Part shown: positions 1 through 64,000 of the stretch, piece after piece | Position numbering within the stretch: position 1 is the stretch's first letter | How the letters are laid out: the number at the start of each line of letters is the position of its first letter | Source of the DNA: an uncultured Gammaproteobacteria bacterium | Lineage (GTDB): Bacteria; Patescibacteriota; Patescibacteriia; Magasanikbacterales; UBA922 | NCBI GenBank assembly: GCA_964519725.1 | Contig: CAZFKS010000004.1 | Location: 11,848-75,847 of the forward strand | Direction of reading: 5' to 3' | Length of the DNA: 64,000 nucleotides | Program-made: the position numbers and the translations under genes | Notes under the pieces: generated by a model | Database searches by the model: none | Told to the model about the DNA's origin: nothing | What the model saw: only the letters and a program-made list of their open reading frames with translations

Positions 1-1198
1 TTGGTGTCAAAATTGCTGTGCCTTTTTTGGGAGTTAAAATATTTTTAATACCAGTTGTTTCTGATTCCGTTGGATTGCTCGCTACCTGCGCTCCGACTGG
101 AGTGAACACATTTTTAATCGCACTGTTAATGGCGATAAAATTTCCAGTTTTTGGGGCCAGCATAAATGCGCCACCATCTGAAAAATAATTTACTAAAAAG
201 CCATTTGGACTAGTGTCTAAGACCATGGAATTAACATTTTCTGTGCCAATACTTTTGCCTAGGCGAGCAAGTGAAACTAACTCACTAAATTCCATGTTAG
301 TGGTCAGGTGGCTTTCTAGGTCAGTTAAAATATTAGTCACAGTAATTGGATTGGCAATTACACCCACATCAGTAATTTGATCTTTGAGCGCAGTTAGGAT
401 TTTTTGTTGACGGCGAGCGCGCGCAAAATCTGAACCCTCACCATTGTTACCGTGACGTGAGCGGGCAAAAGTGAGCGCAGTCTTACCATCCAAAGTTTGT
501 TCACCAGCTTTAAAGGTAACGGTTTGATATTCACTATTTGGGGCTGGGAACATTGGGTCAGTAAAAGCTTGGTCAACGGTAACTTTCACACCGCCAAGTT
601 CGTCAATAATTTCTTCAAAGGCTTTGAAATCCAAGCGAATGTAATACGGAATATCAAGGTCAAAAGTTTTGGAAATTAATTCAGTCGCGGCTGCCCCACC
701 CCAATCTGGTTGCTTAAGTTCGCCGTAGGCATTCACGTGATTAATTTTTTGTTGACCATAACCAGGAATAGAAACGCCTAGGTCGCGCGGAATGGAAATG
801 AGCGCAATTTGTTTAGTGGATGGTTTGATGCTGGCAATCATGATGGTGTCAGTCAAATATGGACCGTCATGACCAGCGCCGCCCATACCCAGAAGGAGAA
901 CATTAATCCGGTCATCTTTGGCCCCAGCTAGGTCTGCACCAGTGTCGTCATGGTTAAACGCGAGTAAACTAATTTTTTTTAAAAGATTTTGTGGTTTTTT
1001 TGGTTCCAAAGTAACACGGCTGCGCACATCATCACCTGGACTACTTAAAACATGATTTAACCACAAGTAACCAAAAAGTAGCCCAAATCCAACCAAGGCT
1101 AACAATAAAAATAGCGCTGGGCGCCGGCGTTTAGGTTGGCTTTCGGGAGGAGCAGACTGAGAGGGAGAGGATGACTCTGAAGCGCTCGCACCGGTCAT
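1..1198 (-). CDS. LytR-CpsA-Psr (LCP) family cell-envelope protein, partial; the 3' end runs off the window start
   Basis: Minus-strand ORF starts at ATG 1198 and translates as MTGASASES...LLLGMGGAGHDGPYLTDTIMIASIKP, the LCP family signature. It has an N-terminal TM segment. It is absent from the ORF track because the stop lies outside the window. Confidence 0.65.
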   Translation of the reverse strand, partial: MTGASASESSSPSQSAPPESQPKRRRPALFLLLALVGFGLLFGYLWLNHVLSSPGDDVRSRVTLEPKKPQNLLKKISLLAFNHDDTGADLAGAKDDRINVLLLGMGGAGHDGPYLTDTIMIASIKPSTKQIALISIPRDLGVSIPGYGQQKINHVNAYGELKQPDWGGAAATELISKTFDLDIPYYIRLDFKAFEEIIDELGGVKVTVDQAFTDPMFPAPNSEYQTVTFKAGEQTLDGKTALTFARSRHGNNGEGSDFARARRQQKILTALKDQITDVGVIANPITVTNILTDLESHLTTNMEFSELVSLARLGKSIGTENVNSMVLDTSPNGFLVNYFSDGGAFMLAPKTGNFIAINSAIKNVFTPVGAQVASNPTESETTGIKNILTPKKGTAILTP

Positions 1199-1266
1199 AA
1201 AATTGATCGCGTTTGGTGCCATAGTTGTTCTTATTATAGCCAAAAATTCGGGTTTTGGCAATGGGC

Positions 1267-1294
1267 TTGATTTTCTATTTTTATTTGCTATGAT
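1267..1294 (+). promoter_or_regulatory. sigma70-like promoter (TTGATT, 16-nt spacer, TATGAT) driving a high-GC ORF
   Basis: The -35 element is at 1267-1272 and the -10 at 1289-1294. A GGAGG RBS at 1312-1316 sits 8 nt before ATG 1325. Confidence 0.4.
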
Positions 1295-1324
1295 AAGCGA
1301 TAATTTTGGGACGGAGGTAGCCCG

Positions 1325-1771
1325 ATGGACATGTTCCGGTTCAATCCGGGTTTGGCCGGTGTGTACGCACAGGTTGGCGTGATCGTCGAGGCTATGCACC
1401 TCCTGGCAGACGCAATTGCGACTGCGCCTGGTGGTTATAACCCGTACATCACGCTGCGACAGCAATTGGACAGCCGGAGGCGTTCCCTCAGAGAGCATGC
1501 TGAACACGTGACCGACCTCTTGAAGGTGGTCAGTCAGAGTTTTATGACCCTGCATTACCTGTTCGAGGGCGGTGAGCTGAGCGAAAGCCTCAGCTTCCAG
1601 TTGTCCTTCTGGCCGCTCTTTGATTGGGCCAGGAAGCACTTCCTCAACGAGGCTGGCTACGACACCAAGTGTGAGACCTTGCTCAACCAGATGGTTGAGA
1701 CCACGTTCAAGCTCAATGAAGTGTTGGTTCGGATCGAGGACGTGATCCGGTCGGAGAACATCCTGCAGTGA
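1325..1771 (+). CDS. hypothetical protein (148 aa) in a high-GC cassette, likely horizontally acquired
   Basis: ORF-track ORF. Its GC content and codon usage (ggc, cgc, ctc, gac) contrast sharply with the flanking AT-rich genes. It has its own promoter, RBS and terminator. No family recognised. Confidence 0.55.
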   Translation: MDMFRFNPGLAGVYAQVGVIVEAMHLLADAIATAPGGYNPYITLRQQLDSRRRSLREHAEHVTDLLKVVSQSFMTLHYLFEGGELSESLSFQLSFWPLFDWARKHFLNEAGYDTKCETLLNQMVETTFKLNEVLVRIEDVIRSENILQ

Positions 1772-1801
1772 CACATCAGACCAAAACGAAAGGAGGTGCA
1801 C

Positions 1802-1831
1802 AAAAAAAGATAGTCACGACTGTCTTTTTTT
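1802..1831 (+). terminator. rho-independent terminator
   Basis: A-tract, then hairpin gatagtc-acg-gactgtc (one U-G wobble), then a T7 run. Confidence 0.6.
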
Positions 1832-1883
1832 GTTATAATTTCTTTATATGCCGCAAATTATTGGAAAACCAGGAGTTGAAGTA

Positions 1884-2357
1884 ATGACTGGCAGTGTGCT
1901 GCACACTTGGCAAGTCACTGAATACGAACGTCATGATCGGCCAACCGCTTGGTACGTGGTTATGCTTATTGTTGGAGTGTTTTTGGTGGGTTATGGGCTC
2001 CTGACTAATAATTTTTTGTTTGCCCTGATTGTGGTTTTGTTTGCGATTATTATGTTTTTGCAATCGCACCAAGAACCACACCAAATTCCATTTACCATTA
2101 CTGATTTAGGGGTAATTATTAACAATCGGTTTTATCCGTATTCAGAAATTTCGGATTTTTATATTATTTATAATACAGAAGTAAAAATTTTATTTTTGGA
2201 GCCAGAAAGTAGCCTACGGCCCCGCATTCGCGTGAGCCTTATTGACCAGGATCCACTTGAGATTAAGTTCACTTTGCGCCAGTATTTAATGGAAAATACG
2301 AGCAAAGAAGAGGAGCCGTTTTCTGACCGGATTGCCCGGGAGTGGAAGCTTCATTGA
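1884..2357 (+). CDS. hypothetical membrane protein (two TM helices)
   Basis: ORF-track ORF 1848..2357. An in-frame ATG at 1884 has a better RBS (aggag, 8 nt). An extended -10 (TGtTATAAT, 1831-1839) lies just upstream. The hydrophobic stretch is WYVVMLIVGVFLVGYGLL...LFALIVVLFAIIMFL. Confidence 0.5.
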   Translation: MTGSVLHTWQVTEYERHDRPTAWYVVMLIVGVFLVGYGLLTNNFLFALIVVLFAIIMFLQSHQEPHQIPFTITDLGVIINNRFYPYSEISDFYIIYNTEVKILFLEPESSLRPRIRVSLIDQDPLEIKFTLRQYLMENTSKEEEPFSDRIAREWKLH

Positions 2358-2396
2358 CTTTTTCCGCGCGTTTGCTATACTGATGGGGCTAAATAA

Positions 2397-2471
2397 GCAC
2401 CCGTCGTTCAATGGATAGGACAAGAGTTTGCGGAACTCTAGATCTAAGTTCGATTCTTAGCGGGTGCACCA
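2397..2471 (+). tRNA. tRNA-Arg, anticodon GCG as read, with encoded CCA
   Basis: Hand-folded cloverleaf. Acceptor GCACCCG/CGGGTGC, D-loop AATGGATA, anticodon stem AGAGT/ACTCT, loop TTGCGGA, T-loop TTCGATT, discriminator A, CCA. The overall sequence closely resembles a canonical bacterial tRNA-Arg. Confidence 0.7.
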
Positions 2472-2527
2472 CTAGACTACCTTAAGAGGTGGTTTTTTGT
2501 TTCTTGGGGAAATGTTAAAATAAAAGC

Positions 2528-4561
2528 ATGCTCAAACTAGAAACTTCAGTTACTGAAATTAACCGAGTGGGGGAGACTTTGGCCGCGCGCCTGAAGCGCC
2601 TGGGAATTTTTACGGTGCGCGATCTTTTGTATTATTTTCCGTTTCGGTATGAAGATTTTTCACAGGTGAGTCAGATTCGGGGCCTACAGGCAAATCAATT
2701 GGTGACAATTGCGGTGCGAATTGAAATGATTGCGGCCAAGCGGAGTCCGCGTCGGCGTGCGCTTCTCACTGAAGCCGTGGTGTCAGACGCAAGTGACCGA
2801 TTAAAAGTGGTGTGGTTTAATCAGCCTTATATTGCCAAAACTTTGGCCGTTGGTGACCAGGTGTATTTGTCTGGCAAAGTGACCGTGGATCGATACGGGA
2901 TTTCTTTAGTCAATCCTAGTTATGAGCGGATTAAGCCAGATACAGTGCATACCGCGCGCGTGGTGCCGCTCTATCCACTGACTGATGGGGTGACGCAAAA
3001 ACAATTGCGGTATTTGCTGAGTGAGGTGATTGGTCTCGCGGCGGAAGTGCCAGAGTGGATTCCAGATGAAATTTTAAAACGAGTGGAATTAATTTCTTTG
3101 CCCGAAGCGCTTAAAGAAATTCATTTTCCAGTTAATCAAAAAAGTTTAGCCACTAGTTTAGCGCGGTTAAAATTTGATGAATTATTTTTACTGCAACTGC
3201 GCGCGGAAATGTTGCGGCAGCAATTGGCGCGGGTGAAAGCACCAGTGATTAAATTTTTGGCTGACAAAATTAAAAATTTTGTGGCTGGTTTACCATTTGA
3301 ATTAACCAAAGACCAGCGCGTGGCCGCCTGGGAAATTTTTCAGGATTTGGAAAAAAGCGAACCAATGAATCGGCTGCTGGAAGGTGACGTTGGGTCAGGA
3401 AAAACCGCGGTCGCGGCTATGGCCTTGTTTTTAGCCGCTGAAACTGGGCATCAAGCCGCGCTAATGGCGCCAACGGAAATTTTGGCGAACCAACATTTTG
3501 AAACACTCAGTAAATTTTTTGCAAATAATAATTTTTCAATTAAATTAGTAACGCACAGTAAAGTGGCGAAAAAAAGTGATCGGGAAAAATTATATGAAGA
3601 AATTAAAAGTGGGGAAATTAACATTGTGATTGGGACGCACGCGTTACTTTCTGAGGGTGTGGAATTTAAAAATTTAGGTCTAGTAATTGTAGATGAACAG
3701 CATCGGTTTGGGGTGGCACAGCGGCGATTAGTAAAAGAAAAATCTGGTTTAAAAAACGCGGAGCCGCATTTTTTAAGTATGACCGCGACCCCAATTCCGC
3801 GGTCACTGGCGCTCACTTTGTATGGGGATTTGGCCTTGTCGCAACTGCGCGAAAAACCAGCTGGCCGATTACCAATTAAAACACGGGTGGTGGCGCCACA
3901 CCAGCGCCAAAAGGCGTATGAATTTATTCGCGAGCAAGTAAAAAATGGGCGACAAGTATTTGTCATTTGTCCAACCATTAATGCTGATGAAAAAAAGTCA
4001 GTGACCGTTGAGTATGAACATTTGGCCAATGATGTGTTTAAAGAATTACGGGTCGGATTTTTACATGGCAAAATGAAAGCAGTGGAAAAAGACGCAGCTA
4101 TGACCGCGTTTGCTAGTGGTGCAATTGATATTTTGGTAGCCACGTCAGTGGTAGAAGTAGGGGTGAATATTCCAAACGCCACCGTAATGATGATTGAGGG
4201 TGCTGAAGCGTTTGGACTTGCTCAATTACACCAATTCCGTGGACGGGTGGGTCGGAGTGATTGGCAATCATATTGTTTTTTATTTACTGATTCAGATTCT
4301 GAAAAAGCGAATCAACGTTTGGCATTTTTTGAAAAAACTACGGATGGTTTTGAATTGGCTGAATTTGATTTGGAAACGCGCGGACCAGGTGAAGTGTATG
4401 GCACGGTCCAAAGTGGGCTCATGCAATTAAAATTAGCGACTCTCCAGGACACTGATTTGATTAAAAAAGCGCGCGCGGCAGCCCGGGGGATTGATTTTAA
4501 AAAATATCCAGATTTGAAAAAAGCCGCGGCCAAGTGGGAAGCAGAAACGCACCGTGAATAA
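2528..4561 (+). CDS. recG: ATP-dependent DNA helicase RecG
   Basis: Walker A motif GDVGSGKT, DEQH box (VIVDEQHRFGV), helicase C-terminal motifs, and a RecG-type wedge domain at the N-terminus. Confidence 0.9.
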   Translation: MLKLETSVTEINRVGETLAARLKRLGIFTVRDLLYYFPFRYEDFSQVSQIRGLQANQLVTIAVRIEMIAAKRSPRRRALLTEAVVSDASDRLKVVWFNQPYIAKTLAVGDQVYLSGKVTVDRYGISLVNPSYERIKPDTVHTARVVPLYPLTDGVTQKQLRYLLSEVIGLAAEVPEWIPDEILKRVELISLPEALKEIHFPVNQKSLATSLARLKFDELFLLQLRAEMLRQQLARVKAPVIKFLADKIKNFVAGLPFELTKDQRVAAWEIFQDLEKSEPMNRLLEGDVGSGKTAVAAMALFLAAETGHQAALMAPTEILANQHFETLSKFFANNNFSIKLVTHSKVAKKSDREKLYEEIKSGEINIVIGTHALLSEGVEFKNLGLVIVDEQHRFGVAQRRLVKEKSGLKNAEPHFLSMTATPIPRSLALTLYGDLALSQLREKPAGRLPIKTRVVAPHQRQKAYEFIREQVKNGRQVFVICPTINADEKKSVTVEYEHLANDVFKELRVGFLHGKMKAVEKDAAMTAFASGAIDILVATSVVEVGVNIPNATVMMIEGAEAFGLAQLHQFRGRVGRSDWQSYCFLFTDSDSEKANQRLAFFEKTTDGFELAEFDLETRGPGEVYGTVQSGLMQLKLATLQDTDLIKKARAAARGIDFKKYPDLKKAAAKWEAETHRE

Positions 4562-4595
4562 AAAAGGGAAAACACTGATCAATCAAGTTCAAAGC

Positions 4596-4624
4596 TTGAC
4601 TTTTTTAATGTTTAATTGTATTTT
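4596..4624 (+). promoter_or_regulatory. promoter candidate (TTGACT, 17-nt spacer, TATTTT) for high-GC transcript 1
   Basis: It shares the 'cttgactttttt' -35 context with the promoters at 4975 and 33085 (minus strand). Confidence 0.35.
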
Positions 4625-4631
4625 CTTCATT

Positions 4632-4971
4632 AATTGGGCGACGATGCCCTAGAGGGAGAGAGCCGTGTGGATGATGGTCAACGTAAGCGGCAAGGTTAAG
4701 GAAGTCTGGATCTCCGAGGAAACAAAGGAGAAGCTAACCAGGCCCATCAAAGCTGATGGTCTACACCTGATTGGTTCTAGCTCTGGCGGAGGGCGTGTTC
4801 CTCCGCACGCACCGCGCCGTTAGCGACCACGAGAGTGTCGCGGTCCCGCTAGGGATTCCACGCTGGTCGAGGCTTATCGCCTCCCAGCCTGCCCTCCAAG
4901 AGCGGCCGACTGCTCGTGGAAGGCAGTCAAATCATAAATAAAAGCCTCTGACTAAATGTCAGAGGCTTTTT
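4632..4971 (+). ncRNA. candidate structured RNA, about 340 nt and high-GC, family unknown; may instead carry a 50-aa ORF at 4671..4823
   Basis: Promoter upstream. Dense GC hairpins include gggc-gacgat-gccc, gcggagg-gcgtgtt-cctccgc and gcgac-cacgagagt-gtcgc. No ORF of 60 aa or more in any frame. It ends at the intrinsic terminator 4941-4971 (gcctctgac-taaat-gtcagaggc followed by T5). A small ORF MMVNVSGKVKEVWISEETKEK... begins at 4671 with an upstream AGGGAGAG. Confidence 0.35.
4941..4971. terminator. bidirectional intrinsic terminator
   Basis: A 9-bp GC stem with A-tract on one side and T-tract on the other. The stem sequence gcctctgac/gtcagaggc recurs elsewhere in the window. Confidence 0.6.
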
Positions 4972-4974
4972 AAC

Positions 4975-5003
4975 TTGACTTTTTTGGTTTTGGGTGATTT
5001 AAT
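4975..5003 (+). promoter_or_regulatory. promoter (TTGACT, 17-nt spacer, TTTAAT) for high-GC transcript 2
   Basis: -35 at 4975-4980 and -10 at 4998-5003. It lies immediately downstream of the terminator. Confidence 0.4.
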
Positions 5004-5007
5004 CGCG

Positions 5008-5400
5008 CCTACGCCCAGCGGACTAGCTACCCGCAAGACATGGGCGCGAGGAGATCTCCATGAGTGAAGATGGCGGCGTTAAGCCGACCAAGCCCGGGGT
5101 GATTCGTCCCGGAAACCCCCCGAAAGGGGGCGAAGACGACTCGGGACCGACCACGGTCCCGGAGACGCCGAGATCACGGCGTCGAGTGCCTCGGTCCCTA
5201 CGCACGCCGGGCAGTGACTACGTGCGCGCCCCTGGCCTGACAGAGGGCGAGCCGTAAAGGGTGACACTGTCGCCACCCCGCCAAACTGCGGGGGCAGATT
5301 CCGCTTGATTCGCTCGCAAGAGTTCGAGTCAACAACACTCTCGGCCGCAGCGGAAGCGGCCAAATCCAAAATTAAAAAAAGCCCCGTGGTGGGGCTTTTT
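5008..5400 (+). ncRNA. candidate structured RNA, about 390 nt and high-GC, family unknown; contains a possible 65-aa Pro/Gly/Arg-rich ORF at 5060..5257
   Basis: A chain of independent GC hairpins: cccccgaaaggggg, gggaccg-acca-cggtccc, gacgccg-agatca-cggcgtc, cgcacg...cgtgcg, gggtg...caccc, ggccgc-agcggaa-gcggcc. It ends at terminator 5374-5400 (gcccc-gtggt-ggggc followed by T5). The internal ORF has GAGGAG 6 nt upstream of its ATG, but the peptide is low-complexity. Confidence 0.35.
5374..5400. terminator. bidirectional intrinsic terminator, also serving radA on the minus strand
   Basis: A7 tract, then gccccgtggtggggc, then T5. Confidence 0.6.
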
Positions 5401-5412
5401 AAATTAAACTTT

Positions 5413-6762
5413 TTAAGTGTGCGTAATTAATTCCGCAATATTTTTTACTTTGAGAATTCTTAAACTATCATCTTTTGTTTGTACACTCGCGGCAGTGATC
5501 ACACGCTTCATTCCCAGTGACGCTGCTTCACGGATACGTTTGTCTGAACTGGAAATCTGACGAACCTCACCACCCAAACCAACTTCACCAAAAACTACTA
5601 AATCATTGCCCAAGGCTTTGTCTTTGAATGAACTGGCAATGGCTAGGCACACGGCTAAATCAGCGCCTGGCTCACTAGCGCGCACACCACCAACAATGTT
5701 CACGTAAATGTCGTATTGGCCTAATTGGAGGCCAGCATTTTTTTCCAGGACTGCAGTTAAAACATGTAAACGATTTAAATCAAACCCCGAGGCTTTACGA
5801 ACCGGATAACCAAATACCGTTTTATTTACCAGCGCCTGAACCTCGATGAGCATTGGGCGCGTGCCTTCAAGTAAACAGGTTAAAATACTGCCTGGCACTG
5901 ATTCGCCGCGATCAGCAATGAATACGCCTGCAGGATTTTTGATTTCCGTGAGACCAGATTCGCGCATTTCAAAAATACCAACTTCATCAGTAGCGCCAAA
6001 GCGATTTTTAACGGTGCGGAGTAGACGATAACTGTGGTGACGCTCGCCCTCAAGATATAAAACCGTGTCCACCAAATGTTCAAGAGTGCGCGGACCAGCC
6101 ACTGTGCCTTCTTTGGTCACATGACCAATAATGACAATGGCAATGTTGTAAGTTTTGGCTACATTTAATAATTTGGTGGCCGCAGCGCGGACTTGGGTTG
6201 GGTTGCCAGTTTCACCGGGTAGGTCACTGGAACTAATGGTTTGAATAGAATCAACAATCGCAATGGCGGGCTTTTCGGCTACAATGGTGGCAGTAATAGT
6301 ATCAACATCAGTTTCTGACAGTACTAAAATTTGACCACTGTTTGGCGTGATCCGTTCCGCGCGCAGTTTAATTTGTTCAGCCGATTCTTCCCCAGAAATA
6401 TAGAGAGCGGGTGAAAGTAGGGAAGTCAGTTGGAGGGCCAAGGTGGATTTACCAATCCCAGGTTCTCCGCCTAGTAAAATAAGTGAGCCTGGGACAATCC
6501 CGCCGCCTAACACGCGGTCTAATTCACCTAGGCCAGTGGCCCGGCGTGGTGTATCTGAGGGTTTTACGCTACTCAGCGGGGTGGTTTTGCCAGCTTGTTT
6601 TTTAATTTCAGTGGCAGACGGAATTCCCGCTTTGGTTGGGGCGCTACTAATTGGTTCCTGGGGAATAGTGCCCCACTGACCACATTCTAAACAGCGCCCA
6701 GCCCATTTATGGTACTGCGCGCCGCAATGTGAACACTCGTAGATTGCTTCTGGCTTGGCCAT
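5413..6762 (-). CDS. radA: DNA repair protein RadA/Sms
   Basis: N-terminal C4 zinc finger (CSHCGAQYHKWAGRCLECGQW), Walker A GGEPGIGKST, and a Lon-like C-terminal domain. Confidence 0.9.
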   Translation of the reverse strand: MAKPEAIYECSHCGAQYHKWAGRCLECGQWGTIPQEPISSAPTKAGIPSATEIKKQAGKTTPLSSVKPSDTPRRATGLGELDRVLGGGIVPGSLILLGGEPGIGKSTLALQLTSLLSPALYISGEESAEQIKLRAERITPNSGQILVLSETDVDTITATIVAEKPAIAIVDSIQTISSSDLPGETGNPTQVRAAATKLLNVAKTYNIAIVIIGHVTKEGTVAGPRTLEHLVDTVLYLEGERHHSYRLLRTVKNRFGATDEVGIFEMRESGLTEIKNPAGVFIADRGESVPGSILTCLLEGTRPMLIEVQALVNKTVFGYPVRKASGFDLNRLHVLTAVLEKNAGLQLGQYDIYVNIVGGVRASEPGADLAVCLAIASSFKDKALGNDLVVFGEVGLGGEVRQISSSDKRIREAASLGMKRVITAASVQTKDDSLRILKVKNIAELITHT

Positions 6763-8573
6763 TAAATTTTATTTATGCATTTCTCGTACAGTGGAAAGGC
6801 TTTAGTAACGTAACTGAAATTTCTGACCTCGTCAATTGACTTAGCTAATTTTTTCTTAAACCCACCACAACCAGCATTGTAGGAAGCAAAGGTGCCTTTA
6901 ACCAGGTCGTCACCAGTTAAACCAGCTGCTTGCGCACAGGCATAATCATCTTTAACATGTAAGACAGTCACTTTGAGATTGGTGGTGGTATCAAGTAATT
7001 CAGGAATATTGTAACAGGTCTCTTTAATTTTTATGCCGCGCGCCCCATCGCAAGTACTGTTGCCATTAAAAGTGATTTGACCAGCCCCAAAACCATGAGT
7101 AAAGCGCCAATCTAGACCATAGTCAGGTGGGCTGTTGACAAATGTATCCGCATCATCGTTTATTGTTTTGGCTGAATTATATTTTTTATAATCATACTGA
7201 CTTGAGTCAGATACTGGTGGAGTAAAAGTCGCGCCACTGTATTTTTTACCACTGATTAAAAAAGTTTGACGGGCTTCAACTGGTTTAGTGTTGCGCCGGA
7301 AATTTTCATCATGACCAATTAAATTTTGTTTTCCACCTGATTCCATGGCCATGATGGTGTCCATGAAACATTTGGGCAGGCCAGCGTCTTGGCCAAATTT
7401 TTGCGCGTTGGCAATGGTCTCTGCTTGGCTGGGTGGGGCTGTGCCAGTAATTGATTGGAAAATGGCCGGGTCAATGGTGGTGTAATTAATTTCTTGCCCA
7501 AATACAAACGGTAAACTAATTTCCGCAAAGGAAACCAGCTTTGGGTTTACGGTGTATAAAATTGTGTACCCACCAATAGCGAGCATGAGGCCACTGATTG
7601 ATTGGACAATCATGGTGCGGGCTTCGTCTTTACTGCCGGTTGGAGTGGCCCACAAAAAGCCAGCAAAAATGAGCCGCGCTGTAGCGGCAATGCCAGCAAT
7701 GATGACAATGTATTTAAAACTGGCAGCTAAATATTCACCAATAAAAGGCATGGAAATAAAGACACTGCCGTCTGGTCTGGTTTCAACATCATCAACCGTT
7801 AAATTAGAAAAATTTAAACCGGGAATTTTAATTTTTGGAACCGGCTTAGAAACTAACGTTGCAATTTCATCATTACTTAATTTTTTTTGCACAATTTCGG
7901 CAGCTCCAGGAACTTCACTCGTAATACCTGAAGCACCAGAATTATTTAGGACAATTCCTTGTTGTGAACCAAAGCCTTCTTGGGTAATGGCCTGGAAAAT
8001 TAATTTATAACCAGTTGAATTGGTGTGCAGCACATCGCCACCATATTTTTCGTCCATGATATCATCGCCATTGGTGTCAAGGGTGTTGTAGAGATTGATA
8101 AACAAGTCAATTCCACCTGGTTTACCAGTCAGCCACGTATGATTTTTTTTCAAAAATTCAGCCTGCGCTTTATATGGTTGAGCACTGACCACAATGACGC
8201 GGGTATTTTGCGTTTCAGCCGCAGTGAAAATTTTCATTAAATTTTTTTGTCCAGTATTAACCGCGGCATTATCAATAAGGCCGTTCAGCCCTGCGTAGAT
8301 TACTAGGTCGGTGTAACCTTTGCCACTAACATTAGTTTCGTATTGCTTAACAAAATCAGCCGCATCGTCACCACTGTGTGCAAAACAATTAACGGTTGAG
8401 TCAGGCAAAAGTTCGGCTAATTTTTGGTCATAGTGGTAAGTTTTACACAGCGCTTCAAATGAAGATGAGCCGATCCAAGCAATTTTTTTACCTGCGGCTA
8501 AAGAAGAATAGGGAAGTAGGCTTAAAAGTAAGCTTAAACTCAGTACTATTTTTTTGACGTTTGCCAAGGTCAT
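6762..8573 (-). CDS. secreted, membrane-anchored multidomain protein: N-terminal SGNH/GDSL-like hydrolase-like region, central pilin-like TM module, C-terminal lytic-transglycosylase-like (SLT-like) domain
   Basis: Signal peptide, then the central block PKIKIPGLNFSN...PFIGEYLAASFKYIVIIAGIAATARLIFAGFLWA. The C-terminal motifs MAMESGG...GFGAGQ are reminiscent of the SLT catalytic Glu-Ser region. Domain assignment is by eye only. Confidence 0.5.
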   Translation of the reverse strand: MTLANVKKIVLSLSLLLSLLPYSSLAAGKKIAWIGSSSFEALCKTYHYDQKLAELLPDSTVNCFAHSGDDAADFVKQYETNVSGKGYTDLVIYAGLNGLIDNAAVNTGQKNLMKIFTAAETQNTRVIVVSAQPYKAQAEFLKKNHTWLTGKPGGIDLFINLYNTLDTNGDDIMDEKYGGDVLHTNSTGYKLIFQAITQEGFGSQQGIVLNNSGASGITSEVPGAAEIVQKKLSNDEIATLVSKPVPKIKIPGLNFSNLTVDDVETRPDGSVFISMPFIGEYLAASFKYIVIIAGIAATARLIFAGFLWATPTGSKDEARTMIVQSISGLMLAIGGYTILYTVNPKLVSFAEISLPFVFGQEINYTTIDPAIFQSITGTAPPSQAETIANAQKFGQDAGLPKCFMDTIMAMESGGKQNLIGHDENFRRNTKPVEARQTFLISGKKYSGATFTPPVSDSSQYDYKKYNSAKTINDDADTFVNSPPDYGLDWRFTHGFGAGQITFNGNSTCDGARGIKIKETCYNIPELLDTTTNLKVTVLHVKDDYACAQAAGLTGDDLVKGTFASYNAGCGGFKKKLAKSIDEVRNFSYVTKAFPLYEKCINKI

Positions 8574-10669
8574 AAGATTGGCTTACTAGTTAAGGTGTTT
8601 ACTTTGGCCTTAATATCATCGGGAATTGGCTGATCATAACTATCACCGTAGGCCCAACAACGAGATTTTTTGTCCCATTTTTGGTAGCGCTCGGTGACAC
8701 CATATTCAAAGTGCCAATGTTCAGTGCAGAGTCTAACCCAACCAGCTTGGTTGAAAATATATTCTAAAATAATTTTGTATGGGTCATTCAAAAAGTGTTC
8801 AGAGTAATTTTCTTTGGTAATTTTAAAACTGTCTTCAGCTAATAAAACTTTGCCATTTTTTATGTCTTTCATGTTAGCGTCAACTGCGCCGCCAGTTGCG
8901 TGGGGAGAATTACAGGACGGTGAACTAATTTTGCCCTGATTGCTTTGCCAACCTTTAGTTTTGGTTTGGTAGCGAGCCACCACCCCTGTATTCCAAAGTT
9001 TCACCAGCGAATCAGAGGTGCGCAAAGTGCCACCTGGGAAAATTTTAAAGCCCAGTGATTCGCCTAGGGCCACGGCTTTTCGGAGCGGTTCAACCGCATT
9101 GGGGTGAATTTTTTTACCTTTCCAATTAGGAATATCTTTAATGGTGACAAAAGTATTTTCATTCGGACAGGTGGCGATTTGTTTAAACAAATGCGGTAGC
9201 ACTTCAGTTTTTTGTTCAGTGGTTAAGGCTTGCCAAATCGCAAAACCATCAACATTAACCGTGTTAATTTGGGTACTCATGAACATTTCCGCCTTAACAT
9301 CACCAATATTGGGAATTTTTTCCGTAATGGTAGTGCTTTCAGAAAAATTAGTTTGGGCTTGTCCGGTTGAAGGATCGGTGTCAGCAATAGTTTCTTCTGA
9401 AGGCATTGGCAAATTTTCACCGCGCACGTAAATAATTTTTAAATTATCAAATCGAACTAATTCAGGATTGATTGTGTACAGAATTGTGTATGAACTAACA
9501 GTGATTATTAAACCAGTCACAGCGCCCACCATACGTTTTTTGGCTGAAGATTTTGATTCGCCGCTTGGGTCAGGTAAAGCATATTCAAAACCAGCCACCA
9601 CAATGAGCCCAACACTAACAATTCCACCAATGATTACTAAGTAACGATAAACAGCGGAAATATATTCACCAATAAACGGAATATTTAAGTAAAAAGTGCC
9701 ATCACTATCAATTTTTTGCGCTTCAACTGAATCAATGTTAGAAAAAGTTAGGCCAGGAATTTTAATTTTGTTTTGTGGGGCGCTAACGGTTTCTTTGATT
9801 TTTTCTGGGGTGAGGAATAGAGGTAATTCGGTGGTTTGAACGGCTGTTTCAGACGTGTCTTTGGTTGGAATGTTTGAGAGTGGTTTAACGGCCTTGGCTT
9901 TGCCGTTACACTGGTTATTTAAAATATGATCCAAAAAACAGGCTGTGGCCACAACATTATGACTAGAAAAATCATCTTTTCCGCCAGGCATTTCAAGCAG
10001 ATTAATTTTAGTTGGGTACATTTTTAAAGCAGCCGAGGCTTGACTTAAGCTGTCTAGATATGGGGTGGCATACATGGCAATTGGGCCACTATTATTCAGG
10101 GCCGCGATTTTTTTACACCGATCTCTAAAACAACCGTCTAAAATAATAGTGCGGTTAGCACTAAAACCGTCTTGCAAAAAGTGCAAGATTGAATTGCTAC
10201 CCATACTGTGGCCAGCCACGGTTAAACTTGAGCTATTGAGTGTGACCACTGAAGCGATTTTTTGGCGTGCTTCATTCATGAAACAGGTGGTTTCTTCTTT
10301 GCTCATCACTTTGTCTTCAGCTTCGCTGCCACCCTTATGACCAAGATTGACAATGATGGCGGCCTTTTTGCCTTTACTAGCTAGGGTAGTGGCTGAGCCG
10401 CACAAACTGCCGCTGCCACCACAAAACGAACTGGCACTTGGTGAACCAGTTCCATGAAAATACAAATACAAATCTGTTACTTCGGAAATTGAGTCAGGAA
10501 TAATAAATGCCTGGGTGGTTTGTAGGGCCGCGGATTTGCAGCTACTCGTGTAAGTGTAAAGTTTTGCGCCATTATTCGAACTACTTAAAATTGGCTCACC
10601 TGCGGCCTGAACAGCCTCGCCAAGTAGGCCAAAGCTTAAGAAGAAAAATAGTAGTAATAAGCGTTTCAC
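8570..10669 (-). CDS. secreted, membrane-anchored multidomain protein: N-terminal alpha/beta-hydrolase (GxSxG), central pilin-like TM module paralogous to the upstream gene, C-terminal M15/VanY-like peptidase domain
   Basis: GHSMGS nucleophile elbow. Central block NKIKIPGLTFSN...PFIGEYISAVYRYLVIIGGIVSVGLIVVAGF. C-terminal motifs SPHATGGAVDA and EHWHFEY match M15 (D-Ala-D-Ala carboxypeptidase) family signatures. Confidence 0.55.
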   Translation of the reverse strand: MKRLLLLFFFLSFGLLGEAVQAAGEPILSSSNNGAKLYTYTSSCKSAALQTTQAFIIPDSISEVTDLYLYFHGTGSPSASSFCGGSGSLCGSATTLASKGKKAAIIVNLGHKGGSEAEDKVMSKEETTCFMNEARQKIASVVTLNSSSLTVAGHSMGSNSILHFLQDGFSANRTIILDGCFRDRCKKIAALNNSGPIAMYATPYLDSLSQASAALKMYPTKINLLEMPGGKDDFSSHNVVATACFLDHILNNQCNGKAKAVKPLSNIPTKDTSETAVQTTELPLFLTPEKIKETVSAPQNKIKIPGLTFSNIDSVEAQKIDSDGTFYLNIPFIGEYISAVYRYLVIIGGIVSVGLIVVAGFEYALPDPSGESKSSAKKRMVGAVTGLIITVSSYTILYTINPELVRFDNLKIIYVRGENLPMPSEETIADTDPSTGQAQTNFSESTTITEKIPNIGDVKAEMFMSTQINTVNVDGFAIWQALTTEQKTEVLPHLFKQIATCPNENTFVTIKDIPNWKGKKIHPNAVEPLRKAVALGESLGFKIFPGGTLRTSDSLVKLWNTGVVARYQTKTKGWQSNQGKISSPSCNSPHATGGAVDANMKDIKNGKVLLAEDSFKITKENYSEHFLNDPYKIILEYIFNQAGWVRLCTEHWHFEYGVTERYQKWDKKSRCWAYGDSYDQPIPDDIKAKVNTLTSKPIL

Positions 10670-10671
10670 AC

Positions 10672-11313
10672 TTAGGGGTTAGTTAGTCCCAAAGCTTGTT
10701 CCCAAGCCTCGACAGTTGGGGCAATGGTTACTTGTTTATTATCAATGAAAAAAGTTGGCACTGATTGAATGTTTAGTAGTGCGGCAATACTTTTATTTTG
10801 CTCAAGGTGGGCTTTGGCCGCTTCACTATCAATACAAGTGGCTAATTTTTCCGCATCTAAACCAACGTTGGCCGCAATTTTTTGGAGCGTGGTGTCAGAT
10901 AATTGATCACTGTACGAAAAGGCGAGTGCTTTATATTCAGCAAATTTATTTTGTTGCTGCGCGCAGTAACCATAAGTAATCGCTGGTTCACTAGGGTATG
11001 GATAACGCGTTACAGGTAGGCCTTTCCAAACCACTTTTAGAGCCACTGGATGTTTGGAAATTACCTGCGTTAAAATGGCATCATATTCATTACAGCTGGC
11101 ACAACTATAATCTTCAAACGCCACCACCACTTTGCCAGCGCGTTTAAGTCCAACCACTGGGTCATCAGCTAAAACTGGAATGGTAAAAGTTTCTTCTGTG
11201 GTCTTATCTTTATCAGGAAACAGTGGCTCGTAGCGGAGGACTTGTACAAATAAAACAAACCCGGCTAAAACAATCGCTGGAATAAAGATTAACAACATTT
11301 TTTTTGTACCCAT
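10672..11313 (-). CDS. DsbA-like thioredoxin-fold thiol:disulfide oxidoreductase, membrane-anchored
   Basis: N-terminal TM segment and a CASC (CxxC) active site within a DsbA-like fold. Confidence 0.65.
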   Translation of the reverse strand: MGTKKMLLIFIPAIVLAGFVLFVQVLRYEPLFPDKDKTTEETFTIPVLADDPVVGLKRAGKVVVAFEDYSCASCNEYDAILTQVISKHPVALKVVWKGLPVTRYPYPSEPAITYGYCAQQQNKFAEYKALAFSYSDQLSDTTLQKIAANVGLDAEKLATCIDSEAAKAHLEQNKSIAALLNIQSVPTFFIDNKQVTIAPTVEAWEQALGLTNP

Positions 11314-11314
11314 A

Positions 11315-12565
11315 CTAAAGTTTTACTTGGAACATACCTGACTGGGCTTTGTCAGTGAAATATAAAGTTTGACCATCTTCACTCAAAGTAATGGTATCAA
11401 TGGTGTGAATATCATCGAGAGGAATATCGGTTTTGAGACCAGTGGCGGTGTCGATTTTGTACAATTTGTCTGGAGTGTTGTTGGCGACCGCTGGTGCAAA
11501 ACCCGCCCCAGTATTAAGTAATTCTGGGACACCACAGTACACAAAGCGGTCATCAGCCATCGCACATTTGCTGGCCCAAGTTTGCACGCCAAGTAATTTG
11601 CGATTACCACCCACTGTGTCTGGAGTGCCGTCAGAAATCCAGAGTTCAGGTTTAAAATCACTGGCCGCACTGTAAACACTGTGTAAAATTTTACTGCCAG
11701 ATTTTGACCACTTGGTTTCTAGGCCACGACCTTCAACAATAAGTGATTTGAAATTTTCTTGATTTTGACCTAGGAGTAAAACTTGTTGACGATCGTCACT
11801 GAGCGCTTCGCCAGTTTTTGACATGCCCACCACTTGGCGATTAGGAGACCAGTCAACTGTAACTTTATCAGCATTGTTTCCAAGCGGTTGAATTAAGCGC
11901 ACGCTTGATCCGTCTGGGGCAGAACTAATTAACCACCGATTTTCTGGGGCTAAACCAACACTTTTAGCCGCCACTTGATCGCCTTGAGGTGAGAAGGAAA
12001 AATTTTCCCAGTGTCGTGGTAAAGTCACTTGTTGTTTGGTATTAAAGTCGTAAAAAATATTGGAGCCGTCTGGATATTCTAAAATTGAATTATTACCGGT
12101 TGGCGACCAGGTAACTTTTTGCACATTGTAAAATGTTTGATCAGACAATGGCACAGCCACACCCGATGCATCAAGTCGATAAAATTTTCCGTCTTCAGAA
12201 TTATAAAATTTAGTGTTGCCGCCGGCGGTATTAACGCCACGTACGGCTGAGTCAACAATTTTGGTCACGCGTTCACTAGTAAAGTTTGGTTGGTTGAGCG
12301 GTAAACCAGTGTTTGCATCAACCCCGCCGATTGGACCAGTGACTGTACCAACTGGTGGAATCTCGCCGTTATTTGTACCGTTGTCTTGATTGGGTGTGCC
12401 ATTATTAATGTTTGGAAAACCCACTTGTCCGCCAGTTTCAATTTGGGTGCCAGTGTCTGAGGTTGGCGGTGGTGCTTTGCGGAAAAAAACAAAATAAATT
12501 GCGTACGCCATGCCAATGGAAAAGAGAATGAAACCAATGATGAGCGCAATTCTTTTTTTATCCAT
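11315..12565 (-). CDS. membrane-anchored beta-propeller (TolB/PD40-like) protein
   Basis: N-terminal TM segment followed by a low-complexity linker and repeated beta-strand-rich units typical of PD40/WD-like propellers. Confidence 0.45.
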   Translation of the reverse strand: MDKKRIALIIGFILFSIGMAYAIYFVFFRKAPPPTSDTGTQIETGGQVGFPNINNGTPNQDNGTNNGEIPPVGTVTGPIGGVDANTGLPLNQPNFTSERVTKIVDSAVRGVNTAGGNTKFYNSEDGKFYRLDASGVAVPLSDQTFYNVQKVTWSPTGNNSILEYPDGSNIFYDFNTKQQVTLPRHWENFSFSPQGDQVAAKSVGLAPENRWLISSAPDGSSVRLIQPLGNNADKVTVDWSPNRQVVGMSKTGEALSDDRQQVLLLGQNQENFKSLIVEGRGLETKWSKSGSKILHSVYSAASDFKPELWISDGTPDTVGGNRKLLGVQTWASKCAMADDRFVYCGVPELLNTGAGFAPAVANNTPDKLYKIDTATGLKTDIPLDDIHTIDTITLSEDGQTLYFTDKAQSGMFQVKL

Positions 12566-12568
12566 ATA

Positions 12569-14167
12569 TTAAATGTTTGGGGCAGGTGGTTGAGTGAGAT
12601 TGGTGGCGGCTGGTGCTTGGGCTGGATTTGGTGGCTGGGTTAATTTGTAGCGCTCGCGAGCCATTTCATTGTATTGTTTAATGATTTTAGTTTTTTCGGC
12701 TTTTTTTGCGTCACGTTTTTTTACTTCTGATTTTATTTTATCTTTAAGCTCGTCATTAGTAACTTTTAGTAAATCAATGCCTTTTTTTAGTGGCCAGGCC
12801 CAACCAGAAATAATTGGCACTACGAAAAAGAAAATTATAGTAATTGCGAACAGAACCGCAATGACGATCAGGGTAATCCATGCCAATCGTAAACCTTTGA
12901 TCCGAAAATTATTTTTTTCAATTTGACTTTCGATTGGTTCAATAGTGTGCGTGATCGCATCAATTTCTTTTTGCACCTTAGTTTCTGCCTGTTCTAACTC
13001 AGCTAGTTTTTTGGTCAATTCATCGATGGCTGGTTGATTTGGATTCTGAACTGGAACATTATTGTCTATTTTACCATGACTAGGGTCGGTTTGGGCAGTG
13101 GTCTCAGTGGCTAAGTCTGGATTTTGGTCAGGCTCAGCTTCGGTTTGGTCCGCAGGAGCTTCTTCGGATTTGGCTCCTGACCTTTGGTCACTTTGATTAT
13201 TAATTCCAGCAATTCCAAGGGCTTTGTTATTTTTTAAACGAGGTAAACCATTTTCATCAGTTTCAATCAGTGGTTCACCAAGGCCAGTCATTACTTCTTT
13301 GACTTCTGGTGGGGGAGTTGGTTCTTCTACAGGTTTTTGGGCTGGTTCAGCTGGTTTTGTTTCTGGTGGTGCTTCAGTCGCAGCAATATTTGGCGCAGTT
13401 GATTCAGTTGGGGCCGGGTTTGGTTTATCAGCTTCGGCTAAGTCAGAATTTTTTTGGTTATCGCGATCAGTTTGGCCTTCGTTAATACCGGCTTCTTGTC
13501 GATCAACCGGTACATTTGACTCGCCGCCAGTTGGATTTACTGGTGGTTCAGTGGGATTCGCGTCTTCAGAATTTTTTTGTTCACTGCGCTTGGCAGCAGC
13601 TTGGTCAGCGCCAGCAGCCTGTCGATCTGGTGCTTGAGTTGGTTGTTCGCCACGCGGAACAGCGGCTGAATTTTTGTCCTCAGGTTTTTGCACTGGGATT
13701 TCTGGTTCGGTTGGTGGAGTCGGAGGTGTGACTGTTGCTGCATCAGGTGCTGTCTCTGGTTCGGCTGGGGGCGTTTGAACCGGTGGTTCTTCTATAGCAA
13801 CAACTGCGGCTGGAGTATTTGGTGGAATTGGGTTATTACCGAATTCATTTAGAACATCCGCTAGTTCTTCGGCTTTAGTTTGGTCAGTTAATTTTTCCAC
13901 GGCATCATCAATTAATGTAGTCGCAACTAAATCATCAATAGCATTATCAAGGGCTTTTTCTTGACCTAAATCATCAGTAATTTGACCAATCATTTTGGTT
14001 GCTACATCTTGGAGTGTGTCATTAACTTTGGCTAAACCTGCCCCTTGTAATTGACTAGCTGCGAGTGCAGACATCAAAGCTCGTTTAATTTTACCTACCT
14101 GGCCATTAAAAAAACTACTAATTGGTTTAGTAATTGATTCAATTGGTTTGTTTGGGGGGTTAGCCAT
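12569..14167 (-). CDS. proline-rich, acidic, largely disordered protein with C-terminal coiled-coil and TM anchor
   Basis: PT/PE-rich low-complexity middle region. The C-terminal hydrophobic segment is ITLIVIAVLFAITIIFFFVVPII. Confidence 0.45.
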   Translation of the reverse strand: MANPPNKPIESITKPISSFFNGQVGKIKRALMSALAASQLQGAGLAKVNDTLQDVATKMIGQITDDLGQEKALDNAIDDLVATTLIDDAVEKLTDQTKAEELADVLNEFGNNPIPPNTPAAVVAIEEPPVQTPPAEPETAPDAATVTPPTPPTEPEIPVQKPEDKNSAAVPRGEQPTQAPDRQAAGADQAAAKRSEQKNSEDANPTEPPVNPTGGESNVPVDRQEAGINEGQTDRDNQKNSDLAEADKPNPAPTESTAPNIAATEAPPETKPAEPAQKPVEEPTPPPEVKEVMTGLGEPLIETDENGLPRLKNNKALGIAGINNQSDQRSGAKSEEAPADQTEAEPDQNPDLATETTAQTDPSHGKIDNNVPVQNPNQPAIDELTKKLAELEQAETKVQKEIDAITHTIEPIESQIEKNNFRIKGLRLAWITLIVIAVLFAITIIFFFVVPIISGWAWPLKKGIDLLKVTNDELKDKIKSEVKKRDAKKAEKTKIIKQYNEMARERYKLTQPPNPAQAPAATNLTQPPAPNI

Positions 14168-14492
14168 TTTGGGCGCGATTAGTAGCGGCTAATAATTTGG
14201 CGCAATCAGCGTAATAGGCAGCAATAATTCCTGGTGTTTTTTGTTTGGCTAAAATGGCTGAGCTTTCGTACAGATCTTCTAAATGCAGCGTAGTTTGTTC
14301 GGCGCGTAGTCTAATTAATGTATCAACGATTTTAGTATCAGCTAAGTTAGCCGCTAATTTTTTTTTCCAAAAAATTAATTCTTCGTTAATGTGTTCTAGC
14401 CGTGTGGCCCGACGTTCAGACGTGTTTTGACTACCAAGTCGATCTTTATTTTTTTGCACAGCTAAACGGTGAGCCGCATCATTTGAGGACAT
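14160..14492 (-). CDS. small hypothetical coiled-coil protein
   Basis: ORF-track ORF that overlaps the neighbouring minus-strand genes in operon-like fashion. Confidence 0.35.
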   Translation of the reverse strand: MSSNDAAHRLAVQKNKDRLGSQNTSERRATRLEHINEELIFWKKKLAANLADTKIVDTLIRLRAEQTTLHLEDLYESSAILAKQKTPGIIAAYYADCAKLLAATNRAQNG

Positions 14493-17019
14493 ATTTTTCC
14501 GCTTCGCGCGTTAAGGTGAGTTTGGTTTTGCGTTTAGCTTTGCCAGCTTCTTTTTTGAGTCGAGAAATAATCAGCTCGGGAATTAAGCGTTCAATTAAAC
14601 GCTGGACTGGTCGGGCACCCAGGTCAACACTGAATGACTCAGTGGCCAAAGCTTCAACCACGGTTTTGTCCGGATTAATTGAGAGTGAGCGTGCTTGTTC
14701 AAGTTCACGGCTAATCCGCGCAATTTCTGTTGTAATAATGGCCTCAATATCAGTTTTGGTGAGTGGTGAAAAAATCGCAATGGTATCGAGTCGACTCATC
14801 ACGGCCGCACCTAATTCATCTTTGACCGCGGCGCGAACCTTTTGCTCAATGTTTGTAGTTTGTCCGTGACTGTTAAAACCAATCCCAGCGGATTTAAATA
14901 ATTGACTACCAATATTCGCGGTTAAAATAATGATGGCGTGATTAAAATGTACTTTTTTGCCACCACCGTCAGTCAGCTCGCCTTCGTCCAAGATTTGCAG
15001 AAGTAATTTGCGCACATCAGGGTGGGCTTTATCAATTTCATCAAACAAAACCACGGAATATGGACGGCGACGCAGTTCATCAAACAAGCGGTTGCGATCT
15101 TTGTACCCAATGTAACCAGCTGGCGAGCCGAGAAGTTTAGCCACACTGTGACTTTCCGCAAATTCGCTCATGTCTAATTTAATGAGAGCGTCGGGATTAT
15201 GATACAAACCAGCGGCAATTTGTTTGGCCATTTCGGTTTTACCAACGCCGCTTGGACCAACAAATAAAAATGAAGCAAATGGTTTGCCTTTGCGGCCCAG
15301 GCCTAAATAGCGTTCTTTGAGGGTGTGAATAACAGTGTCAATGACGGCTTTTTGGCCAATAATTTTTTCAGTCAGTAAATTTTCGGTTTGTTCAACCGTG
15401 TCCCACTCACTACTGGCCAAGAGTGATGAGTCAATACTTAACCGACTGGCTAATGTTTTGACCACATCTTCGGCTTTAACTAAAATAGTTTGTTTTTTAG
15501 TTTTCTTACTACTGTCTTTTTCAATTTTTTTCAATTCTTTTTCTAATTTAGAAATAGTTTTTTTGTGACGCTCAGCTTGCTTAACATTCTTGGCGGTTAA
15601 GGCTTCGGTTTTGGCCGCTTCAGCTTCTTTAATTTCTTTTTCAATGGCCGCAATTTTTTTAGCATTGGGATTTTTATGTTCACGCACTTTTACCGTTGCA
15701 GCCGCTTCATCCAGTAAATCAATTGATTTGTCAGGTTGATATGAATCGTGTAGATATTTATTACTTAATTCCACCGCACTTTCCACCGCCCCAGAAGAAA
15801 TTGTTACTTCGTGAAATGATTCATAATATTTTTTGATGCCTTCTAGAATTGAAACCGTTTGGGCTGGGGTTGGTTCAGCCACAGTAATGGATTGGAAGCG
15901 ACGTTCTAGAGCTGGGTCAGAGGTAATGTATTTTTTGTACTCATCGTACGTAGTCGCGCCAATACAATGCAATTGGCCGCGCGCCAACGCTGGCTTCAAA
16001 ATATTGGCTGCATCAAGGGTACCTTGATTTGAACCAGCGCCAATAATAGTGTGAATTTCATCAATAAATAAAATAGTGTCTGGACTGTGTGACAGTTCGT
16101 CAATGACTTGTTTTAAGCGTGATTCAAATTCACCGCGGTAAATTGTTCCGGCAATAAGTAAGGTCAAATCAAGGGATAGAATTTTTTTGCGGCGCAAAAT
16201 ATCTGGTACATCACCGCTTTTAATGCGTTTGGCTAGGCCTTCAACAATCGCAGTTTTACCAACCCCTGGCTCACCAATTAAAACCGGATTATTTTTAGTT
16301 CGGCGTGACAAAATATTTATCACCCGATTAATTTCTTCGTCCCGACCAATTACTGGGTCTAATTTTTTTTCTACCGCACTGTCAGTTAAATTCACGGTAA
16401 AATATTGGACTGCACTTTCGTTGGCCCCGCGTTTTTGTTTTGGACCAGGCGCGCCGTGATCATGATCATGGTCGTGCTCAGCGTCTTTATCAGCCTCGGC
16501 TGCCAAATTATCCATAGTTTCAATCATGGCCTCGATGCTGGCAGACTGACCACTAGTTTCCAGTGAATTTGTGACATTTTTGTGTAAGTCAGAAATTTTT
16601 ACACCTAAGGCTTTAAATAATTCGGCGAGCGCTTGATCAGGAGCTTCCAGTAAAGCGAGCAGTAAATGTTCTGTACCAATGTAACTGTGACCGCGCTCAA
16701 AGGCAATCAGAAGCGAACGCTCAATCACTTTGCTAGCTGCTTGGCCAAGGTCAGGCAGAGCTGGTTTACCTTCCTGACCGCGCTCGACTGCTTCGCGCCC
16801 AGCCACTGAGCGCCGGAATTCGACCAAAGGGAAATTATTTTTTTGTAAAATTTCACTGGCCACTGAGCCAGGTTCTTCGGTTAGGCCAATAAACAGGTGA
16901 AGTGGCTCAACCTGGTGAATTTTGGCCGCATGCGCCGTTGAAATTGCACGCGCAATAACATTTTTTAAGTGCGTGGAAAAATTATCTAAGAGTTTTTGTG
17001 GGGTCATACGTTTTGACAT
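14479..17019 (-). CDS. clpB: AAA+ chaperone ClpB (Clp/Hsp100 family with two NBDs and a middle coiled coil)
   Basis: N-terminal Clp repeat, GEPGVGKT and GPSGVGKT Walker A motifs, and a long Lys/Glu-rich M-domain between the NBDs. The probable start is MSKRM at 17019 (RBS AAAGGG) rather than the ATG at 17040. Confidence 0.85.
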
Positions 17020-17075
17020 TTGAGTGGTCCCTTTATACAATCAGTATACTTAATTTTCTTAATTTTTCCTAGGGT

Positions 17076-18455
17076 ATGACCTTTCCAGCACACATTTTTA
17101 AAGCTTATGATATTCGGGGTTTGGTGGAGGGGGAATTGTCACCAGAATTGGCCTATAAAATTGGGGCAGCGTTTGCGTTGTTTTTGCGGCAGCATGATTT
17201 GGTTAAAGCTGGCCAAAGGGTTGTGGTTGGATATGATATGCGGCCAACCAGTGTACCATTTGAGGCTGAAGTGGTCCGGGCAATTACTGATCAGGGACTA
17301 GATGTAGTCCGAATTGGTCTGTCTTCAACGCCTTTTTTTAATTTTGCTTGCGCGCATTTTCCTGAACATGCGGGTGGAGTAATGGTCACGGCCAGTCATA
17401 ACCCAGCGGCGTACAATGGTTTTAAAATGACCTTGGCCAATGGTGTACCAATTGGCAAGCAGACTGGAATGAGCGAAATTCGGGATTTAGCAGCTGGGGA
17501 AATTCCAAACCCAGTTGAAAAAAAGGGAAGTGTGGAGAGTCGAGATATTTTCCCAGATTATTTGGCTAAATTAAAATCACTAGTCAATTTTGGTGCAATT
17601 AAACCACTTAAAATTGTGGTTGATGCGGGTAATGGGATGGCCCAAATTAGTTTGCCAAAGGTTTTAGCTGAATTGCCAGTTCAAGTTGAATATTTATTTT
17701 TAGAACCAGATGGAACTTTCCCAAATCATGAGGCTAATCCACTTAACACGGCCACACTGCGGGACTTGCAAGCTAAAGTGAAGGAGACAGGTGCGGACTT
17801 TGGTTTTGCTTTGGATGGTGATGCTGATCGGATTGGTCTAGTCGACAATAATGGGGAAGTGGTTGATGCTTCACATGTGGCTGCCCTGATTGGTCTCGAA
17901 GTTTTGCAAAAACAACCAGGTGCGCTTGGGCTCTATGACTTGCGTACCAGCCAAATTGTGCGGGATACTTGGGAGGCAGTGGGTGCCAAAACTGACATGT
18001 GTATGGTTGGGCATGCCAATATTAAAAAACAAATGCTCGAAACTGGCGCGGTTTTTGCGAGTGAGCTTTCGCTTCATGTGTATTTTGGTGAATTTTACAA
18101 TTTAGAGTGTTCTGATTTGTCACTGTTATATTTCCTCTATTTGGTTTCAGATAGTGGTCAAAAGATGAGTGAGCTAGTGGCGCCACTCAAAATTAAATAT
18201 GCACACTCCGGTGAAATTAATTTTGAAATTCAAGATAAAGCCGGGGCCATGCAAGCGATTCGAGATGCATTTGGGGCGACTGCAATTAAAAGTTCTGATC
18301 TAGACGGAGTTTGGTATGGTTTTGATTGGGGTTTTGCTAGTGTGCGGACTAGTAATACTGAACCACTCTTACGTTTAAATCTGGAAACTGCTTCAGCTGA
18401 ATTGACCAAACAAAAAGTAGCCGAGTTTAGTGCGGTTTTAAAAAAGTTTGAGTAA
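17076..18455 (+). CDS. phosphoglucomutase/phosphomannomutase (alpha-D-phosphohexomutase family)
   Basis: Active-site loop TASHNPAAYNGFK and metal-binding motif DGDADR. Confidence 0.85.
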   Translation: MTFPAHIFKAYDIRGLVEGELSPELAYKIGAAFALFLRQHDLVKAGQRVVVGYDMRPTSVPFEAEVVRAITDQGLDVVRIGLSSTPFFNFACAHFPEHAGGVMVTASHNPAAYNGFKMTLANGVPIGKQTGMSEIRDLAAGEIPNPVEKKGSVESRDIFPDYLAKLKSLVNFGAIKPLKIVVDAGNGMAQISLPKVLAELPVQVEYLFLEPDGTFPNHEANPLNTATLRDLQAKVKETGADFGFALDGDADRIGLVDNNGEVVDASHVAALIGLEVLQKQPGALGLYDLRTSQIVRDTWEAVGAKTDMCMVGHANIKKQMLETGAVFASELSLHVYFGEFYNLECSDLSLLYFLYLVSDSGQKMSELVAPLKIKYAHSGEINFEIQDKAGAMQAIRDAFGATAIKSSDLDGVWYGFDWGFASVRTSNTEPLLRLNLETASAELTKQKVAEFSAVLKKFE

Positions 18456-18461
18456 AATTTT

Positions 18462-18492
18462 TACTCAAATAAAAATCCCTCGCGAACGGGGG
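18462..18492. terminator. bidirectional intrinsic terminator between pgm and htpX
   Basis: atccctcg-cgaa-cgggggat stem flanked by an A-tract and a T-tract. Confidence 0.5.
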
Positions 18493-18507
18493 ATTTTTAT
18501 TTGTACG

Positions 18508-19386
18508 TTACTTAATCATCCCGCGGAGCCGATCAATTCGATCTTGAATTGGTGGGTGAGTGGAAAATAGACCAGATAAACTTTTACCTTTGAATGGATT
18601 GGAAATAAACAAGTGGGCAGTGGCTGTGGAAGCGCTTTGCAAAGGAACATTTGAACCAGAAATTTTTTCCAGTGCCCGCGCCAAACCCTCTGGATAACGC
18701 GTAAGCAGTGATCCAGACGCATCAGCCAAATACTCGCGCTTGCGCGACACGGCTAATTTAATTAATTCAGCAATGAGTGGGGAAAGTAGCATGAATACGA
18801 TGGCGACAAGGCCAAATAAATTACCACCTTTGCTATCACTATCACTATTGCGTCGGCCACCACCAAAACGCAGGAACCACTGGGCTAATAGTGATACCAG
18901 ACCAACCAAAACAATCACCACGGTCATAACCCGAATGTCATAATTTTGAATGTGCGAAAGTTCGTGCGCAATCACCCCCTCTAATTCTTCATTTTCCAGC
19001 GCCCCAATAATTCCGGTGGTGAGCGCAATGCTGGCGTGCTTTGGGTCGCGACCAGTGGCAAACGCATTTAAAGCGGGTGAGTCAATGAGGTAAATCTTTG
19101 GCAGGGGAATTCCGGCCGTAATACACAAATTTTCCACCAATCGATATACGTACGGATTTTCTTCTTTGGTAATGTGCCGCGCCCCGCTACTACTGAGCGC
19201 TACCTTATCACCAGCAAAATAACTAGTTAAAGTCATGACCAGGGAAATTGCCCCAGCTAAAATAATTGACTCTGGGCCAGTGCCTTGCCACTGCTGGATC
19301 GCATAACCAAGCCCAAACACAAACACGACGAAAAATAGAATCAGCATCCAGGTCTTGCGTTTATTAGCCGTAATTTGCGAATACAT
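18508..19386 (-). CDS. htpX: zinc metalloprotease HtpX (M48 family)
   Basis: HELSHIQNYD (HExxH) motif within an N-terminal TM topology. Confidence 0.85.
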   Translation of the reverse strand: MYSQITANKRKTWMLILFFVVFVFGLGYAIQQWQGTGPESIILAGAISLVMTLTSYFAGDKVALSSSGARHITKEENPYVYRLVENLCITAGIPLPKIYLIDSPALNAFATGRDPKHASIALTTGIIGALENEELEGVIAHELSHIQNYDIRVMTVVIVLVGLVSLLAQWFLRFGGGRRNSDSDSKGGNLFGLVAIVFMLLSPLIAELIKLAVSRKREYLADASGSLLTRYPEGLARALEKISGSNVPLQSASTATAHLFISNPFKGKSLSGLFSTHPPIQDRIDRLRGMIK

Positions 19387-19396
19387 TTAGGTAAAA

Positions 19397-19969
19397 TTAG
19401 AATTGAACTTTTACATTTTCCCGTTCAGTTGGATCTTGAATTTCAAAGAAGTCAAACTTAGTGAATTTGAGCATGTTCCCAATTAAATTAGTTGGGAAAA
19501 CTTCGAGTTTGGTGTTAAAGTCCCGCACTTGACCATTGTAAAAGCGGCGACTGGCCATGATTTTGTTTTCTGTGTCAGACAGCTCGTCCATTAATTGAGC
19601 AATATTGGTGTTAGCTTTCAAATCTGGGTAAGCTTCAACCGCAACCCGGAGACCATTAAGGGCGGTACCAAGTAAACCTTCAGCCTGAGCCAGGGCCGCA
19701 GTGTTGCCACCTTTTTGTGCTTCCATAGCTTGTGACCGGTATTTGGTCACATTTTCCAAGATTCCTTTTTCATGACTAAGGTAACCTTTGACACTTTCTA
19801 CCAGGTTTGGGATCAGGTCATGACGGCGTTTGAGTTGTACGTCAATATCACTCCAGGCTTCTTTGACCCGGTTGCGTAGGGTGACCAGGCCGTTATAGGT
19901 AAAAATAATCCAGAGAACCAGGGCGCCCAGGGCAATTAACAAAATGGTGCTAAGAGGCATACATGACAA
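19397..19969 (-). CDS. lemA: LemA family membrane protein
   Basis: N-terminal TM segment followed by the conserved LemA core RNRVKEAWSDIDVQLKRRHDLIPNLVE. Confidence 0.8.
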   Translation of the reverse strand: MSCMPLSTILLIALGALVLWIIFTYNGLVTLRNRVKEAWSDIDVQLKRRHDLIPNLVESVKGYLSHEKGILENVTKYRSQAMEAQKGGNTAALAQAEGLLGTALNGLRVAVEAYPDLKANTNIAQLMDELSDTENKIMASRRFYNGQVRDFNTKLEVFPTNLIGNMLKFTKFDFFEIQDPTERENVKVQF

Positions 19970-20043
19970 TTGCTTGAATTAAAGGGACATCTGTGGAATA
20001 ATGTCCTTATTCATTCTAAGCAATTTAGGCCTACCCGTCAATT

Positions 20044-21210
20044 ATGCTCACGGTCCTAATTTTCCTCTTGGTTTTGACCCTGGTCGTGCTGGTACACGAA
20101 GCTGGGCATTTTTTTGTGGCCAAATGGTCAGGGATGAAGGTATATGAGTTTGGCTGGGGCTTTCCGCCTCGGGCAATTGGGTTTTACCGTGATCCAGTGA
20201 CCAAGAAAATTGTTTGGGTCAAAGGTTCTTCAAAAGAAAATTTAAAAGAAGTGGCCGGCGGCACTGAAACTGTTGAGGAATTTCCCGCGACTTTATATTC
20301 AGTCAATTGGTTACCGCTGGGTGGTTTTGTAAAAATTAAAGGTGAAAATGATCGTGATGCTGGTCCAGATAGTTTTGCGGCTAAATCACAATCAAAACGA
20401 TTGCTGACTTTGCTCGCTGGGGTGATTATGAATGTGATTTTGGCTGGAGTTTTGTTGGGACTTGGGTTTATGTTTGGCTTGCCAGCGAATGTGTCGAATT
20501 TAAATGACGATAAAGCAATTGTAGTTAAAACCGCTGAGGTCATGATTCAAGGGGTAGAAAAAGACTCACCGGCGGGTGCAGCTGACTTAAAACCAGGCGA
20601 CCGAATTGCGGCCGTCAATGGTGAAGCAGTGACTAGTGCTGATGAATTTGTGGCCTATGTTCGTGCTCATAGTAGTGAAATTTTGGCTTTAGAATTAAAA
20701 CGCGCTGATGCGGTTTTGAACGTCGAAGTAAAACCAGCGGTTGTGGCAGAAAAGGAACCAGCCCGGTTGGGGGTGGTGTTGGCTGATGCCGGAGTGATTC
20801 GTTATCCCTGGTATTGGGCCCTAATTAAAGGCTTCCAAGCTGCCGGAGTTGGGTTTGTAGGAATTTTTGTGGCGTTTTATGACCTAATTAAAGGTTTAAT
20901 TTTAGGTAATGGGGCAAGTATGGCGGTGAGTGGGCCAGTCGGAATTGCAGTCGCAGTTGGCGAAAGTGCACGCCTTGGTTTTAGTTATCTAATCAATATC
21001 ACGGCCATGATTTCACTCAGTTTGGCGGCTATGAATGTGCTGCCAATTCCAGCGCTTGATGGTGGTCGCGCCCTGTTTGTAATTATTGAAAGCGTGTTCC
21101 GCAAAAAAGTGCCAGCCAAAGTTGAACAGATCGTGCACGGAACTGGCTTTGTACTATTATTAATTTTGATTTTAGTGATCACCTGGCGTGATGTGGCTAA
21201 TCTTTTGTAA
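20044..21210 (+). CDS. rseP: site-2 protease RseP (M50 zinc metalloprotease with PDZ domain)
   Basis: HEAGHF (HExxH) in the first TM helix, a central PDZ domain, and a C-terminal LDGG motif. Confidence 0.85.
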   Translation: MLTVLIFLLVLTLVVLVHEAGHFFVAKWSGMKVYEFGWGFPPRAIGFYRDPVTKKIVWVKGSSKENLKEVAGGTETVEEFPATLYSVNWLPLGGFVKIKGENDRDAGPDSFAAKSQSKRLLTLLAGVIMNVILAGVLLGLGFMFGLPANVSNLNDDKAIVVKTAEVMIQGVEKDSPAGAADLKPGDRIAAVNGEAVTSADEFVAYVRAHSSEILALELKRADAVLNVEVKPAVVAEKEPARLGVVLADAGVIRYPWYWALIKGFQAAGVGFVGIFVAFYDLIKGLILGNGASMAVSGPVGIAVAVGESARLGFSYLINITAMISLSLAAMNVLPIPALDGGRALFVIIESVFRKKVPAKVEQIVHGTGFVLLLILILVITWRDVANLL

Positions 21211-21211
21211 T

Positions 21212-21709
21212 ATGGCTGACCCAAAAAGTGAAGCAGTTAAAATTCGTGACCAACAATTTAAACAGTGGTTGGGTGCGTTTGAAGTTACTTTAAAAAACAA
21301 TAAACCGGCTGGCCTGACTGATCATGCGATTGATTTGTTTTGTAAAAGTATTGATGGTGAGTATTTTAAACTGAACTTGCCTGACAGTTTTAGTTTTGAT
21401 AAATTGCTTCGTCTCGCGGTGACTGAAGCGGCTGAACACTGCGCTCTCTTTGTTGACGATTTCCCAGAAACAGAAGATGAAAAATGGTCATTGGTGCAGA
21501 TTGCAGATGAAGTGCGGCAGGAAGTGTTACCAGAAATGGAAAAATTATTTGAAACGCCTGATTCTTCTCAGACTGACGAATTAAAAGAAGTGTATAAAAC
21601 AGTTTTGGAAGACTACGATCGTGAAGCGCCAAACACGCCTCCAGAAATTGAAGTTAGCAGTGAAGAAACAGCCGAACATCTTAAGTGGCTGAGGGAAAGT
21701 CATAAGTAA
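21212..21709 (+). CDS. hypothetical acidic protein
   Basis: ORF-track ORF 21188..21709. The probable start is MADPKSE at 21212. No recognisable family. Confidence 0.4.
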   Translation: MADPKSEAVKIRDQQFKQWLGAFEVTLKNNKPAGLTDHAIDLFCKSIDGEYFKLNLPDSFSFDKLLRLAVTEAAEHCALFVDDFPETEDEKWSLVQIADEVRQEVLPEMEKLFETPDSSQTDELKEVYKTVLEDYDREAPNTPPEIEVSSEETAEHLKWLRESHK

Positions 21710-21710
21710 T

Positions 21711-22742
21711 ATGTTTCCAGAACTTGAAAAAGTAAAAAATGAAGCCTTTAGTCAGTTAGAAAAAGTTGGCTCTTTGGCTGATTTAGAAAAATTAGAACTC
21801 GCCATTTTTTCCCGCCAAAATGGATCGCTCACCGCGGCTATGAAAGCCATTAAAGATATTGCTGGGCCAGATAAAAAAGCGTATGGCGAAGCCAGTAATG
21901 CGCTCAAAAATGAATTGACCGAAGCTTTTGCTAGTAAAAAAAGCGTATTTGCTAGTGCCAAATGGGCTGAACTTGGTAGCACAGAAAAATTAGATGTCAC
22001 TCGGCCAGGTCTGCCCCTGAAAACGCGCGGACATTTGCACCCAGTTAGTCAGGTGCAATATGATCTGGAGGATTTGTTTACGAGTATGGGTTTCATGGTG
22101 CTGGATGGTCCAGAACTGGAAAGTGATTTTTATAATTTTGAAGCTGTAAATATTCCGCAGAACCACCCAGCGCGGGACATGCAAGATACTTTTTATATCA
22201 AAGACCACCCAGATTGGGTCATGCGCACGCACACTTCATCAGTGCAGTCGCGCGCCATGGAAAAATACGGGGCGCCGCTCCGCGCCATTGTGCCGGGTCG
22301 CTGTTTCCGCAATGAGGCCACTGATCCGCGTCATGAACACACCTTCTACCAATTAGAAGGAATTATGGTTGGAAAAAATATTACGGTGGCGCACATGAAA
22401 GGGGTGCTCGAAACCATGGCCAAACATTTGTATGGGCCAGATACAGAGGTGCGTTTGCGACCAAAATTTTATCCGTTTGTTGAGCCAGGGGTGAATGGGG
22501 AAGTGACTTGTTTCCTCTGTAAAGGTGCGGGCTGTCGCGTGTGCAAAGGCACAGGCTGGATGGAAGTGTTTGGTGCGGGCATGATTCACCCAAATGTTTT
22601 ACGCGCGGGAAAAGTTAACCCAGAAGAATACACTGGGTTTGCGTTTGGGCTTGGTTTGACGCGCCTCGTAATGCTTAAATACCAAATTGAAGACGTGCGA
22701 TTATTACAATCTGGTTCCATGCAATTCTTAGAACAATTCTAG
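21711..22742 (+). CDS. pheS: phenylalanine--tRNA ligase alpha subunit
   Basis: Class II aaRS motifs (FRNEATDPRHEHTFYQLEG, GAGMIHP). Confidence 0.9.
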   Translation: MFPELEKVKNEAFSQLEKVGSLADLEKLELAIFSRQNGSLTAAMKAIKDIAGPDKKAYGEASNALKNELTEAFASKKSVFASAKWAELGSTEKLDVTRPGLPLKTRGHLHPVSQVQYDLEDLFTSMGFMVLDGPELESDFYNFEAVNIPQNHPARDMQDTFYIKDHPDWVMRTHTSSVQSRAMEKYGAPLRAIVPGRCFRNEATDPRHEHTFYQLEGIMVGKNITVAHMKGVLETMAKHLYGPDTEVRLRPKFYPFVEPGVNGEVTCFLCKGAGCRVCKGTGWMEVFGAGMIHPNVLRAGKVNPEEYTGFAFGLGLTRLVMLKYQIEDVRLLQSGSMQFLEQF

Positions 22743-22743
22743 T

Positions 22744-25191
22744 ATGATTATTAGTAAACACTGGTTGCGCGATTTTGTTTTCTTGCCTGATGCGCTTGAT
22801 GCGCAGGATTTGGCGCGCAAATTATCACTGGCTGTCGCTGAAGTAGAAAAAGTAACTGAATTGGCAAGCGCGTTTGATAAAATGGTCGTTGGAAAAATTA
22901 CCAAAGTTGAAGCCCACCCAAACGCTGATAAATTACGCGTGTGTACGGTTGATGTTGGTGACAAAGAAATCACTATTGTTTGTGGCGGTTCAAATGTGGC
23001 TGAGGGAATGAAAGTAATCGTTGGTTTGATCGGCGCTAAAGTTAAATGGCACGGTGAAGGGGATTTAATTGAGCTGGCACCAGTTAAAATTCGCGGTGTT
23101 GATTCTGCCGGAATGATTTGCGCGTCTGATGAAGTTGGTTTACTTGATCGTTTCCCAAAACAAGATGAAAAAGAAATTGTTGATTTGTCAGCCCTAAAAG
23201 CGCGCCCGGGTACGCCGCTCGCAACTGCACTTGGTCTTGATGACGTACTCTTTGAATTTGATAATAAATCGCTGACTAATCGTCCAGATTTGTGGGGTCA
23301 TTATGGTATGGCGCGCGAAATCGCAGCCCTGACCCGGAAAAAATTTACGCCACTAAAATTAGGAAAAATTAAAGAAAATAAAAAATACGCGCTCAGTGTT
23401 AAAGTTAATGCTAGTGAACTCTGTCCACGTTATCAAGCGGTGGTTATTGAGGGCGTGAGTGCGACTGAATCACCAGCCTGGCTAAAAAATAATTTGGTTG
23501 CGGTTGGCCAGCGTCCGATTAATGCGATTGTTGACCTCACTAATTATGTTTTGTTTGAACTTGGTCAACCACTGCATGCGTTTGACGCGGCGGTACTTAA
23601 TCCAAATGGTCAGGAAATTAATTTGGAAGTCCGCAGAGCAGTGCCAAGCGAACAATTTGTTACTTTAGAAAATAAAGATTTAGTTTTACCAGAGAATGCT
23701 TTGGTAATTGCGAATAATGGGGCGGCAGTTGCTTTGGCCGGAATTAAAGGCGGAAAAAATAGTGGTGTGTCAGAAACTACCACTACGATTGTGCTAGAAA
23801 GTGCAAATTTCAATGCCACAAATACTCGTCAAACCTCAACTCACTTTAGTTTACGCACCGAAGCCTCAGCCCGGTTTGAAAAAACGCTTGACCCAAATTT
23901 AACTGAACTAGCTTTAGTTCGGTTTGTTGAACTTGCTAAAAAAGTTTGGCCAAAATCAGAAGTGGCAAGTGTGGTTGTTGACGTGAAAAACTTTACTGAC
24001 AAACCACTGACCTTGGATTTTCCAGTGAGTTTGTTTAGCGAACGCCTGGGAATTGAACTGAGTGATAACACGATTAAAGATATTTTAGAGCGCCTTGGTT
24101 TTGAAATTAAAATTAAAAAAGGTCAGGTGCAAGCTTTGGTGCCAACTTGGCGGGCTAGTAAAGATGTGCGCATTCCTGAGGATTTGGTGGAAGAAGTCGC
24201 GCGTTTGCATGGTTATGAAAATATTCCTGGGGTGTTGCCAAGCTGCCCAATTGCGCCGCCGCTCACTAATTCTTTACGTCAATTAGAACGTGAGGTCAAA
24301 GAAGTGCTCGCTTTTATTTGTAATTTTAGTGAAGTGTCCAATTACTCGTTTGTCTCACCAGAGTGGTTGAATCGGTTAGAGGTGTTAAAAGGTCAGGATT
24401 ATTTGGAATTAGATAATCCAATTGCTAAAGACCGGCCGCTTTTGCGCCGCGATTTGGTGCCAGGTTTAATTGAAAACGTGTTGGCTCACGGCCATGCTGA
24501 TCAAGTGCAATTATTTGAAATTGGTCGGGTATTTTTGCCAGATGAAGCCGGTGAACGTACCGGAAATACTAGTGGAGAATTGCTACCAGCCCAACCACTT
24601 CGTCTTGGTTTGGTTTACTCGGCAAAACAAAACACTGAACCATTTTACACTGTGGCTGATAGTGTTCGGGCGCTTGGAACTGAATTAGGTTTTGCATTTA
24701 GCATTGTTCCAAACCAAGCCACAACCAATTTGATGCACCCTGGTCGCGCGGCGAGTGTACTCTGTGACGGTCAATTAATTGGGGAAATCTTTGAACTTCA
24801 TCCAGCTAAACAAACTGAACTTGGTCTGATTGCTCGGGTGGCTCTAGCTGAATTAAATTTGAGTCAATTAGTAAACGCGCCACGTCAAACCAGTAATTAT
24901 GTGTCCATGACTGAGTTCCCAACCGTGGTGCGTGACATTGCGATTGTAGTTAACAGTTCTGAAGCGCACGCTGATTTGCAGCAGCTCATTAAATCAGCGC
25001 ACGAATTAGTGATTAAAGCAGATTTGTTTGATGAATACGTAGGTAAAAATGTTGGCGCTAATAAAAAAAGTTTAGCCTATCACGTGACTTTGGGTGCCAA
25101 TCACACCTTAACCACTGAAGAAATTGACGCCGCGCTTAAAAAAATCCAGAAAGTTTTAACTGAAAAAATAGCTGCCGAGTGGCGCACCTAA
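22744..25191 (+). CDS. pheT: phenylalanine--tRNA ligase beta subunit
   Basis: tRNA-binding N-domain, B3/B4 domain, B5 domain and C-terminal FDX-ACB domain order. It is translationally coupled to pheS. Confidence 0.9.
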   Translation: MIISKHWLRDFVFLPDALDAQDLARKLSLAVAEVEKVTELASAFDKMVVGKITKVEAHPNADKLRVCTVDVGDKEITIVCGGSNVAEGMKVIVGLIGAKVKWHGEGDLIELAPVKIRGVDSAGMICASDEVGLLDRFPKQDEKEIVDLSALKARPGTPLATALGLDDVLFEFDNKSLTNRPDLWGHYGMAREIAALTRKKFTPLKLGKIKENKKYALSVKVNASELCPRYQAVVIEGVSATESPAWLKNNLVAVGQRPINAIVDLTNYVLFELGQPLHAFDAAVLNPNGQEINLEVRRAVPSEQFVTLENKDLVLPENALVIANNGAAVALAGIKGGKNSGVSETTTTIVLESANFNATNTRQTSTHFSLRTEASARFEKTLDPNLTELALVRFVELAKKVWPKSEVASVVVDVKNFTDKPLTLDFPVSLFSERLGIELSDNTIKDILERLGFEIKIKKGQVQALVPTWRASKDVRIPEDLVEEVARLHGYENIPGVLPSCPIAPPLTNSLRQLEREVKEVLAFICNFSEVSNYSFVSPEWLNRLEVLKGQDYLELDNPIAKDRPLLRRDLVPGLIENVLAHGHADQVQLFEIGRVFLPDEAGERTGNTSGELLPAQPLRLGLVYSAKQNTEPFYTVADSVRALGTELGFAFSIVPNQATTNLMHPGRAASVLCDGQLIGEIFELHPAKQTELGLIARVALAELNLSQLVNAPRQTSNYVSMTEFPTVVRDIAIVVNSSEAHADLQQLIKSAHELVIKADLFDEYVGKNVGANKKSLAYHVTLGANHTLTTEEIDAALKKIQKVLTEKIAAEWRT

Positions 25192-25229
25192 ATGAACTGT
25201 GCTATACTAACTCCAACTTAATTTGGAAT

Positions 25230-25559
25230 ATGCCTGTCACATCTTCCCAAGACATTTTGTACATTGTTTTATCCATTTGCGTGCTCTGGTTTACTGTGTT
25301 TTTGTGCTGGCTTTTGTACCAAGCGGCGCGAGTGCTTCGCAATGCCAACAAAGTGGTTGAAACTTTGCTTCACAAACTAGAATTAATTTCGGAAGCAGTG
25401 GATTTTATTCGCCGCAAAGTGGATGGTCTATCCAGTAGTATGGGTGTGGTTAGTTCAATTGCCAGCGGACTCATGGAAAAATATGTGCTGGGTAAACTGA
25501 ATAAAAAGTTTGAAGAAAAAATTACTGAACCGGATCGGTCGCGGAAGAAAAAACGGTAA
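25230..25559 (+). CDS. small membrane protein, hypothetical
   Basis: ORF-track ORF 25179..25559. The likely start is MPVTSSQ at 25230. One TM helix. Followed by a terminator. Confidence 0.4.
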   Translation: MPVTSSQDILYIVLSICVLWFTVFLCWLLYQAARVLRNANKVVETLLHKLELISEAVDFIRRKVDGLSSSMGVVSSIASGLMEKYVLGKLNKKFEEKITEPDRSRKKKR

Positions 25560-25562
25560 TTA

Positions 25563-25596
25563 AAAAACCCTCTGCCAACTGACAGAGGGTTTTTAT
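25563..25596. terminator. bidirectional intrinsic terminator
   Basis: aaaaa-ccctctg-ccaact-gacagaggg-ttttt. The stem belongs to the cctctg/cagagg terminator family. Confidence 0.6.
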
Positions 25597-25601
25597 TTTG
25601 T

Positions 25602-26054
25602 TTAAACACCAGTAACACTGAATGATCCAGATATACCGACATCGTTTGCGGTGACGGGCACATCTGTGCCATCATTTTCAAATTTACCTTTTTTACCTAG
25701 ATCAACGTAGAGGTTAGTGTGCAACACTTTGGTGATTTTGTTTTCGTCAACCGTAACTTTGACGTCTTGGTGTTCACCCGCACCTACGGCCGTAAAACCA
25801 ATTACCTCACCAGGCACGCCACCTTTGTCAGCCCGGATTACTACCCAGCTGTCTTGAGTGGCCACTACGGTTGGTACCACCATTTCTTTGCCTTTGGCTT
25901 GATTCTTGACCTCTAATTTGGCAGTATTTTGTTCAAAATATGGATTTTGACCAGTCGCATCTTTTAAACTAGTCGAGTTACTGGTCGTATCACTACAGCC
26001 TAAACCGGCCAAGAGTAAAACACTGGTCGCAGCCACGATTTTTTTAGCAAGCAT
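25602..26054 (-). CDS. lipoprotein, hypothetical
   Basis: Signal peptide with lipobox LLAGLGCS, then a beta-rich domain. Confidence 0.5.
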   Translation of the reverse strand: MLAKKIVAATSVLLLAGLGCSDTTSNSTSLKDATGQNPYFEQNTAKLEVKNQAKGKEMVVPTVVATQDSWVVIRADKGGVPGEVIGFTAVGAGEHQDVKVTVDENKITKVLHTNLYVDLGKKGKFENDGTDVPVTANDVGISGSFSVTGV

Positions 26055-26121
26055 AAGTCACAATTTAATGAATTAACCTAGGCAGTATAAGGGCAAAAAG
26101 CCCCTTCAGTCAAGGTAAAAT

Positions 26122-29100
26122 GTGGTTCTAGACAGCCCCCACCAAAACCCGTACAATGAGGGGGTTATGAGCTTTGTCCACCTCCACACCCACTCGCACT
26201 ACTCGCTTTTGAATGGCTTGCCAAAGGTAAAAGCCCTCGTTAAGGCTGCCAAAAAACAAGGTTTCACCGCCTTGGCCCTGACTGATTATGGTTCAATGTA
26301 CGGGGCGATTGAATTTTACCAGGCCTGTTTGGCTGAAGAGATTAAACCAATTATTGGGTTTGAAGCGTTTGTGGCGCCACGGTCTCGCCTGGATAAAGAT
26401 CCGGTTCAGGATGCAGGGGTACACAATTTAATTTTGCTCGCAGAAAATTACACTGGTTATCGAAACCTGATGTTGTTATCTTCATTTGGGCATCTTGAAG
26501 GAACATTTAATAATGTCCCGCGCGTTGATCTTGAATTACTGACCAAACATCATGAGGGTGTAATTGCTTTGTCTGGTCCAATTCAAGGAAAAATTCCCAG
26601 TTTAATTTTAAAAGGGGATATTGAGGGTGCTAAAGCCTATGCTTTGGAACTGCAAAAAATTTTTGGGCCAAATAACTTTTATTTAGAATTAGAAGATCAC
26701 CCAGCGATTTCTGGCCAGCTGGAAGTTAATACGCGCCTTATTCAATTGTCAAAAGACACTGGTATTCCGCTCGTGGCCACGCGTGATGTGCATTATTTAA
26801 AACCAGATGATGCTGAGGCGCAAGATATTTTACGCTGTATTTCACAGGGGTGGCGCGTACATGAAACTGAACGTGAAGATTACCGGCAAGTTGATCGGTC
26901 ACTGGCGAGCGGGGATGATATTGCGTCCCGTTTTCGGCATGTACCAGAAGCAATTAGTAATACCACTAAAATTGCCGAGCGGGTGGATATTAAAATTCCA
27001 CTGAATATTTGGCACTTTGCGCCCGTGGATTTGCCACCTGGAAAAACTGCTGATGATGTTCTCCGCGAAGAAGCGTTTGAGCGCATGCCGATGTATTACC
27101 AAGAAATTACTCCAACGCTAACTGAACGTTTAGAATACGAATTGGGGATTATTAAAACTAAAGGGTATTCGCCATACTTTATTTGTGTGGCGGATTTTGT
27201 GCGGTATGCTAAATCACACGGGATTGTAGAATCTACGCGTGGTTCAGCCGCTGGGTCACTAGTGTCATTTGTCATGGGAATTACTACTGTAGACCCAATG
27301 CGTTTTAATTTGCCGTTTGAGCGCTTTTTAAATCCATTCCGTCCGTCTGCGCCAGATATTGATACTGACTTTGCTGATGACCGCCGTGATGAAATGATCG
27401 AGTATGTGACCAAAAAATATGGTGCGGACAAAGTGGCGCAGATTATTACGTTTGGAACCATGGCGGCGCGCGCTAGTGTGCGTGATGTGGGCCGGGCCCT
27501 GGGTTTTTCTTATTCATTTTGTGATCAGGTTTCAAAATTAATTCCTCAAGGTGCGCAAGGTTTCCCAATGACCATTGAACGGGCACTACAAGAAGAACCG
27601 GATTTGAAAAAACTATATGACAGTAATGCAGATGTAAAACGCCTTTTAGACTTGGCCCAAAAAGTTGAAGGTTGTGCGCGCCATACTTCCATTCACGCGG
27701 CCGGTGTGGTGATTGCGCCAACCACCCTGACTGATTTCGCGCCTGTGCAATACGAAGTTGGTGGAACGCGTCTTACCACCCAGTACGAAATGAAAGCGGT
27801 AGAAACGGCTGGGGTACTCAAAAACGATTTTCTTGGAATTCGTAACTTGGCGATTTTGGGAAACGCCGTGGAGTTTGTGAAAAAAACCACTGGTGATAAA
27901 GTTGATATTTATAATTTACCGCTTGATGATAAAAAGGTTTACGAAATGCTGGCACGTGGCGACACCATGGGTGTGTTTCAGTTAAGTGGTTCAGGCATGA
28001 CGCGTTGGCTCAAGGAATTGAAGCCAAACCGCATCGAAGATATCATGGCCATGGTGGCCTTGTACCGTCCGGGCCCGATGGAATCAATCCCAGAGTACAT
28101 TAACCGGAAATATCACCCTGAAGCTGTGAAATTTTTGGATCCACGTTTAGAGAAAATTTTGCACGCATCTTATGGTCTGCTTGTTTATCAGGACGATGTT
28201 ATGTTAACGGCGATTGAGCTGGCAGGTTATGACTGGATGGAAGCCGATAAATTCCGCAAAGCCATGGGTAAGAAAATTCCTGAAGAAATGGCTAAGCAGA
28301 AAATTCAATTTTACGATGGTTGTCAAAATGTTGGTAAAGTAAAAAAAGAAATTGTTGACGAACTATGGCGCGCGATTGAACCATTTGCGGCGTATGGGTT
28401 TAATAAAGCGCACGCCGCTAGTTATGGAATTGTGGCTTACCAAACCGCGTACATGAAAGCCCATTATCCAGTGCAGTTCATGACTGCGATTTTGCAAGCT
28501 GAAGCTAGTGACCTCGACAAGGTGGCAGCGATTGTGCACGAGTGTAAGCGCATGAACATTGAAGTTCTGCCGCCAGATGTCAATGAAAGTTTCAAATCAT
28601 TTGCCATGGTAAGTAAACCGGGTGACCCAGGCCGTATTCGGTTTGGGCTGAACGCCATTAAAAATGTTGGTGAACATATTTGTGAAGTAATTTACCGTGA
28701 GCGCAAAGAAAATGGCAGTTTTGCTGACCTAGAAGATTTTTTAAAGCGCATTAAAGATAAAGATTTAAATAAAAAATCAATTGAAAGTTTAGCGGCTTGT
28801 GGCGCCTTAGATAGTTTTGGTTTTGACCGTGGTGTTTTAATTTCCAATTCAGAAAATATTTTGCACTTTGTTAAACAAGTGCGTGAAGATGGGGCTGCTA
28901 AACAAGACTCGCTATTTGCGGCGGCTGGAATTGCGTTTGATGATAAAGTGGTATTAAAACCAGCCCCAAACGCGACCACTGAACAAAAATTTACTTGGGA
29001 AAAAGATTTGCTTGGGCTCTATTTGTCAGCGCACCCGCTGGATCCATTCATGCCATTTTTCAAAAAAGTAATTACTCCGCTCGCCGAAATTGAAATTGCG

Positions 29101-29649
29101 CCTCGCGATAGCTGGGTAATTTGTGTGGGTGTGGTAGAAAGTGTGAAAAAGAAAATCACCAAAAAAGGGGATGTGATGCTCTTTGTGACCATTCAGGATA
29201 TGTCGGGACCAATGGAACTTTTGGTCTTCCCAAAAACTTACGAACGCACCAAAGAGCTCTGGGTGGCTCGCGCCCCAGTCGCTATTGTGGGTAAAACCCC
29301 GCGTGAAGACGGGGACAATAAAATTTTTGTCGAAAACGCGTACTATTTGCAAAAAGAAACCGCCTCAGATTTGGCGCGTCAACTTTCAATTAGCCAACCA
29401 AGTAGCAAAGGTACAAGCGCAGCGCCAATAATTGAACAATATGTTCGTTTGCATTTAACCAGTGATGAAATGCCAGTCAAAGCACCAGAAATTAAAACGA
29501 TTTTAGCCGCCAATCCTGGTGCTTACTCAGTGTACATCCAAGTTGGCACTGGCGTGGTTAAAGCTGGTGCCGGAGTCGATTGGAATGATTCAGTTAAAGA
29601 AAAGTTTGAAACCTTGCTCGGCAGCGACCGTGTTGAGGTCCAATTCTAA
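26122..29649 (+). CDS. dnaE: DNA polymerase III alpha subunit
   Basis: PHP domain (FVHLHTHSHYSLLNG), polymerase core, and OB-fold at the C-terminus. The likely true start is MSFVHLH at 26167. Confidence 0.9.
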   Translation: MVLDSPHQNPYNEGVMSFVHLHTHSHYSLLNGLPKVKALVKAAKKQGFTALALTDYGSMYGAIEFYQACLAEEIKPIIGFEAFVAPRSRLDKDPVQDAGVHNLILLAENYTGYRNLMLLSSFGHLEGTFNNVPRVDLELLTKHHEGVIALSGPIQGKIPSLILKGDIEGAKAYALELQKIFGPNNFYLELEDHPAISGQLEVNTRLIQLSKDTGIPLVATRDVHYLKPDDAEAQDILRCISQGWRVHETEREDYRQVDRSLASGDDIASRFRHVPEAISNTTKIAERVDIKIPLNIWHFAPVDLPPGKTADDVLREEAFERMPMYYQEITPTLTERLEYELGIIKTKGYSPYFICVADFVRYAKSHGIVESTRGSAAGSLVSFVMGITTVDPMRFNLPFERFLNPFRPSAPDIDTDFADDRRDEMIEYVTKKYGADKVAQIITFGTMAARASVRDVGRALGFSYSFCDQVSKLIPQGAQGFPMTIERALQEEPDLKKLYDSNADVKRLLDLAQKVEGCARHTSIHAAGVVIAPTTLTDFAPVQYEVGGTRLTTQYEMKAVETAGVLKNDFLGIRNLAILGNAVEFVKKTTGDKVDIYNLPLDDKKVYEMLARGDTMGVFQLSGSGMTRWLKELKPNRIEDIMAMVALYRPGPMESIPEYINRKYHPEAVKFLDPRLEKILHASYGLLVYQDDVMLTAIELAGYDWMEADKFRKAMGKKIPEEMAKQKIQFYDGCQNVGKVKKEIVDELWRAIEPFAAYGFNKAHAASYGIVAYQTAYMKAHYPVQFMTAILQAEASDLDKVAAIVHECKRMNIEVLPPDVNESFKSFAMVSKPGDPGRIRFGLNAIKNVGEHICEVIYRERKENGSFADLEDFLKRIKDKDLNKKSIESLAACGALDSFGFDRGVLISNSENILHFVKQVREDGAAKQDSLFAAAGIAFDDKVVLKPAPNATTEQKFTWEKDLLGLYLSAHPLDPFMPFFKKVITPLAEIEIAPRDSWVICVGVVESVKKKITKKGDVMLFVTIQDMSGPMELLVFPKTYERTKELWVARAPVAIVGKTPREDGDNKIFVENAYYLQKETASDLARQLSISQPSSKGTSAAPIIEQYVRLHLTSDEMPVKAPEIKTILAANPGAYSVYIQVGTGVVKAGAGVDWNDSVKEKFETLLGSDRVEVQF

Positions 29650-30689
29650 AGATAAACTTCCCAACCTGGATCAGCTTGAATTTCTTGCCAAGGAATAAAA
29701 TTATTTTTGTGCGCTTGAAAGTAGCCAGCCGCCGCAATCATGGCACCATTGTCCATTGCGTATTTTGGTTCTGGAACTAAAAATTCAGCGCCGGGATTTG
29801 TTTCAGTTAAAGCTGCACGTAAACTTTCGCGAATTTTTTTATTTGCACTCACCCCACCACCTAGAATAATTGTTTGCGGTTTAAATTTCGCGGCCGCACG
29901 CACGGTTTTTTCCACCAACACATCAGTAATGGCTTGTTCAAAACTAGCGCAAAAATCATTAGTGGAATTTAATTCATTGTCGCGTAAATAATATAACGCG
30001 GCAGTTTTGAGTCCAGCAAAAGAAAAATCAAAATTTGGTTCTTTAATCATTGGCCGCGGAAAGGGGATTGCGTTCGTATTTCCGTCCACTGCAAATTTAG
30101 AAATTTTTGGTCCACCTGGATATTCCAGCCCCAGCAATTTGGCGACTTTATCAAAACACTCACCAGCCGCATCATCACGCGTGGCGCCTAATTTTTCGTA
30201 CACGCCGTGGTCTTTCATGAGTAACAATTCAGTGTGTCCGCCACTAACCAGCAAACACAAAGCCGGAAATTTTATTGCTGTAGTTTTTTCTTTGCCCAGC
30301 AAAACCGAATGTACATGTCCGTCCATGTGATTGGTCCGCACTAGGGAAATATTTTCCAAGTATGACAAACTTTTGGCTGCCTCGACGCCAATAATTAAAC
30401 CAGTAATTAAGCCTGGCCCAGCGGTTACAGCAATGGCCTCTGGTTTGGCTTGTCCAGCTAAAACTTCTTCAATCAACGGCACAATCGCTTCGGCATGTTG
30501 CCGTCCAGCAATTTCTGGGACCACGCCACCATATTGTTTGTGTACATCAATTTGACTGGCAGTTTTTTCCGCTAACACCGTAAAATTAACCCCATCACTT
30601 TCAAGTAAGGCCACTGAAGTATCGTCGCAAGAAGATTCTATTCCCAAAACCCGCATATTAATCGAGGTAGGAAATGTTTTGTTGTTCAA
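29646..30689 (-). CDS. tsaD: tRNA N6-adenosine threonylcarbamoyltransferase TsaD (Kae1/Qri7 family)
   Basis: ASKHA fold motifs LGIESSCDDTSVAL and HMDGHV metal site. Confidence 0.85.
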   Translation of the reverse strand: MNNKTFPTSINMRVLGIESSCDDTSVALLESDGVNFTVLAEKTASQIDVHKQYGGVVPEIAGRQHAEAIVPLIEEVLAGQAKPEAIAVTAGPGLITGLIIGVEAAKSLSYLENISLVRTNHMDGHVHSVLLGKEKTTAIKFPALCLLVSGGHTELLLMKDHGVYEKLGATRDDAAGECFDKVAKLLGLEYPGGPKISKFAVDGNTNAIPFPRPMIKEPNFDFSFAGLKTAALYYLRDNELNSTNDFCASFEQAITDVLVEKTVRAAAKFKPQTIILGGGVSANKKIRESLRAALTETNPGAEFLVPEPKYAMDNGAMIAAAGYFQAHKNNFIPWQEIQADPGWEVYL

Positions 30690-31302
30690 CCAAAGCCACA
30701 GTTTTTTTCAAAACATCGAGGTGCCAAGTTTTAGAAAATCCAACTCCAGCATCACCATCGCCAGTCACAAACTCAATAATATTTGGGGCAATTACTTTTA
30801 AACTATCATAATCAATTGCGCCCGGGTGATTACCAAGCACGCCTAAATATTGGCTTGGCGGCGCATCAGCCACATATTTTGGTTCCAAGAAAAAGTAGCA
30901 CGAATCTGGACTGTAAATTGAACCACATAAATTTTCATTACCAACCTGTTCAGTCCGGTCATTCGCAATCACTAAATAATAATCCAAACTACTGCTCGTA
31001 AAAATATGAAGCACGCGAAATTTTGCTTGCAAATAACTTTGTGAGAGTAAGGTTGAGGTCGGCGTGGTTTTGGTAATGTCAAACACTGTGCCAGGATGAG
31101 ATGTGGCAATGTCAGGCTGGTCTAAAACGCCTGTATTTTCCGTAGGCCCAGTATTTGTAGTTGAGGTTGGTGTGCTGACCACTTGGTCAGCTGGTAAAAG
31201 CTCAACGGTTTTTTGGTGCGCTTCATGTTGCGCATACCAAATTAAACCGCCTAGTCCACCCAGGACAATAATTGCTAATAAAATAAGGAGTGATTTTTTC
31301 AT
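30658..31302 (-). CDS. hypothetical membrane-anchored secreted protein
   Basis: N-terminal TM segment and a Thr/Pro-rich linker. Its 3' end overlaps tsaD by 32 nt. Confidence 0.4.
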   Translation of the reverse strand: MKKSLLILLAIIVLGGLGGLIWYAQHEAHQKTVELLPADQVVSTPTSTTNTGPTENTGVLDQPDIATSHPGTVFDITKTTPTSTLLSQSYLQAKFRVLHIFTSSSLDYYLVIANDRTEQVGNENLCGSIYSPDSCYFFLEPKYVADAPPSQYLGVLGNHPGAIDYDSLKVIAPNIIEFVTGDGDAGVGFSKTWHLDVLKKTVALVEQQNISYLD

Positions 31303-31340
31303 AAAATATTTTCCTTACCTTAACACGCTAAGCCCATTTT

Positions 31341-31368
31341 GGCAATAAAAAAACGGCCCCGCAGGACC
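31341..31368. terminator. intrinsic terminator downstream of hup
   Basis: aaaaaacggccccgcaggaccgtttttt. Confidence 0.5.
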
Positions 31369-31383
31369 GTTTTTTCTGGCAAT

Positions 31384-31665
31384 TTAGAGCACTGCTTCTT
31401 TAGCAGCTTTAGCCAAGCGGAATTTAACAACCGTTTTGGCAGCAATTTTAATAGTGGCGCCAGTGGCTGGGTTGCGACCAGTGCGAGCAGCACGGCGAAC
31501 CTTAACCATTTTACCAAAGCCTGGCACAACAAACATGCCATTCTTTTTCACTTCTTTGTAAGCAGTGGCTGAGAGGAGGTCGAGCACCATGCCGATATCC
31601 TTTTTACTTAAACCGGACTTGTCTGCTAAGAGACTTAGCAAAGCTGATTTTGTCATTCCTGACAT
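31384..31665 (-). CDS. hup: DNA-binding protein HU
   Basis: Bacterial histone-like family signature MTKSALLSLLADKSGLSKKD...GFGKMVKVRRAARTGRNPATG. Confidence 0.85.
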   Translation of the reverse strand: MSGMTKSALLSLLADKSGLSKKDIGMVLDLLSATAYKEVKKNGMFVVPGFGKMVKVRRAARTGRNPATGATIKIAAKTVVKFRLAKAAKEAVL

Positions 31666-31786
31666 ATGAGGTTGTTAAATTAACCTTAATAATATTGAGT
31701 ATTATAGCGCGCGTGTGGAAATACGCAACAAAAATAAGGGTGAAAATACCTAAGCTGTGGAAAACTTCGCAAAATAGGGGAGTAGG

Positions 31787-31815
31787 TTGACAAAATTACA
31801 TTTTTAAATTATAAT
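31787..31815 (+). promoter_or_regulatory. consensus sigma70 promoter (TTGACA, 17-nt spacer, TATAAT) for the high-GC Nudix-like gene
   Basis: Perfect -35 at 31787-31792 and perfect -10 at 31810-31815. Confidence 0.55.
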
Positions 31816-31883
31816 TCACTGTTCTGAAAATTTGGGAATGTCCCGAATTGACAGACAAGTTCTTTAAACGTGAGGTCTTACAA

Positions 31884-32420
31884 ATGGTTTCGATCCGTCG
31901 TTTCAATGTCCCTGTGTTCATGCTCGTTGACGATGGCGCCGGCACTGGCACCTACAACCACCTCCCTAACGACGTCTATGACACGATCAAGCGGTGTATG
32001 CCGATCTTTTGTGTCGACATCATCGCCATCACCTCTCACAGCAAGGTCTGCCACCTGGCCAAGCGCCGGCGCACGCCGTGCCAGGGCTGGTGGTGGTTTG
32101 GAGGTCGGCTCGGTCAGGACGAACTGCCCGAGAACGGCGCAACGCGCATTCTCGAGCGCGAGCTCGGGATCCACATTGACCCGGGGCGATTCAAGGTCGC
32201 CGGGGCGGTATTTCAGTACTTCAACGAACCGGAATGCCGGGGCACCTTCCCGGTGTTCCAGCTCAGCTTCGAGATCACCGCTGAGGAGCTCGCCGCGGTC
32301 CGTCTGGACCCGGGCGAGTACGAGGCCGACGTCGGCCTCCGAGAGTTCAGCCTGGCTGACTTGCAGACCGAGGGGGTCAACCCCCTCATCGCAGCGGTCG
32401 CCCGCGACCTGCTCTTGTAA
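31884..32420 (+). CDS. Nudix-like hydrolase, high-GC and likely horizontally acquired
   Basis: GRLGQDELPENGATRILERELGI approximates the Nudix box Gx5Ex7REUxEExGU. The preferred start is ATG 31884 (MVSIRRF, RBS GTGAGGT) rather than the TTG at 31848. About 65% GC. Confidence 0.5.
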   Translation: MVSIRRFNVPVFMLVDDGAGTGTYNHLPNDVYDTIKRCMPIFCVDIIAITSHSKVCHLAKRRRTPCQGWWWFGGRLGQDELPENGATRILERELGIHIDPGRFKVAGAVFQYFNEPECRGTFPVFQLSFEITAEELAAVRLDPGEYEADVGLREFSLADLQTEGVNPLIAAVARDLLL

Positions 32421-32469
32421 TCTCTTCACCACCCCTAATCCCGCCTCTACCAAAATCCCAACTGGTGGA

Positions 32470-32510
32470 GGCTGCAAAACCCCCTGTCTCCACCACTTTT
32501 ATTTCTAAAG
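32470..32510 (+). terminator. intrinsic terminator
   Basis: gtggaggctgcaaaaccccctgtctccac followed by ttttatttc. Confidence 0.5.
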
Positions 32511-32559
32511 TTTGGAAGTAAAAGTGGCAGGGAGTTTTGTTATTTATAAAACAAAAAAC

Positions 32560-32610
32560 AGCCATGAATGACTGTCTTTTGTTGCGCCTCTGATTCGTCA
32601 GAGGCAGCGT
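32560..32610 (-). terminator. tandem-hairpin terminator module at the 3' flank of a high-GC gene
   Basis: On the minus strand: gcctctga-cgaa-tcagaggc, then gacagtcattcatggctgtc, then T6. It is homologous to the 3' flank at 33090-33162. Confidence 0.5.
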
Positions 32611-32663
32611 CCCAGAACTCGGCGCGGCGTCATGCGGGTTCAATGGGAAGCGCCAGGACGGCG

Positions 32664-33065
32664 CTAGCGGTGGGCGAAGGAGACGATCGCCTCGGCGAGT
32701 TCGTGGGGCTTGGCGCCCCAGGACTCGCACTTCTTCTTGAAGGCTTCGTCGTCTTCAAGTTTTCTTTCGGTCTCATCACAAGTCCAGTTCTTCCTCTCGT
32801 GGCTCGGGACATCTTGTCCATTGTAGATTGAGATGAAGTTGAACTTGGGCACCTTTCCTTTTTCGAAGGTGAACACGATGACCTTACGTTCACCGTCATT
32901 TTTGCAGAATCGTGTGACATCGAGGCGCTTCGTGCCCTCGAATTTACCACCGACGCGAGCGGGTTCGTTTTCGAGTAGCTTTTTGGGGTCGATTTCGATG
33001 AAACGCACTGAATATCGCTCCCTAGGTTGCCTGTTACCAGGCGTGATTTGTGCTAAACTTAGCAT
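32664..33065 (-). CDS. hypothetical protein, high-GC
   Basis: ORF-track ORF. A more likely start is GTG near 33005 with an AGGGAG RBS, giving about 113 aa. No family recognised. Confidence 0.45.
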   Translation of the reverse strand: MLSLAQITPGNRQPRERYSVRFIEIDPKKLLENEPARVGGKFEGTKRLDVTRFCKNDGERKVIVFTFEKGKVPKFNFISIYNGQDVPSHERKNWTCDETERKLEDDEAFKKKCESWGAKPHELAEAIVSFAHR

Positions 33066-33069
33066 AAAA

Positions 33070-33100
33070 CAATAAAAAAGTCAAGGTACAAAATGAAAAA
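33070..33100 (-). promoter_or_regulatory. promoter candidate (cTTGACTTTTTT context) for gene 32664..33065
   Basis: The minus-strand sequence reads ccttgacttttttattgttttatgctaagttt. It is the same -35 module as at 4596 and 4975. Confidence 0.3.
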
Positions 33101-33162
33101 ACAGCCACCTAAGTGACTGTTTTTTCATTGGGCCCCTGACACGTCAGAGGCAGCGTCCTGGA
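33090..33162 (-). terminator. terminator module at the 3' flank of gene 33225..33773
   Basis: Shares the 16-mer gtcagaggcagcgtcc and the A-tract/acagcc...gactgt/T-tract hairpin with 32560-32610. Confidence 0.45.
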
Positions 33163-33224
33163 TCTCGGCGCCGATTGCTCGGCACCAAGCTCAGACAGGA
33201 GTGATCCGGAGAGGATCACGTTGC

Positions 33225-33773
33225 TCAGCTCTTGTGGAGCGAGCGCCGGCGGCCGACCATCTTCATGATCAGTGCCAGAGTGGGGAGGTAGACGAGACCC
33301 CCACCGGTCTCCTGGACCTGGATAAGTCCGCGCTCCTCGAACCGCGCGAGGATGACGCGGACCTCGTCCGGGTCCATCCGCTCATCGGAGATCTTGTTGT
33401 CTTCGAGGAGACGTGTCTTGCTGACTCCGATCCAGCAGAGGCGTTCGGCAGCTTCTGCGGCCGTGGTGTTGGTAGGGAGAGACTTGAAGTCCTCCCACAT
33501 GTACACCAGGAGGCGCGCTCCGAGCGCGTCCTCCACCTTGCTGTCGAGGATTGGATTACAGGCGTCGGGGCGGTCCAGCCCCCACCGGACGAGTCGAAAC
33601 TCGCCGGGGAGACAGGGTGCCCCTTCGAGGTCGAACCGGTAGAGGCCCGGTCGACCAGGGATCTCTGCGCACCTTGACATTGTGAAAATTCTCCCTGAAA
33701 CGAACATCCGGCGGGGACGCCGGAAAGAGTGGATGAAACGGCCAACGCGAGCAGTGAAGAGGCCAGTGGCCAC
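33225..33773 (-). CDS. hypothetical protein, high-GC, possible C-terminal winged-helix
   Basis: ORF-track ORF with GTG at 33773. An alternative start is ATG MSRCAEIPG near 33680 with an AGGGAG RBS. C-terminal ...VRVILARFEERGLIQVQETGGGLVYLP. Confidence 0.45.
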   Translation of the reverse strand: MATGLFTARVGRFIHSFRRPRRMFVSGRIFTMSRCAEIPGRPGLYRFDLEGAPCLPGEFRLVRWGLDRPDACNPILDSKVEDALGARLLVYMWEDFKSLPTNTTAAEAAERLCWIGVSKTRLLEDNKISDERMDPDEVRVILARFEERGLIQVQETGGGLVYLPTLALIMKMVGRRRSLHKS

Positions 33774-33799
33774 CTACAGCCTTTCGTCGTTGACGCGCC

Positions 33800-33828
33800 A
33801 GTATACACAAAAATCCCTTTTTTGTCAA
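33800..33828 (-). promoter_or_regulatory. consensus sigma70 promoter (TTGACA, 17-nt spacer, TATACT) on the minus strand
   Basis: The RC of 33823-33828 is TTGACA and the RC of 33800-33805 is TATACT. Confidence 0.5.
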
Positions 33829-33919
33829 GAGGATAACTTGATAAAATCCCTTAAATTAGCCAAAAAAATTAAAAAACCACGGCTATTAACCGGGTTTTGT
33901 CGACGATTTCCGTCATTTG

Positions 33920-33991
33920 TAGCGCCAAGGGGAATTGAACCCCTGTTCTCAGGTTGAAAACCTGATGTCCTAACCATTAGACGATGGCGCC
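33920..33991 (-). tRNA. tRNA-Glu (anticodon TTC)
   Basis: Hand-folded. Acceptor GGCGCCA/TGGCGCT, D-loop AATGGTTA, anticodon stem TCAGG/CCTGA, loop TTTTCAA, T-loop TTCAATT. No CCA encoded. Confidence 0.75.
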
Positions 33992-34039
33992 ATAATGTAA
34001 CAGCAAAATTATAGAAGAAAAAAAACCCTTTGTCAACTA

Positions 34040-34068
34040 TTGACAACCGCGCCGGCGTCTGATATTAT
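34040..34068 (+). promoter_or_regulatory. sigma70 promoter (TTGACA, 17-nt spacer, TATTAT) for rplJ-rplL
   Basis: The -35 lies inside the palindrome ttgtcaactattgacaa. Confidence 0.5.
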
Positions 34069-34069
34069 C

Positions 34070-34214
34070 TTCACATCAACCGCAGACAGTAGCTTTTCCC
34101 GCCAGGGAACTTAAATACGCTACCGAGGTCACATTTCACTTAAGAAATGTTCTTCTTAAAGGTCGCTGCGGTAATCAGCGCTTTTTTATTTTAAAAAGCG
34201 CACAATTACCAAAT
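34070..34214 (+). promoter_or_regulatory. ribosomal protein L10 leader-like structured 5' UTR (possible autoregulatory attenuator)
   Basis: A 145-nt leader with long-range complementarity (accgcagac...gtcgctgcgg) and an agcgc + T6 attenuator-like element directly before rplJ. This is the usual position of the L10(L12)4 binding leader. Confidence 0.35.
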
Positions 34215-34736
34215 ATGGCTAAATCTAGACAAGTTAAAACTGATTCACTGAATGACCTCAGTAGTCACCTCCGCACTGCTAAATCAGTGGTGTTTGCCAA
34301 TTTCCAAGGCCTAAAGGTTAAGGAAACTGAAGAACTCCGCAAAAAATGCCGCGCGGAAAATGTTTACTTTGTTGCTACTAAGAAAACTTTGCTCGCCAAA
34401 GCGTTGACAGAAGCTGGTCTAACCGCTGATGTTAAACACTTTGAGGGTGGCGTGGCGGCAATCTTTGGCATGAATGATGAAGTTGCGCCTGCTCAACTTA
34501 CCGCTGAATTTGCTAAGACTCATGAAGTCGTTAAGCTTTTTGGTGGTATTTTGGAAGGTCACTTTATTGATAGTGCTAAAGTAAACGCACTTGCTAAACT
34601 CCCAAACAAGCAACAGCTCTTGGGACAACTCGTTGGTACTTTGAACGCGCCAGTTTCTGGCTTCGTGAATGTACTGGCTGGAAACTTACGCGGCCTCGTT
34701 GGTGTTTTGAATAACATCAAAGAAGCTAAAGCCTAA
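34215..34736 (+). CDS. rplJ: 50S ribosomal protein L10
   Basis: Conserved L10 N-terminus and gene order with rplL. Confidence 0.9.
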   Translation: MAKSRQVKTDSLNDLSSHLRTAKSVVFANFQGLKVKETEELRKKCRAENVYFVATKKTLLAKALTEAGLTADVKHFEGGVAAIFGMNDEVAPAQLTAEFAKTHEVVKLFGGILEGHFIDSAKVNALAKLPNKQQLLGQLVGTLNAPVSGFVNVLAGNLRGLVGVLNNIKEAKA

Positions 34737-34751
34737 TTAATTTAAACTATT

Positions 34752-35153
34752 ATGTCAGAAGAAAAAATGGTTGTACCAGAGAAATTCGTTTCTCTCGTAG
34801 AACAAATTGAAAAAATGTCAGTGCTTGACCTTTCAGAACTTGTAAAAGTTTTGGAAGACAAGTTTGGTGTATCAGCTGCTGCTCCTGCAATGATGATGGC
34901 TGCTCCAGCCGCTGCTGGTGGCGCTGCTGCTGCCGAAGAAAAAACCGACTTCGGTGTTGAACTTACCGATGGTGGTGCTAACAAAATCGCTGTAATCAAG
35001 GTGGTGAAAGAAATCACTGGTCTTGGTTTAGCTGATGCTAAAGCTCTTGTTGATGGCGCTCCAAAAATGGTAAAAGAAGGCGTTAAGAAAGAAGAAGCTG
35101 AAGAAATGAAAAAGAAAATTGAAGAAGCTGGCGGTAAAGTCACTTTGAAGTAA
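34752..35153 (+). CDS. rplL: 50S ribosomal protein L7/L12
   Basis: Ala-rich hinge and conserved C-terminal domain [20 protein letters not shown]. Confidence 0.9.
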
Positions 35154-35165
35154 TTTTTCTTTCAA

Positions 35166-35198
35166 ATAAAAAACCCGGCGTTAAACCGGGTTTTTTAT
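35166..35198. terminator. bidirectional intrinsic terminator
   Basis: aaaaaacccggcgttaaaccgggtttttt. Confidence 0.65.
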
Positions 35199-35207
35199 TT
35201 ATTAATT

Positions 35208-37451
35208 TTACCGCGCCAGGTGATACACTTTTTGTCCGTCTAAGACAAATAAATTTTTCGCAGTTTTATCAACCCACAGGCCAGTTGGATTGGTCCAACT
35301 ATGAGACACTAATTGTTCTTTGAATGCACCACTTTTATCAAAGATCAGAACACGTTTACCGCTAGTATCGAGAATAAATAATTCGTTAGCTTCGGCTGGA
35401 ACCACTAAACCACTTGTTGATGTTAGGGCTGGCTCAACTGGGGCGAGTGAAAAACCTTGCTCATCACCGCGGTACCATTTGTACATTGAACCACTGTCTT
35501 TTAGGAGATACACATCACCATCAATCGCCAGTGAGCCGCCGCCACCAAAATGACTTTCCCCAGATTTGGTCCAGGCTGAGCCTTGATCAAAACCAGTTTG
35601 CGTTAAATTGTGTTTGTAAATTCGGTTATTAACCGAGTCTATGGTGTACAGATTTTCATTATAAAGTGCAATGTTTTTAAGTTCAGCGGTGGCACTTGGT
35701 AAACTTAAATTCTTCTTGACCAATGTCTGGGTGTCAGTGTCGAGTAAGCCAACTTCACCAGAACCTGAGCGCATGGCAATTAAATTACTTTCCGGGTCAG
35801 CGGCCGCGTCTACTAATTCTGATAAAGCTTCGTGTTGTTTGCCCTGCACTTCTTTGGTAATGGCATTAATAAAATACCAACTAGCATCATTTGGGCCATA
35901 AGCAATCACGGTACTACCAAAACCAATCAAGCGGAGTGGCTGACTGCCAGCATTAACTTGTGACAAATCAGCCAGTAATTCTGGTTCAACGCGGCGTTCA
36001 TTGCGCAAGCGATCAGCTAAAGTTTGGAGGTCAGTTTCTAATTTAGCTAATTGTTCATAATCTGGTTCAGTGTCGCGGAGTTCGCGCACCAAAGCAAAAC
36101 CTTCATTTACTAAGATATTAGCTTTGGCTTTATCTTCGTAAGCCAGGCTGGCTTCGGCGGCTTCTTTTTTGTCTGTAATCGCTGAGGCTAAATTAGTAAT
36201 TTTGTCTTGCTTGGCTACGCGGCGTTCGTAAATTTTGCGGTAAGATAAAGTGCCAACAAATAAAATTGCGGTCACTATCAAACCAATGGTTAAGTACCGA
36301 CTAATTGGTGGCAAACTATTTAGTGAGCGTTTGGTATTTTCCATCCGGCCGCGCCACTCATTCATTTCGTCCAAGCGGCTGCGTTGACTGCGCACTAAGC
36401 GGTAAACACTTTTACCAGCCCCCATAATTCCTTTGGCCGTGCCCATGAATATGGCCACTAAAGTTTGCCCCGCGCCAACCATTACTTTGCCAAACGAATG
36501 CAAGAAACTTTCCGGCGGAGTTTGACCCCACTGCCGGCGGTTTTCGCGGGTGAGATAGGTTGGGTAGAGTGGTAATTGTTTGGTTCGTTCTTTTAATTTT
36601 GACAAAGTAGTTTTAACGTCTTTAATCAGTGGGGGAGACAGTGTTTCAGCGGTCCGGTCAGCCGCCGTAACCAAGTGATTAAGTGACGCGGCTGAACCAG
36701 TTTTTTCTGGTCCCAGTTTTGGAACAATTTTTTTGTTCAATTGCGCAATCAGTCCGCCAAATGAATAATCACTGCCAATTTCTTGGAGGACTTTTTGCAA
36801 GTGGCTACTAACATCTTTGACTGGTCGGTCAGATAATAATTTTAACACCCGATCAAGTGGGAAATAATCCACTACGTGTGGGGTGGCGGCGTAAAAGAAA
36901 TCCTTATTATTTATGGTTCCAGTCACTAAATCTGAAAAGAAATTTTTATTTTCACCTTCGTCTGCGCCCTCAATAATTGAGTATGATTGTAATTGATTTT
37001 GCTGCCAGTAAAAAACTGCGGCTTGTGGTGCGCCGTGATAACTAAGCGTAATGGTTCCGTCCATGATCGTCCCAACCAAACAAGTAATGTCACTGGCATG
37101 TTCAGTCAAAACATCTTCAAACTCACGGTTCACTGATTGCAAAATCCGCTCCAGTAAATATTCGTTTTTTTCCTCACGAGCGTAATATCGGTCTTCCAAA
37201 TACTGAATAATTTTTTGACTGGTTTCAATCAGGCTGGTGGTGCCAACCATTAATTCCATTAAAATAAACAAATAACCCCGTTCTTTTTCGTGTGGGGCGC
37301 TGGGTTCGGCCAAATGTAAAATCACATGGGCCTTTTCCAGGGTTTTGCCTGGGGTGAAAAACTCCTTAATATCCAAATTTTGCGGGGTATTCATAAGGCC
37401 TTTTGACTTCTTGAGTACAATTATTATACTATAGGCTGGTACACATTTCAA
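35208..37451 (-). CDS. large hypothetical membrane protein with C-terminal beta-propeller-like region
   Basis: ORF-track ORF. Probable start MNTPQNLD near 37392. Internal TM segment RYLTIGLIVTAILFVGTLSY. The C-terminal repeats are rich in Tyr, Trp and Gly. Confidence 0.45.
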   Translation of the reverse strand: MKCVPAYSIIIVLKKSKGLMNTPQNLDIKEFFTPGKTLEKAHVILHLAEPSAPHEKERGYLFILMELMVGTTSLIETSQKIIQYLEDRYYAREEKNEYLLERILQSVNREFEDVLTEHASDITCLVGTIMDGTITLSYHGAPQAAVFYWQQNQLQSYSIIEGADEGENKNFFSDLVTGTINNKDFFYAATPHVVDYFPLDRVLKLLSDRPVKDVSSHLQKVLQEIGSDYSFGGLIAQLNKKIVPKLGPEKTGSAASLNHLVTAADRTAETLSPPLIKDVKTTLSKLKERTKQLPLYPTYLTRENRRQWGQTPPESFLHSFGKVMVGAGQTLVAIFMGTAKGIMGAGKSVYRLVRSQRSRLDEMNEWRGRMENTKRSLNSLPPISRYLTIGLIVTAILFVGTLSYRKIYERRVAKQDKITNLASAITDKKEAAEASLAYEDKAKANILVNEGFALVRELRDTEPDYEQLAKLETDLQTLADRLRNERRVEPELLADLSQVNAGSQPLRLIGFGSTVIAYGPNDASWYFINAITKEVQGKQHEALSELVDAAADPESNLIAMRSGSGEVGLLDTDTQTLVKKNLSLPSATAELKNIALYNENLYTIDSVNNRIYKHNLTQTGFDQGSAWTKSGESHFGGGGSLAIDGDVYLLKDSGSMYKWYRGDEQGFSLAPVEPALTSTSGLVVPAEANELFILDTSGKRVLIFDKSGAFKEQLVSHSWTNPTGLWVDKTAKNLFVLDGQKVYHLAR

Positions 37452-37456
37452 TCCTT

Positions 37457-38059
37457 ATGCTTGAACAACTTTTTGGCTCAAAAACCCGGGTTAAGCTCCT
37501 GCGGATTTTATATCGTCACCCAGAAAAATCCTACTTTGTGCGGGAATTGACTCGAGTTTTGGATGCTCAGATTAATGCGGTTCGGCGCGAGATTGAACAG
37601 TTGGCTGCGGTCGGGCTTTTATTAGAATCAGAGGAGAAACAAACAGTAGACGAAGAGGCCAAGGCTGGGGCCAGTCTCCGCAAGTATTACAAACTCAATA
37701 AAGACTGTTTGATTTTTAATGAACTTCAGGCCTTGCTCTTAAAAGAGCAATTAGCGGGTGAGGAGGAGTTTGTCAAAGAACTCCAGGCAGGCAAAATTGG
37801 GACCATTGATTTTATGCTGATGTCAGGCCGGTTTACGCATGATGAGCATGCGCCGTCTGATGTTTTGATTGTTGGTGATGTTAAGGAAAAACCACTGGCC
37901 AAATTAGTGGCTGAATATGAACAGAGTTTTGGGTTTCCAATTCGATACACGGCCATGAGTAAACAGGAATTTTTTGACCGCCGATACGTGATGGATAAGT
38001 TTATTTTCTCGCTATTTGAGGCCAAACACGTAAAAGTGGTAAATAATTTTGACCTCTAA
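37457..38059 (+). CDS. winged-helix transcriptional regulator
   Basis: The N-terminal ArsR/PadR-like wHTH is KTRVKLLRILYRHPEKSYFVRELTRVL. Confidence 0.55.
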   Translation: MLEQLFGSKTRVKLLRILYRHPEKSYFVRELTRVLDAQINAVRREIEQLAAVGLLLESEEKQTVDEEAKAGASLRKYYKLNKDCLIFNELQALLLKEQLAGEEEFVKELQAGKIGTIDFMLMSGRFTHDEHAPSDVLIVGDVKEKPLAKLVAEYEQSFGFPIRYTAMSKQEFFDRRYVMDKFIFSLFEAKHVKVVNNFDL

Positions 38060-38442
38060 TGTTTTTGCTGGTTGATACATCAGGCCGCGACCAAATTTCC
38101 CTGACTTTGTTCAAGGGCGCCTTTGTTGAACAGAAAAATTATTCAGTGCCAAATCGGGAACTCTTGGTCAGTATTGAAAATTTTTTACAAGCGAATACTT
38201 TAGGCGCCCAAGATATTGAGGGTGTGGCGGTGGTGGTTGGTGCTGGCAGTTTTACTAGCACGCGGATTGCGACCACAGTGGCCAATACTTGGGCGTATGC
38301 TAAAAATATTCAAATTGTTGGCGTAACTGCCGCTGAAGCCAGTGACTTACCAAAACTGGAAGCCAAACTTTTACAGGCCGAGCCAGGCATTTATATTTCT
38401 GCGACGTATAGTGGTGAGCCGAATATTGGGAAAGCAAAATAA
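38059..38442 (+). CDS. tsaB: tRNA threonylcarbamoyladenosine biosynthesis protein TsaB (YeaZ), short form
   Basis: MFLLVDTSGRDQISL...GAGSFTSTRIATTVANTWAY matches the TsaB N-terminal ASKHA half. Only 127 aa. Confidence 0.55.
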   Translation: MFLLVDTSGRDQISLTLFKGAFVEQKNYSVPNRELLVSIENFLQANTLGAQDIEGVAVVVGAGSFTSTRIATTVANTWAYAKNIQIVGVTAAEASDLPKLEAKLLQAEPGIYISATYSGEPNIGKAK

Positions 38443-39968
38443 TGGACAAAAGCGAAAAATTCCGCTACAATAAGAGCATTATGCTCACTGATTATCAGCG
38501 GTATCGGTTATACGAAATTTTGCCTGGCGTGTCGGTTTGGGTCACGCTCGTGATTAGTTTGGTGCTGGCTTTGGTGAAGCCGCTCTGGATGATTTATTTT
38601 ATTATTGTGTTTGATGTGTATTGGGTATTAAAAGTACTCAATTTTTCTTTTTATTTGTTAGTGTCGTGGCGACGGTACAGCCGAGCGCGGAAAACTGATT
38701 GGCGCGCACGATTGGGGACTGATATTGCAGGTCTGGAAAAATTACACCACGTGGTGTTTTTGACCTTGTACGATGAGTCTTGGGGGGTGGTAAAAACTTC
38801 AATTCAAAGTATTGCGGACAGTGTTTATGACCCAAAACAATTTGTAATTGTAATTGCGGGTGAAGAAAAAACCGAGAAACATTTTGCTGATATTTTTGCC
38901 AAAGTAAAAGAGGAATTTGGTGAAGCGTTTGGCGATATTGTGGGCACAGTGCACCCAATGGGTCTTCCAGATGAAATTCCGGGTAAAGGTTCAAATTTAA
39001 ATTATTCAGAACGCGAACTGCGCAAATACATTGATGGCAAGGGCTGGAATTATGACAATGTGATTGCAACCATGTTTGATATTGATACTGTGGTGCACCC
39101 GCAGTACTTTAGTTATTTGACCTATGTGTACGCACGGCACCCAAATCCAACCCGGTCATCGTACCAGCCAATTGCCCTATACAATAATAATTTATGGGAA
39201 TCGCCAGCCGTGCTGCGGCTGATGGCGTTTGGAACCACCTTTTGGACTTTTACCATGCTGGCCCGGCAAGATGCGCTGGTGACTTTTTCGTCACACTCCA
39301 TGAGTTTCCGGGCGATTGTTGATGCTGGTCACCATGACAAGCGGATTGTCAGTGAAGACTCGCGCATTTTTTACCAGTGTTTACTGGCTTATAATGGTGA
39401 TTATCACGTGACACCGCTATATATTCCAGTTTCAATGGATACAGTGCGTGATGATACGTTTTGGAAAAGTATTAAAAATTTGTATCGCCAACAACGGCGT
39501 TGGGCGTGGGGTGTGGAACATGTGCCATTTTTACTTTATGAATTTAGAAAAAAAGGTAAAGACATGCCACTGTGGCTAAAAATTAAATGGGTGTTTGTGG
39601 AGTGGGAAGGTAAGTGGTCATGGTGTTGTGTGGCGATTTTAATTACGATTTTGGGTCGGCTGCCAATGTACGTGGCTCCAGAATCAGTGCGCCAAAGTGC
39701 TTTGTATTTTAATGCCCCGCACATTTTGGAATTACTCATGACTGTGTCCATGCTTGGTTTGTTTTTGTCTGCTTTGTTTAGTTTTCCGCTGTTACCAAAA
39801 CGGCCAGCTAGCCACCCGCCACACAAATATTTAACCATGCTGGGGCAGTGGGTTTTATTGCCTTTTTCGATGATTTTGGTTAGTGCCATTCCAGCGATTG
39901 ATGCGGTGACTCACCTAATGCTTGGTAAATATTTGGGTTTTAATGTGTCACTCAAAAAACGGAAATAG
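38442..39968 (+). CDS. family 2 glycosyltransferase, membrane-embedded processive type (cellulose-synthase-like)
   Basis: D,D,D motif and QQRRWAWG (QxxRW), with multiple C-terminal TM helices. Confidence 0.7.
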   Translation: MDKSEKFRYNKSIMLTDYQRYRLYEILPGVSVWVTLVISLVLALVKPLWMIYFIIVFDVYWVLKVLNFSFYLLVSWRRYSRARKTDWRARLGTDIAGLEKLHHVVFLTLYDESWGVVKTSIQSIADSVYDPKQFVIVIAGEEKTEKHFADIFAKVKEEFGEAFGDIVGTVHPMGLPDEIPGKGSNLNYSERELRKYIDGKGWNYDNVIATMFDIDTVVHPQYFSYLTYVYARHPNPTRSSYQPIALYNNNLWESPAVLRLMAFGTTFWTFTMLARQDALVTFSSHSMSFRAIVDAGHHDKRIVSEDSRIFYQCLLAYNGDYHVTPLYIPVSMDTVRDDTFWKSIKNLYRQQRRWAWGVEHVPFLLYEFRKKGKDMPLWLKIKWVFVEWEGKWSWCCVAILITILGRLPMYVAPESVRQSALYFNAPHILELLMTVSMLGLFLSALFSFPLLPKRPASHPPHKYLTMLGQWVLLPFSMILVSAIPAIDAVTHLMLGKYLGFNVSLKKRK

Positions 39969-39969
39969 T

Positions 39970-41436
39970 ATGTTTCTTGAACAAAAGAAAACGCACATTG
40001 GTTTAATTTTACTCGGAGTGTTTTTGGTGCTTGGAGCTGGGGTAAGTGCCGCTGGATATTATTTTGTTAAGCACACTAATACAGCGCAAATTTTGACCAT
40101 TCCGTTTGTACAAAAAGAATTAACCAAAAAAGTTGGTGAAGAATATAATGGCTTAATTAGTGATTTACCAGATTGGCTTGGTCTCACTGAACCAAAAACG
40201 TATTTATTATTATTCTTAAATAATACAGAACTGCGTCCAGGGGGCGGATTTATTGGGTCATATGCGGTTTTGCGCGTGGACAAAGGCCGGCCGCAAGTGC
40301 TGCAAGTTGAGGGTACAGAAAGTTTGGATCGGGCCGCTGATCGCAGTAAATTACCACTGCCACCAGAAGTGTTAAAAGCACACCTTGGAGTTGATCGTTG
40401 GTATTTCCGTGATAGTAATTGGTCCCCAGATTTTGCCAAAAGTTCAGCGCAGTCACTGGCCCTTTTCAAAGCGGAAAATGGCGTGAGTGCTAATGATATT
40501 GACGCGGTAATTGGTGTGACCACGCACGTGTTAGAAGAAATTATGCAGCGCACTGGTCCAATTACCGTGCAAGGAATTGAATTTAAAGCTGATAATGTGG
40601 TGGAAAAATTAGAGTATGAAGTGGAGTATGGGTATAAAAATCGCGGGGTGACTTTCCAAGATCGCAAACAAGTTTTGGGACAATTATTTCATGAATTTGT
40701 GGTGCGGTTAGGACCTGATGTAATTAGACATCCATCGGAATACGGTGAACTAGTAGCTAGATTAGCTAGTGAAAAACAACTCATGGCCTATGGCGTAGAA
40801 AAAAATACGCAGGAAAAATTAGCCAGCTATGGTTGGGCTGGAACATTTGCGCCAACCTCAACTGATTATTTACTCTGGGTTGATGCCAACCTGGCGGCCC
40901 TAAAAACTGATCATGCCATGCGCCGCAGCTTGTCATATGAAATTAAACCAGAGGCTGGTGGTTACGTTGCGACTGCAAAAATGGTGTTTGAAAACACTGG
41001 TAAATTTGATTGGCGGACCACCCGTTACCGCACATTTACGCGCGTGTATGTGCCAGCTGGCTCAGAATTAATTAGTTCCGAAGGCGCACTGGCTTGGGAT
41101 CGAACGAATAAAACTGGCAATGTCACGGTGGAAGATGAAAGTGGAAGTCGGGTGTTTGGCGCGTTTATTTCCATTGAACCTGGCGACACGAAAACGCTAT
41201 CATTTACTTACCGCTTGCCAGGGAAAGTGGCTGAGGCCATTAAAGCTGGGGATTATACACTGGCTGTGCCTAAGGCCCTTGGCACTTATCCGTACAAATT
41301 GACGCTGGCCCTTGATTTTGGTACAAATATAACAGGCGCTGAACCGGCTGAAGCTAAGGTTGACTGGGGAAATACCCTGTATTCGCAAGTGACTGAGCTA
41401 CGCACTGACCGCAATTTTGCGGTAAAATTAAAATAA
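39970..41436 (+). CDS. DUF4012-like membrane-anchored extracytoplasmic protein
   Basis: LLFLNNTELRPGGGFIGSYAVLRV core typical of DUF4012. The start is corrected to ATG 39970 (MFLEQKK) to avoid overlap with the GT2 gene. Confidence 0.5.
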   Translation: MFLEQKKTHIGLILLGVFLVLGAGVSAAGYYFVKHTNTAQILTIPFVQKELTKKVGEEYNGLISDLPDWLGLTEPKTYLLLFLNNTELRPGGGFIGSYAVLRVDKGRPQVLQVEGTESLDRAADRSKLPLPPEVLKAHLGVDRWYFRDSNWSPDFAKSSAQSLALFKAENGVSANDIDAVIGVTTHVLEEIMQRTGPITVQGIEFKADNVVEKLEYEVEYGYKNRGVTFQDRKQVLGQLFHEFVVRLGPDVIRHPSEYGELVARLASEKQLMAYGVEKNTQEKLASYGWAGTFAPTSTDYLLWVDANLAALKTDHAMRRSLSYEIKPEAGGYVATAKMVFENTGKFDWRTTRYRTFTRVYVPAGSELISSEGALAWDRTNKTGNVTVEDESGSRVFGAFISIEPGDTKTLSFTYRLPGKVAEAIKAGDYTLAVPKALGTYPYKLTLALDFGTNITGAEPAEAKVDWGNTLYSQVTELRTDRNFAVKLK

Positions 41437-41439
41437 AAT

Positions 41440-42447
41440 ATGATCATTAGTAAAGTCGCCATTGACCTTGGCACCACCAATGTCCTGGTTTACATTCCCA
41501 AAAAAGGCATTGTGATTAATGAGCCGTCAGTGGTGGCAATTTCGCGCGAAGACAAAAAGGTGCTGGCAGTTGGGGCTGAGGCCAAAGAAATGATTGGACG
41601 GACACCAGATTCGATTATCGCCGAACGACCCTTAAAAGACGGGGTAATTGCTAGTTATAGTACTACTGAAGCCATGCTTCGGTATTTTATCAATAAAGCC
41701 CTGGGTGGAATTCGGTTGTTCCGACCCGAAGTTATGATCGCGGTACCAGCCGGAATTACCTCAACTGAACGCCGCGCCGTAATTGATGCGGCCATGGCGG
41801 CGGGTGCGCGCGCAGCGTACATTATTAAAGAACCAATCGTGTCAGCGATTGGCGCAGATATTCCAATTGGTTCACCATCTGGCCACATGATTGTGGATAT
41901 TGGTGGGGGAACGGCGGAAATTGCGGTGATTTCACTGGGTGGAATTGTGTCGTGTGGTTCGGTTCGGATTGGTGGTACTCGTTTTGATCACTCAATTGCG
42001 GAATATATTCGCCGGAAATACGGCTTGGCCATTGGTGAACGCACGGCTGAAGATGTGAAAATTAATATTGGTTCAGCCATGTTTATGGATAAGCCACTGA
42101 CCATGGAAGTAAAAGGGCGCGACATGATTATGGGGTTGCCACGCACAGTAACGTTAAGTTCTGATGATACGACTGAAGCGCTTAAACATGATTTAGAAGG
42201 TTTAATTGACGCGGTTAAGCAGGTGCTGCATAACACCCCACCAGAACTTTCGGCTGATGTAATGGATAAAGGAATTGTGATGGCTGGTGGTTCCAGTCAA
42301 CTCCGTAATTTGGATGCGTTAATTTCTGAAGCCACGGGTGTGCCGTGTTATGTAGCAGATGATCCACTCCTCTGTGTGGCCAAAGGCACGGGAATTGCAC
42401 TGGAAAATTTGGATACGTACAAACGTAGTATTTTAGCCACCCGTTAA
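41440..42447 (+). CDS. mreB: rod shape-determining protein MreB
   Basis: Actin-fold motifs IDLGTTNVLVY and DIGGGTAEIAV. Confidence 0.9.
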   Translation: MIISKVAIDLGTTNVLVYIPKKGIVINEPSVVAISREDKKVLAVGAEAKEMIGRTPDSIIAERPLKDGVIASYSTTEAMLRYFINKALGGIRLFRPEVMIAVPAGITSTERRAVIDAAMAAGARAAYIIKEPIVSAIGADIPIGSPSGHMIVDIGGGTAEIAVISLGGIVSCGSVRIGGTRFDHSIAEYIRRKYGLAIGERTAEDVKINIGSAMFMDKPLTMEVKGRDMIMGLPRTVTLSSDDTTEALKHDLEGLIDAVKQVLHNTPPELSADVMDKGIVMAGGSSQLRNLDALISEATGVPCYVADDPLLCVAKGTGIALENLDTYKRSILATR

Positions 42448-42448
42448 T

Positions 42449-43033
42449 ATGGAAGTATCGGCCGCAACGATTTTAAAAACTGAATTTGGGGATTTTCATT
42501 TAGCTATTTACCTTGATAATAAAGGCCGCGAACATGTGGCCCTTAGCCAAGGTAATATCACCACGCCTGAGCCAGTGTTGACGCGGTTACATAGTGAGTG
42601 TATTACGGGCGAGGTGTTTCATTCGCTCCACTGCGATTGTGGTCAACAACTGGCGTTGACTTTGGACACGATCAGTAAAACTGGACGTGGTTTGTTAATT
42701 TATCTGCGCCAAGAGGGTCGGGATATTGGTTTAACCAATAAAATTAAAGCCTACGAACTTCAGCGGCAGGGGATGGATACGCTGGAAGCTAATGTGGCGC
42801 TTGGGTTTGCGCCTGATGCGCGCCACTATGATGTGGCGGCTGATATTTTGAAAGAATTAGGTGTCAACAAAATTAAACTTTTGACCAATAATCCTGATAA
42901 AATTGAGCAATTAGAAAAATTAGGAATTACTGTAACTGAACGGGTGCCCCTAGAAGTGCCGCCAAATGGTTTTGATGATGCGTATTTGCGCGTGAAAAAA
43001 GATAAAATGGGCCATTTATTAAGCGAAGTTTAA
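42449..43033 (+). CDS. ribA: GTP cyclohydrolase II
   Basis: Zinc-site motif RLHSECITGEVFHSLHCDCG. Confidence 0.85.
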   Translation: MEVSAATILKTEFGDFHLAIYLDNKGREHVALSQGNITTPEPVLTRLHSECITGEVFHSLHCDCGQQLALTLDTISKTGRGLLIYLRQEGRDIGLTNKIKAYELQRQGMDTLEANVALGFAPDARHYDVAADILKELGVNKIKLLTNNPDKIEQLEKLGITVTERVPLEVPPNGFDDAYLRVKKDKMGHLLSEV

Positions 43034-43034
43034 T

Positions 43035-44141
43035 ATGACTGAGGTGTGGTCAGTTGCGCTCGCTGAAGCTAAAAAAGCTAATGGTTTAGTATCACCAAAT
43101 CCAGCCGTTGGTGCGGTTTTGGTACGCGGAAATAAAATTATTGGGCGCGGACACACACAAGCACCTGGAAAAAACCATGCGGAAATTGAAGCCATTAAAC
43201 AGGCTGGCGCAAAAGCTAAAGGCGCAACTTTGTACACTACTTTGGAACCATGTTGTCATGAACGTAAATTAACTGGACCCTGTACCACGGCAATTATTAA
43301 AGCCGGAATTAAAAAAGTGGTGGTCGCGGTAAAAGATCCAAATCCATTAGTGGCCGGTGAGGGAATAAAAGTTTTACAGCGCGCTAAAATTACAGTGGAA
43401 TTATTGCCTGCTAAATCTGACGTTGTGGTAGCAGCAAAAGAAATAAATCAACCATTTTTCAAAGCCATCCAAACTGGTTTGCCTTATGTTGTTCTAAAAG
43501 CGGGCTTAACTCTGGACGGAAAAATTGCGACTAAAACTGGTGAGTCCAAGTGGATTACAAACGCAGAGTCGCGCGTGGATGCGCGTTTGGAACGCAGTTT
43601 GTGCGATGCGGTTTTAGTTGGGGTGGGCACAGTGGTGGCGGATAATCCAGAACTAGCGCCGCACGGTCAATTAAAAAATAAGAAATTATTACGCGTTATT
43701 ATTGATCCAGAGCTAAGTTTAACTAAAAAATACCAGATTTTCCGGGACGAAAATGTGCTTGTTGTTTGCACCAGTAAAGCAACTAAAACGCGGCAAAATT
43801 ATTTTACTAAAAATAAAATTAAGTTTGTGGTTTGTGGTCGTGATACAGTTAGTTGGCGCGCACTATTAGAATATTTGGGTGAACAAAAAATTCGCAGTGT
43901 GTATGTTGAAGGTGGGGCTGGAGTACATGGTTCACTAGTTGATGCGACGCGGCAAGATTTTCTCCTCTTAGATCGTGTTATACTGTACATTGTCCCAATG
44001 ATTATGGGCGGACAAAATTCCAAGACTGCGATTGGTGGTGGGGGTCCAAGTAAATTGGCTGAAAGTTTACGCCTTGGGGCAGTTAAATTAGATCAATTTG
44101 GAACCGATTTTAAAATTAGTGGAGTGCTTAATCAGTATTAA
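43035..44141 (+). CDS. ribD: riboflavin biosynthesis bifunctional deaminase/reductase RibD
   Basis: CMP/dCMP deaminase zinc motif HAEIEAI...EPCCH and a C-terminal RibD reductase domain. Confidence 0.85.
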   Translation: MTEVWSVALAEAKKANGLVSPNPAVGAVLVRGNKIIGRGHTQAPGKNHAEIEAIKQAGAKAKGATLYTTLEPCCHERKLTGPCTTAIIKAGIKKVVVAVKDPNPLVAGEGIKVLQRAKITVELLPAKSDVVVAAKEINQPFFKAIQTGLPYVVLKAGLTLDGKIATKTGESKWITNAESRVDARLERSLCDAVLVGVGTVVADNPELAPHGQLKNKKLLRVIIDPELSLTKKYQIFRDENVLVVCTSKATKTRQNYFTKNKIKFVVCGRDTVSWRALLEYLGEQKIRSVYVEGGAGVHGSLVDATRQDFLLLDRVILYIVPMIMGGQNSKTAIGGGGPSKLAESLRLGAVKLDQFGTDFKISGVLNQY

Positions 44142-44142
44142 C

Positions 44143-45243
44143 ATGATTTTGGGAATTGAGGCATCACGAGCTAACAGAGAACAAAAAACTGGTGTGGAGT
44201 GGTACGCTTATTTTTTAATTCAAAATTTAAAAACAATTATTCCGGCTGATTGGGAAGTGCGTTTATACACTGACACGCCGCTCAAAGGTGAGCTGGCTAA
44301 TTTGCCAAGTAATTGGAAAGAACAAATTTTACACTGGCCACCAAAACGCTTGTGGACTCAGGTGCGGCTCAGTTACGAAATGATTGTGCATACACCTGAT
44401 ATTTTATTTGTGCCAGCGCATGTACCGCCAATGGTTCACCCGAAAAAAACTGTGCTCACTGTGCATGATGTGGCGGCCAAAAATACGCCTGGTGCATACA
44501 ATTGGTTTGAAAAATGGTACTCATTATTTACGGCTGAAGAAGCAATTGTAAAATTGCCAAAAATTATTGTCCCAACTGAAGCTGTGAAACAGAATTTGCT
44601 GGCCATGTTTAAAAAAGTTGACGGCAGTAAAATTCACGTGGTCCATCACGGAATTAACCCGGTTTTTCTTGGTGAAAGTGCTGTGCCTGGAGTTTTGGAA
44701 AAATATAAAATTAGCAAACCTTTTGTGTTGGCTGTGGGCCGAATTGAAGAAAAAAAGAATAGCGCGGGTTTGGTGCGGGCGTTTACGCTGGCACGCGAAC
44801 AAGGTTACGCTGGGCAATTAATTTTTGTGGGAAAGCCTGGTCACGGGTATGAAGCCGTGGAGCGCGCGATTAAAAAAAGTAAAGTGAGTGAACATATTAA
44901 AATTATTCCGTGGGTAGAAAATGAAGAGCTAGTCAGTATTATGCGTGAGGCGCAGGCTCTAATGTTCCCAAGTTTGGCTGAAGGTTTTGGTTTGCCAATT
45001 TTAGAAGCCATGGCGGTGGGTGTACCAGTGGTGGCCAGTGATTTGCCAGTGCTGCGCGAGGTAGGCGGAAATGCGGCGCAGTTTATTTCACCAACAAATA
45101 CTGAAGCCTGGGCCAAAGCAATTTTAGAAACTGGTGAAGCGGTGCACCAAGCGCGGTTTAGACATTTGGGTAAAGCGCGCGCCACGCAATTTTCTTGGGC
45201 CGCAAGTGCCGGAAAAACTTGGGAAATTTTACAGTCAGTATGA
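44143..45243 (+). CDS. family 4 (GT-B) glycosyltransferase
   Basis: EX7E motif region EGFGLPILEAMAVGVPVVAS. The start is corrected to ATG 44143. Confidence 0.75.
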   Translation: MILGIEASRANREQKTGVEWYAYFLIQNLKTIIPADWEVRLYTDTPLKGELANLPSNWKEQILHWPPKRLWTQVRLSYEMIVHTPDILFVPAHVPPMVHPKKTVLTVHDVAAKNTPGAYNWFEKWYSLFTAEEAIVKLPKIIVPTEAVKQNLLAMFKKVDGSKIHVVHHGINPVFLGESAVPGVLEKYKISKPFVLAVGRIEEKKNSAGLVRAFTLAREQGYAGQLIFVGKPGHGYEAVERAIKKSKVSEHIKIIPWVENEELVSIMREAQALMFPSLAEGFGLPILEAMAVGVPVVASDLPVLREVGGNAAQFISPTNTEAWAKAILETGEAVHQARFRHLGKARATQFSWAASAGKTWEILQSV

Positions 45244-46139
45244 TTATCGGCCACCAAAATGTTTTGAAACAATTAGATCGCGTCATTAGTGCTGGCACAA
45301 TTAGTCATGCCTATCTTTTGGTTGGACCAGAACACGTTGGAAAAATGTCAGTCGCACTTTGGGCCGCAGAAAAATTACTCGGCGCGGCCAATACTAATTT
45401 AAGTTTGCACCCAGATATTAAAATCGTAGAGCGGGCGTATGATGAAAAAAACGAACGCTTCAAGCGTGATTTAACGGTCAATGAAATTCGCGCGGCCATT
45501 GATTTTGCGGCGGAAAGTTCATTTCAAGGTGGACATAAAGTGATTATTATTAATGATGCTGACCGAATGAATACTGAGGCTGGTAATGCCCTGTTAAAAA
45601 TGCTCGAAGAACCGCCAACCAAAACTATTTTCTTTTTACTCTACCAATCAGTTGGTGCAGTGATGCCAACTATTCGTTCGCGTTCACAAATTTTAACGCT
45701 TGGTCCTGTGGCCAATGAAGAATTGTCAGCCGCTTTGAAAGCGCCAAGTAATGAAGCTGAACTTCCAGAAATTATTCGTGCGGCCAATGGTCGGCCAGGC
45801 CTGGCCATTAATTGGTTAAGTAATGACGCTGAGTTTGCCGAGTACCAAATGAAAGCCAATGAAATTATTGAATTGCTAAAAGTTCCTCTCGCAGAAAAAT
45901 TTTTGCGCGCGGCTGAATTTTTGTCAGAGGCCAAAGATGGGGGCGGGACTGAAGAATTAATTAACCGTTTACAAATTTGGCAAGAAGCGCTCGTACCAAG
46001 TCGCGCTCTGGGTACAGTTTCAATTTCACCCGAGCAATTAACTAATGTGATTGATAAAATTGCGGCTACGATTCAGGCTCTTCGGCAAAATAGTCACCCG
46101 CGTCTAACTTTGGAAGCACTTTTGGCCGAGCTACCATAA
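45240..46139 (+). CDS. holB: DNA polymerase III delta-prime subunit
   Basis: AAA+ clamp-loader fold. HAYLLVGPEHVGK degenerate Walker A and SRSQ sensor motif. The start is MIIGHQNV at 45240. Confidence 0.75.
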   Translation: MIIGHQNVLKQLDRVISAGTISHAYLLVGPEHVGKMSVALWAAEKLLGAANTNLSLHPDIKIVERAYDEKNERFKRDLTVNEIRAAIDFAAESSFQGGHKVIIINDADRMNTEAGNALLKMLEEPPTKTIFFLLYQSVGAVMPTIRSRSQILTLGPVANEELSAALKAPSNEAELPEIIRAANGRPGLAINWLSNDAEFAEYQMKANEIIELLKVPLAEKFLRAAEFLSEAKDGGGTEELINRLQIWQEALVPSRALGTVSISPEQLTNVIDKIAATIQALRQNSHPRLTLEALLAELP

Positions 46140-46183
46140 TTTTGCAGCCAAGAAAAAATTTGTTATAATGGCCCCATTACTTT

Positions 46184-47275
46184 ATGACTAAATTGCGTGC
46201 GCTGATCAGCTTTTTATCCCTAGCTTTAGTTTTGACTGGAGCCGGGTGTATTACGTTTACTGGATTTTCTAATAAACAAACCACTACGGGTAATGTTGGT
46301 TTTTATTTATCGCGCGATAGTGGTGAAACTTGGCGTGGAATTTCATTATTACCAACCGCTGAGGGTGTAAAAAGTTTGGCTGGGGTACCTGTTTATGGAC
46401 TCGTGGAAGATAAAAATGATCCTAAAGCCATGTACTGGTTATCACGCACCCGGGGACTTTTGTATAGCTATGATGAGGGTGCTACTTGGAATGAAAGTGT
46501 GGCTCCACTCAACACAGGTTATGTTTATGGTGTAGCAATTCACCCGAAAGATAATTGTACAATTTTTGCGACCAATGGCCGCCAAGTCTTTAAAACTACT
46601 GACTGTAACCGCTCTTGGACTGAAATGTACCGTGAAGGAATTCCAACGCGGTCAATTAAAATGGTGGCCATTAACCCTTTTCCACCATATGAGGTTTTTA
46701 TCATGTCTGACAGTGGGGTCTTGCTAAAAAGTGTAGATAGTGGTACAAGTTGGTCAGTTGTGCACCAGTTTAAGACCTCGGTACAGCGTCTCGTCTTTGA
46801 CTACAACAAACCTGGCCTTGTGTATGTGGCTAGTACAGCCAATGGCCTCTACCGCAGCCGGGATGGGGGAGCGAGTTGGTCTAACCTTAAGAGTGAGATG
46901 AGTTCTTACCCTGGGGCCAATCAATTCCGCCGCTTGTATATTTACCCGAGTAAAGCTGAACAAGTGTACTGGATTTCCCAATACGGAATTTTAGTGTCAA
47001 AAAATGGGGGTGAAGATTGGGACCCTATCAGTCTCATCACTCCACCAGGTGGCACTTCAATTTACAGTTTTGCGGTTAATCCAAAAAATGAAAAAGAGAT
47101 TTATTACACCAGTACGGTCAGTACTAGAACCACGTTCTACAAAACGACTGATGGTGGTAAATCCTGGGTAACACGCAAATTACCAACCGGCCAAGTACCA
47201 GTGGTGCTCCGCATTCACCCAGATAACCCAGAGTGGCTATACATGGGCTTTACAGTTTTAGAAACAAAAAAATAA
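46184..47275 (+). CDS. BNR/Asp-box repeat lipoprotein (Ycf48-like beta-propeller)
   Basis: Lipobox LTGAGC and seven SxDxGxxW Asp-box repeats (SRDSGETW, SYDEGATW, SVDSGTSW, SRDGGASW, TTDGGKSW and others). Confidence 0.7.
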   Translation: MTKLRALISFLSLALVLTGAGCITFTGFSNKQTTTGNVGFYLSRDSGETWRGISLLPTAEGVKSLAGVPVYGLVEDKNDPKAMYWLSRTRGLLYSYDEGATWNESVAPLNTGYVYGVAIHPKDNCTIFATNGRQVFKTTDCNRSWTEMYREGIPTRSIKMVAINPFPPYEVFIMSDSGVLLKSVDSGTSWSVVHQFKTSVQRLVFDYNKPGLVYVASTANGLYRSRDGGASWSNLKSEMSSYPGANQFRRLYIYPSKAEQVYWISQYGILVSKNGGEDWDPISLITPPGGTSIYSFAVNPKNEKEIYYTSTVSTRTTFYKTTDGGKSWVTRKLPTGQVPVVLRIHPDNPEWLYMGFTVLETKK

Positions 47276-47276
47276 T

Positions 47277-47828
47277 ATGAATTTAATTCAAGCCAATAAA
47301 TTTCAATTTGACGAGTCAATTGAATTTTTGAAAAAAGATATTAGTAATTTGCGCACTGGTCGGGCTACTCCAGCTTTGGTTGAAGATGTTTCAATTGAAG
47401 CTTATGGCACACGTCAACAACTTAAAGCTGTAGCTTCAATTTCGGTGGCTGATGCTAAAACTTTGAACATTGAACCGTGGGATAAAACTCTGATGCAAGC
47501 GGTTGAGGCTGGGATCCGGGCGTCTTCACTTGGCCTTAGTCCAATTAATGATGGTAAATTAATCCGTCTGTCATTGCCAACTTTGACTTCTGAACGCCGA
47601 GCTGAACTAATTAAAGTGCTCCACCAAAAATTAGAAAGTGCTAAAATCGCGCTCCGCAAAGTCCGTGAAGATGTGCGTGATCAAATCGAAGCTTCAGAAA
47701 AAAATAAACAAATTTCTGAGGACGAAAAATTTAAACTTCAAGATGATCTAGAAAAAATCGTGAAAGAATATAATGAAAAGGTGAAAATGATTGGCGAGGA
47801 GAAAGAAACGGAAATTAACACCATCTAA
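47277..47828 (+). CDS. frr: ribosome recycling factor
   Basis: Full-length RRF signature. Confidence 0.9.
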   Translation: MNLIQANKFQFDESIEFLKKDISNLRTGRATPALVEDVSIEAYGTRQQLKAVASISVADAKTLNIEPWDKTLMQAVEAGIRASSLGLSPINDGKLIRLSLPTLTSERRAELIKVLHQKLESAKIALRKVREDVRDQIEASEKNKQISEDEKFKLQDDLEKIVKEYNEKVKMIGEEKETEINTI

Positions 47829-47869
47829 CCTCAAACTGAACCCTGGCGCTCGCCGGGGTTCATCATTGT

Positions 47870-47898
47870 TTGACATTTTTGGCTAAGTTTACTATAGT
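47870..47898 (+). promoter_or_regulatory. sigma70 promoter (TTGACA, 17-nt spacer, TATAGT) for glyQS
   Basis: -35 at 47870-47875 and -10 at 47893-47898. Confidence 0.5.
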
Positions 47899-47904
47899 TA
47901 AGAG

Positions 47905-48031
47905 GCTGGCAGTGAACAGGGCGGCTCCCTGGGAGCTAGCAGACAATCTCACAAAGTGTCCCGATTTTCGGGAAACTTGGGTGGAACCTTCCCGTAATCG
48001 GGAACCCAAGACCTTCAAGAGGTCTTTTTTT
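47905..48031 (+). promoter_or_regulatory. T-box riboswitch-like leader (glycine-type, short) ending in an intrinsic terminator
   Basis: aacttGGGTGGaACC resembles the T-box motif AAnnnGGGUGGnACC. A GGC triplet lies in the stem I region. cttggg can pair with cccaag to form an antiterminator. The terminator aagacct-tcaag-aggtctt + T7 lies at 48008-48031. Confidence 0.45.
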
Positions 48032-48061
48032 ATTGAATTTTAGCCTGTATACTTATTTTAT

Positions 48062-49435
48062 ATGCCAGTTAAATCCATGGATGATATTTTGTCCCTGTGC
48101 AAGCGCCGCGGTTTTATTTTCCCAGGTTCAGAAATTTATGGCGGTTTGGCCAATAGTTGGGACTATGGTCCATTGGGACATCTCCTCAAACAAAACATCA
48201 AGGCTGCTTGGTGGAAATTTTTTGTCCAAGAGCGCGCTGATATGGTGCCAATGGATACGGCCATTATCATGAACCCAAAAGTGTGGGAAGCGTCTGGCCA
48301 TTTGCAAAATTTTAGTGACCCACTGGTTGAATGTAAATCTTGTCACCACCGGTTCCGGACTGACCATTTGCTCGAGGCCAGGCAAGCTGAGCCGGGATAT
48401 GATAAAGAAAAACCAGTCACCATTGAAGAAATTCCGTGTCCAAATTGTGGTGGAAAATTTGCCGCTTCAAAAAATTTCAATCTGATGTTCAAGACCTTTA
48501 TTGGTCCGGCTGAAGACAATGCGTCAGTGGCGTATTTGCGTCCAGAAACTGCCGGTGGGATGTTTGTGAACTTTAAAAATGTGTGGCAATCAACCCGTCG
48601 TCGGTTGCCATTTGGGATTGCGCAAATTGGTAAAAATTTCCGCAATGAAATTACACCAGGTAACTTTATTTTCCGCACCCGTGAATTTGAAATTGGTGAA
48701 TTTGAATATTTTATTAACCCAAAAGATTGGGAGGCGATTTTTGAAAATTGGCTCGTGGAAATTAAACGCTGGTGGAAAGATATCATGCAAATTAACATGG
48801 ATAATTTGGTGTGGCATGAAATTGAGGATGGCGAACGCGCGCACTACAGTAAACGCACTATGGATATTGAGTATAAATATCCATTTGGGGTTAAGGAACT
48901 CCACGGCATTGCGTACCGCACTGATTTTGATTTGTCTCGCCACCAAACCGTGAGTGGCGAAGATTTGCAGTACACTGACCCGATTACCAATGAAAAATTT
49001 TTGCCACACGTGATTGAGCCGACCTTTGGGATTGACCGCATGTTACTTGTATCTCTACTTGAAGCCTACACAGTAGAAGAAGCGCCAACCAGTGAAGAAG
49101 GGGAAAACGAACCACGTCTGGTGATGAAATTTCCAAAGCATTTAGCCCCAATAAAAGTGGCCGTGTTACCACTGTCTAAAAAACCAGAACTTTCTGGTCC
49201 AGCGCAAGAGCTGGCGAGTACACTGCGTAAACACTGGATGGTGGAATATGATGAAACGCAAAGTATTGGTAAACGCTACCGCCGCCAAGATGAAATCGGT
49301 ACGCCATTCTGCGTGACCATGGACTTTGACTCACTAGAAGATAAAAAAGTCACGGTTCGTGACCGTGACACTATGGCCCAAGAACGCGTTGCGATTGCTG
49401 ACTTGGTAAATTATCTAACCACCAAACTCGCTTAA
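48062..49435 (+). CDS. glyQS: glycine--tRNA ligase (dimeric GlyQS type)
   Basis: Class II aaRS with an archaeal/Firmicute-type GlyRS N-terminus MPVKSMDDILSLCKRRGFIFPGSEIYGG. Confidence 0.9.
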   Translation: MPVKSMDDILSLCKRRGFIFPGSEIYGGLANSWDYGPLGHLLKQNIKAAWWKFFVQERADMVPMDTAIIMNPKVWEASGHLQNFSDPLVECKSCHHRFRTDHLLEARQAEPGYDKEKPVTIEEIPCPNCGGKFAASKNFNLMFKTFIGPAEDNASVAYLRPETAGGMFVNFKNVWQSTRRRLPFGIAQIGKNFRNEITPGNFIFRTREFEIGEFEYFINPKDWEAIFENWLVEIKRWWKDIMQINMDNLVWHEIEDGERAHYSKRTMDIEYKYPFGVKELHGIAYRTDFDLSRHQTVSGEDLQYTDPITNEKFLPHVIEPTFGIDRMLLVSLLEAYTVEEAPTSEEGENEPRLVMKFPKHLAPIKVAVLPLSKKPELSGPAQELASTLRKHWMVEYDETQSIGKRYRRQDEIGTPFCVTMDFDSLEDKKVTVRDRDTMAQERVAIADLVNYLTTKLA

Positions 49436-49436
49436 T

Positions 49437-50696
49437 ATGTTTGAACATTACACTTTAAAAAATAAAGCTAAAGTGTACTTGATTCCACTCTCTGGTACTA
49501 AATCAGTGACTGGTCGGATTATGTTTCCGGTTGGTTCACGATACGAAAGTCCAAAACTAAATGGTGCCTCGCATTTTATTGAGCACCTCATGTTTAAAGG
49601 AACAACTAAACGCAAAAATACGTTGGTTTTAACGCGTGAAATTGATCGCCTTGGCGCTGAGTACAATGCGTTTACTGACAAAGAATCAACTGGGTATTAT
49701 GTGCAAGCTGATGCGGCGAACACAGAGGTGATTGTGGATATTTTGTCAGACATGCTTTACAACTCACTATTTGATCCCAAAGAAATGGAACGCGAAAAAG
49801 GCGTGGTGTGTGAAGAATTAAAAATGTACCGCGATAACCCAGTCATGAATATTGATTCAATTTTTGAAGAATTAATGTTTAAAGGCTCGCCATTGGGTTG
49901 GGATATTGGTGGGACACCAGACTTAGTAAAATCATATAATCGTAGCGAAGTGTTGGCTTTCCGCGATAAATATTATGATCCAAGTGCCATGATCATTGTG
50001 TTTGCTGGCTTGATCACCCCTGAACTGAAAGGTTTGATTGCCAAATATTTTGGTGCTAAACCAAGTAAAGTTAAAGTCTCAGCCACGTACAAACCCGGTG
50101 TGTTTGGTAGTAATAAAAAAACTGATCGCATTCGGGTTGATCATAAAAAAACTGACCAAGCGCAAATGATGCTCGGTTGGCCAAGCTTTAATCGCGATTC
50201 CAAAGACACTAATGTCATGCGCGTTTTGAACACCATTTTAGGCGGGTCAATGAGTTCCCGTTTATTCATTCAAGTGCGTGAACGTCAAGGCCTCGCGTAT
50301 GTGATTGGGAGTGGTAACTCTTCATTCCGTGACACTGGTTATGCCTATGTTCAAGCCGGACTAGAACCAAAAAATATTAACAAAGCAATTGCTTGTATTC
50401 AAGCTGAAATTAATAAAATTATTAAAAAAGGGGTAACGGCGCGTGAATTAGCTGACGCTAAAACTCATTACCGTGGCAGTTTGGCCTTGGCCATGGAAGA
50501 CTCTAGTGTACAAGCCTCTTGGTATGCTAATCACGCTCTATATCATGGCACAATTAAAACTCCAGACGAACGGGTGAAAGAAATTGAAGCCGTAACAGCC
50601 AAGCAAGTTCAGGATTTAGCAAAAAAAATATTTAAGCCACAGGAAATGCGGGTCGCGATCATTGGTGATGTTGATCCAAAATCTGTGAAGTTTTAA
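49437..50696 (+). CDS. M16 family zinc peptidase (insulinase-like)
   Basis: Inverted zinc motif HFIEHLMF (HxxEH). Confidence 0.8.
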   Translation: MFEHYTLKNKAKVYLIPLSGTKSVTGRIMFPVGSRYESPKLNGASHFIEHLMFKGTTKRKNTLVLTREIDRLGAEYNAFTDKESTGYYVQADAANTEVIVDILSDMLYNSLFDPKEMEREKGVVCEELKMYRDNPVMNIDSIFEELMFKGSPLGWDIGGTPDLVKSYNRSEVLAFRDKYYDPSAMIIVFAGLITPELKGLIAKYFGAKPSKVKVSATYKPGVFGSNKKTDRIRVDHKKTDQAQMMLGWPSFNRDSKDTNVMRVLNTILGGSMSSRLFIQVRERQGLAYVIGSGNSSFRDTGYAYVQAGLEPKNINKAIACIQAEINKIIKKGVTARELADAKTHYRGSLALAMEDSSVQASWYANHALYHGTIKTPDERVKEIEAVTAKQVQDLAKKIFKPQEMRVAIIGDVDPKSVKF

Positions 50697-50697
50697 T

Positions 50698-51438
50698 TTG
50701 CGTATGAAATATTTTGTCGCTAACTGGAAAATGTACGCTGGGCCCAAGCAAAGTCTTGAGCTGGCTAAAACGTACAAAGACGTATTTGTCCCAACCGGAG
50801 TTAAACCAATTGTGGCCCCAACTGCCTTGGCTCTGGGCAGTGTGGCTGAAACCCTGCGTGGTTCCGCGTGGGAAGTGGCCTCACAAAATGCGGCTTGGGC
50901 AGTAGAAGGGGCATATACAGGCGCAATTTCTGCCCAAATGTACGCTGAGGCCGGTGCCAAGTACGCACTTCTGGGCCACTCTGAGCGTCGGTATATTTTT
51001 GGTGAAACTGACACTGACATTCAGAAAAAAGTGGCGGCCACAGTCGCGGCGGGGATTGTGCCAATTGTGTGTATTGGCGAGACGGCTGATGATTTGGTAG
51101 AAAATAAACGCCAGTACCGATTGAAAAAACAATTGCAAATTTTGCAAAATTTGGATAGCTCTGTGGATATTATTATTGCGTACGAACCAGTGTGGGCCAT
51201 TGGTGGTAGTGGCCAAGGGCGCCGTTGCTTACCGGCTGATGTGGTAGATATTCATGGTTTTATCCGCACTGAACTGGCCACCTATGGTTTTGTGGATGCA
51301 CCAATTATTTATGGTGGTTCAGTAACTGGGGATAATGCGCAGGAGTACGCGCACTTACCAGAAGTGCACGGTTTAATTGTGGCCACTGCCTCGGTTCATT
51401 TGCCAGAAGTGAAAAATATTATTACCGCGCTTGCTTAA
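50698..51438 (+). CDS. tpiA: triosephosphate isomerase
   Basis: FVANWKM, ALLGHSERR and GGS motifs. Confidence 0.9.
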   Translation: MRMKYFVANWKMYAGPKQSLELAKTYKDVFVPTGVKPIVAPTALALGSVAETLRGSAWEVASQNAAWAVEGAYTGAISAQMYAEAGAKYALLGHSERRYIFGETDTDIQKKVAATVAAGIVPIVCIGETADDLVENKRQYRLKKQLQILQNLDSSVDIIIAYEPVWAIGGSGQGRRCLPADVVDIHGFIRTELATYGFVDAPIIYGGSVTGDNAQEYAHLPEVHGLIVATASVHLPEVKNIITALA

Positions 51439-52348
51439 TATGAGTTGGTTTTTTGCCATCATGGGACTACTCGCCATTATCTCTGGCGGACTTTTGGTGT
51501 GGTTTTTTGTAAAATCCTGGCCAAAATTAACTCTCCTCGATGCGCACAAATTACCAGAAGTAAAAGAATCGTCAAAGAAAAATGAAATTTTGCGTCGCCG
51601 GGTAGCTGAGGCTGAAGCGGGCAAAGAACCAGAACTAAGTATTTTTTCCGTGTGGCTGATTGATTTTTGGAAACGAATACAAACTAAATTTCGTACACAC
51701 GTTGATACTTTGGAGCGGATTTTACTAGAGGAAAAACATACCGTTGCCTTTGAGCCTCTGACTGACCAGGAAATTGGGGCGCGTAACCAAAAAATTAAAA
51801 CCTTGCTCCGTGAAGCAGACAAAGCTGTGGCTGATAATGCACTTGATGCGGCTGAGAAAAAATATATTAGTGTGCTAAGTCTTGATGATCATAATGCGCA
51901 CGCGTACGTGGGTTTGGGTAATGTATATTTTGCGGAAGAACAATTTAATGAAGCGCGCGAAACCTACCGCTATGCACTGAAATTAGACAAGAAAAATGAA
52001 CATGCGCTCCTGCGCCTCGCCGAAATTGCTGAACGTAACAATAAATTAGAAGACGCGGTTGATTATTATGAACAAGCGGTGATTTTAAACGACAGTTTGT
52101 CACCTCGGTTTTTGAAAATTTACGATTTGCTCACTCAATTAAACCAGCCCGAAACCGCATTGACCGCCATTGAACAGGCTTTGGCCCTGGAGCCCCAAAA
52201 TCCAAAATACCTTGACAATTTCATCACAGCGAGTATACTGGTGGGGGATAAAAATCGGGCAGAAGACGGGTACCAGCGGCTCCGCATGGTCAACCCAGAC
52301 AACCAAAAACTGCCGGCTTTTCGTGAGCGCATCGATTCTTTAGCCTAA
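51431..52348 (+). CDS. TPR-repeat protein with N-terminal TM anchor
   Basis: N-terminal TM segment and multiple 34-residue TPR-like repeats. Confidence 0.6.
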   Translation: MLNMSWFFAIMGLLAIISGGLLVWFFVKSWPKLTLLDAHKLPEVKESSKKNEILRRRVAEAEAGKEPELSIFSVWLIDFWKRIQTKFRTHVDTLERILLEEKHTVAFEPLTDQEIGARNQKIKTLLREADKAVADNALDAAEKKYISVLSLDDHNAHAYVGLGNVYFAEEQFNEARETYRYALKLDKKNEHALLRLAEIAERNNKLEDAVDYYEQAVILNDSLSPRFLKIYDLLTQLNQPETALTAIEQALALEPQNPKYLDNFITASILVGDKNRAEDGYQRLRMVNPDNQKLPAFRERIDSLA

Positions 52349-52349
52349 T

Positions 52350-52422
52350 GCCGCCTTAGCTCAGCTGGTAGAGCAACAGTTTTGTAAACTGTGGGTCGTC
52401 GGTTCAATCCCGTCAGGCGGCT
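52350..52422 (+). tRNA. tRNA-Thr (anticodon TGT)
   Basis: Hand-folded. Acceptor GCCGCCT/AGGCGGC, anticodon stem ACAGT/ACTGT, loop TTTGTAA, T-loop TTCAATC. One U-U mismatch in the T-stem. No CCA. Confidence 0.7.
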
Positions 52423-52453
52423 CAAGAGCCCATTAGGGCTTTTACAATTTAAT

Positions 52454-52537
52454 GGGCGGGTTCCAGAGCGGTCAAATGGAGCAGACTGTAAATCTGTTGG
52501 CCTTGCGCCTTCGCAGGTTCGAATCCTGCCCCGCCCA
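52454..52537 (+). tRNA. tRNA-Tyr (anticodon GTA), long variable arm
   Basis: Closely resembles the bacterial type II tRNA-Tyr. Acceptor GGGCGGG/CCCGCCC, anticodon loop CTGTAAA, T-loop TTCGAAT. Confidence 0.8.
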
Positions 52538-52608
52538 CAGAAAATCCTCTAACCGAGGGTTTTTTATTTGCTTGGGCGCGTGTTATGATTACACTATAAC
52601 TAAAAAAT

Positions 52609-53058
52609 ATGAAAGCACCTAAATTTTCTTTGGCTGATCAAAACGGGGAAATGCATACTTTAGAGCAGTATGCCGGACAATTTGTTTTATTATATTTTTA
52701 CCCAAAAGACGATACACCAGGTTGTACCATTGAAGCCTGCTCATTTCGCGATAATTTGGCTGAACTCAAAAAACTGGGTGTGGTAGTTTTGGGGGTAAGT
52801 GGTGATGATGTAAAATCCCACGGAAAATTTGTGAAAAAATTTGATCTTAATTTTCCACTCCTCGCCGATACTGATAATGAGGTGGGGAAGGCCTATGGTG
52901 TGTTTGGGGAAAAATCCATGTTTGGTAATTTGTTTATGGGCTATCACCGCGAATCTTTTTTGATTGGACCTAACGGAGAGATTCTTAAACATTATGCAAA
53001 AGTTAAGCCTGAAGAACATGTGGCTGAAATTATGATTGACGTGAAAGCCTATGCCTGA
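52609..53058 (+). CDS. bcp: thiol peroxidase Bcp (peroxiredoxin)
   Basis: Peroxidatic Cys motif DDTPGCTIEAC. Confidence 0.85.
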   Translation: MKAPKFSLADQNGEMHTLEQYAGQFVLLYFYPKDDTPGCTIEACSFRDNLAELKKLGVVVLGVSGDDVKSHGKFVKKFDLNFPLLADTDNEVGKAYGVFGEKSMFGNLFMGYHRESFLIGPNGEILKHYAKVKPEEHVAEIMIDVKAYA

Positions 53059-53920
53059 ACTACCAGAAGTAGAAACAGTACGCCGTGATTTAGAGCAGGT
53101 AATTATTAAAGTTCCCATTGTTCAGGTCGAAGTTTTGCATGTCAAAACGATTCGGCCACTAAACGCCATTCAGTTGCAACAGAAATTAGTGGGCCGAAAA
53201 GTACTGGCTATTAAGCGAATTGGTAAATTATTAATTTTAGAATTGGACGAGCCAGAGTCAGTACTGTTGGTGCATTTAAAAATGACTGGGCAAATGATTT
53301 ATCAAGCCGGAAAAAAGATTTTGGCGGGCGGACATTCACTGTCAAAACCACTGGAAAATTTGCCAAATAAACATACACGGCTGGTGGTGACGTTTAAAGA
53401 CGGTGCCAAATTATTTTTCAATGACCTGCGCTTATTTGGGTACTGGAAATTTGTGTTACCAAAAGAATTAGCAAAAATAAAAAATGGTTATGGAATTGAA
53501 CCGCTCACGGAAAATTTCACGTGGGAAAATTTTGTGGCCGCGCTTGGTAAGCGGACAACCAATATTAAAGCGCTTCTTTTAAACCAACAAGTAATTTCGG
53601 GAATGGGAAATATTTATGTTGATGAAGCTTTGTGGCGCGCCAAAATCCATCCGGCCCGGTCAGTGAAAAGATTGACCACCGCGGAAAAGAAAAAGTTGTT
53701 TACAGCCTGCACTGAAGTTATTGAATTGGGTGTAAAGCACCGGGGTACGACTTTTAACCACTTTGTGGACGGGCATGGCCAACAGGGCGGTTTTCTGCAG
53801 TTTTTGCAGGTCTATGGTCGGGCTGGCCAGCCGTGCACGCGCTGCGCCAAACCTATCCAAAAGATCCGTCTGGCTGGGCGGGGGACGCACCTGTGCCCAC
53901 AGTGCCAAAAAAAGCCCTAA
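53051..53920 (+). CDS. mutM: formamidopyrimidine-DNA glycosylase
   Basis: N-terminal MPELPEVE catalytic Pro2/Glu3, H2TH, and a C-terminal zinc finger CxxC...CxxC. Confidence 0.9.
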   Translation: MPELPEVETVRRDLEQVIIKVPIVQVEVLHVKTIRPLNAIQLQQKLVGRKVLAIKRIGKLLILELDEPESVLLVHLKMTGQMIYQAGKKILAGGHSLSKPLENLPNKHTRLVVTFKDGAKLFFNDLRLFGYWKFVLPKELAKIKNGYGIEPLTENFTWENFVAALGKRTTNIKALLLNQQVISGMGNIYVDEALWRAKIHPARSVKRLTTAEKKKLFTACTEVIELGVKHRGTTFNHFVDGHGQQGGFLQFLQVYGRAGQPCTRCAKPIQKIRLAGRGTHLCPQCQKKP

Positions 53921-53939
53921 TTTGGCCCTAATCCAGCTG

Positions 53940-53968
53940 TTGACTTATTTCTTAGAATTTTCTATAAT
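53940..53968 (+). promoter_or_regulatory. consensus sigma70 promoter (TTGACT, 17-nt spacer, TATAAT) for the tRNA-Val/tRNA-Thr pair
   Basis: -35 at 53940-53945 and -10 at 53963-53968. Confidence 0.55.
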
Positions 53969-53982
53969 ACTGACACTTTAAA

Positions 53983-54056
53983 GCGCGCCTAGCTCAGTTG
54001 GTTAGAGCATCTCGTTTACACCGAGAGGGTCGGGGGTTCGAATCCCTCGGCGCGCA
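53983..54056 (+). tRNA. tRNA-Val (anticodon TAC)
   Basis: Hand-folded. Acceptor GCGCGCC/GGCGCGC, anticodon loop TTTACAC, T-loop TTCGAAT. No CCA. Confidence 0.75.
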
Positions 54057-54066
54057 CCCTTTTTAT

Positions 54067-54139
54067 GCTGCTGTAGCTCAGTTGGTAGAGCGCGTCCATG
54101 GTAAGGACGAGGTCACCAGTTCAATCCTGGTCAGTAGCT
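54067..54139 (+). tRNA. tRNA-Thr (anticodon GGT), the integration target of the downstream islet
   Basis: Hand-folded. Acceptor GCTGCTG/CAGTAGC with one G-U pair, anticodon stem CGTCC/GGACG, loop ATGGTAA, T-loop TTCAATC. Confidence 0.75.
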
Positions 54140-54144
54140 CTAGT
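54106..54144 (+). repeat. attL-like 39-bp direct repeat (3' half of tRNA-Thr(GGT) plus 5 nt)
   Basis: gacgaggtcaccagttcaatcctggtcagtagctctagt is identical to 54927..54965. Confidence 0.85.
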
Positions 54145-54217
54145 TGGCGCCCGAGAGGGTGTTTTTTATTTTAATAAAAAACCAGAGAGTAAGTTTTGGT
54201 TGTTTTGTGAAATATCC

Positions 54218-54246
54218 TTGACAAAGATCCATTTTTGCTTTAGAAT
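54218..54246 (+). promoter_or_regulatory. consensus sigma70 promoter (TTGACA, 17-nt spacer, TAGAAT)
   Basis: -35 at 54218-54223 and -10 at 54241-54246. An AGGAGG RBS at 54343-54348 sits 8 nt before GTG 54357. Confidence 0.5.
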
Positions 54247-54356
54247 CCATTGTTAATTTGTCTATGGTAACAGGTAGGTCTCTGGCCTTTCTATTACCCT
54301 CGGCAATCATAAGTCTGCGCCTTGGGGGCTGAAAAGCTGCAGCAGGAGGAACTCCC

Positions 54357-54686
54357 GTGATCAACTGTCTGGTGACTTCCAAGGTTTCGCTGACCGATGA
54401 CATGCGGTACACCCTGTACCGCACCGCGTTCGAGATGTACATGAACAAGGTCGCGGAGCGCAAGGTGCGCACGCCGGGCTTCAGGGCCACGATCAAGACG
54501 GATGGCGAGCATGGGGTCATGGGTACGATCGCCGGTATCGTGTTCTCGGCCACGGTCGACACCGACCGCGGCGAAGGACTCGTGACCTACATCGTCCGGG
54601 GGCGCGATCTGTGCCAGCCCGAAGACGGTGTCTGGATCCCACTGCCCCGCGACTTCGCGCCCGTCGCCGACTACAACGTGCAGTGA
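54357..54686 (+). CDS. hypothetical protein (109 aa), high-GC, cargo of the tRNA-Thr islet
   Basis: GTG start with a perfect SD. About 65% GC. No recognisable family (MINCLVTSKVSLTDDMRYTLYRTAFEMYMNKVAERK...). Confidence 0.5.
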   Translation: MINCLVTSKVSLTDDMRYTLYRTAFEMYMNKVAERKVRTPGFRATIKTDGEHGVMGTIAGIVFSATVDTDRGEGLVTYIVRGRDLCQPEDGVWIPLPRDFAPVADYNVQ

Positions 54687-54772
54687 CCCCTCGAGGGACG
54701 GGGTCACCTCTTCCAGTGTGTCACCGCAAGGCACTGGTGGGAGTCCAAGGTTGTTCAACTTGCGGTCCCATC

Positions 54773-54800
54773 AAAAACAGCTTTGCCAAAGGCTGTTTTT
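54773..54800 (+). terminator. intrinsic terminator of the islet gene
   Basis: aaaacagctttgccaaaggctgttttt. It has the same A-tract/acagc...gctgt/T-tract style as the terminators at 32560 and 33093. Confidence 0.55.
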
Positions 54801-54926
54801 GTTTTAATAAAGTGAAATTTACTCATTTCCATATAGATGGAAATAGAGAATAAACCAAGTTTTATTAAAAACAAGGTTGTTGCAGGTTCTGCCATTCAGG
54901 GTTTTTAACTGAGTAAAAAGTAGAAA

Positions 54927-54965
54927 GACGAGGTCACCAGTTCAATCCTGGTCAGTAGCTCTAGT
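54927..54965 (+). repeat. attR-like 39-bp direct repeat (partial tRNA-Thr 3' end)
   Basis: Identical to 54106..54144. It is followed by the hairpin aaaccgcc-atct-ggtggttt + T7, the likely original tRNA terminator. Confidence 0.85.
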
Positions 54966-55017
54966 AAACCGCCATCTGGTGGTTTTTTTGTTTATATAAA
55001 ATTTTAACTTATCCACC

Positions 55018-55046
55018 GAAAGTATTTTGACACCAATACCCTAGGG
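55018..55046 (+). promoter_or_regulatory. sigma70 promoter (TTGACA, 17-nt spacer, TATACT) with embedded CsoR-type operator palindrome ATACCCTAGGGGGGTAT (55027-55043)
   Basis: The GC-rich inverted repeat between -35 and -10 matches the general form of CsoR operators (TACCC...GGGTA). It sits upstream of the csoR-copA-copZ operon. Confidence 0.55.
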
Positions 55047-55074
55047 GGGTATACTCGGAATATAACAAATTTTT

Positions 55075-55350
55075 ATGAATCACGAAGTACATAAAAAACT
55101 GGCCAAGCGGCTTAAAATTATTGAAGGGCAAATTCGCGGTGTGCAAAAGATGACTGAGAGCCACGAATATTGTGTGGATATTATTGTGCAAGTTATGGCC
55201 ATTAAACAGGCCCTGACTAGTTTTGAAGAAACATTGCTGGAAAGTCATTTAAGTACCCATGTGGTAGAGCAAATGAAATCAGGGCAGCACAAGAAGGCAA
55301 TTGATGAAGTCATGAAAATTTATAAATTATCCAATAAAGGTAAGCGTTAA
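55075..55350 (+). CDS. csoR: copper-sensing transcriptional repressor CsoR (CsoR/RcnR, DUF156 family)
   Basis: Four-helix-bundle metal sensor with conserved Cys-His-Cys ligands (C at CVDI, H at HLSTH region). Confidence 0.7.
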   Translation: MNHEVHKKLAKRLKIIEGQIRGVQKMTESHEYCVDIIVQVMAIKQALTSFEETLLESHLSTHVVEQMKSGQHKKAIDEVMKIYKLSNKGKR

Positions 55351-55366
55351 TTTTAGTGTCATCCAT

Positions 55367-57658
55367 ATGGAAAAATCACAGCAATTTCCAGTCAAAGGCA
55401 TGCACTGTGCCAGTTGCGCAAATATTATTACGCGCAAACTCAAAAAGGTTCCCGGAGTTTTGAGTGTAGAAGTAAATTATGGTACAGAAACGGCCAAAGT
55501 GATCTATGACCATGAAAAAACTAGTGCGCACCACATGTCTGAAGCCATTAAACCACTTGGTTATTCATTGGGGGATGAAGCAGCGGCCATGGGAATGTCA
55601 GCAGATGAACACGCTGCTCACTTAGGTGTAAATCAAACTAAGACTGATAAATTAAAAGAAATTGCGAAACTGAAAACTCAAGTGTTTACTTTGTTACCAC
55701 TGGCCTTGTTTAGTGCGGTAGTTATGACCTGGGATATTTTGGTCCAGTTTGGTGTACTCGCGCCCATGTCTGAAGTGCTGGAAGAATTTTTCCATCACCT
55801 GCTGCCCATTTTTGCGACCTATGCACTGGTGGTGCCAGGAGTACCGTATTTGCTGGGTGTGTATCGTTTTTTCCGGTATGGAAAAGCTAACATGGATACG
55901 CTCATTGGAATTGGAACGCTCTCTGCCTTTTTGTATAGCTTTGTAATTTCGGCCTTTGAAGAAACACTTCGCCCATTTTTAAATGTAGATTATTCGTATT
56001 ATGACGTGACCATTGTGGTCATTGCCTTTATTACCTTGGGGAAATATTTAGAAGCCAGTTCGAAATTAAAAACTGGTGATGCAATTGAAAAACTCCTCAG
56101 TCTACAAGCCAAAACCGCGCTCGTGGTGCGTAATGGTCAGGAAATGGAATTGCCTATTGCCGAAGTGGTAAAAGATGATTTGATTGTAGTTAAGCCAGGT
56201 GCCAAAATTCCGGTTGATGGTATAGTTACCGAAGGTTCGTCATATGTTGATGAGTCAATGATTTCTGGTGAACCAGTGCCTGTGGTAAAAGAAAGAAATA
56301 GCATAGTGGTGGCAGGTACGCTTAATACGAGTGGTAATTTTACTTTTAAAGCCACCAAAGTAGGTGCCGAAACTGTACTGGCCAATATTATTAAAATGGT
56401 GCAAGACGCGCAGGGAAGTAAGGCGCCAATTCAAGCTTTGGCAGATAAAATTTCCGCTGTGTTTGTGCCCATTGTGATTGGTATTGCGGTAATTACACTT
56501 GGTCTTTGGCTCACGGTTGGAGCGCAGTATTTAGGGTTATCTCAAGCAATTTCCTATGGCTTGGTTTCATTTGTGGGAATTTTGGTGATTGCTTGTCCAT
56601 GCGCACTTGGGCTGGCCACTCCAACGGCAATTATTGTGGGGGTGGGGAAGGGTGCAACCGAAGGTATTTTGGTAAAAGATGCGGCCACTTTGGAAAAACT
56701 GCACAAAGTACAAACCATTGTGCTGGATAAAACCGGTACCCTTACCAAAGGTAAACCAGAATTAATGAGCATAGAATCATTTGGTAAATTATCAGAATCA
56801 GAAATTGTCAGTATTTTGGCGGCCTTGGAAGATAAATCTGAGCACCCTATTGCGCACGCCATTGTGAACTATGCCAAGGAAAAAAATAGTGCTATAAAAT
56901 CAGTGGAAAAATTTGAGAGTATTAAAGGCAAGGGTGTGCGCGGAGAAATTGATGGCGCAGAATATTTTGCCGGCAATGTAAAATTAATGACTGATCTGGG
57001 AATTGATTTTGACTCTGCACTTATTGAACAAGCTACACGTCAAGGTAAGACTCCGGTTTTATTGGCTTCTAAAAAAGAATTACTGGGAATAGTAATGGTG
57101 GCTGACGCGATTAAACCAGAAGCAAAGGAGGCGATTGCTTCGCTACATACATTGGGAATAAAAGTGGTCATGCTGACTGGTGATAATCAAAACACGGCCA
57201 ACTTTATTGCCAAAGAAGTGGGAATTGATAAAGTAGTGGCTGAGGTTTTGCCACAAGACAAAATGGAACAAGTTAAATTTTTCCAATCACAAGGTGAAAT
57301 TGTGGCTATGGCTGGTGATGGTATTAATGATGCACCGGCTTTGGCGCAAGCTGAGGTAGGAATTGCCATGGCGACAGGCACAGATGTAGCCATTGATTCA
57401 GCTGGTATCATTTTACTTGGTGGTGACATTGCCAAGATTAGCAAGGCAGTTAAACTATCTCGTGTCACCATGCGCGGAATTAAACAAAATTTATTTTGGG
57501 CTTTTGTCTATAATATTGTTGGTATCCCAATTGCGAGTGGGATTTTTTACCCGCTTTTCGGTTGGCTTCTTAATCCAGTGTTTGCGGGTGCAGCGATGGC
57601 CCTTAGTTCGGTATCAGTGGTGTTGAATTCTTTACGTTTAAAAACTACTAAACTCTAA
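55367..57658 (+). CDS. copA: copper-translocating P1B-type ATPase
   Basis: N-terminal HMA domain GMHCASCAN, CPC motif IACPCALGLATP, DKTGTLT phosphorylation site, and GDGINDAP. Confidence 0.9.
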   Translation: MEKSQQFPVKGMHCASCANIITRKLKKVPGVLSVEVNYGTETAKVIYDHEKTSAHHMSEAIKPLGYSLGDEAAAMGMSADEHAAHLGVNQTKTDKLKEIAKLKTQVFTLLPLALFSAVVMTWDILVQFGVLAPMSEVLEEFFHHLLPIFATYALVVPGVPYLLGVYRFFRYGKANMDTLIGIGTLSAFLYSFVISAFEETLRPFLNVDYSYYDVTIVVIAFITLGKYLEASSKLKTGDAIEKLLSLQAKTALVVRNGQEMELPIAEVVKDDLIVVKPGAKIPVDGIVTEGSSYVDESMISGEPVPVVKERNSIVVAGTLNTSGNFTFKATKVGAETVLANIIKMVQDAQGSKAPIQALADKISAVFVPIVIGIAVITLGLWLTVGAQYLGLSQAISYGLVSFVGILVIACPCALGLATPTAIIVGVGKGATEGILVKDAATLEKLHKVQTIVLDKTGTLTKGKPELMSIESFGKLSESEIVSILAALEDKSEHPIAHAIVNYAKEKNSAIKSVEKFESIKGKGVRGEIDGAEYFAGNVKLMTDLGIDFDSALIEQATRQGKTPVLLASKKELLGIVMVADAIKPEAKEAIASLHTLGIKVVMLTGDNQNTANFIAKEVGIDKVVAEVLPQDKMEQVKFFQSQGEIVAMAGDGINDAPALAQAEVGIAMATGTDVAIDSAGIILLGGDIAKISKAVKLSRVTMRGIKQNLFWAFVYNIVGIPIASGIFYPLFGWLLNPVFAGAAMALSSVSVVLNSLRLKTTKL

Positions 57659-57659
57659 T

Positions 57660-58640
57660 ATGGAAAATAATCTGTTTGTTATTTTCTTAACTGGGCTAAT
57701 TACTGGTGGGCTGACTTGTCTGGCAGTGCAAGGCGGGCTTTTGGCCACAGTAATTTCTGAGCGTGAAAAAGAGCGCTTAGTTGAGGAGGGAAAAAAGGGG
57801 AATGCCCGCCCGATTTTGTACTTTATTGCGGCCAAACTGGCTGCTTATACAGTGCTTGGGTTTTTGCTTGGCTGGTTTGGTTCATTCTTTACTCTGTCAG
57901 TTACGGCGCAAGCAATTCTGCAATTTATAGTGGCAATTTTCATGATTGGAACAGCGTTTAACTTGCTGAACGTTCATCCGTTTTTTCGGTACTTTGTTAT
58001 CCAACCGCCAAAATTCTTGACTCGTTTGGTGCGTAATCAATCTAAAAGTAAAGACGCGTTTGCGCCTGTACTTTTGGGAGCGTTCACTGTCTTTATTCCG
58101 TGCGGCACAACCCAAGCTATGATGGCTCTGGCCATTGCTTCAGGTAGTCCACTGTACGGTGCCGCGATTTTGTTTGCGTTTGTCCTAGGGACTACACCAT
58201 TATTCTTCTTGTTGGGATATTTTTCTACCAAGCTTGGTGATGTGTACCAAAGAAAATTTTTCAAAGTAGCAGCGGTCGCGATTATTTTGTTGGCAATATA
58301 TAATCTGCGCGGCGCAATTGTATTGACTGGCTTCAATTTCGGTGATACCCAAGGTGTGGAACAGGCTGCCGTTGCCTCTGAAGCCACCATCACTATTGAA
58401 CCATCAGGCTATAACCCAAAAAATATTTCTGTGCCAGCTGGTCAAACCGTAAAGTTGCATTTAAAAAATAATAATACCTACAGCTGTGCGCAAGCTTTTA
58501 CCATTCCTAAATTAGGAATTCAACGCGTGGTCGCGCCTGGGCAATCAACTACCATTGAATTTACCGCGCCAAAGAATCCAGGTAAATTGGTTTTTTCCTG
58601 CAGTATGGGGATGTATAAAGGTACTATTAATGTAATTTGA
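57660..58640 (+). CDS. polytopic membrane protein (TauE/CcdA-like) with C-terminal cupredoxin-like domain, putative copper-handling accessory
   Basis: At least six TM helices. The C-terminal beta-sandwich region (VKLHLKNNNTYSCAQAF...SCSMGMYKG) has candidate Cys/His/Met ligands. Operon context with copA and copZ. Confidence 0.45.
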   Translation: MENNLFVIFLTGLITGGLTCLAVQGGLLATVISEREKERLVEEGKKGNARPILYFIAAKLAAYTVLGFLLGWFGSFFTLSVTAQAILQFIVAIFMIGTAFNLLNVHPFFRYFVIQPPKFLTRLVRNQSKSKDAFAPVLLGAFTVFIPCGTTQAMMALAIASGSPLYGAAILFAFVLGTTPLFFLLGYFSTKLGDVYQRKFFKVAAVAIILLAIYNLRGAIVLTGFNFGDTQGVEQAAVASEATITIEPSGYNPKNISVPAGQTVKLHLKNNNTYSCAQAFTIPKLGIQRVVAPGQSTTIEFTAPKNPGKLVFSCSMGMYKGTINVI

Positions 58641-58641
58641 T

Positions 58642-58857
58642 ATGGAAAAAGCAACTTTTAAAATTATCGGGATGCACTGCGTCAGTTGTGCCATGAATAT
58701 TGACGGTGAACTAGAAGATTCGGGAAAGGTTCAATCCGTTAGTACTAACTTTGCCAAAGCCCAAACTGTGGTGGAATTTGATCCAAACTTAATTTCTGAA
58801 GAAGAAATAAGAGAAACAATTCAAAAAGTTGGATACACAGCGGAACGCGTGAACTAG
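58642..58857 (+). CDS. copZ: copper chaperone CopZ (HMA domain)
   Basis: GMHCVSCAMNI metal-binding motif within a 71-aa ferredoxin-like fold. Confidence 0.8.
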   Translation: MEKATFKIIGMHCVSCAMNIDGELEDSGKVQSVSTNFAKAQTVVEFDPNLISEEEIRETIQKVGYTAERVN

Positions 58858-58966
58858 ACAGCGGCTGTAAAGTCTAAATTGATAGACAGTCGATAAAATC
58901 TAACCCGATGTGGAGCGTTACATCAGGGTTGGATCATAGGTGGGGTGGGCAAGAAGATGATCAAGG

Positions 58967-60442
58967 TCAGCGCCCCAAATCAAGCGTCGCAGTGGTCCGA
59001 ATCTGCTCCATGAATTCTGGCATGTGTGACACAATGATCACCGCGCCCTGAAAATTATCAATTGCTTTCGCAATGATTGGCAAATGACGGAAGTTAATGT
59101 GATTAGTTGGCTCGTCCAAAATCAAAAGACCTGGCTGTTGCAAAACAAAGCGCGCGTAACACAGCAACCCTTTTTGACCTTCAGATAATGAGCCAACCGT
59201 ATTGCGCATAATGCTGTGGTGGAGCAGAAAAGCGGCCCCAGTGGCATAAATAGTTTGATTGTCTGGCATGCCCATCATTTCCGCGAGTGAGTCAAAAACA
59301 GTTTTATTAAAATCTAAACCAGAAAAATCTTGGCGATAATATCCAACTTTGAGCCCGGGATTAATTTTCATGCCTGGCTCAGTACCTGCGGCCAAAGCTT
59401 TGAGTAAGGTACTTTTACCAATGCCGTTTGGGCCCACAATCTGCAAGCGATCACGGCGCCACATTTTATATTCAAATGGTTTGCTAACTGGTTGGTGGTT
59501 AACCAGCGCGGTCACACTGGTAAATTCAGCCACCACTTCTGGCCAGTGTTGGGCTGGAATTTCAAATTCGCCAATGGTGGTATCATCGCGTTTTACATCT
59601 ACCATGTTTTCTTCGTCCTCAGCCACTTCCTCTTTTAATTTAGCGGCGAGCTTACGCATCTTACCACCTTTGTGTGCAAAAAAGTTTACTTTATCTTTAC
59701 GGTCCTGAATATTTTTTAAAAGCTGCGCATTCTTGCGTTCTTCGCGTTCAATTTGGGCGGCAATTTCTTGGAGCACATCGTCGTAATTACCATTGTACTG
59801 CTCAACTTTTTTGGTGAACACATCCAAATTTAACACGCCATCAGTAAAGGAATTTAAAAACGCGGCGTCGTGAGAAATGACCAGCACGGTTTTCTCGTAC
59901 ATCATCAAAAAATAGGTGAGCTGGCCAATGCCGTCTGAGTCCAAATTGTTAGTTGGCTCATCAAGAAGCAGAATGTCAGGGGATTGAATTAGGGCATGCG
60001 CCAAAAGTAAACGCGCTTGTTGACCACCAGACAGTTCACCAACTTTTTTGTCGAGTGGCACGGTTAAATGCACCACTTCCATCACGTCTTTAGCGAGCTT
60101 TTCCAAATTATATTTTTTTTCTGTAAAGGCGGTCGCAAAATATTCCAGCACGGTCAGAGTGAAATTTTCCTTGGGCATGACCTGGTGGGCAATGGCAATT
60201 GAGGCATTGTCCCGCACATGAATTCGGCCAGCCTGTGGCTTTAGGACCACACCATCGTCACCAGCTTTACCAGCTGTGCCTAGGAGGAGGTTGAAGATCG
60301 TACTTTTGCCCGCGCCATTTTGACCCATAATGGTCACCTTGGCATTTTCGCGCACGGAAAAATTGGCCTCTTCTAAAATCGGCTTATCTTCATTGTAAGC
60401 AAAGGAGGTGTTTTCAAAACGGATAATAACGTTTCCAGCCAT
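58967..60442 (-). CDS. ABC-F family ATPase (tandem ABC domains, no TMD)
   Basis: Two Walker A motifs (GQNGAGKST, GPNGIGKST), two signatures (LSGGQQARL, LSEGQKGLL), and an inter-domain linker. Confidence 0.8.
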   Translation of the reverse strand: MAGNVIIRFENTSFAYNEDKPILEEANFSVRENAKVTIMGQNGAGKSTIFNLLLGTAGKAGDDGVVLKPQAGRIHVRDNASIAIAHQVMPKENFTLTVLEYFATAFTEKKYNLEKLAKDVMEVVHLTVPLDKKVGELSGGQQARLLLAHALIQSPDILLLDEPTNNLDSDGIGQLTYFLMMYEKTVLVISHDAAFLNSFTDGVLNLDVFTKKVEQYNGNYDDVLQEIAAQIEREERKNAQLLKNIQDRKDKVNFFAHKGGKMRKLAAKLKEEVAEDEENMVDVKRDDTTIGEFEIPAQHWPEVVAEFTSVTALVNHQPVSKPFEYKMWRRDRLQIVGPNGIGKSTLLKALAAGTEPGMKINPGLKVGYYRQDFSGLDFNKTVFDSLAEMMGMPDNQTIYATGAAFLLHHSIMRNTVGSLSEGQKGLLCYARFVLQQPGLLILDEPTNHINFRHLPIIAKAIDNFQGAVIIVSHMPEFMEQIRTTATLDLGR

Positions 60443-60451
60443 AATGCCCCC

Positions 60452-60480
60452 AGAATACGCTAAATTGGCCTTTTTGTCAA
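60452..60480 (-). promoter_or_regulatory. sigma70 promoter (TTGACA, 17-nt spacer, TATTCT) for the ABC-F gene; it predicts a leaderless or near-leaderless mRNA
   Basis: The RC of 60475-60480 is TTGACA and the RC of 60452-60457 is TATTCT. The start codon at 60440-60442 lies about 10 nt downstream of the -10. Confidence 0.4.
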
Positions 60481-60496
60481 TAATAATGGCTAAAAC

Positions 60497-60525
60497 TTGA
60501 CATTTTTAGGGGTTTTTGGTACACT
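60497..60525 (+). promoter_or_regulatory. sigma70 promoter (TTGACA, 17-nt spacer, TACACT) for rpmG, with an approximately 95-nt leader
   Basis: -35 at 60497-60502 and -10 at 60520-60525. The leader contains reiterated cagttgg-like motifs. Confidence 0.45.
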
Positions 60526-60622
60526 CTCCCCAAGTTTTGAGTAACCCATAACCAGTAGTTGGTAGCGCTGGCAGTTGGCAGCTCAACCTTTACCTATATT
60601 TTGTATGTCACAAGACGCCATG

Positions 60623-60760
60623 ATCAAACTGGAATGCACTGAGTGCAAGACAGTAAACTACTTTTCTCGCAAAAATAAAAAGATTTTGAAAAATCGTTTG
60701 GAAATGAATAAATTCTGCAAGCACTGCGACAAGCACACCTTGCACAAAGAAACCAAATAA
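60623..60760 (+). CDS. rpmG: 50S ribosomal protein L33
   Basis: [21 protein letters not shown]...[14 protein letters not shown] matches the L33 zinc-ribbon consensus. The ORF-track ORF begins at 60575, but the L33 alignment supports ATG 60623. Confidence 0.75.
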
Positions 60761-60766
60761 GTAAAA

Positions 60767-60800
60767 TCCTCTGTCAGCTGACAGAGGATTTTTATTTGCG
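60767..60800. terminator. bidirectional intrinsic terminator
   Basis: Perfect palindrome cctctgtcagctgacagagg flanked by A/T tracts. Member of the cctctg/cagagg stem family. Confidence 0.65.
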
Positions 60801-60842
60801 AAAAAGCTAGGATTCAGGTACAGTTAGAGAAATATTTTTTAT

Positions 60843-61655
60843 ATGAAATTTCTTGAATCCGTGTATCACAGTTTGTTTGACATTGAGTGGCTCCGCGCCA
60901 AACGCGACACTGGTCGCTGGGCCGCGGTTGGATTTTTATTTGTGGTCACTAGCGTGATTGGGCTCCTGCGGGTGGTGCCACTACTTGGTTTTATTGCGCC
61001 AAAAGCCGTGGCTGTAGGTGAACAAAAATTAAAAGATGATGTACCCGATTTTTCCTTGATCATGGAAAACGGTCAGTTGCGCACCGAAAAATTGCCGCAG
61101 CCCTATGTCTTTACACAGACGAGCGGGGACGAAACCTTTACTCTGGTTATTGACACGATTAGTACTAGCTCACCGAGTGTGGAAAGTTTGATCAAAAATA
61201 AAGACACAGACATTGCGTTCGTGTTGGGGCATGACCAATTTAGTTATTTTGACCCTGAATTAAAAGAAGTGAAATCTGAATCGTACACTGATGTACCAAA
61301 TGGTACTCTTACTAAAGATCAGTTAGTAACCTGGGTAGAAAAGTTCCGTACTACGTACTTAGTTCCGATATTTGTGGTACTGGGTGGACTGTTTGTACTA
61401 ATGTTTTTTGTGGGCCGCTTAATTTCAGTGGCGCTTTGGTCTCTGGTGTTTTTGGTGCTAGTAAAAATTAAGAAGTGGAATTGGACTTACCGCGAACTGA
61501 ATACAGTGGGTAAATATGCTTCCACCTTGCCCCTTTTGGTGTCTTCGGTCATGTTTTGGTTTGGGATTAGCTGGCCGCTGGCGACCATGGTGTATGTGGG
61601 CATGATGTATTTGGTAGTGAATCCGGAGTATAAAATGAAACACGAGGGGGTTTAG
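60843..61655 (+). CDS. hypothetical polytopic membrane protein
   Basis: ORF-track ORF with several hydrophobic helices at both ends. No family assigned. Confidence 0.45.
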   Translation: MKFLESVYHSLFDIEWLRAKRDTGRWAAVGFLFVVTSVIGLLRVVPLLGFIAPKAVAVGEQKLKDDVPDFSLIMENGQLRTEKLPQPYVFTQTSGDETFTLVIDTISTSSPSVESLIKNKDTDIAFVLGHDQFSYFDPELKEVKSESYTDVPNGTLTKDQLVTWVEKFRTTYLVPIFVVLGGLFVLMFFVGRLISVALWSLVFLVLVKIKKWNWTYRELNTVGKYASTLPLLVSSVMFWFGISWPLATMVYVGMMYLVVNPEYKMKHEGV

Positions 61656-61721
61656 TCTAGATTTTAAAAAAGCAAGCCTAGGCTTGCTTTTTTTGTGGTT
61701 TTAGGGTTTACTATGGCCCAT

Positions 61722-61792
61722 GGGCGCGTCGTATAATGGTAGTACTACGGTCTCCAAAACCGTTAGCGTCAGTTCGATTCTGGCCGCGCCTG
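61722..61792 (+). tRNA. tRNA-Trp (anticodon CCA)
   Basis: Hand-folded. Acceptor GGGCGCG/CGCGCCT, anticodon stem ACGGT/ACCGT, loop CTCCAAA, T-loop TTCGATT, short D-arm. Confidence 0.65.
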
Positions 61793-61877
61793 CAATAGAA
61801 AACCAGATTGTAAAGCAATCTGGTTTTTGTTACCATGGGTATATTCGACAAATTTTCCACTTAATTGACTTAATAAT

Positions 61878-62798
61878 ATGAAAGAGCAACAAAATTTTAC
61901 CAAGCCGCACTTTAGTCTATCCACTAAAATTACCTTAGTTCTACTTGGAATTTTTGCTTTGGTCGGAATTGGTTATGGTGCATACCAAGTCAGAATTTCT
62001 AATACCGAACGCGGCCAATTGGTTAAAGAAAGTGATTCGACATCTGCACCAGCGCCAACCAGTTTACCAACCGAATCTACTTCCACACCAAAACCCGCAT
62101 TAGAAACAAAAGAGTTTACTTTGCGCTCAGGTACGGTAATTACTGTACCTAATACGTGGAAAATTACTTTGTCAGACGTTGGTAACAATGTACAAAGAGA
62201 CTCATATACGGTAAATTCTGGCACAGAAGAAATCTTTTTGAGTGAGTATAACGTGTCTGAGTGGCTCAAAGGACCAGATCCAGATGAGGGATATGTTATT
62301 GACGCAAAAGAACGGGCTGAGGTAGTTAGAATTTTAAAAAATGCATATAGTGATGAACAATTAAGCATGGTTTTAAAGGCTGATTTTAAAAAAAGCGGTG
62401 GGGAATTTTTTGGCTATTCAACCACTATGCGGGTGGGTCCATACTATGTTGCTAGCACTAATAATGTTTGGCGTGGCTTGGCGTTCTATAATACTTATGG
62501 TCAAGCCCCAGGCGTATTTCCTATTTATCATTTAAATCTGTTTAATCCAGACAAGAATAGTATTTTAGCGGTGGCCGTGAATTTAGAAACTAAACCAGAA
62601 ATTGAACAAATCAATAAACCTGTGTTTACGGCTTTAGAAAATTGGGAACAAAAAATCAATAATCCACCTGACATTAAAACAATTGATGAAAAAGCGCATC
62701 AGGAATTTAAAAATCTTATCGAAAAAACTGAGCGAAACAAATTATCATTTGGAGGGCTTTTAAACCAAATTGACGCAGTGTTGAAAAGTGCTCGCTAA
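61878..62798 (+). CDS. hypothetical secreted or membrane-anchored protein
   Basis: N-terminal TM/signal anchor and a Ser/Thr/Pro linker. No family assigned. Confidence 0.45.
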   Translation: MKEQQNFTKPHFSLSTKITLVLLGIFALVGIGYGAYQVRISNTERGQLVKESDSTSAPAPTSLPTESTSTPKPALETKEFTLRSGTVITVPNTWKITLSDVGNNVQRDSYTVNSGTEEIFLSEYNVSEWLKGPDPDEGYVIDAKERAEVVRILKNAYSDEQLSMVLKADFKKSGGEFFGYSTTMRVGPYYVASTNNVWRGLAFYNTYGQAPGVFPIYHLNLFNPDKNSILAVAVNLETKPEIEQINKPVFTALENWEQKINNPPDIKTIDEKAHQEFKNLIEKTERNKLSFGGLLNQIDAVLKSAR

Positions 62799-62815
62799 GA
62801 TTATTAAAGAAAAAA

Positions 62816-63655
62816 ATGATAGTTCAAAATATGAATTGTCGAGTGGCTGTGGTCCAATTCAAAATTAAGCAATTTGGTCCAAAAGAAAATTTAGCGAAAA
62901 TTGAAAATTATATTCAAAAAGCCGTCCGTGATAAGGCTGATATCATTGTATTTCCCGAAGATTGCGTGATTGGTTCAATTGAAGAAGGAAAAGAATTCGC
63001 TGACATTAACCACAAATACCGAAATCATTTTCAAAATTTGGCAAAGAAATACACCATTGATATCGTGACTGGGACTATTGGTGAATGTGAGAAAAAACGT
63101 TATTATAATACAGCCTACTACATTGATTCAATGGGAAAGGTTAAGGGTCAATATCGCAAAGTACATCTTTGGGTAACAGAAAAAAAGTTTTACACACCAG
63201 GAAAAGATATTTGCGTCATTAATACGCGGTTTGGAAAAATTGGTTTAGTGGTTTGTTGGGATTTGGCATTTCCAGAAATTTTTCGCACCATGAAGAAAAA
63301 AGGGGTGCAAATGGTTTTTTGTTCAAGTTACTGGTCGTATGAAGACGCGGGTTATGGTATGAAATTTGATAAAAAACTAGAGGCGCGTTTTATTGACGCA
63401 CTTTGTCTAGCACGCGCGTATGAAAATGAGATTGCCGTGGTGCAGTGTAATACTGCGGGCAAAGTTTTGTTTAAAGATGGTTTTGCGACTTCAGTGGGAC
63501 ATTCACAAATTACCGTGCCTTTCAAAGGGGTAGTGAAAAAAATGAACCATAATCGCGAGGGAATGTTTGTAGAAAATGTTGATTTAAATATTCTCAAACT
63601 CGCAGAACAAAATTACCAGATCGAACGGGATTTGAAACAGGGGATTGTAATTTAA
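62816..63655 (+). CDS. carbon-nitrogen hydrolase (nitrilase superfamily)
   Basis: Glu (VFPED), Lys and Cys (VVCWDLAFPE) catalytic triad arrangement. Confidence 0.75.
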   Translation: MIVQNMNCRVAVVQFKIKQFGPKENLAKIENYIQKAVRDKADIIVFPEDCVIGSIEEGKEFADINHKYRNHFQNLAKKYTIDIVTGTIGECEKKRYYNTAYYIDSMGKVKGQYRKVHLWVTEKKFYTPGKDICVINTRFGKIGLVVCWDLAFPEIFRTMKKKGVQMVFCSSYWSYEDAGYGMKFDKKLEARFIDALCLARAYENEIAVVQCNTAGKVLFKDGFATSVGHSQITVPFKGVVKKMNHNREGMFVENVDLNILKLAEQNYQIERDLKQGIVI

Positions 63656-63667
63656 TTACCTAAATAA

Positions 63668-63695
63668 ATCTAAAACACCCCGCGCACGAGGTGTT
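63668..63695 (+). terminator. intrinsic terminator
   Basis: aaaacacctcgtgcgcggggtgtttt-type hairpin (aaaacaccccgcgcacgaggtgtttt). Confidence 0.55.
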
Positions 63696-63732
63696 TTAGA
63701 TTGTGGCCGAACGAGTCGGCCGTGCGGCGGAC

Positions 63733-63999
63733 TCAGGCAAAAAAGCCGAGCCTCTGCCACCAGTGGGGTGGGAAGGTATACCTAGGTTTCAGGGTTTGGT
63801 CAGACTCACTTGAGTGAGCCGTAACCTCAACCCCGGCCTCAACCAGGAAAATGAATTCCTTGGGAGACCGTACCCAGGTTTCTAGGACTACTTGTCCATC
63901 CTCTGACTCCACGAAACCGTAGAAGTCGACGAGGGTCGGGCCGAGTCTAAATCCTACCTGGGCTTTGAAATCTCCGCCCAAGGTGCTTTCGAGTACCAC
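63733..63999 (-). CDS. hypothetical high-GC ORF, likely truncated by the window end
   Basis: ORF-track ORF in a GC-rich segment (63700-64000) whose composition matches the other foreign cassettes. The upstream boundary cannot be assessed. Confidence 0.3.
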   Translation of the reverse strand: MVLESTLGGDFKAQVGFRLGPTLVDFYGFVESEDGQVVLETWVRSPKEFIFLVEAGVEVTAHSSESDQTLKPRYTFPPHWWQRLGFFA

Positions 64000-64000
64000 C

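Follow-up and report, generated by a model that had tools for sequence, protein, structure and literature searches.

An accessory islet of three GC-rich genes, each apparently with its own expression signals, beside tRNA-Glu in a Candidatus Magasanikbacteria genome

How streamlined CPR genomes come by new functions is poorly understood, and three GC-rich genes (A, B and C) that lie between the HU gene and tRNA-Glu in a Candidatus Magasanikbacteria (CPR/Patescibacteria) genome offer a view of recent gene gain at single-gene resolution. Were these genes gained together as one functional module or one at a time, and how did they come to be here?

Layout and expression signals of the three genes

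The window, by which we mean the whole 64-kb stretch of DNA analysed, is 43.8% GC (the surrounding genome is ~44%), which replaces the ~40% given in the initial annotation. Measured in 200-nt steps, GC content is 0.585–0.66 across positions 31900–32499 and 0.595–0.635 across 33100–33799. The ~2 kb of 60–65% GC originally described is thus not a uniform block but three GC-rich ORFs: AT-rich spacers at 32420–32560 and 33010–33100 lie between ORFs A, B and C, and B itself is only 52.5% GC (A and C are 62.7% and 63.8%, respectively). The GC1/GC2/GC3 values are 0.65/0.42/0.82 for A, 0.54/0.35/0.69 for B and 0.67/0.45/0.79 for C, and the GC3 of native genes (0.28–0.43) is far below those of all three. 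AT-rich native-style promoters and terminators are positioned exactly at the ORF borders, and there are motifs common to the units. The islet's neighbours are core genes (tsaD, HU, tRNA-Glu and the L10/L12 genes).

Gene A (178 aa) occupies 31884–32420 on the plus strand, and gene B (114 aa, GTG start, 32664–33008) and gene C (151 aa, 33225–33680) are on the minus strand, each preceded by the ribosome-binding site AGGGAG. B and C had been described as two convergent minus-strand genes; the strand is right, but they are in tandem and both converge on A, not on one another. The reported adjacency to tRNA-Glu holds: tRNA-Glu(ttc) occupies minus-strand positions 33919–33991, its 3′ end pointing toward the islet, and it has its own promoter (34036–34008, minus strand, a 12/12 match) and terminator (33892–33880, minus strand).

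Consensus scans and folding suggest that A, B and C are each a single gene with its own sigma70-type promoter and terminator motifs. Only 13 promoter sites in the 64 kb score at least 11/12 in the sigma70 consensus scan, and the promoters named in the initial annotation were all recovered: that of gene A (31787–31815, plus strand) is TTGACA-17-TATAAT, a 12/12 match, and that of gene C (33800–33828, minus strand) is TTGACA-17-TATACT, an 11/12 match. The gene B promoter (33056–33085, minus strand) consists of C-TTGACT (TTGACT at 33084–33079), a 17-nt spacer and TAAGTT (33061–33056) after TG, so that the exact word CTTGACTTTTTT at 33085–33074 on the minus strand is followed by TGcTAAGTT. An alternative ATG start for B at 33065, the gene caller's choice, would give a protein of 133 aa but lies inside this promoter's spacer. 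Gene C has a GC-rich 5′ leader of ~120 nt (33681–33799, minus strand) with a hairpin at 33724–33707 just upstream of the ribosome-binding site, but the folding of this leader is not significant (z = −1.55).

The claim that each gene has its own terminator is well borne out for B and C, which have long A-tract/stem/U-tract hairpins, but A has only weaker candidates. The B 3′ module (32540–32625, minus strand) is a conserved GC-rich hairpin, GCCUCUGA-CGAA-UCAGAGGC, followed by the A-tract/stem/U-tract terminator (hairpin at 32552–32583), and the module as a whole folds with z = −6.15. The C 3′ module (33087–33171, minus strand; z = −8.99) is homologous to it and has a terminator with 17-bp arms (hairpin at 33092–33129). 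Downstream of A (32443–32527, plus strand) the candidates are GCCTCTACCA/TGGTGGAGGC, GGTGGAG/CTCCACC followed by a U-run, and a hairpin at 32493–32527; the consensus terminator scan did not pick up a terminator there. Rfam searches of the islet, at gathering scores and again with E values up to 10, gave no match.

There are exactly two copies of the 16-mer GTCAGAGGCAGCGTCC, at 32597 and 33143, as originally noted, and shuffled controls gave a mean of 0.12 matches to it at three or fewer mismatches. Homology between the B and C modules spans ~85 nt (82% over 49 nt, with the 16-mer identical), and these 85-nt direct repeats, with a period of 546 bp, bracket the B unit. The 12-nt word CTTGACTTTTTT is present three times and only at GC-rich units, namely B and the units that begin at 4595 and 4974. 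The B/C module and the CTTGACTTTTTT word at three units give partial support to the proposal that a cassette backbone has been duplicated, but both motifs are absent from ~1.2 Mb of related loci, and we found neither recombination machinery nor a defined site at which it would act; no integrase-like ORF was apparent on inspection of the list of window ORFs of at least 80 aa. Collections of metagenome and viral contigs also contained nothing that matched the 3′ module pattern. We considered and rejected the idea that GCCTCTGAC is a DNA-uptake sequence: the 64 kb contain it just 6 times, with 4 of these copies inside GC-rich units, and it is not an over-represented k-mer.

Further GC-rich promoter-to-terminator units are present at 1325–1771, 4595–4975, 4974–5402 and 54145–54965. 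The units at 4595 and 4974 are arranged head-to-tail, as C and then B are; they lack convincing ORFs and fold with z values of −5.4 and −5.9. The unit at 54145–54965 is an 821-bp insertion that has no integrase. A 39-nt stretch of the tRNA-Thr 3′ end is perfectly duplicated on its flanks, which indicates that att-type integration operates in this genome. At the islet itself, no match of at least 13 nt to tRNA-Glu or its flank was found in 31000–33899, and no tRNA-fragment repeat bounds it.

Predicted products of A, B and C

The Nudix-like character first assigned to gene A is confirmed by Pfam: residues 44–163 match NUDIX (PF00293) at 29.8 bits (E = 6.6 × 10−7), above the cut-off of 21.1. The complete canonical Nudix box GX5EX7REUXEEXGU is not present; in its place A has G74-x5-E80-x7-R88-I-L-E-R-E93-L-G95-I, with Ile89 and Arg92 at two positions where the signature has Glu. 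The best solved-structure matches are to E. coli GDP-mannose mannosyl hydrolase (GDPMH, also NudD/WcaH/Gmm; PDB 1RYA/2GT4; E = 1.5 × 10−7), to which A aligns across ~110 residues, and the second and fifth signature positions are non-Glu in both (RILERELGI in A, RLTMAELGL in GDPMH). The best named matches of A are likewise to this enzyme, NCBIfam NF011963 and a cyanophage GDPMH that is 35% identical and the sole GenBank phage match in a tblastn search. A nevertheless differs from GDPMH in that it scores 34.8 bits against NF011963, far below the family cut-off of 146, and has an N-terminal extension of 25 residues that is otherwise found only in P0002, the one relative recovered in homologue searches (53% identity). 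The alignment stops before His124, the catalytic base of GDPMH, an enzyme that cleaves the glycosidic (C–O) bond of GDP-sugars, and A and P0002 read (G/S)EYEA in the region where GDPMH carries this residue. Loss of key Nudix-box residues has been described in the GDPMH clade (PMC5389931). Scanning metagenome and viral contigs with the A/P0002 alignment yielded no relatives. These matches make A a divergent member of the Nudix proteins, of the GDP-mannose mannosyl hydrolase type, and it would be expected to hydrolyse a nucleotide-sugar or related NDP-X compound.

B and C are predicted to be protein-coding from their composition, ribosome-binding sites and ORF lengths. B matches only itself among 1.84 billion protein representatives, and it had no family, PDB, phage or viral-contig match (Pfam, NCBIfam, PHROGs and PADLOC were among the collections searched). 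C also matches only itself, in protein searches spanning billions of sequences, and had no match in Pfam, NCBIfam, PHROGs or PADLOC. GenBank phages searched with B and C by tblastn gave no match, nor did viral contigs scanned with B, C and a 109-aa ORF. Single-sequence AlphaFold2 models of the two are poor (pLDDT 48–50), and for B a Foldseek search of the PDB found nothing below E = 0.2. The C model (pLDDT 48) has predicted helices and then a C-terminal beta-hairpin, and its top Foldseek matches are all winged-helix proteins, yet with E > 0.2; this is a hint, from the model, that C is winged-helix-like, and C may bind DNA through such a domain.

Strain variation and origin of the islet

A single 810-bp contig (L001) in an ENA assembly from another sample aligns at its positions 96–809 with 31776–31064 of the window (HU/hyp214) at 97.8% identity, and at positions 1–82 with 33168–33087 at 92.7%. 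In this contig a C-type 3′ module directly adjoins the region upstream of HU, and so the A and B units (31777–33086), including the gene A promoter, are absent there; as judged from this one 810-bp contig, the A + B segment is a strain-level insertion or deletion. The L001 module is a mosaic, C-like in its 5′ part and B-like in its outer stem and downstream flank. A second contig (L002), from a Logan assembly, is 100% identical to our sequence over 2680 bp from HU to tRNA-Glu. Logan contigs end at 31266 and within tRNA-Glu, as expected of population branch points, and exact-protein look-ups with the flanking and islet genes found only that Logan sample and one ENA contig.

Related genomes retain L10/tRNA-Glu/tsaD synteny but have either nothing or different GC-rich genes after tRNA-Glu. 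It abuts tsaD in L005 and L061, and in L004, L057, L031 and L047 it is followed immediately 3′ by different GC-anomalous genes, which in L004 and L057 have their own TTGACA promoters. None of 77 related tsaD loci contains a homologue of A, B or C. The L057 gene at this position also encodes a Nudix protein, but it has no detectable relationship to A; the two therefore represent independent acquisitions and not a conserved gene.

The horizontal acquisition proposed in the initial annotation is thus supported by the GC3 values of ~0.7–0.8 (~0.3–0.4 in native genes), the lack of homologues in the 77 loci, the absence of A and B from a 97.8%-identical strain and the variability across the clade of the region after tRNA-Glu. 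No high-GC donor was found: B and C match only themselves and A has one relative at 53% identity, and this lack of close homologues counts against recent transfer from a sequenced high-GC lineage, in which such homologues should exist. Horizontal transfer, genomic islands and individually transferred genes have been reported to account for up to 13% of Patescibacteria genomes (PMC12455944).

Could the units be cassettes of a dedicated gene-capture system, with the CTTGACTTTTTT promoter and the GGACGCTGCCTCTGAC hairpin-plus-terminator module as shared backbone, a recombinase encoded elsewhere that inserts or excises them, and the 3′ module or a tRNA 3′ end as attachment site? Such a system would resemble integrons or cis-mobilisable integrase-less elements, and would accommodate the direct repeats around B, the mosaic L001 module, the confinement of CTTGACTTTTTT to GC-rich units, the two head-to-tail pairs and the integrase-less tRNA-Thr insertion with its att-like duplication; the lack of these motifs in related loci would make the backbone specific to this genome. 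We nevertheless think it unlikely. The window has no apparent integrase-like ORF, sequence inspection of the 3′ module revealed neither an attC-like R″/L″/L′/R′ organisation nor a GTTRRRY core, the metagenome and viral contig collections searched gave no match to the module, and A is oppositely oriented and has no such module. In addition, the A-tract/CAG.../U-tract terminator style is generic in the clade, which weakens part of the similarity, and compensatory substitutions in the terminator stem can also explain the L001 mosaic.

That A, B and C form one defence or toxin-antitoxin-like module from a single acquisition, as first suggested, would suit small adjacent genes at a variable locus beside a tRNA, a possible winged-helix protein (C) encoded upstream of small B as an antitoxin precedes a toxin, and the presence of Nudix proteins in some defence contexts. 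PADLOC, however, gave nothing beyond a weak generic Nudix match for A (PDC-S07, E = 3 × 10−3), B and C match none of the family collections, and the three genes were not found together anywhere else in homologue searches. They also appear to be separate transcription units with strong terminators, B and C being divided by a 140-nt 3′ UTR that contains the 17-bp-arm terminator, and L001 has a C-type module without the A and B units. With A and B missing from a near-identical strain, the locus is better seen as an accessory islet of recent acquisition than as a defence or toxin-antitoxin operon, and we regard a single module as quite improbable. Slightly more doubtful still is that B and/or C are GC-rich structured RNAs, perhaps like the 4595–5402 units, whose ORFs are by-products of high GC. 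Neither has homologues, and their coding sequences are more stable than shuffles (z = −2.7 for B and −4.6 for C, compared with about −0.7 for native genes), but the antisense strands are equally stable, which reflects DNA composition and makes these z values uninformative on RNA structure; moreover, GC3 > GC1 > GC2 holds exactly in the ORF frame, AGGGAG is correctly spaced before both start codons, and Rfam gave no matches. Finally, abrupt compositional switches in metagenome data might reflect an assembly artefact in which contaminant reads of high GC were merged with a CPR contig. This is extremely unlikely, given that AT-rich spacers of native style alternate with the GC-rich ORFs and core genes lie on both flanks, that the Logan contig is identical from HU to tRNA-Glu, and that the ENA assembly, from another sample, also joins a GC-rich 3′ module to HU.

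The locus is a well-documented accessory islet, and we think it probable that it is strain-variable and arose as three single-gene units were gained one after another at a hot spot 3′ of tRNA-Glu, with no single operon. Each unit would be a minimal expression module of sigma70-type promoter, Shine-Dalgarno sequence, GC-rich ORF and intrinsic terminator. The ORFs may have evolved in a genome of ~60–65% GC and been acquired through recombination in or close to tRNAs and terminators, genome streamlining may have cut each acquisition to its promoter-to-terminator core, and the three genes would be expressed independently and strongly. With no tRNA-Glu repeat and no apparent integrase, the insertion mechanism of the A, B and C units is one that we can only infer. 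The border-exact signals and the shared motifs call for more than a simple illegitimate insertion of foreign DNA.

On this successive-gain reading the acquisitions are foreign, GC-rich and poor in relatives, and come with strong promoters of native style at a hot spot flanked by a tRNA; the 64 kb contain at least five sites of this kind. If the cargo came from a host or partner of Magasanikbacteria, such genes could be usable as host-tracing markers, and if the shared backbone reflects genuine mobilisation, streamlined genomes would have a new route of gene capture. A bolder, decidedly unlikely idea is that Magasanikbacteria, and perhaps other CPR, harbour undescribed integrase-less miniature mobile expression cassettes (0.5–0.8 kb, with the CTTGACTTTTTT promoter and hairpin-terminator module) that insert beside tRNA genes or within the 3′ modules of one another and are mobilised in trans. 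Their relative-less GC-rich cargo would come from a pool of high-GC DNA that has yet to be sampled, perhaps that of the organism on which these presumed episymbionts live, or of its phages.

Comparison with known systems

Like integron cassettes, the units are compact, have a single ORF and mostly lack known relatives, and B and C share a structured, species-specific element 3′ of the ORF and are arrayed head-to-tail. However, there is no IntI, attI or attC signature at these units, they appear to carry their own strong promoters where integron cassettes are mostly promoterless, and A is inverted and has no 3′ element. The islet also resembles tRNA-associated islets and integrase-less cis-mobilisable elements in its position 3′ of a tRNA at a clade-variable locus, and the 821-bp tRNA-Thr element with its 39-nt att-type duplication and no integrase is in the same window. 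The tRNA-Glu islet differs from tRNA-targeted islands in having no tRNA-fragment repeat and no apparent integrase, and typical tRNA islands are far larger than these units of 0.55–0.8 kb each.

A phage moron is defined as a single gene with its own promoter and factor-independent terminator and deviant GC, inserted between conserved neighbours (PMC3594210). The units described here differ from the HK97/HK022-type morons in lying among core chromosomal genes and not in a phage or prophage, and the phage and viral collections yielded only the distant cyanophage Nudix match to A. They are nonetheless single genes between conserved neighbours, each with a predicted promoter and terminator of its own and with GC unlike that of its neighbours, and A and B occur in one of two close relatives but not in the other; the islet is best read as a set of moron-like single-gene units that were acquired independently.

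Coding content and composition of the island

The window has a GC content of 43.8% and includes the core genes recG, radA, pheST, dnaE, tsaD, HU, L10, L7/L12, mreB and fpg; the best relatives of its TsaD protein (76–79% identity) come from MAGs labelled Candidatus Magasanikbacteria/Patescibacteria, and it thus derives from a CPR genome. The island is flanked on one side by the HU gene (31384–31665, minus strand) and on the other by a tRNA-Glu(ttc) gene (33919–33991, minus strand), and it lies upstream of both the L10 leader and the operon for L10 and L7/L12. The leader that precedes this operon (34062–34196; Rfam RF00557, 44 bits, exactly the gathering score) is driven by a promoter, TTGACA-17-TATTAT at 34040, and is an ordinary feature.

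The initial annotation described the island as one block of GC-rich DNA, and a GC profile run bears this out for two stretches (0.59–0.66 across 31900–32499 and 0.60–0.64 across 33100–33799), but not as a continuous block, since GC dips to 0.45–0.52 between them. Gene A (31884–32420, plus strand; 178 aa, 62.7% GC, GC3 0.82) is followed by genes B (32664–33008; 52.5% GC, GC3 0.69) and C (33225–33680; 151 aa, 63.8% GC, GC3 0.79), which do share the minus strand but, rather than being convergent as first read, are in tandem and converge on A. In the annotated frames of all three, GC3 exceeds GC1, which exceeds GC2, and native genes have GC3 values of 0.28–0.43; this frame-specific excess shows more than GC-rich DNA: the genes are coding sequences moulded under GC-rich mutational pressure, and their codon signature implies long residence in a genome of ~60–65% GC. 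The gene caller started B at the ATG at 33065; if the B promoter is used, that codon lies upstream of the transcription start, so the likely start is the GTG at 33008, which is preceded by an AGGGAG ribosome-binding site, a hexamer found in identical form at C.

That A is Nudix-like was confirmed with Pfam NUDIX, whose gathering score it exceeds. Among solved structures its closest relatives are Escherichia coli GDP-mannose mannosyl hydrolases (GDPMH), its top NCBIfam match is the GDPMH subfamily (with a score far under the cut-off), and among phages it matches only a cyanophage protein, a "GDP-mannose glycosyl hydrolase", with 35% identity. In the alignment its Nudix box is degenerate in the GDPMH manner (RILERELGI vs RLTMAELGL), with the same two glutamates lost, a loss on record as the hallmark of the clade that cleaves sugars (PMC5389931). 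The alignment fails to cover the catalytic His region, and A is best described as a divergent GDPMH-like Nudix protein that we do not file as a family member. Its only relative in 5.8 billion proteins is P0002 (53% identity), encoded on a 1965-bp contig.

B matched only itself among 1.84 billion representatives in an exhaustive HMMER scan; C, in a separate word-indexed search, likewise matched only itself. Neither had a match in Pfam, NCBIfam, PHROGs, PADLOC, PDB, GenBank phages or IMG/VR. Single-sequence structure models of both are unreliable; the C-terminus of C is predicted to form helix-helix-beta-hairpin, and a Foldseek list of winged-helix proteins, with non-significant E-values, gives a hint only that C may be winged-helix-like. 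The alternative that B and C are non-coding RNAs is disfavoured by their frame-specific GC signature and ribosome-binding sites, and by low folding energy that is equal on both strands. Over their coding regions, A, B and C exceed dinucleotide-shuffled versions in folding stability (z = −2.9, −2.7 and −4.6, respectively); the average is about −0.7 for native genes and about −1.4 for other GC-rich genes from related loci. The antisense strands of A and C, the two tested, score the same as the sense strands, which makes local DNA palindromy the probable cause, as opposed to an RNA structure with a function.

Promoters, terminators and further units

The near-perfect sigma70 promoters reported for the island stand: the site at 31787 matches the consensus at 12/12 positions and that at 33828 on the minus strand at 11/12, and only 13 sites in the 64 kb score at least 11/12, including these two and those of tRNA-Glu, tRNA-Val and the L10 leader. 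The B promoter consists of CTTGACTTTTTT, a 17-nt spacing and TGcTAAGTT. The 16-mer said to be identical in the 3′ flanks of B and C does occur without mismatch at 32597 and 33143 (in shuffled sequence, matches with ≤3 mismatches average 0.12), the homology spans ~85 nt, and the 546-bp B unit is bracketed by 85-nt direct repeats. These GGACGCTGCCTCTGAC-type 3′ modules fold alike (z = −6.2 and −9.0 for B and C), each with a variable hairpin, a conserved hairpin GCCUCUGA(C)/(G)UCAGAGGC and a long A-tract/U-tract terminator. The foreign ORFs are fitted exactly with promoters and terminators that are AT-rich and native in style.

Four more GC-rich promoter-to-terminator units are present in the window. 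One, at 1325–1771, holds a 148-aa ORF (56% GC, GC3 0.76, in a neighbourhood of 41–44% GC) with a promoter-like site of its own and, at 1795–1830, an A-tract/U-tract terminator; the ORF has no match in Pfam, NCBIfam, PADLOC or PHROGs. Two others, 4595–4975 and 4974–5402, stand in tandem between recG and radA (GC 57–65%), and both begin with CTTGACTTTTTT, whose three exact copies in the window are confined to them and to B. Moreover, a 9-mer, GCCTCTGAC/GTCAGAGGC, is common to the conserved hairpin of B and C and the terminator stem of the 4595–4975 unit, the palindromes lying at 32586–32605, 33132–33151 and 4944–4966. These two units contain only ORFs of 56–65 aa, none convincing (in the 65-aa ORF of 4974–5402, GC shows no codon-position signal), they reach folding z-scores of −5.4 and −5.9, and they have no Rfam match; they are possibly unfamiliar structured RNAs or very small proteins.

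The fourth is an 821-bp insertion (54145–54965) beside tRNA-Thr(ggt) (54067–54140), flanked by a perfect 39-nt direct repeat (54106–54144 and 54927–54965) that comprises the last 35 nt of the tRNA gene plus 4 nt, a duplication that is the signature of att-site recombination. The insertion has a promoter (TTGACA-17-TAGAAT at 54218), a 109-aa ORF without family match (54357–54686, GC3 0.86) and a terminator at ~54770–54800, and no integrase is encoded in it; the whole resembles a miniature integrated element, or what remains of one. The unit architecture is therefore a genome-wide habit, not peculiar to the tRNA-Glu locus. GC-anomalous islands are also common in related loci, where some resemble recognisable metabolic enzymes, in agreement with a survey in which genomic islands and individually transferred genes account for up to 13% of genome length in Patescibacteria (PMC12455944).

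Variation between strains and across the clade

L001, an ENA contig of a different sample, has 97.8% identity to the window across the HU and hyp214 genes, and in it a 3′ module of the C type, with 92.7% identity to 33168–33087, sits upstream of the conserved HU leader at a distance of ~20 nt. This junction of the module to the HU upstream region means that the strain lacks 31777–33086, which contains the A unit in full, with its promoter, and all of the B unit; the islet varies by whole units. A Logan assembly (L002) reproduces the window arrangement exactly, and with two assemblies from different samples the island is unlikely to be an assembly artefact. Logan contigs of SRR11567520 end at 31266 (in hyp214) and at 33945–33967 (in tRNA-Glu), bracketing the island, and these ends are consistent with population branch points arising from strain heterogeneity.

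The L10/tRNA-Glu/tsaD neighbourhood is conserved across the clade, and what follows tRNA-Glu varies. Loci L005 and L061 have nothing there; L004 has, at 7380–8884, a MazG-like gene (a weak match) and a different pair of GC-rich ORFs, of which one or both have a promoter of their own; L057 has, at 1694–3167, a 139-aa ORF without family match behind TTGACA-17-TATACT and a 237-aa Nudix gene (a weak Pfam match, unrelated to A); L013 has a nucleoside phosphorylase (PNP_UDP_1) at 2613–3692; and L031 and L047 have other GC-anomalous genes. Across the clade, the 3′ flank of tRNA-Glu is thus a hot spot at which foreign genes, most of them GC-rich, are found. L057, L004 and L013 all carry nucleotide-metabolism genes at this locus, the first two also carrying ORFs without family match, which may reflect recurrent selection for nucleotide-hydrolysing enzymes or coincidence. 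Exact copies of tRNA 3′ ends, 16–19 nt long and ~140–175 bp downstream of the tRNA genes, occur in L031 (tRNA-Glu; copy at 3804–3819, gene at 3978–4050) and L059 (tRNA-Pro; copy at 8423–8441, gene at 8211–8284), and they suggest scars of past att-site integration.

Origin of the island and comparison with known systems

The foreign origin initially proposed is supported by the lack of any encoded homologue of A, B or C in 77 related tsaD loci, by the absence of 31777–33086 from the L001 strain and by the GC3 contrast; the homologue searches pointed to no donor. The island is a real case of recent horizontal acquisition in a CPR genome, cleanly delimited and unusually modular in its architecture. 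The suggestion of a defence or toxin-antitoxin module is contradicted by the monocistronic layout, the occurrence of a C-type 3′ module without the A and B units, and the lack of profile matches. The best-supported reading is an islet at a hot spot, put together by three single-gene acquisitions that are moron-like and independent of one another.

An integron-like system is not supported as a family membership, since the island, unlike integrons, has neither IntI nor attC, its orientations are mixed and its units carry promoters. The shared backbone motifs, the 85-nt repeats around the B unit and the integrase-less tRNA-Thr element nevertheless leave room for a mobilisation mechanism acting on the units, and the island would gain sharply in interest should the shared backbone turn out to serve mobilisation or the cargo prove traceable to the host of this organism. 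Independent moron-like acquisition agrees with what is described for morons, single-gene insertions in phages that bring their own promoter and terminator, deviate in GC content and are present in some relatives but absent from others (PMC3594210): the A, B and C units share all of these features, but they lie outside any phage. The island is thus a tRNA-flanked accessory islet of moron-like units, and not a new system.

Follow-up and report, generated by a model that had tools for sequence, protein, structure and literature searches.

An 821-bp unit at the 3' end of a tRNA-Thr(GGT) gene is bounded by two identical 39-nt copies of the tRNA end and carries a single gene, for a 109-aa protein. 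Our best explanation, held with middling confidence, is that recombination within the tRNA core produced the unit as an insertion that resembles a cis-mobilizable element (CIME) and lacks an integrase. As an element it would be a very small integrase-less tRNA-flanked islet, or CIME, a kind that is already known. If this is true, the locus is a clear and minimal case, from the Patescibacteria (candidate phyla radiation), whose mobile DNA is poorly known, of an insertion targeted to a tRNA with no integrase in residence. The features of the locus are listed below by their positions in the window, the whole 64-kb stretch of DNA that was analysed.

54067 to 54140, + strand: tRNA-Thr(GGT), intact, the attL-like left end (ARAGORN; Rfam tRNA, 63.9 bits)
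54106 to 54144, + strand: direct repeat copy 1, the final 34 nt of tRNA-Thr followed by CTAGT
54146 to 54171, + strand: short terminator after the intact tRNA, GCGCCC-GAGA-GGGTG and a T run (hairpin 54146 to 54163)
54218 to 54246, + strand: sigma-70-type promoter, TTGACA-17-TAGAAT, matching 11 of 12 consensus positions
54253 to 54356, + strand: structured 5' leader, conserved in alignments of relatives (transcription start inferred)
54297 to 54327, + strand: leader hairpin 1, with the conserved loop AATCATAAGTCTGC
54327 to 54338, + strand: leader hairpin 2, GGCT-GAAA-AGCT, with covariation in relatives (T-A, A-T, C-G)
54344 to 54349, + strand: Shine-Dalgarno sequence AGGAGG, 7 nt ahead of the GTG start
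54357 to 54686, + strand: 109-aa ORF with a GTG start, member of an unannotated Patescibacteria small-protein family
54713 to 54771, + strand: structured 3' UTR element CCAGTGTGTCACCGCAAGGCACTGGTGGG...CTTGCGGTCCCATC, a short hairpin and then a long stem around a variable hairpin
54772 to 54805, + strand: intrinsic terminator of the cassette, AAAAACAGCTTT-GCCA-AAGGCTGTTTTT (hairpin 54772 to 54801)
54806 to 54926, + strand: AT-rich tail of about 120 nt, with the 6-4-6 inverted repeat TTCCAT-ATAG-ATGGAA at 54827 to 54842
54927 to 54965, + strand: direct repeat copy 2, a displaced tRNA 3' fragment, attR-like
54966 to 54992, + strand: native-type tRNA-Thr terminator, AAACCGCCA-TCTG-GTGGTTT and a T run (hairpin 54966 to 54985)
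55027 to 55055: csoR promoter, after the native-type terminator

A tRNA-Val(TAC) gene lies upstream of the tRNA-Thr(GGT) gene at 53983 to 54058 (ARAGORN, Rfam). A repeat search of the 64-kb window, which found the repeat again on repetition, gave 39 identical nucleotides of 39 at a spacing of 821 nt; the original prediction of a repeat made of 34 nt of tRNA and 5 nt of downstream sequence, 821 bp apart, was therefore exact. The repeat starts at base 2 of the anticodon stem's 3' strand and ends 5 nt beyond the tRNA, and the chance of a 39-mer repeat in 64 kb is estimated at about 1e-14. Outside the 39 nt the identity between the copies falls abruptly to about 56%, indicating a recombination joint and not gradual divergence. 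Nothing tRNA-like was detected upstream of copy 2 by ARAGORN, by Rfam or by a similarity test with shuffles. The AT-rich tail that precedes copy 2 did not significantly resemble tRNA 5' halves or the flanks in relatives: 806 of 1000 shuffles scored as well against the 5' half of tRNA-Thr(GGT), and a weak gapped resemblance to tRNA-Thr(TGT), equalled by 4 of 300 shuffles before multiple-testing correction, was unconvincing. A remnant of a tandem tRNA array, which had been named as the alternative origin of the repeat, was looked for in the sister loci and rejected, as these contained neither a second tRNA-Thr nor a duplicated tRNA fragment.

In the proposed mechanism, a circle carrying the tRNA 3' end, the short terminator and the one-gene cassette would have recombined with the chromosome in the 39-bp core, either through an integrase from elsewhere or by a single Campbell-type crossover, in which case the circle would be a fragment derived from a related strain. 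An intact tRNA would have been left behind, with the original 3' fragment and its native terminator displaced to the right, before the csoR-copA copper operon. The islet may have been a mini-element from the start or may be the remnant of a larger island. In which direction the event ran, how the recombination took place and any mobility of the unit today are inferences. An excised circle (attP), if formed, would read ...GTAGAAA-[39 nt]-TGGCGCCC. The displaced fragment is perfect though non-functional, which argues that the event was recent compared with the saturated divergence between lineages. The original reading of the repeat as the footprint of insertion into a tRNA stood in part: the repeat geometry and the terminator after copy 2 agree with it, but the cassette is also resident in relatives that have no repeat. 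Also counted against insertion are the left edge of the repeat, which lies in the anticodon stem, away from the canonical crossover position in the anticodon loop or T-loop, and the fact that a clean empty site was not found among the loci compared. The gene orders of the relatives were as follows.

L001: fpg, 258-aa gene, tRNA-Val, tRNA-Thr, terminator, cassette, 265-aa gene, ABC-F
L002 and L003: tRNA-Thr, terminator, one to three genes (248-aa, APH, SDR), cassette, sigma-70 gene
L006: cassette convergent with fpg
L007: tRNA 3' end, 356-aa gene, cassette

No second copy of the tRNA end was present in L001, L002, L003, L006 or L007, and in none of the relatives does the cassette lie inside a tRNA. 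The tRNA-Thr of L001 is identical to the tRNA-Thr(GGT) of the window, and L001 shows the DNA from copy 1 through the cassette in collinear order; because the cassette is an old resident in relatives and collinear in this way, it need not be the incoming part. Copy 2 is followed by GTAAAC-hairpin-TTTTTTTGTTTATAT, and a terminator of the same type stands directly after tRNA-Thr in L001, L002 and L003. Behind copy 1 stands a terminator similar to those that follow tRNA-Thr in L001 and L002 (CACCC..GGGTG and a T run). Direct repeats around the L007 cassette were rejected as att sites, as they appear to be copies of an intergenic, REP-like element. A target-site duplication was also considered and rejected: the tail of the cassette terminator resembles that of the tRNA-Thr terminator of its own genome (20 of 23 positions in the window; 13 of 13 for L002 against L141), but this resemblance was not relied on because T-run-[A/G]-TTT tails are generic among the terminators of the window genome. 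The distance from tRNA-Thr to csoR varied widely, as follows.

L136: 0.13 kb
Window: 0.93 kb
L141: about 4.2 kb; tRNA 3' part, terminator, then a sigma gene
L003 with L139 (same MAG): about 7 kb

The gene sets in this interval differ between L141, L002, L003 with L139, and L138 with L140, the last pair having SDR and then a sigma gene without the cassette. The interval directly 3' of tRNA-Thr(GGT), up to csoR, is a plasticity hotspot.

L136, which has the shortest of these intervals, was considered as a candidate for the predicted empty site, which, if truly present, would join the tRNA 5' half to AAACCGCC. It shares its sample of origin with L004 and L005, encodes a CsoR identical to that of the window, and reads tRNA-Thr positions 8-74, CTAGT, the native-type terminator, csoR and copA, with 2 mismatches to the window in 738 nt (99.7% identical). 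The one-copy order of tRNA, terminator and csoR is thus as predicted, but the acceptor stem is broken, the upstream fpg is different (about half identical, judged by eye) and tRNA-Val is absent. The first seven tRNA bases, GCCCTCG, are unable to pair with CAGTAGC, and ARAGORN calls no tRNA. L136 is probably an assembly chimera at the tRNA core, which is conserved across the phylum, and a low-k join could yield its sequence from a filled or an empty strain alike; its one-copy arrangement is only suggestive of an empty site. A metagenome scan for empty sites with a tRNA pattern returned only unrelated phyla, none of them close and none with the family, because the T-arm is widely conserved.

The incoming DNA is thus either the cassette, as we propose, or another part of a rearranged locus in which the cassette was resident. 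According to the second reading, which is possible although clearly the less probable of the two, the cassette was ancestral beside tRNA-Thr, as in L001, and the fragment arrived as part of a right-hand block of fragment, terminator and csoR-copA-dsbD, or arose beside it, through illegitimate recombination facilitated by homology or some other local rearrangement of resident parts; the 39-nt identity would then merely reflect tRNA conservation. L001 shows the same order of tRNA-Thr, terminator and cassette without the csoR block and shares ABC-F at the right, and the resemblance of the copy 1 terminator to those of L001 and L002 also counts in its favour. The tRNA 3' half and the CTAGT that follows it are kept in relatives, the off-canonical left edge of the repeat speaks less for an integrase, and L136, if real, would have the csoR block attached to the 5' end of a foreign tRNA. 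Set against this, the csoR-copA-dsbD-HMA-ABC-F order on the right side of the window recurs in the L138/L139 lineage with about 71-75% nucleotide identity, and since this divergence is similar to that of the left flank, the right-hand block looks ancestral and not recent. Moreover, tRNA-targeted integration places the newest DNA beside the intact tRNA, which here is the cassette, and the native-type terminator stands on the fragment side.

An improbable explanation is that the assembly stitched together two strain or species paths sharing the tRNA core, so that the 821-bp arrangement exists in no single genome. The window is apparently a metagenome-assembled contig (a CsoR identical to its own has been recorded on an NCBI contig of 76 kb), tRNA cores are common across phyla, L136 is itself a probable example of assembler joins within tRNA-Thr, and the exact ORF of the window is absent from the gene collection; searching for proteins identical to the window ORF product and to Fpg gave no contig crossing the tRNA-Thr junction. 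However, some real molecule must contain the junction of the tail with the partial tRNA, as no tRNA 5' half lies ahead of the latter, and an artefact would need both junctions to be chimeric simultaneously. A 39-nt overlap is also below typical final k-mers, and the divergence from relatives is similar on both flanks.

The predicted anatomy of the unit, comprising a promoter, an AGGAGG ribosome-binding site, one 109-aa ORF, hairpin terminators and a small inverted repeat, was confirmed in every part. The ORF is the only credible gene inside the unit, the other frames being short or overlapping it. The promoter of the cassette is homologous to that of the L005 cassette, and a DNA alignment of six loci shows homology from near the transcription start to the terminator; in this alignment the conserved loop of leader hairpin 1 is also given as ATCAYAAGTCTGC. 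Compensatory changes were observed at 3 of the 9 predicted pairs of the leader in the alignment of relatives. The 3' UTR element is nearly invariant in L001-L004 and is retained in L006 and L007, whose proteins have 41-43% identity to that of the window, an indication that conservation is stronger in the 3' UTR than in the protein. Such conservation of RNA structure over protein in a subfamily, combined with high GC, is unusual. Each of the two UTR motifs occurs once in the window, neither UTR element had a match in Rfam, and the transcript folded better than its shuffled versions (z = -3.9). The cassette has conserved UTR structures, and it is a complete, self-sufficient transcription unit under purifying selection.

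Four public homologues of the 109-aa protein were found (75-87% identity, each 109-110 aa), one of them from a Candidatus Magasanikbacteria MAG, which points to a Patescibacterium as the host, and a fifth, L003, was found in genome contigs. The ORF is maintained at 109-110 codons across six loci, with differences concentrated at third codon positions and pairwise dN/dS values of 0.16-0.37 (pS 0.32-0.50 against pN 0.08-0.17). When 1.8 billion representative proteins were searched with a profile, 300 proteins (clusters at 50% identity) matched at E < 1e-3; among the 150 matches listed, nearly all were 95-145 aa in length. Residues shared by the family are C4, L20, A24, G56, G60, F63, A65, G72, V80, D84 and W93, and members beyond the window subfamily usually have a C-terminal Asn. 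The profile and structure checks that had been proposed for the protein thus yielded a large family and a confident AlphaFold2 core, predicted as a strand and a helix followed by a four-strand meander, but no annotated family: no significant match was obtained in Pfam, NCBIfam, PHROG, PADLOC, PDB sequences or PDB folds. The label 'capsid protein' given by JGI to one distant member was unsupported by the profile and fold searches. The 109-aa ORF is a real protein-coding gene of an unannotated Patescibacteria family, and with 300 clusters of this small protein the cargo is perhaps more important than the islet.

That the GC-rich stretch is instead a structured RNA gene with a fortuitous 109-codon frame is very improbable and was rejected on codon-position substitution patterns and family conservation: the stretch coincides with the transcribed region, folds better than shuffled sequence, has conserved UTR elements and has counterparts without a long ORF among the other GC-rich units of the window, but the codon number kept in six loci, the dN/dS values with their third-position bias, the 300 same-length profile matches with conserved residues, the confident AlphaFold2 core and the lack of an Rfam match all stand against it.

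The ORF has a GC content of 0.63 and a GC3 of 0.86, and the ORF region is 62-69% GC, against 0.44 for the window and GC3 values of 0.39-0.45 for the host genes fpg and csoR. This composition had been taken to mark a foreign cargo. The GC3 of the family gene exceeded that of its neighbours in all seven relative loci tested (0.56-0.84 against 0.25-0.54), including distant members amid housekeeping genes (L010, L013), so that higher GC3 is a family trait and the GC-rich ORF is no evidence for recent import. Nor is the cargo a random one, as the same cassette occurs in the tRNA-Thr/fpg neighbourhood of L001, L002, L003, L006 and L007. Between the window and L001, synonymous sites of fpg are saturated (pS 0.79); the cassette ORF has a pS of 0.37 with GC3 still near 0.85 and balanced S/W changes. 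High GC therefore lasts through substantial divergence and is not enough on its own to tell when the gene arrived. The family gene is far GC-richer than every host genome examined despite its substantial synonymous divergence. The cassette gene is a long-standing, oddly GC-rich resident of the tRNA-Thr/fpg neighbourhood in related Patescibacteria.

No recombinase was found inside the unit, among the window ORFs of at least 170 aa (inspected by eye) or among 15 window proteins (Pfam scan), in agreement with the original description of the islet as lacking one, and it is for this reason that the unit is classed as an integrase-less islet of the CIME kind. A CIME keeps attL and attR and is missing the genes for integration and transfer (PMC5704250). 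At the sequence level the unit has just this composition: it lies between direct repeats of a tRNA 3' end, lacks genes for an integrase and for transfer, and its cargo is small. Unlike described CIMEs, which are far larger, it is 0.8 kb in length and resides in a Patescibacterium; its cargo is a lineage-resident gene and not an accessory one, its mobility is only putative, and it has no known related ICE, IME or same-target integrase. The window showed no related ICE or IME sharing its att specificity, and IMG/VR and phage searches were negative. Neither an integrase nor an attP-like circle junction came to light, nor did a donor whose cassette is nearly identical; IMG/VR, a phage collection and JGI metagenomes all gave negative results.

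Islander-type islands (PMC4383910) are tyrosine-integrase islands whose ends are a regenerated tRNA and a displaced fragment. The unit likewise ends in a whole target gene and a displaced 3' fragment, and its site is a hotspot in relatives. Unlike such islands it has no integrase gene, which the Islander approach needs; within the window, no recombinase was found inside or near the unit. Its repeat begins in the anticodon stem and not at a canonical crossover in a loop, and it is about ten-fold smaller than typical islands.

Integron gene cassettes resemble the unit in that a single ORF has a conserved structured element directly behind it, and one-gene units of high GC are likewise arrayed by fixed sites in the window (the islet at tRNA-Thr, two units in tandem at tRNA-Glu). 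In contrast to integron cassettes, each unit here has its own promoter and terminator, and the 3' elements differ among units. No attC-type imperfect palindrome (judged by eye from the 3' UTR structure), intI or attI was seen, and an integron gene cassette was rejected on the cassette's own 11/12 promoter, its own terminator and the absence of intI from the window. An IS or MITE was rejected as the repeat search gave no terminal inverted repeats for the unit, and what flanks it is the tRNA end copied directly over 39 nt. Group I introns occur in Patescibacteria tRNA genes (PMC13011429), and they are likewise GC-rich structured RNAs with an ORF, associated with tRNAs in the same phylum. Unlike these, the cassette follows an uninterrupted tRNA-Thr and has its own promoter and terminator; a group I intron was rejected because the tRNA is contiguous and Rfam Intron_gpI had no match at E <= 1. 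A phage or virus origin was rejected after a negative IMG/VR peptide scan and a negative tblastn search against phages. Scanning IMG/VR DNA for the 3' element and for the repeat was also negative, 14 IMG/VR matches to a 17-mer being due to chance in unrelated coding sequence, and a JGI metagenome scan for the 109-aa protein gave no match.

The AAAAACAG...GGCTGTTTTT terminator type is common to the cassette and other GC-rich units of the window, with 5 matches found against 0.6 expected. Together with the locations of these units, this is suggestive of a class of GC-rich cassettes that would gather next to tRNA 3' ends. It is doubtful, but conceivable, that they form an undescribed class of tiny Patescibacteria cassettes, each with its own promoter, a structured UTR and a GGCTGTTTTT-type terminator, which would relocate near tRNA 3' ends or terminators without a recombinase of their own and stay lastingly GC-rich. 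The lasting GC-richness, as an equally doubtful part of this reading, might be due to selection on the RNA or to cycling through an unseen GC-rich reservoir.

Elsewhere in the window, three GC-rich one-gene units were observed directly 3' of tRNA-Glu (31848-33800), containing a NUDIX gene, a 133-aa ORF and a 182-aa ORF, respectively. GC-rich one-gene units elsewhere in the window carry their own promoters, and two of the three units at tRNA-Glu share a 49-nt 3' UTR repeat.

In contigs of Patescibacteria relatives, L141:1-130 was compared with L002:60-180 and L002:1360-1445. L002 and L003 have a block comprising an SDR gene (with additional genes in L003) and the cassette that encodes the 109-aa protein; L141 lacks this block. 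Both bounds of the SDR-cassette indel between L141 and L002 consist of 13-nt terminator tails, TGTTTTTTTGTTG. In two further loci, L138 and L140, the gene set after the SDR gene differs from that of L002 and L003.

In another relative, L007, a REP-like intergenic element that includes an inverted repeat occurs once on each side of the cassette (L007:1236-1340 and L007:1960-2016; tcctaacctc...caccaaccggctccgcgaaaaaca). Both L007 and contig L008 end 185 nt past the ORF. This shared end would fit a repeat-induced assembly break, the repeat sequence having been read in L007.

The contig in which the tRNA core is joined directly to the native terminator, L136, carries a hybrid tRNA-Thr (L136:470-545), the 5' acceptor strand of which, GCCCTCG, is unable to pair with its 3' strand. 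This hybrid connects fpg from a different species to a csoR-copA region identical to that of the window. Either assembly created it as a chimera within the tRNA core, or it is a genuine inter-species recombination joint. In the window, a GC-rich palindrome, ATACCCTAGGGGGGTAT, that looks like a CsoR operator overlaps with the csoR promoter (55027-55055).

Among the proteins of the 109-aa family, the distant members (alignment A4, for example P0006-P0150) all keep a cysteine at position 4, and most of them finish in a variable tail with asparagine as its last residue, whereas proteins of the window subfamily have Val-Gln at the C terminus.

Window 31848-33800, 3' of a tRNA-Glu gene, holds three GC-rich one-gene units, all of which have a sigma-70-like promoter and a terminator of their own:

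33919-33991, minus strand: tRNA-Glu(TTC)
31848-32420, plus strand: NUDIX gene, GC3 0.80
32664-33065, minus strand: 133-aa ORF, in a less GC-rich region
33225-33773, minus strand: 182-aa ORF, GC3 0.76

The two minus-strand units have in common a 49-nt 3' UTR repeat (32577-32625 and 33123-33171, 82% identity). The terminators are of the same GGCTGTTTTT type as that of the 109-aa cassette; no repeated fragment of tRNA-Glu was found.

Two neighbouring GC-rich units are also present in the window:

4620-4970 and 5000-5400: ~58-65% GC, TTGACT-type promoters, strong terminators

Neither contains an ORF of more than 96 aa or gave an Rfam match at E ≤0.1, and they may be structured RNAs, unidentified or highly divergent.

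A further compositional outlier in the window, a 148-aa ORF (1325-1771; GC3 0.76) with no Pfam match, lies ~0.6 kb upstream of a tRNA-Arg (2397-2471). Genes that stand out as GC-rich may be frequent in these genomes: in a distant host, a 522-aa gene with no recorded Pfam match (L010:13438-15006) is likewise strongly GC-rich, with a GC3 of 0.80 against ~0.44 for its neighbours.
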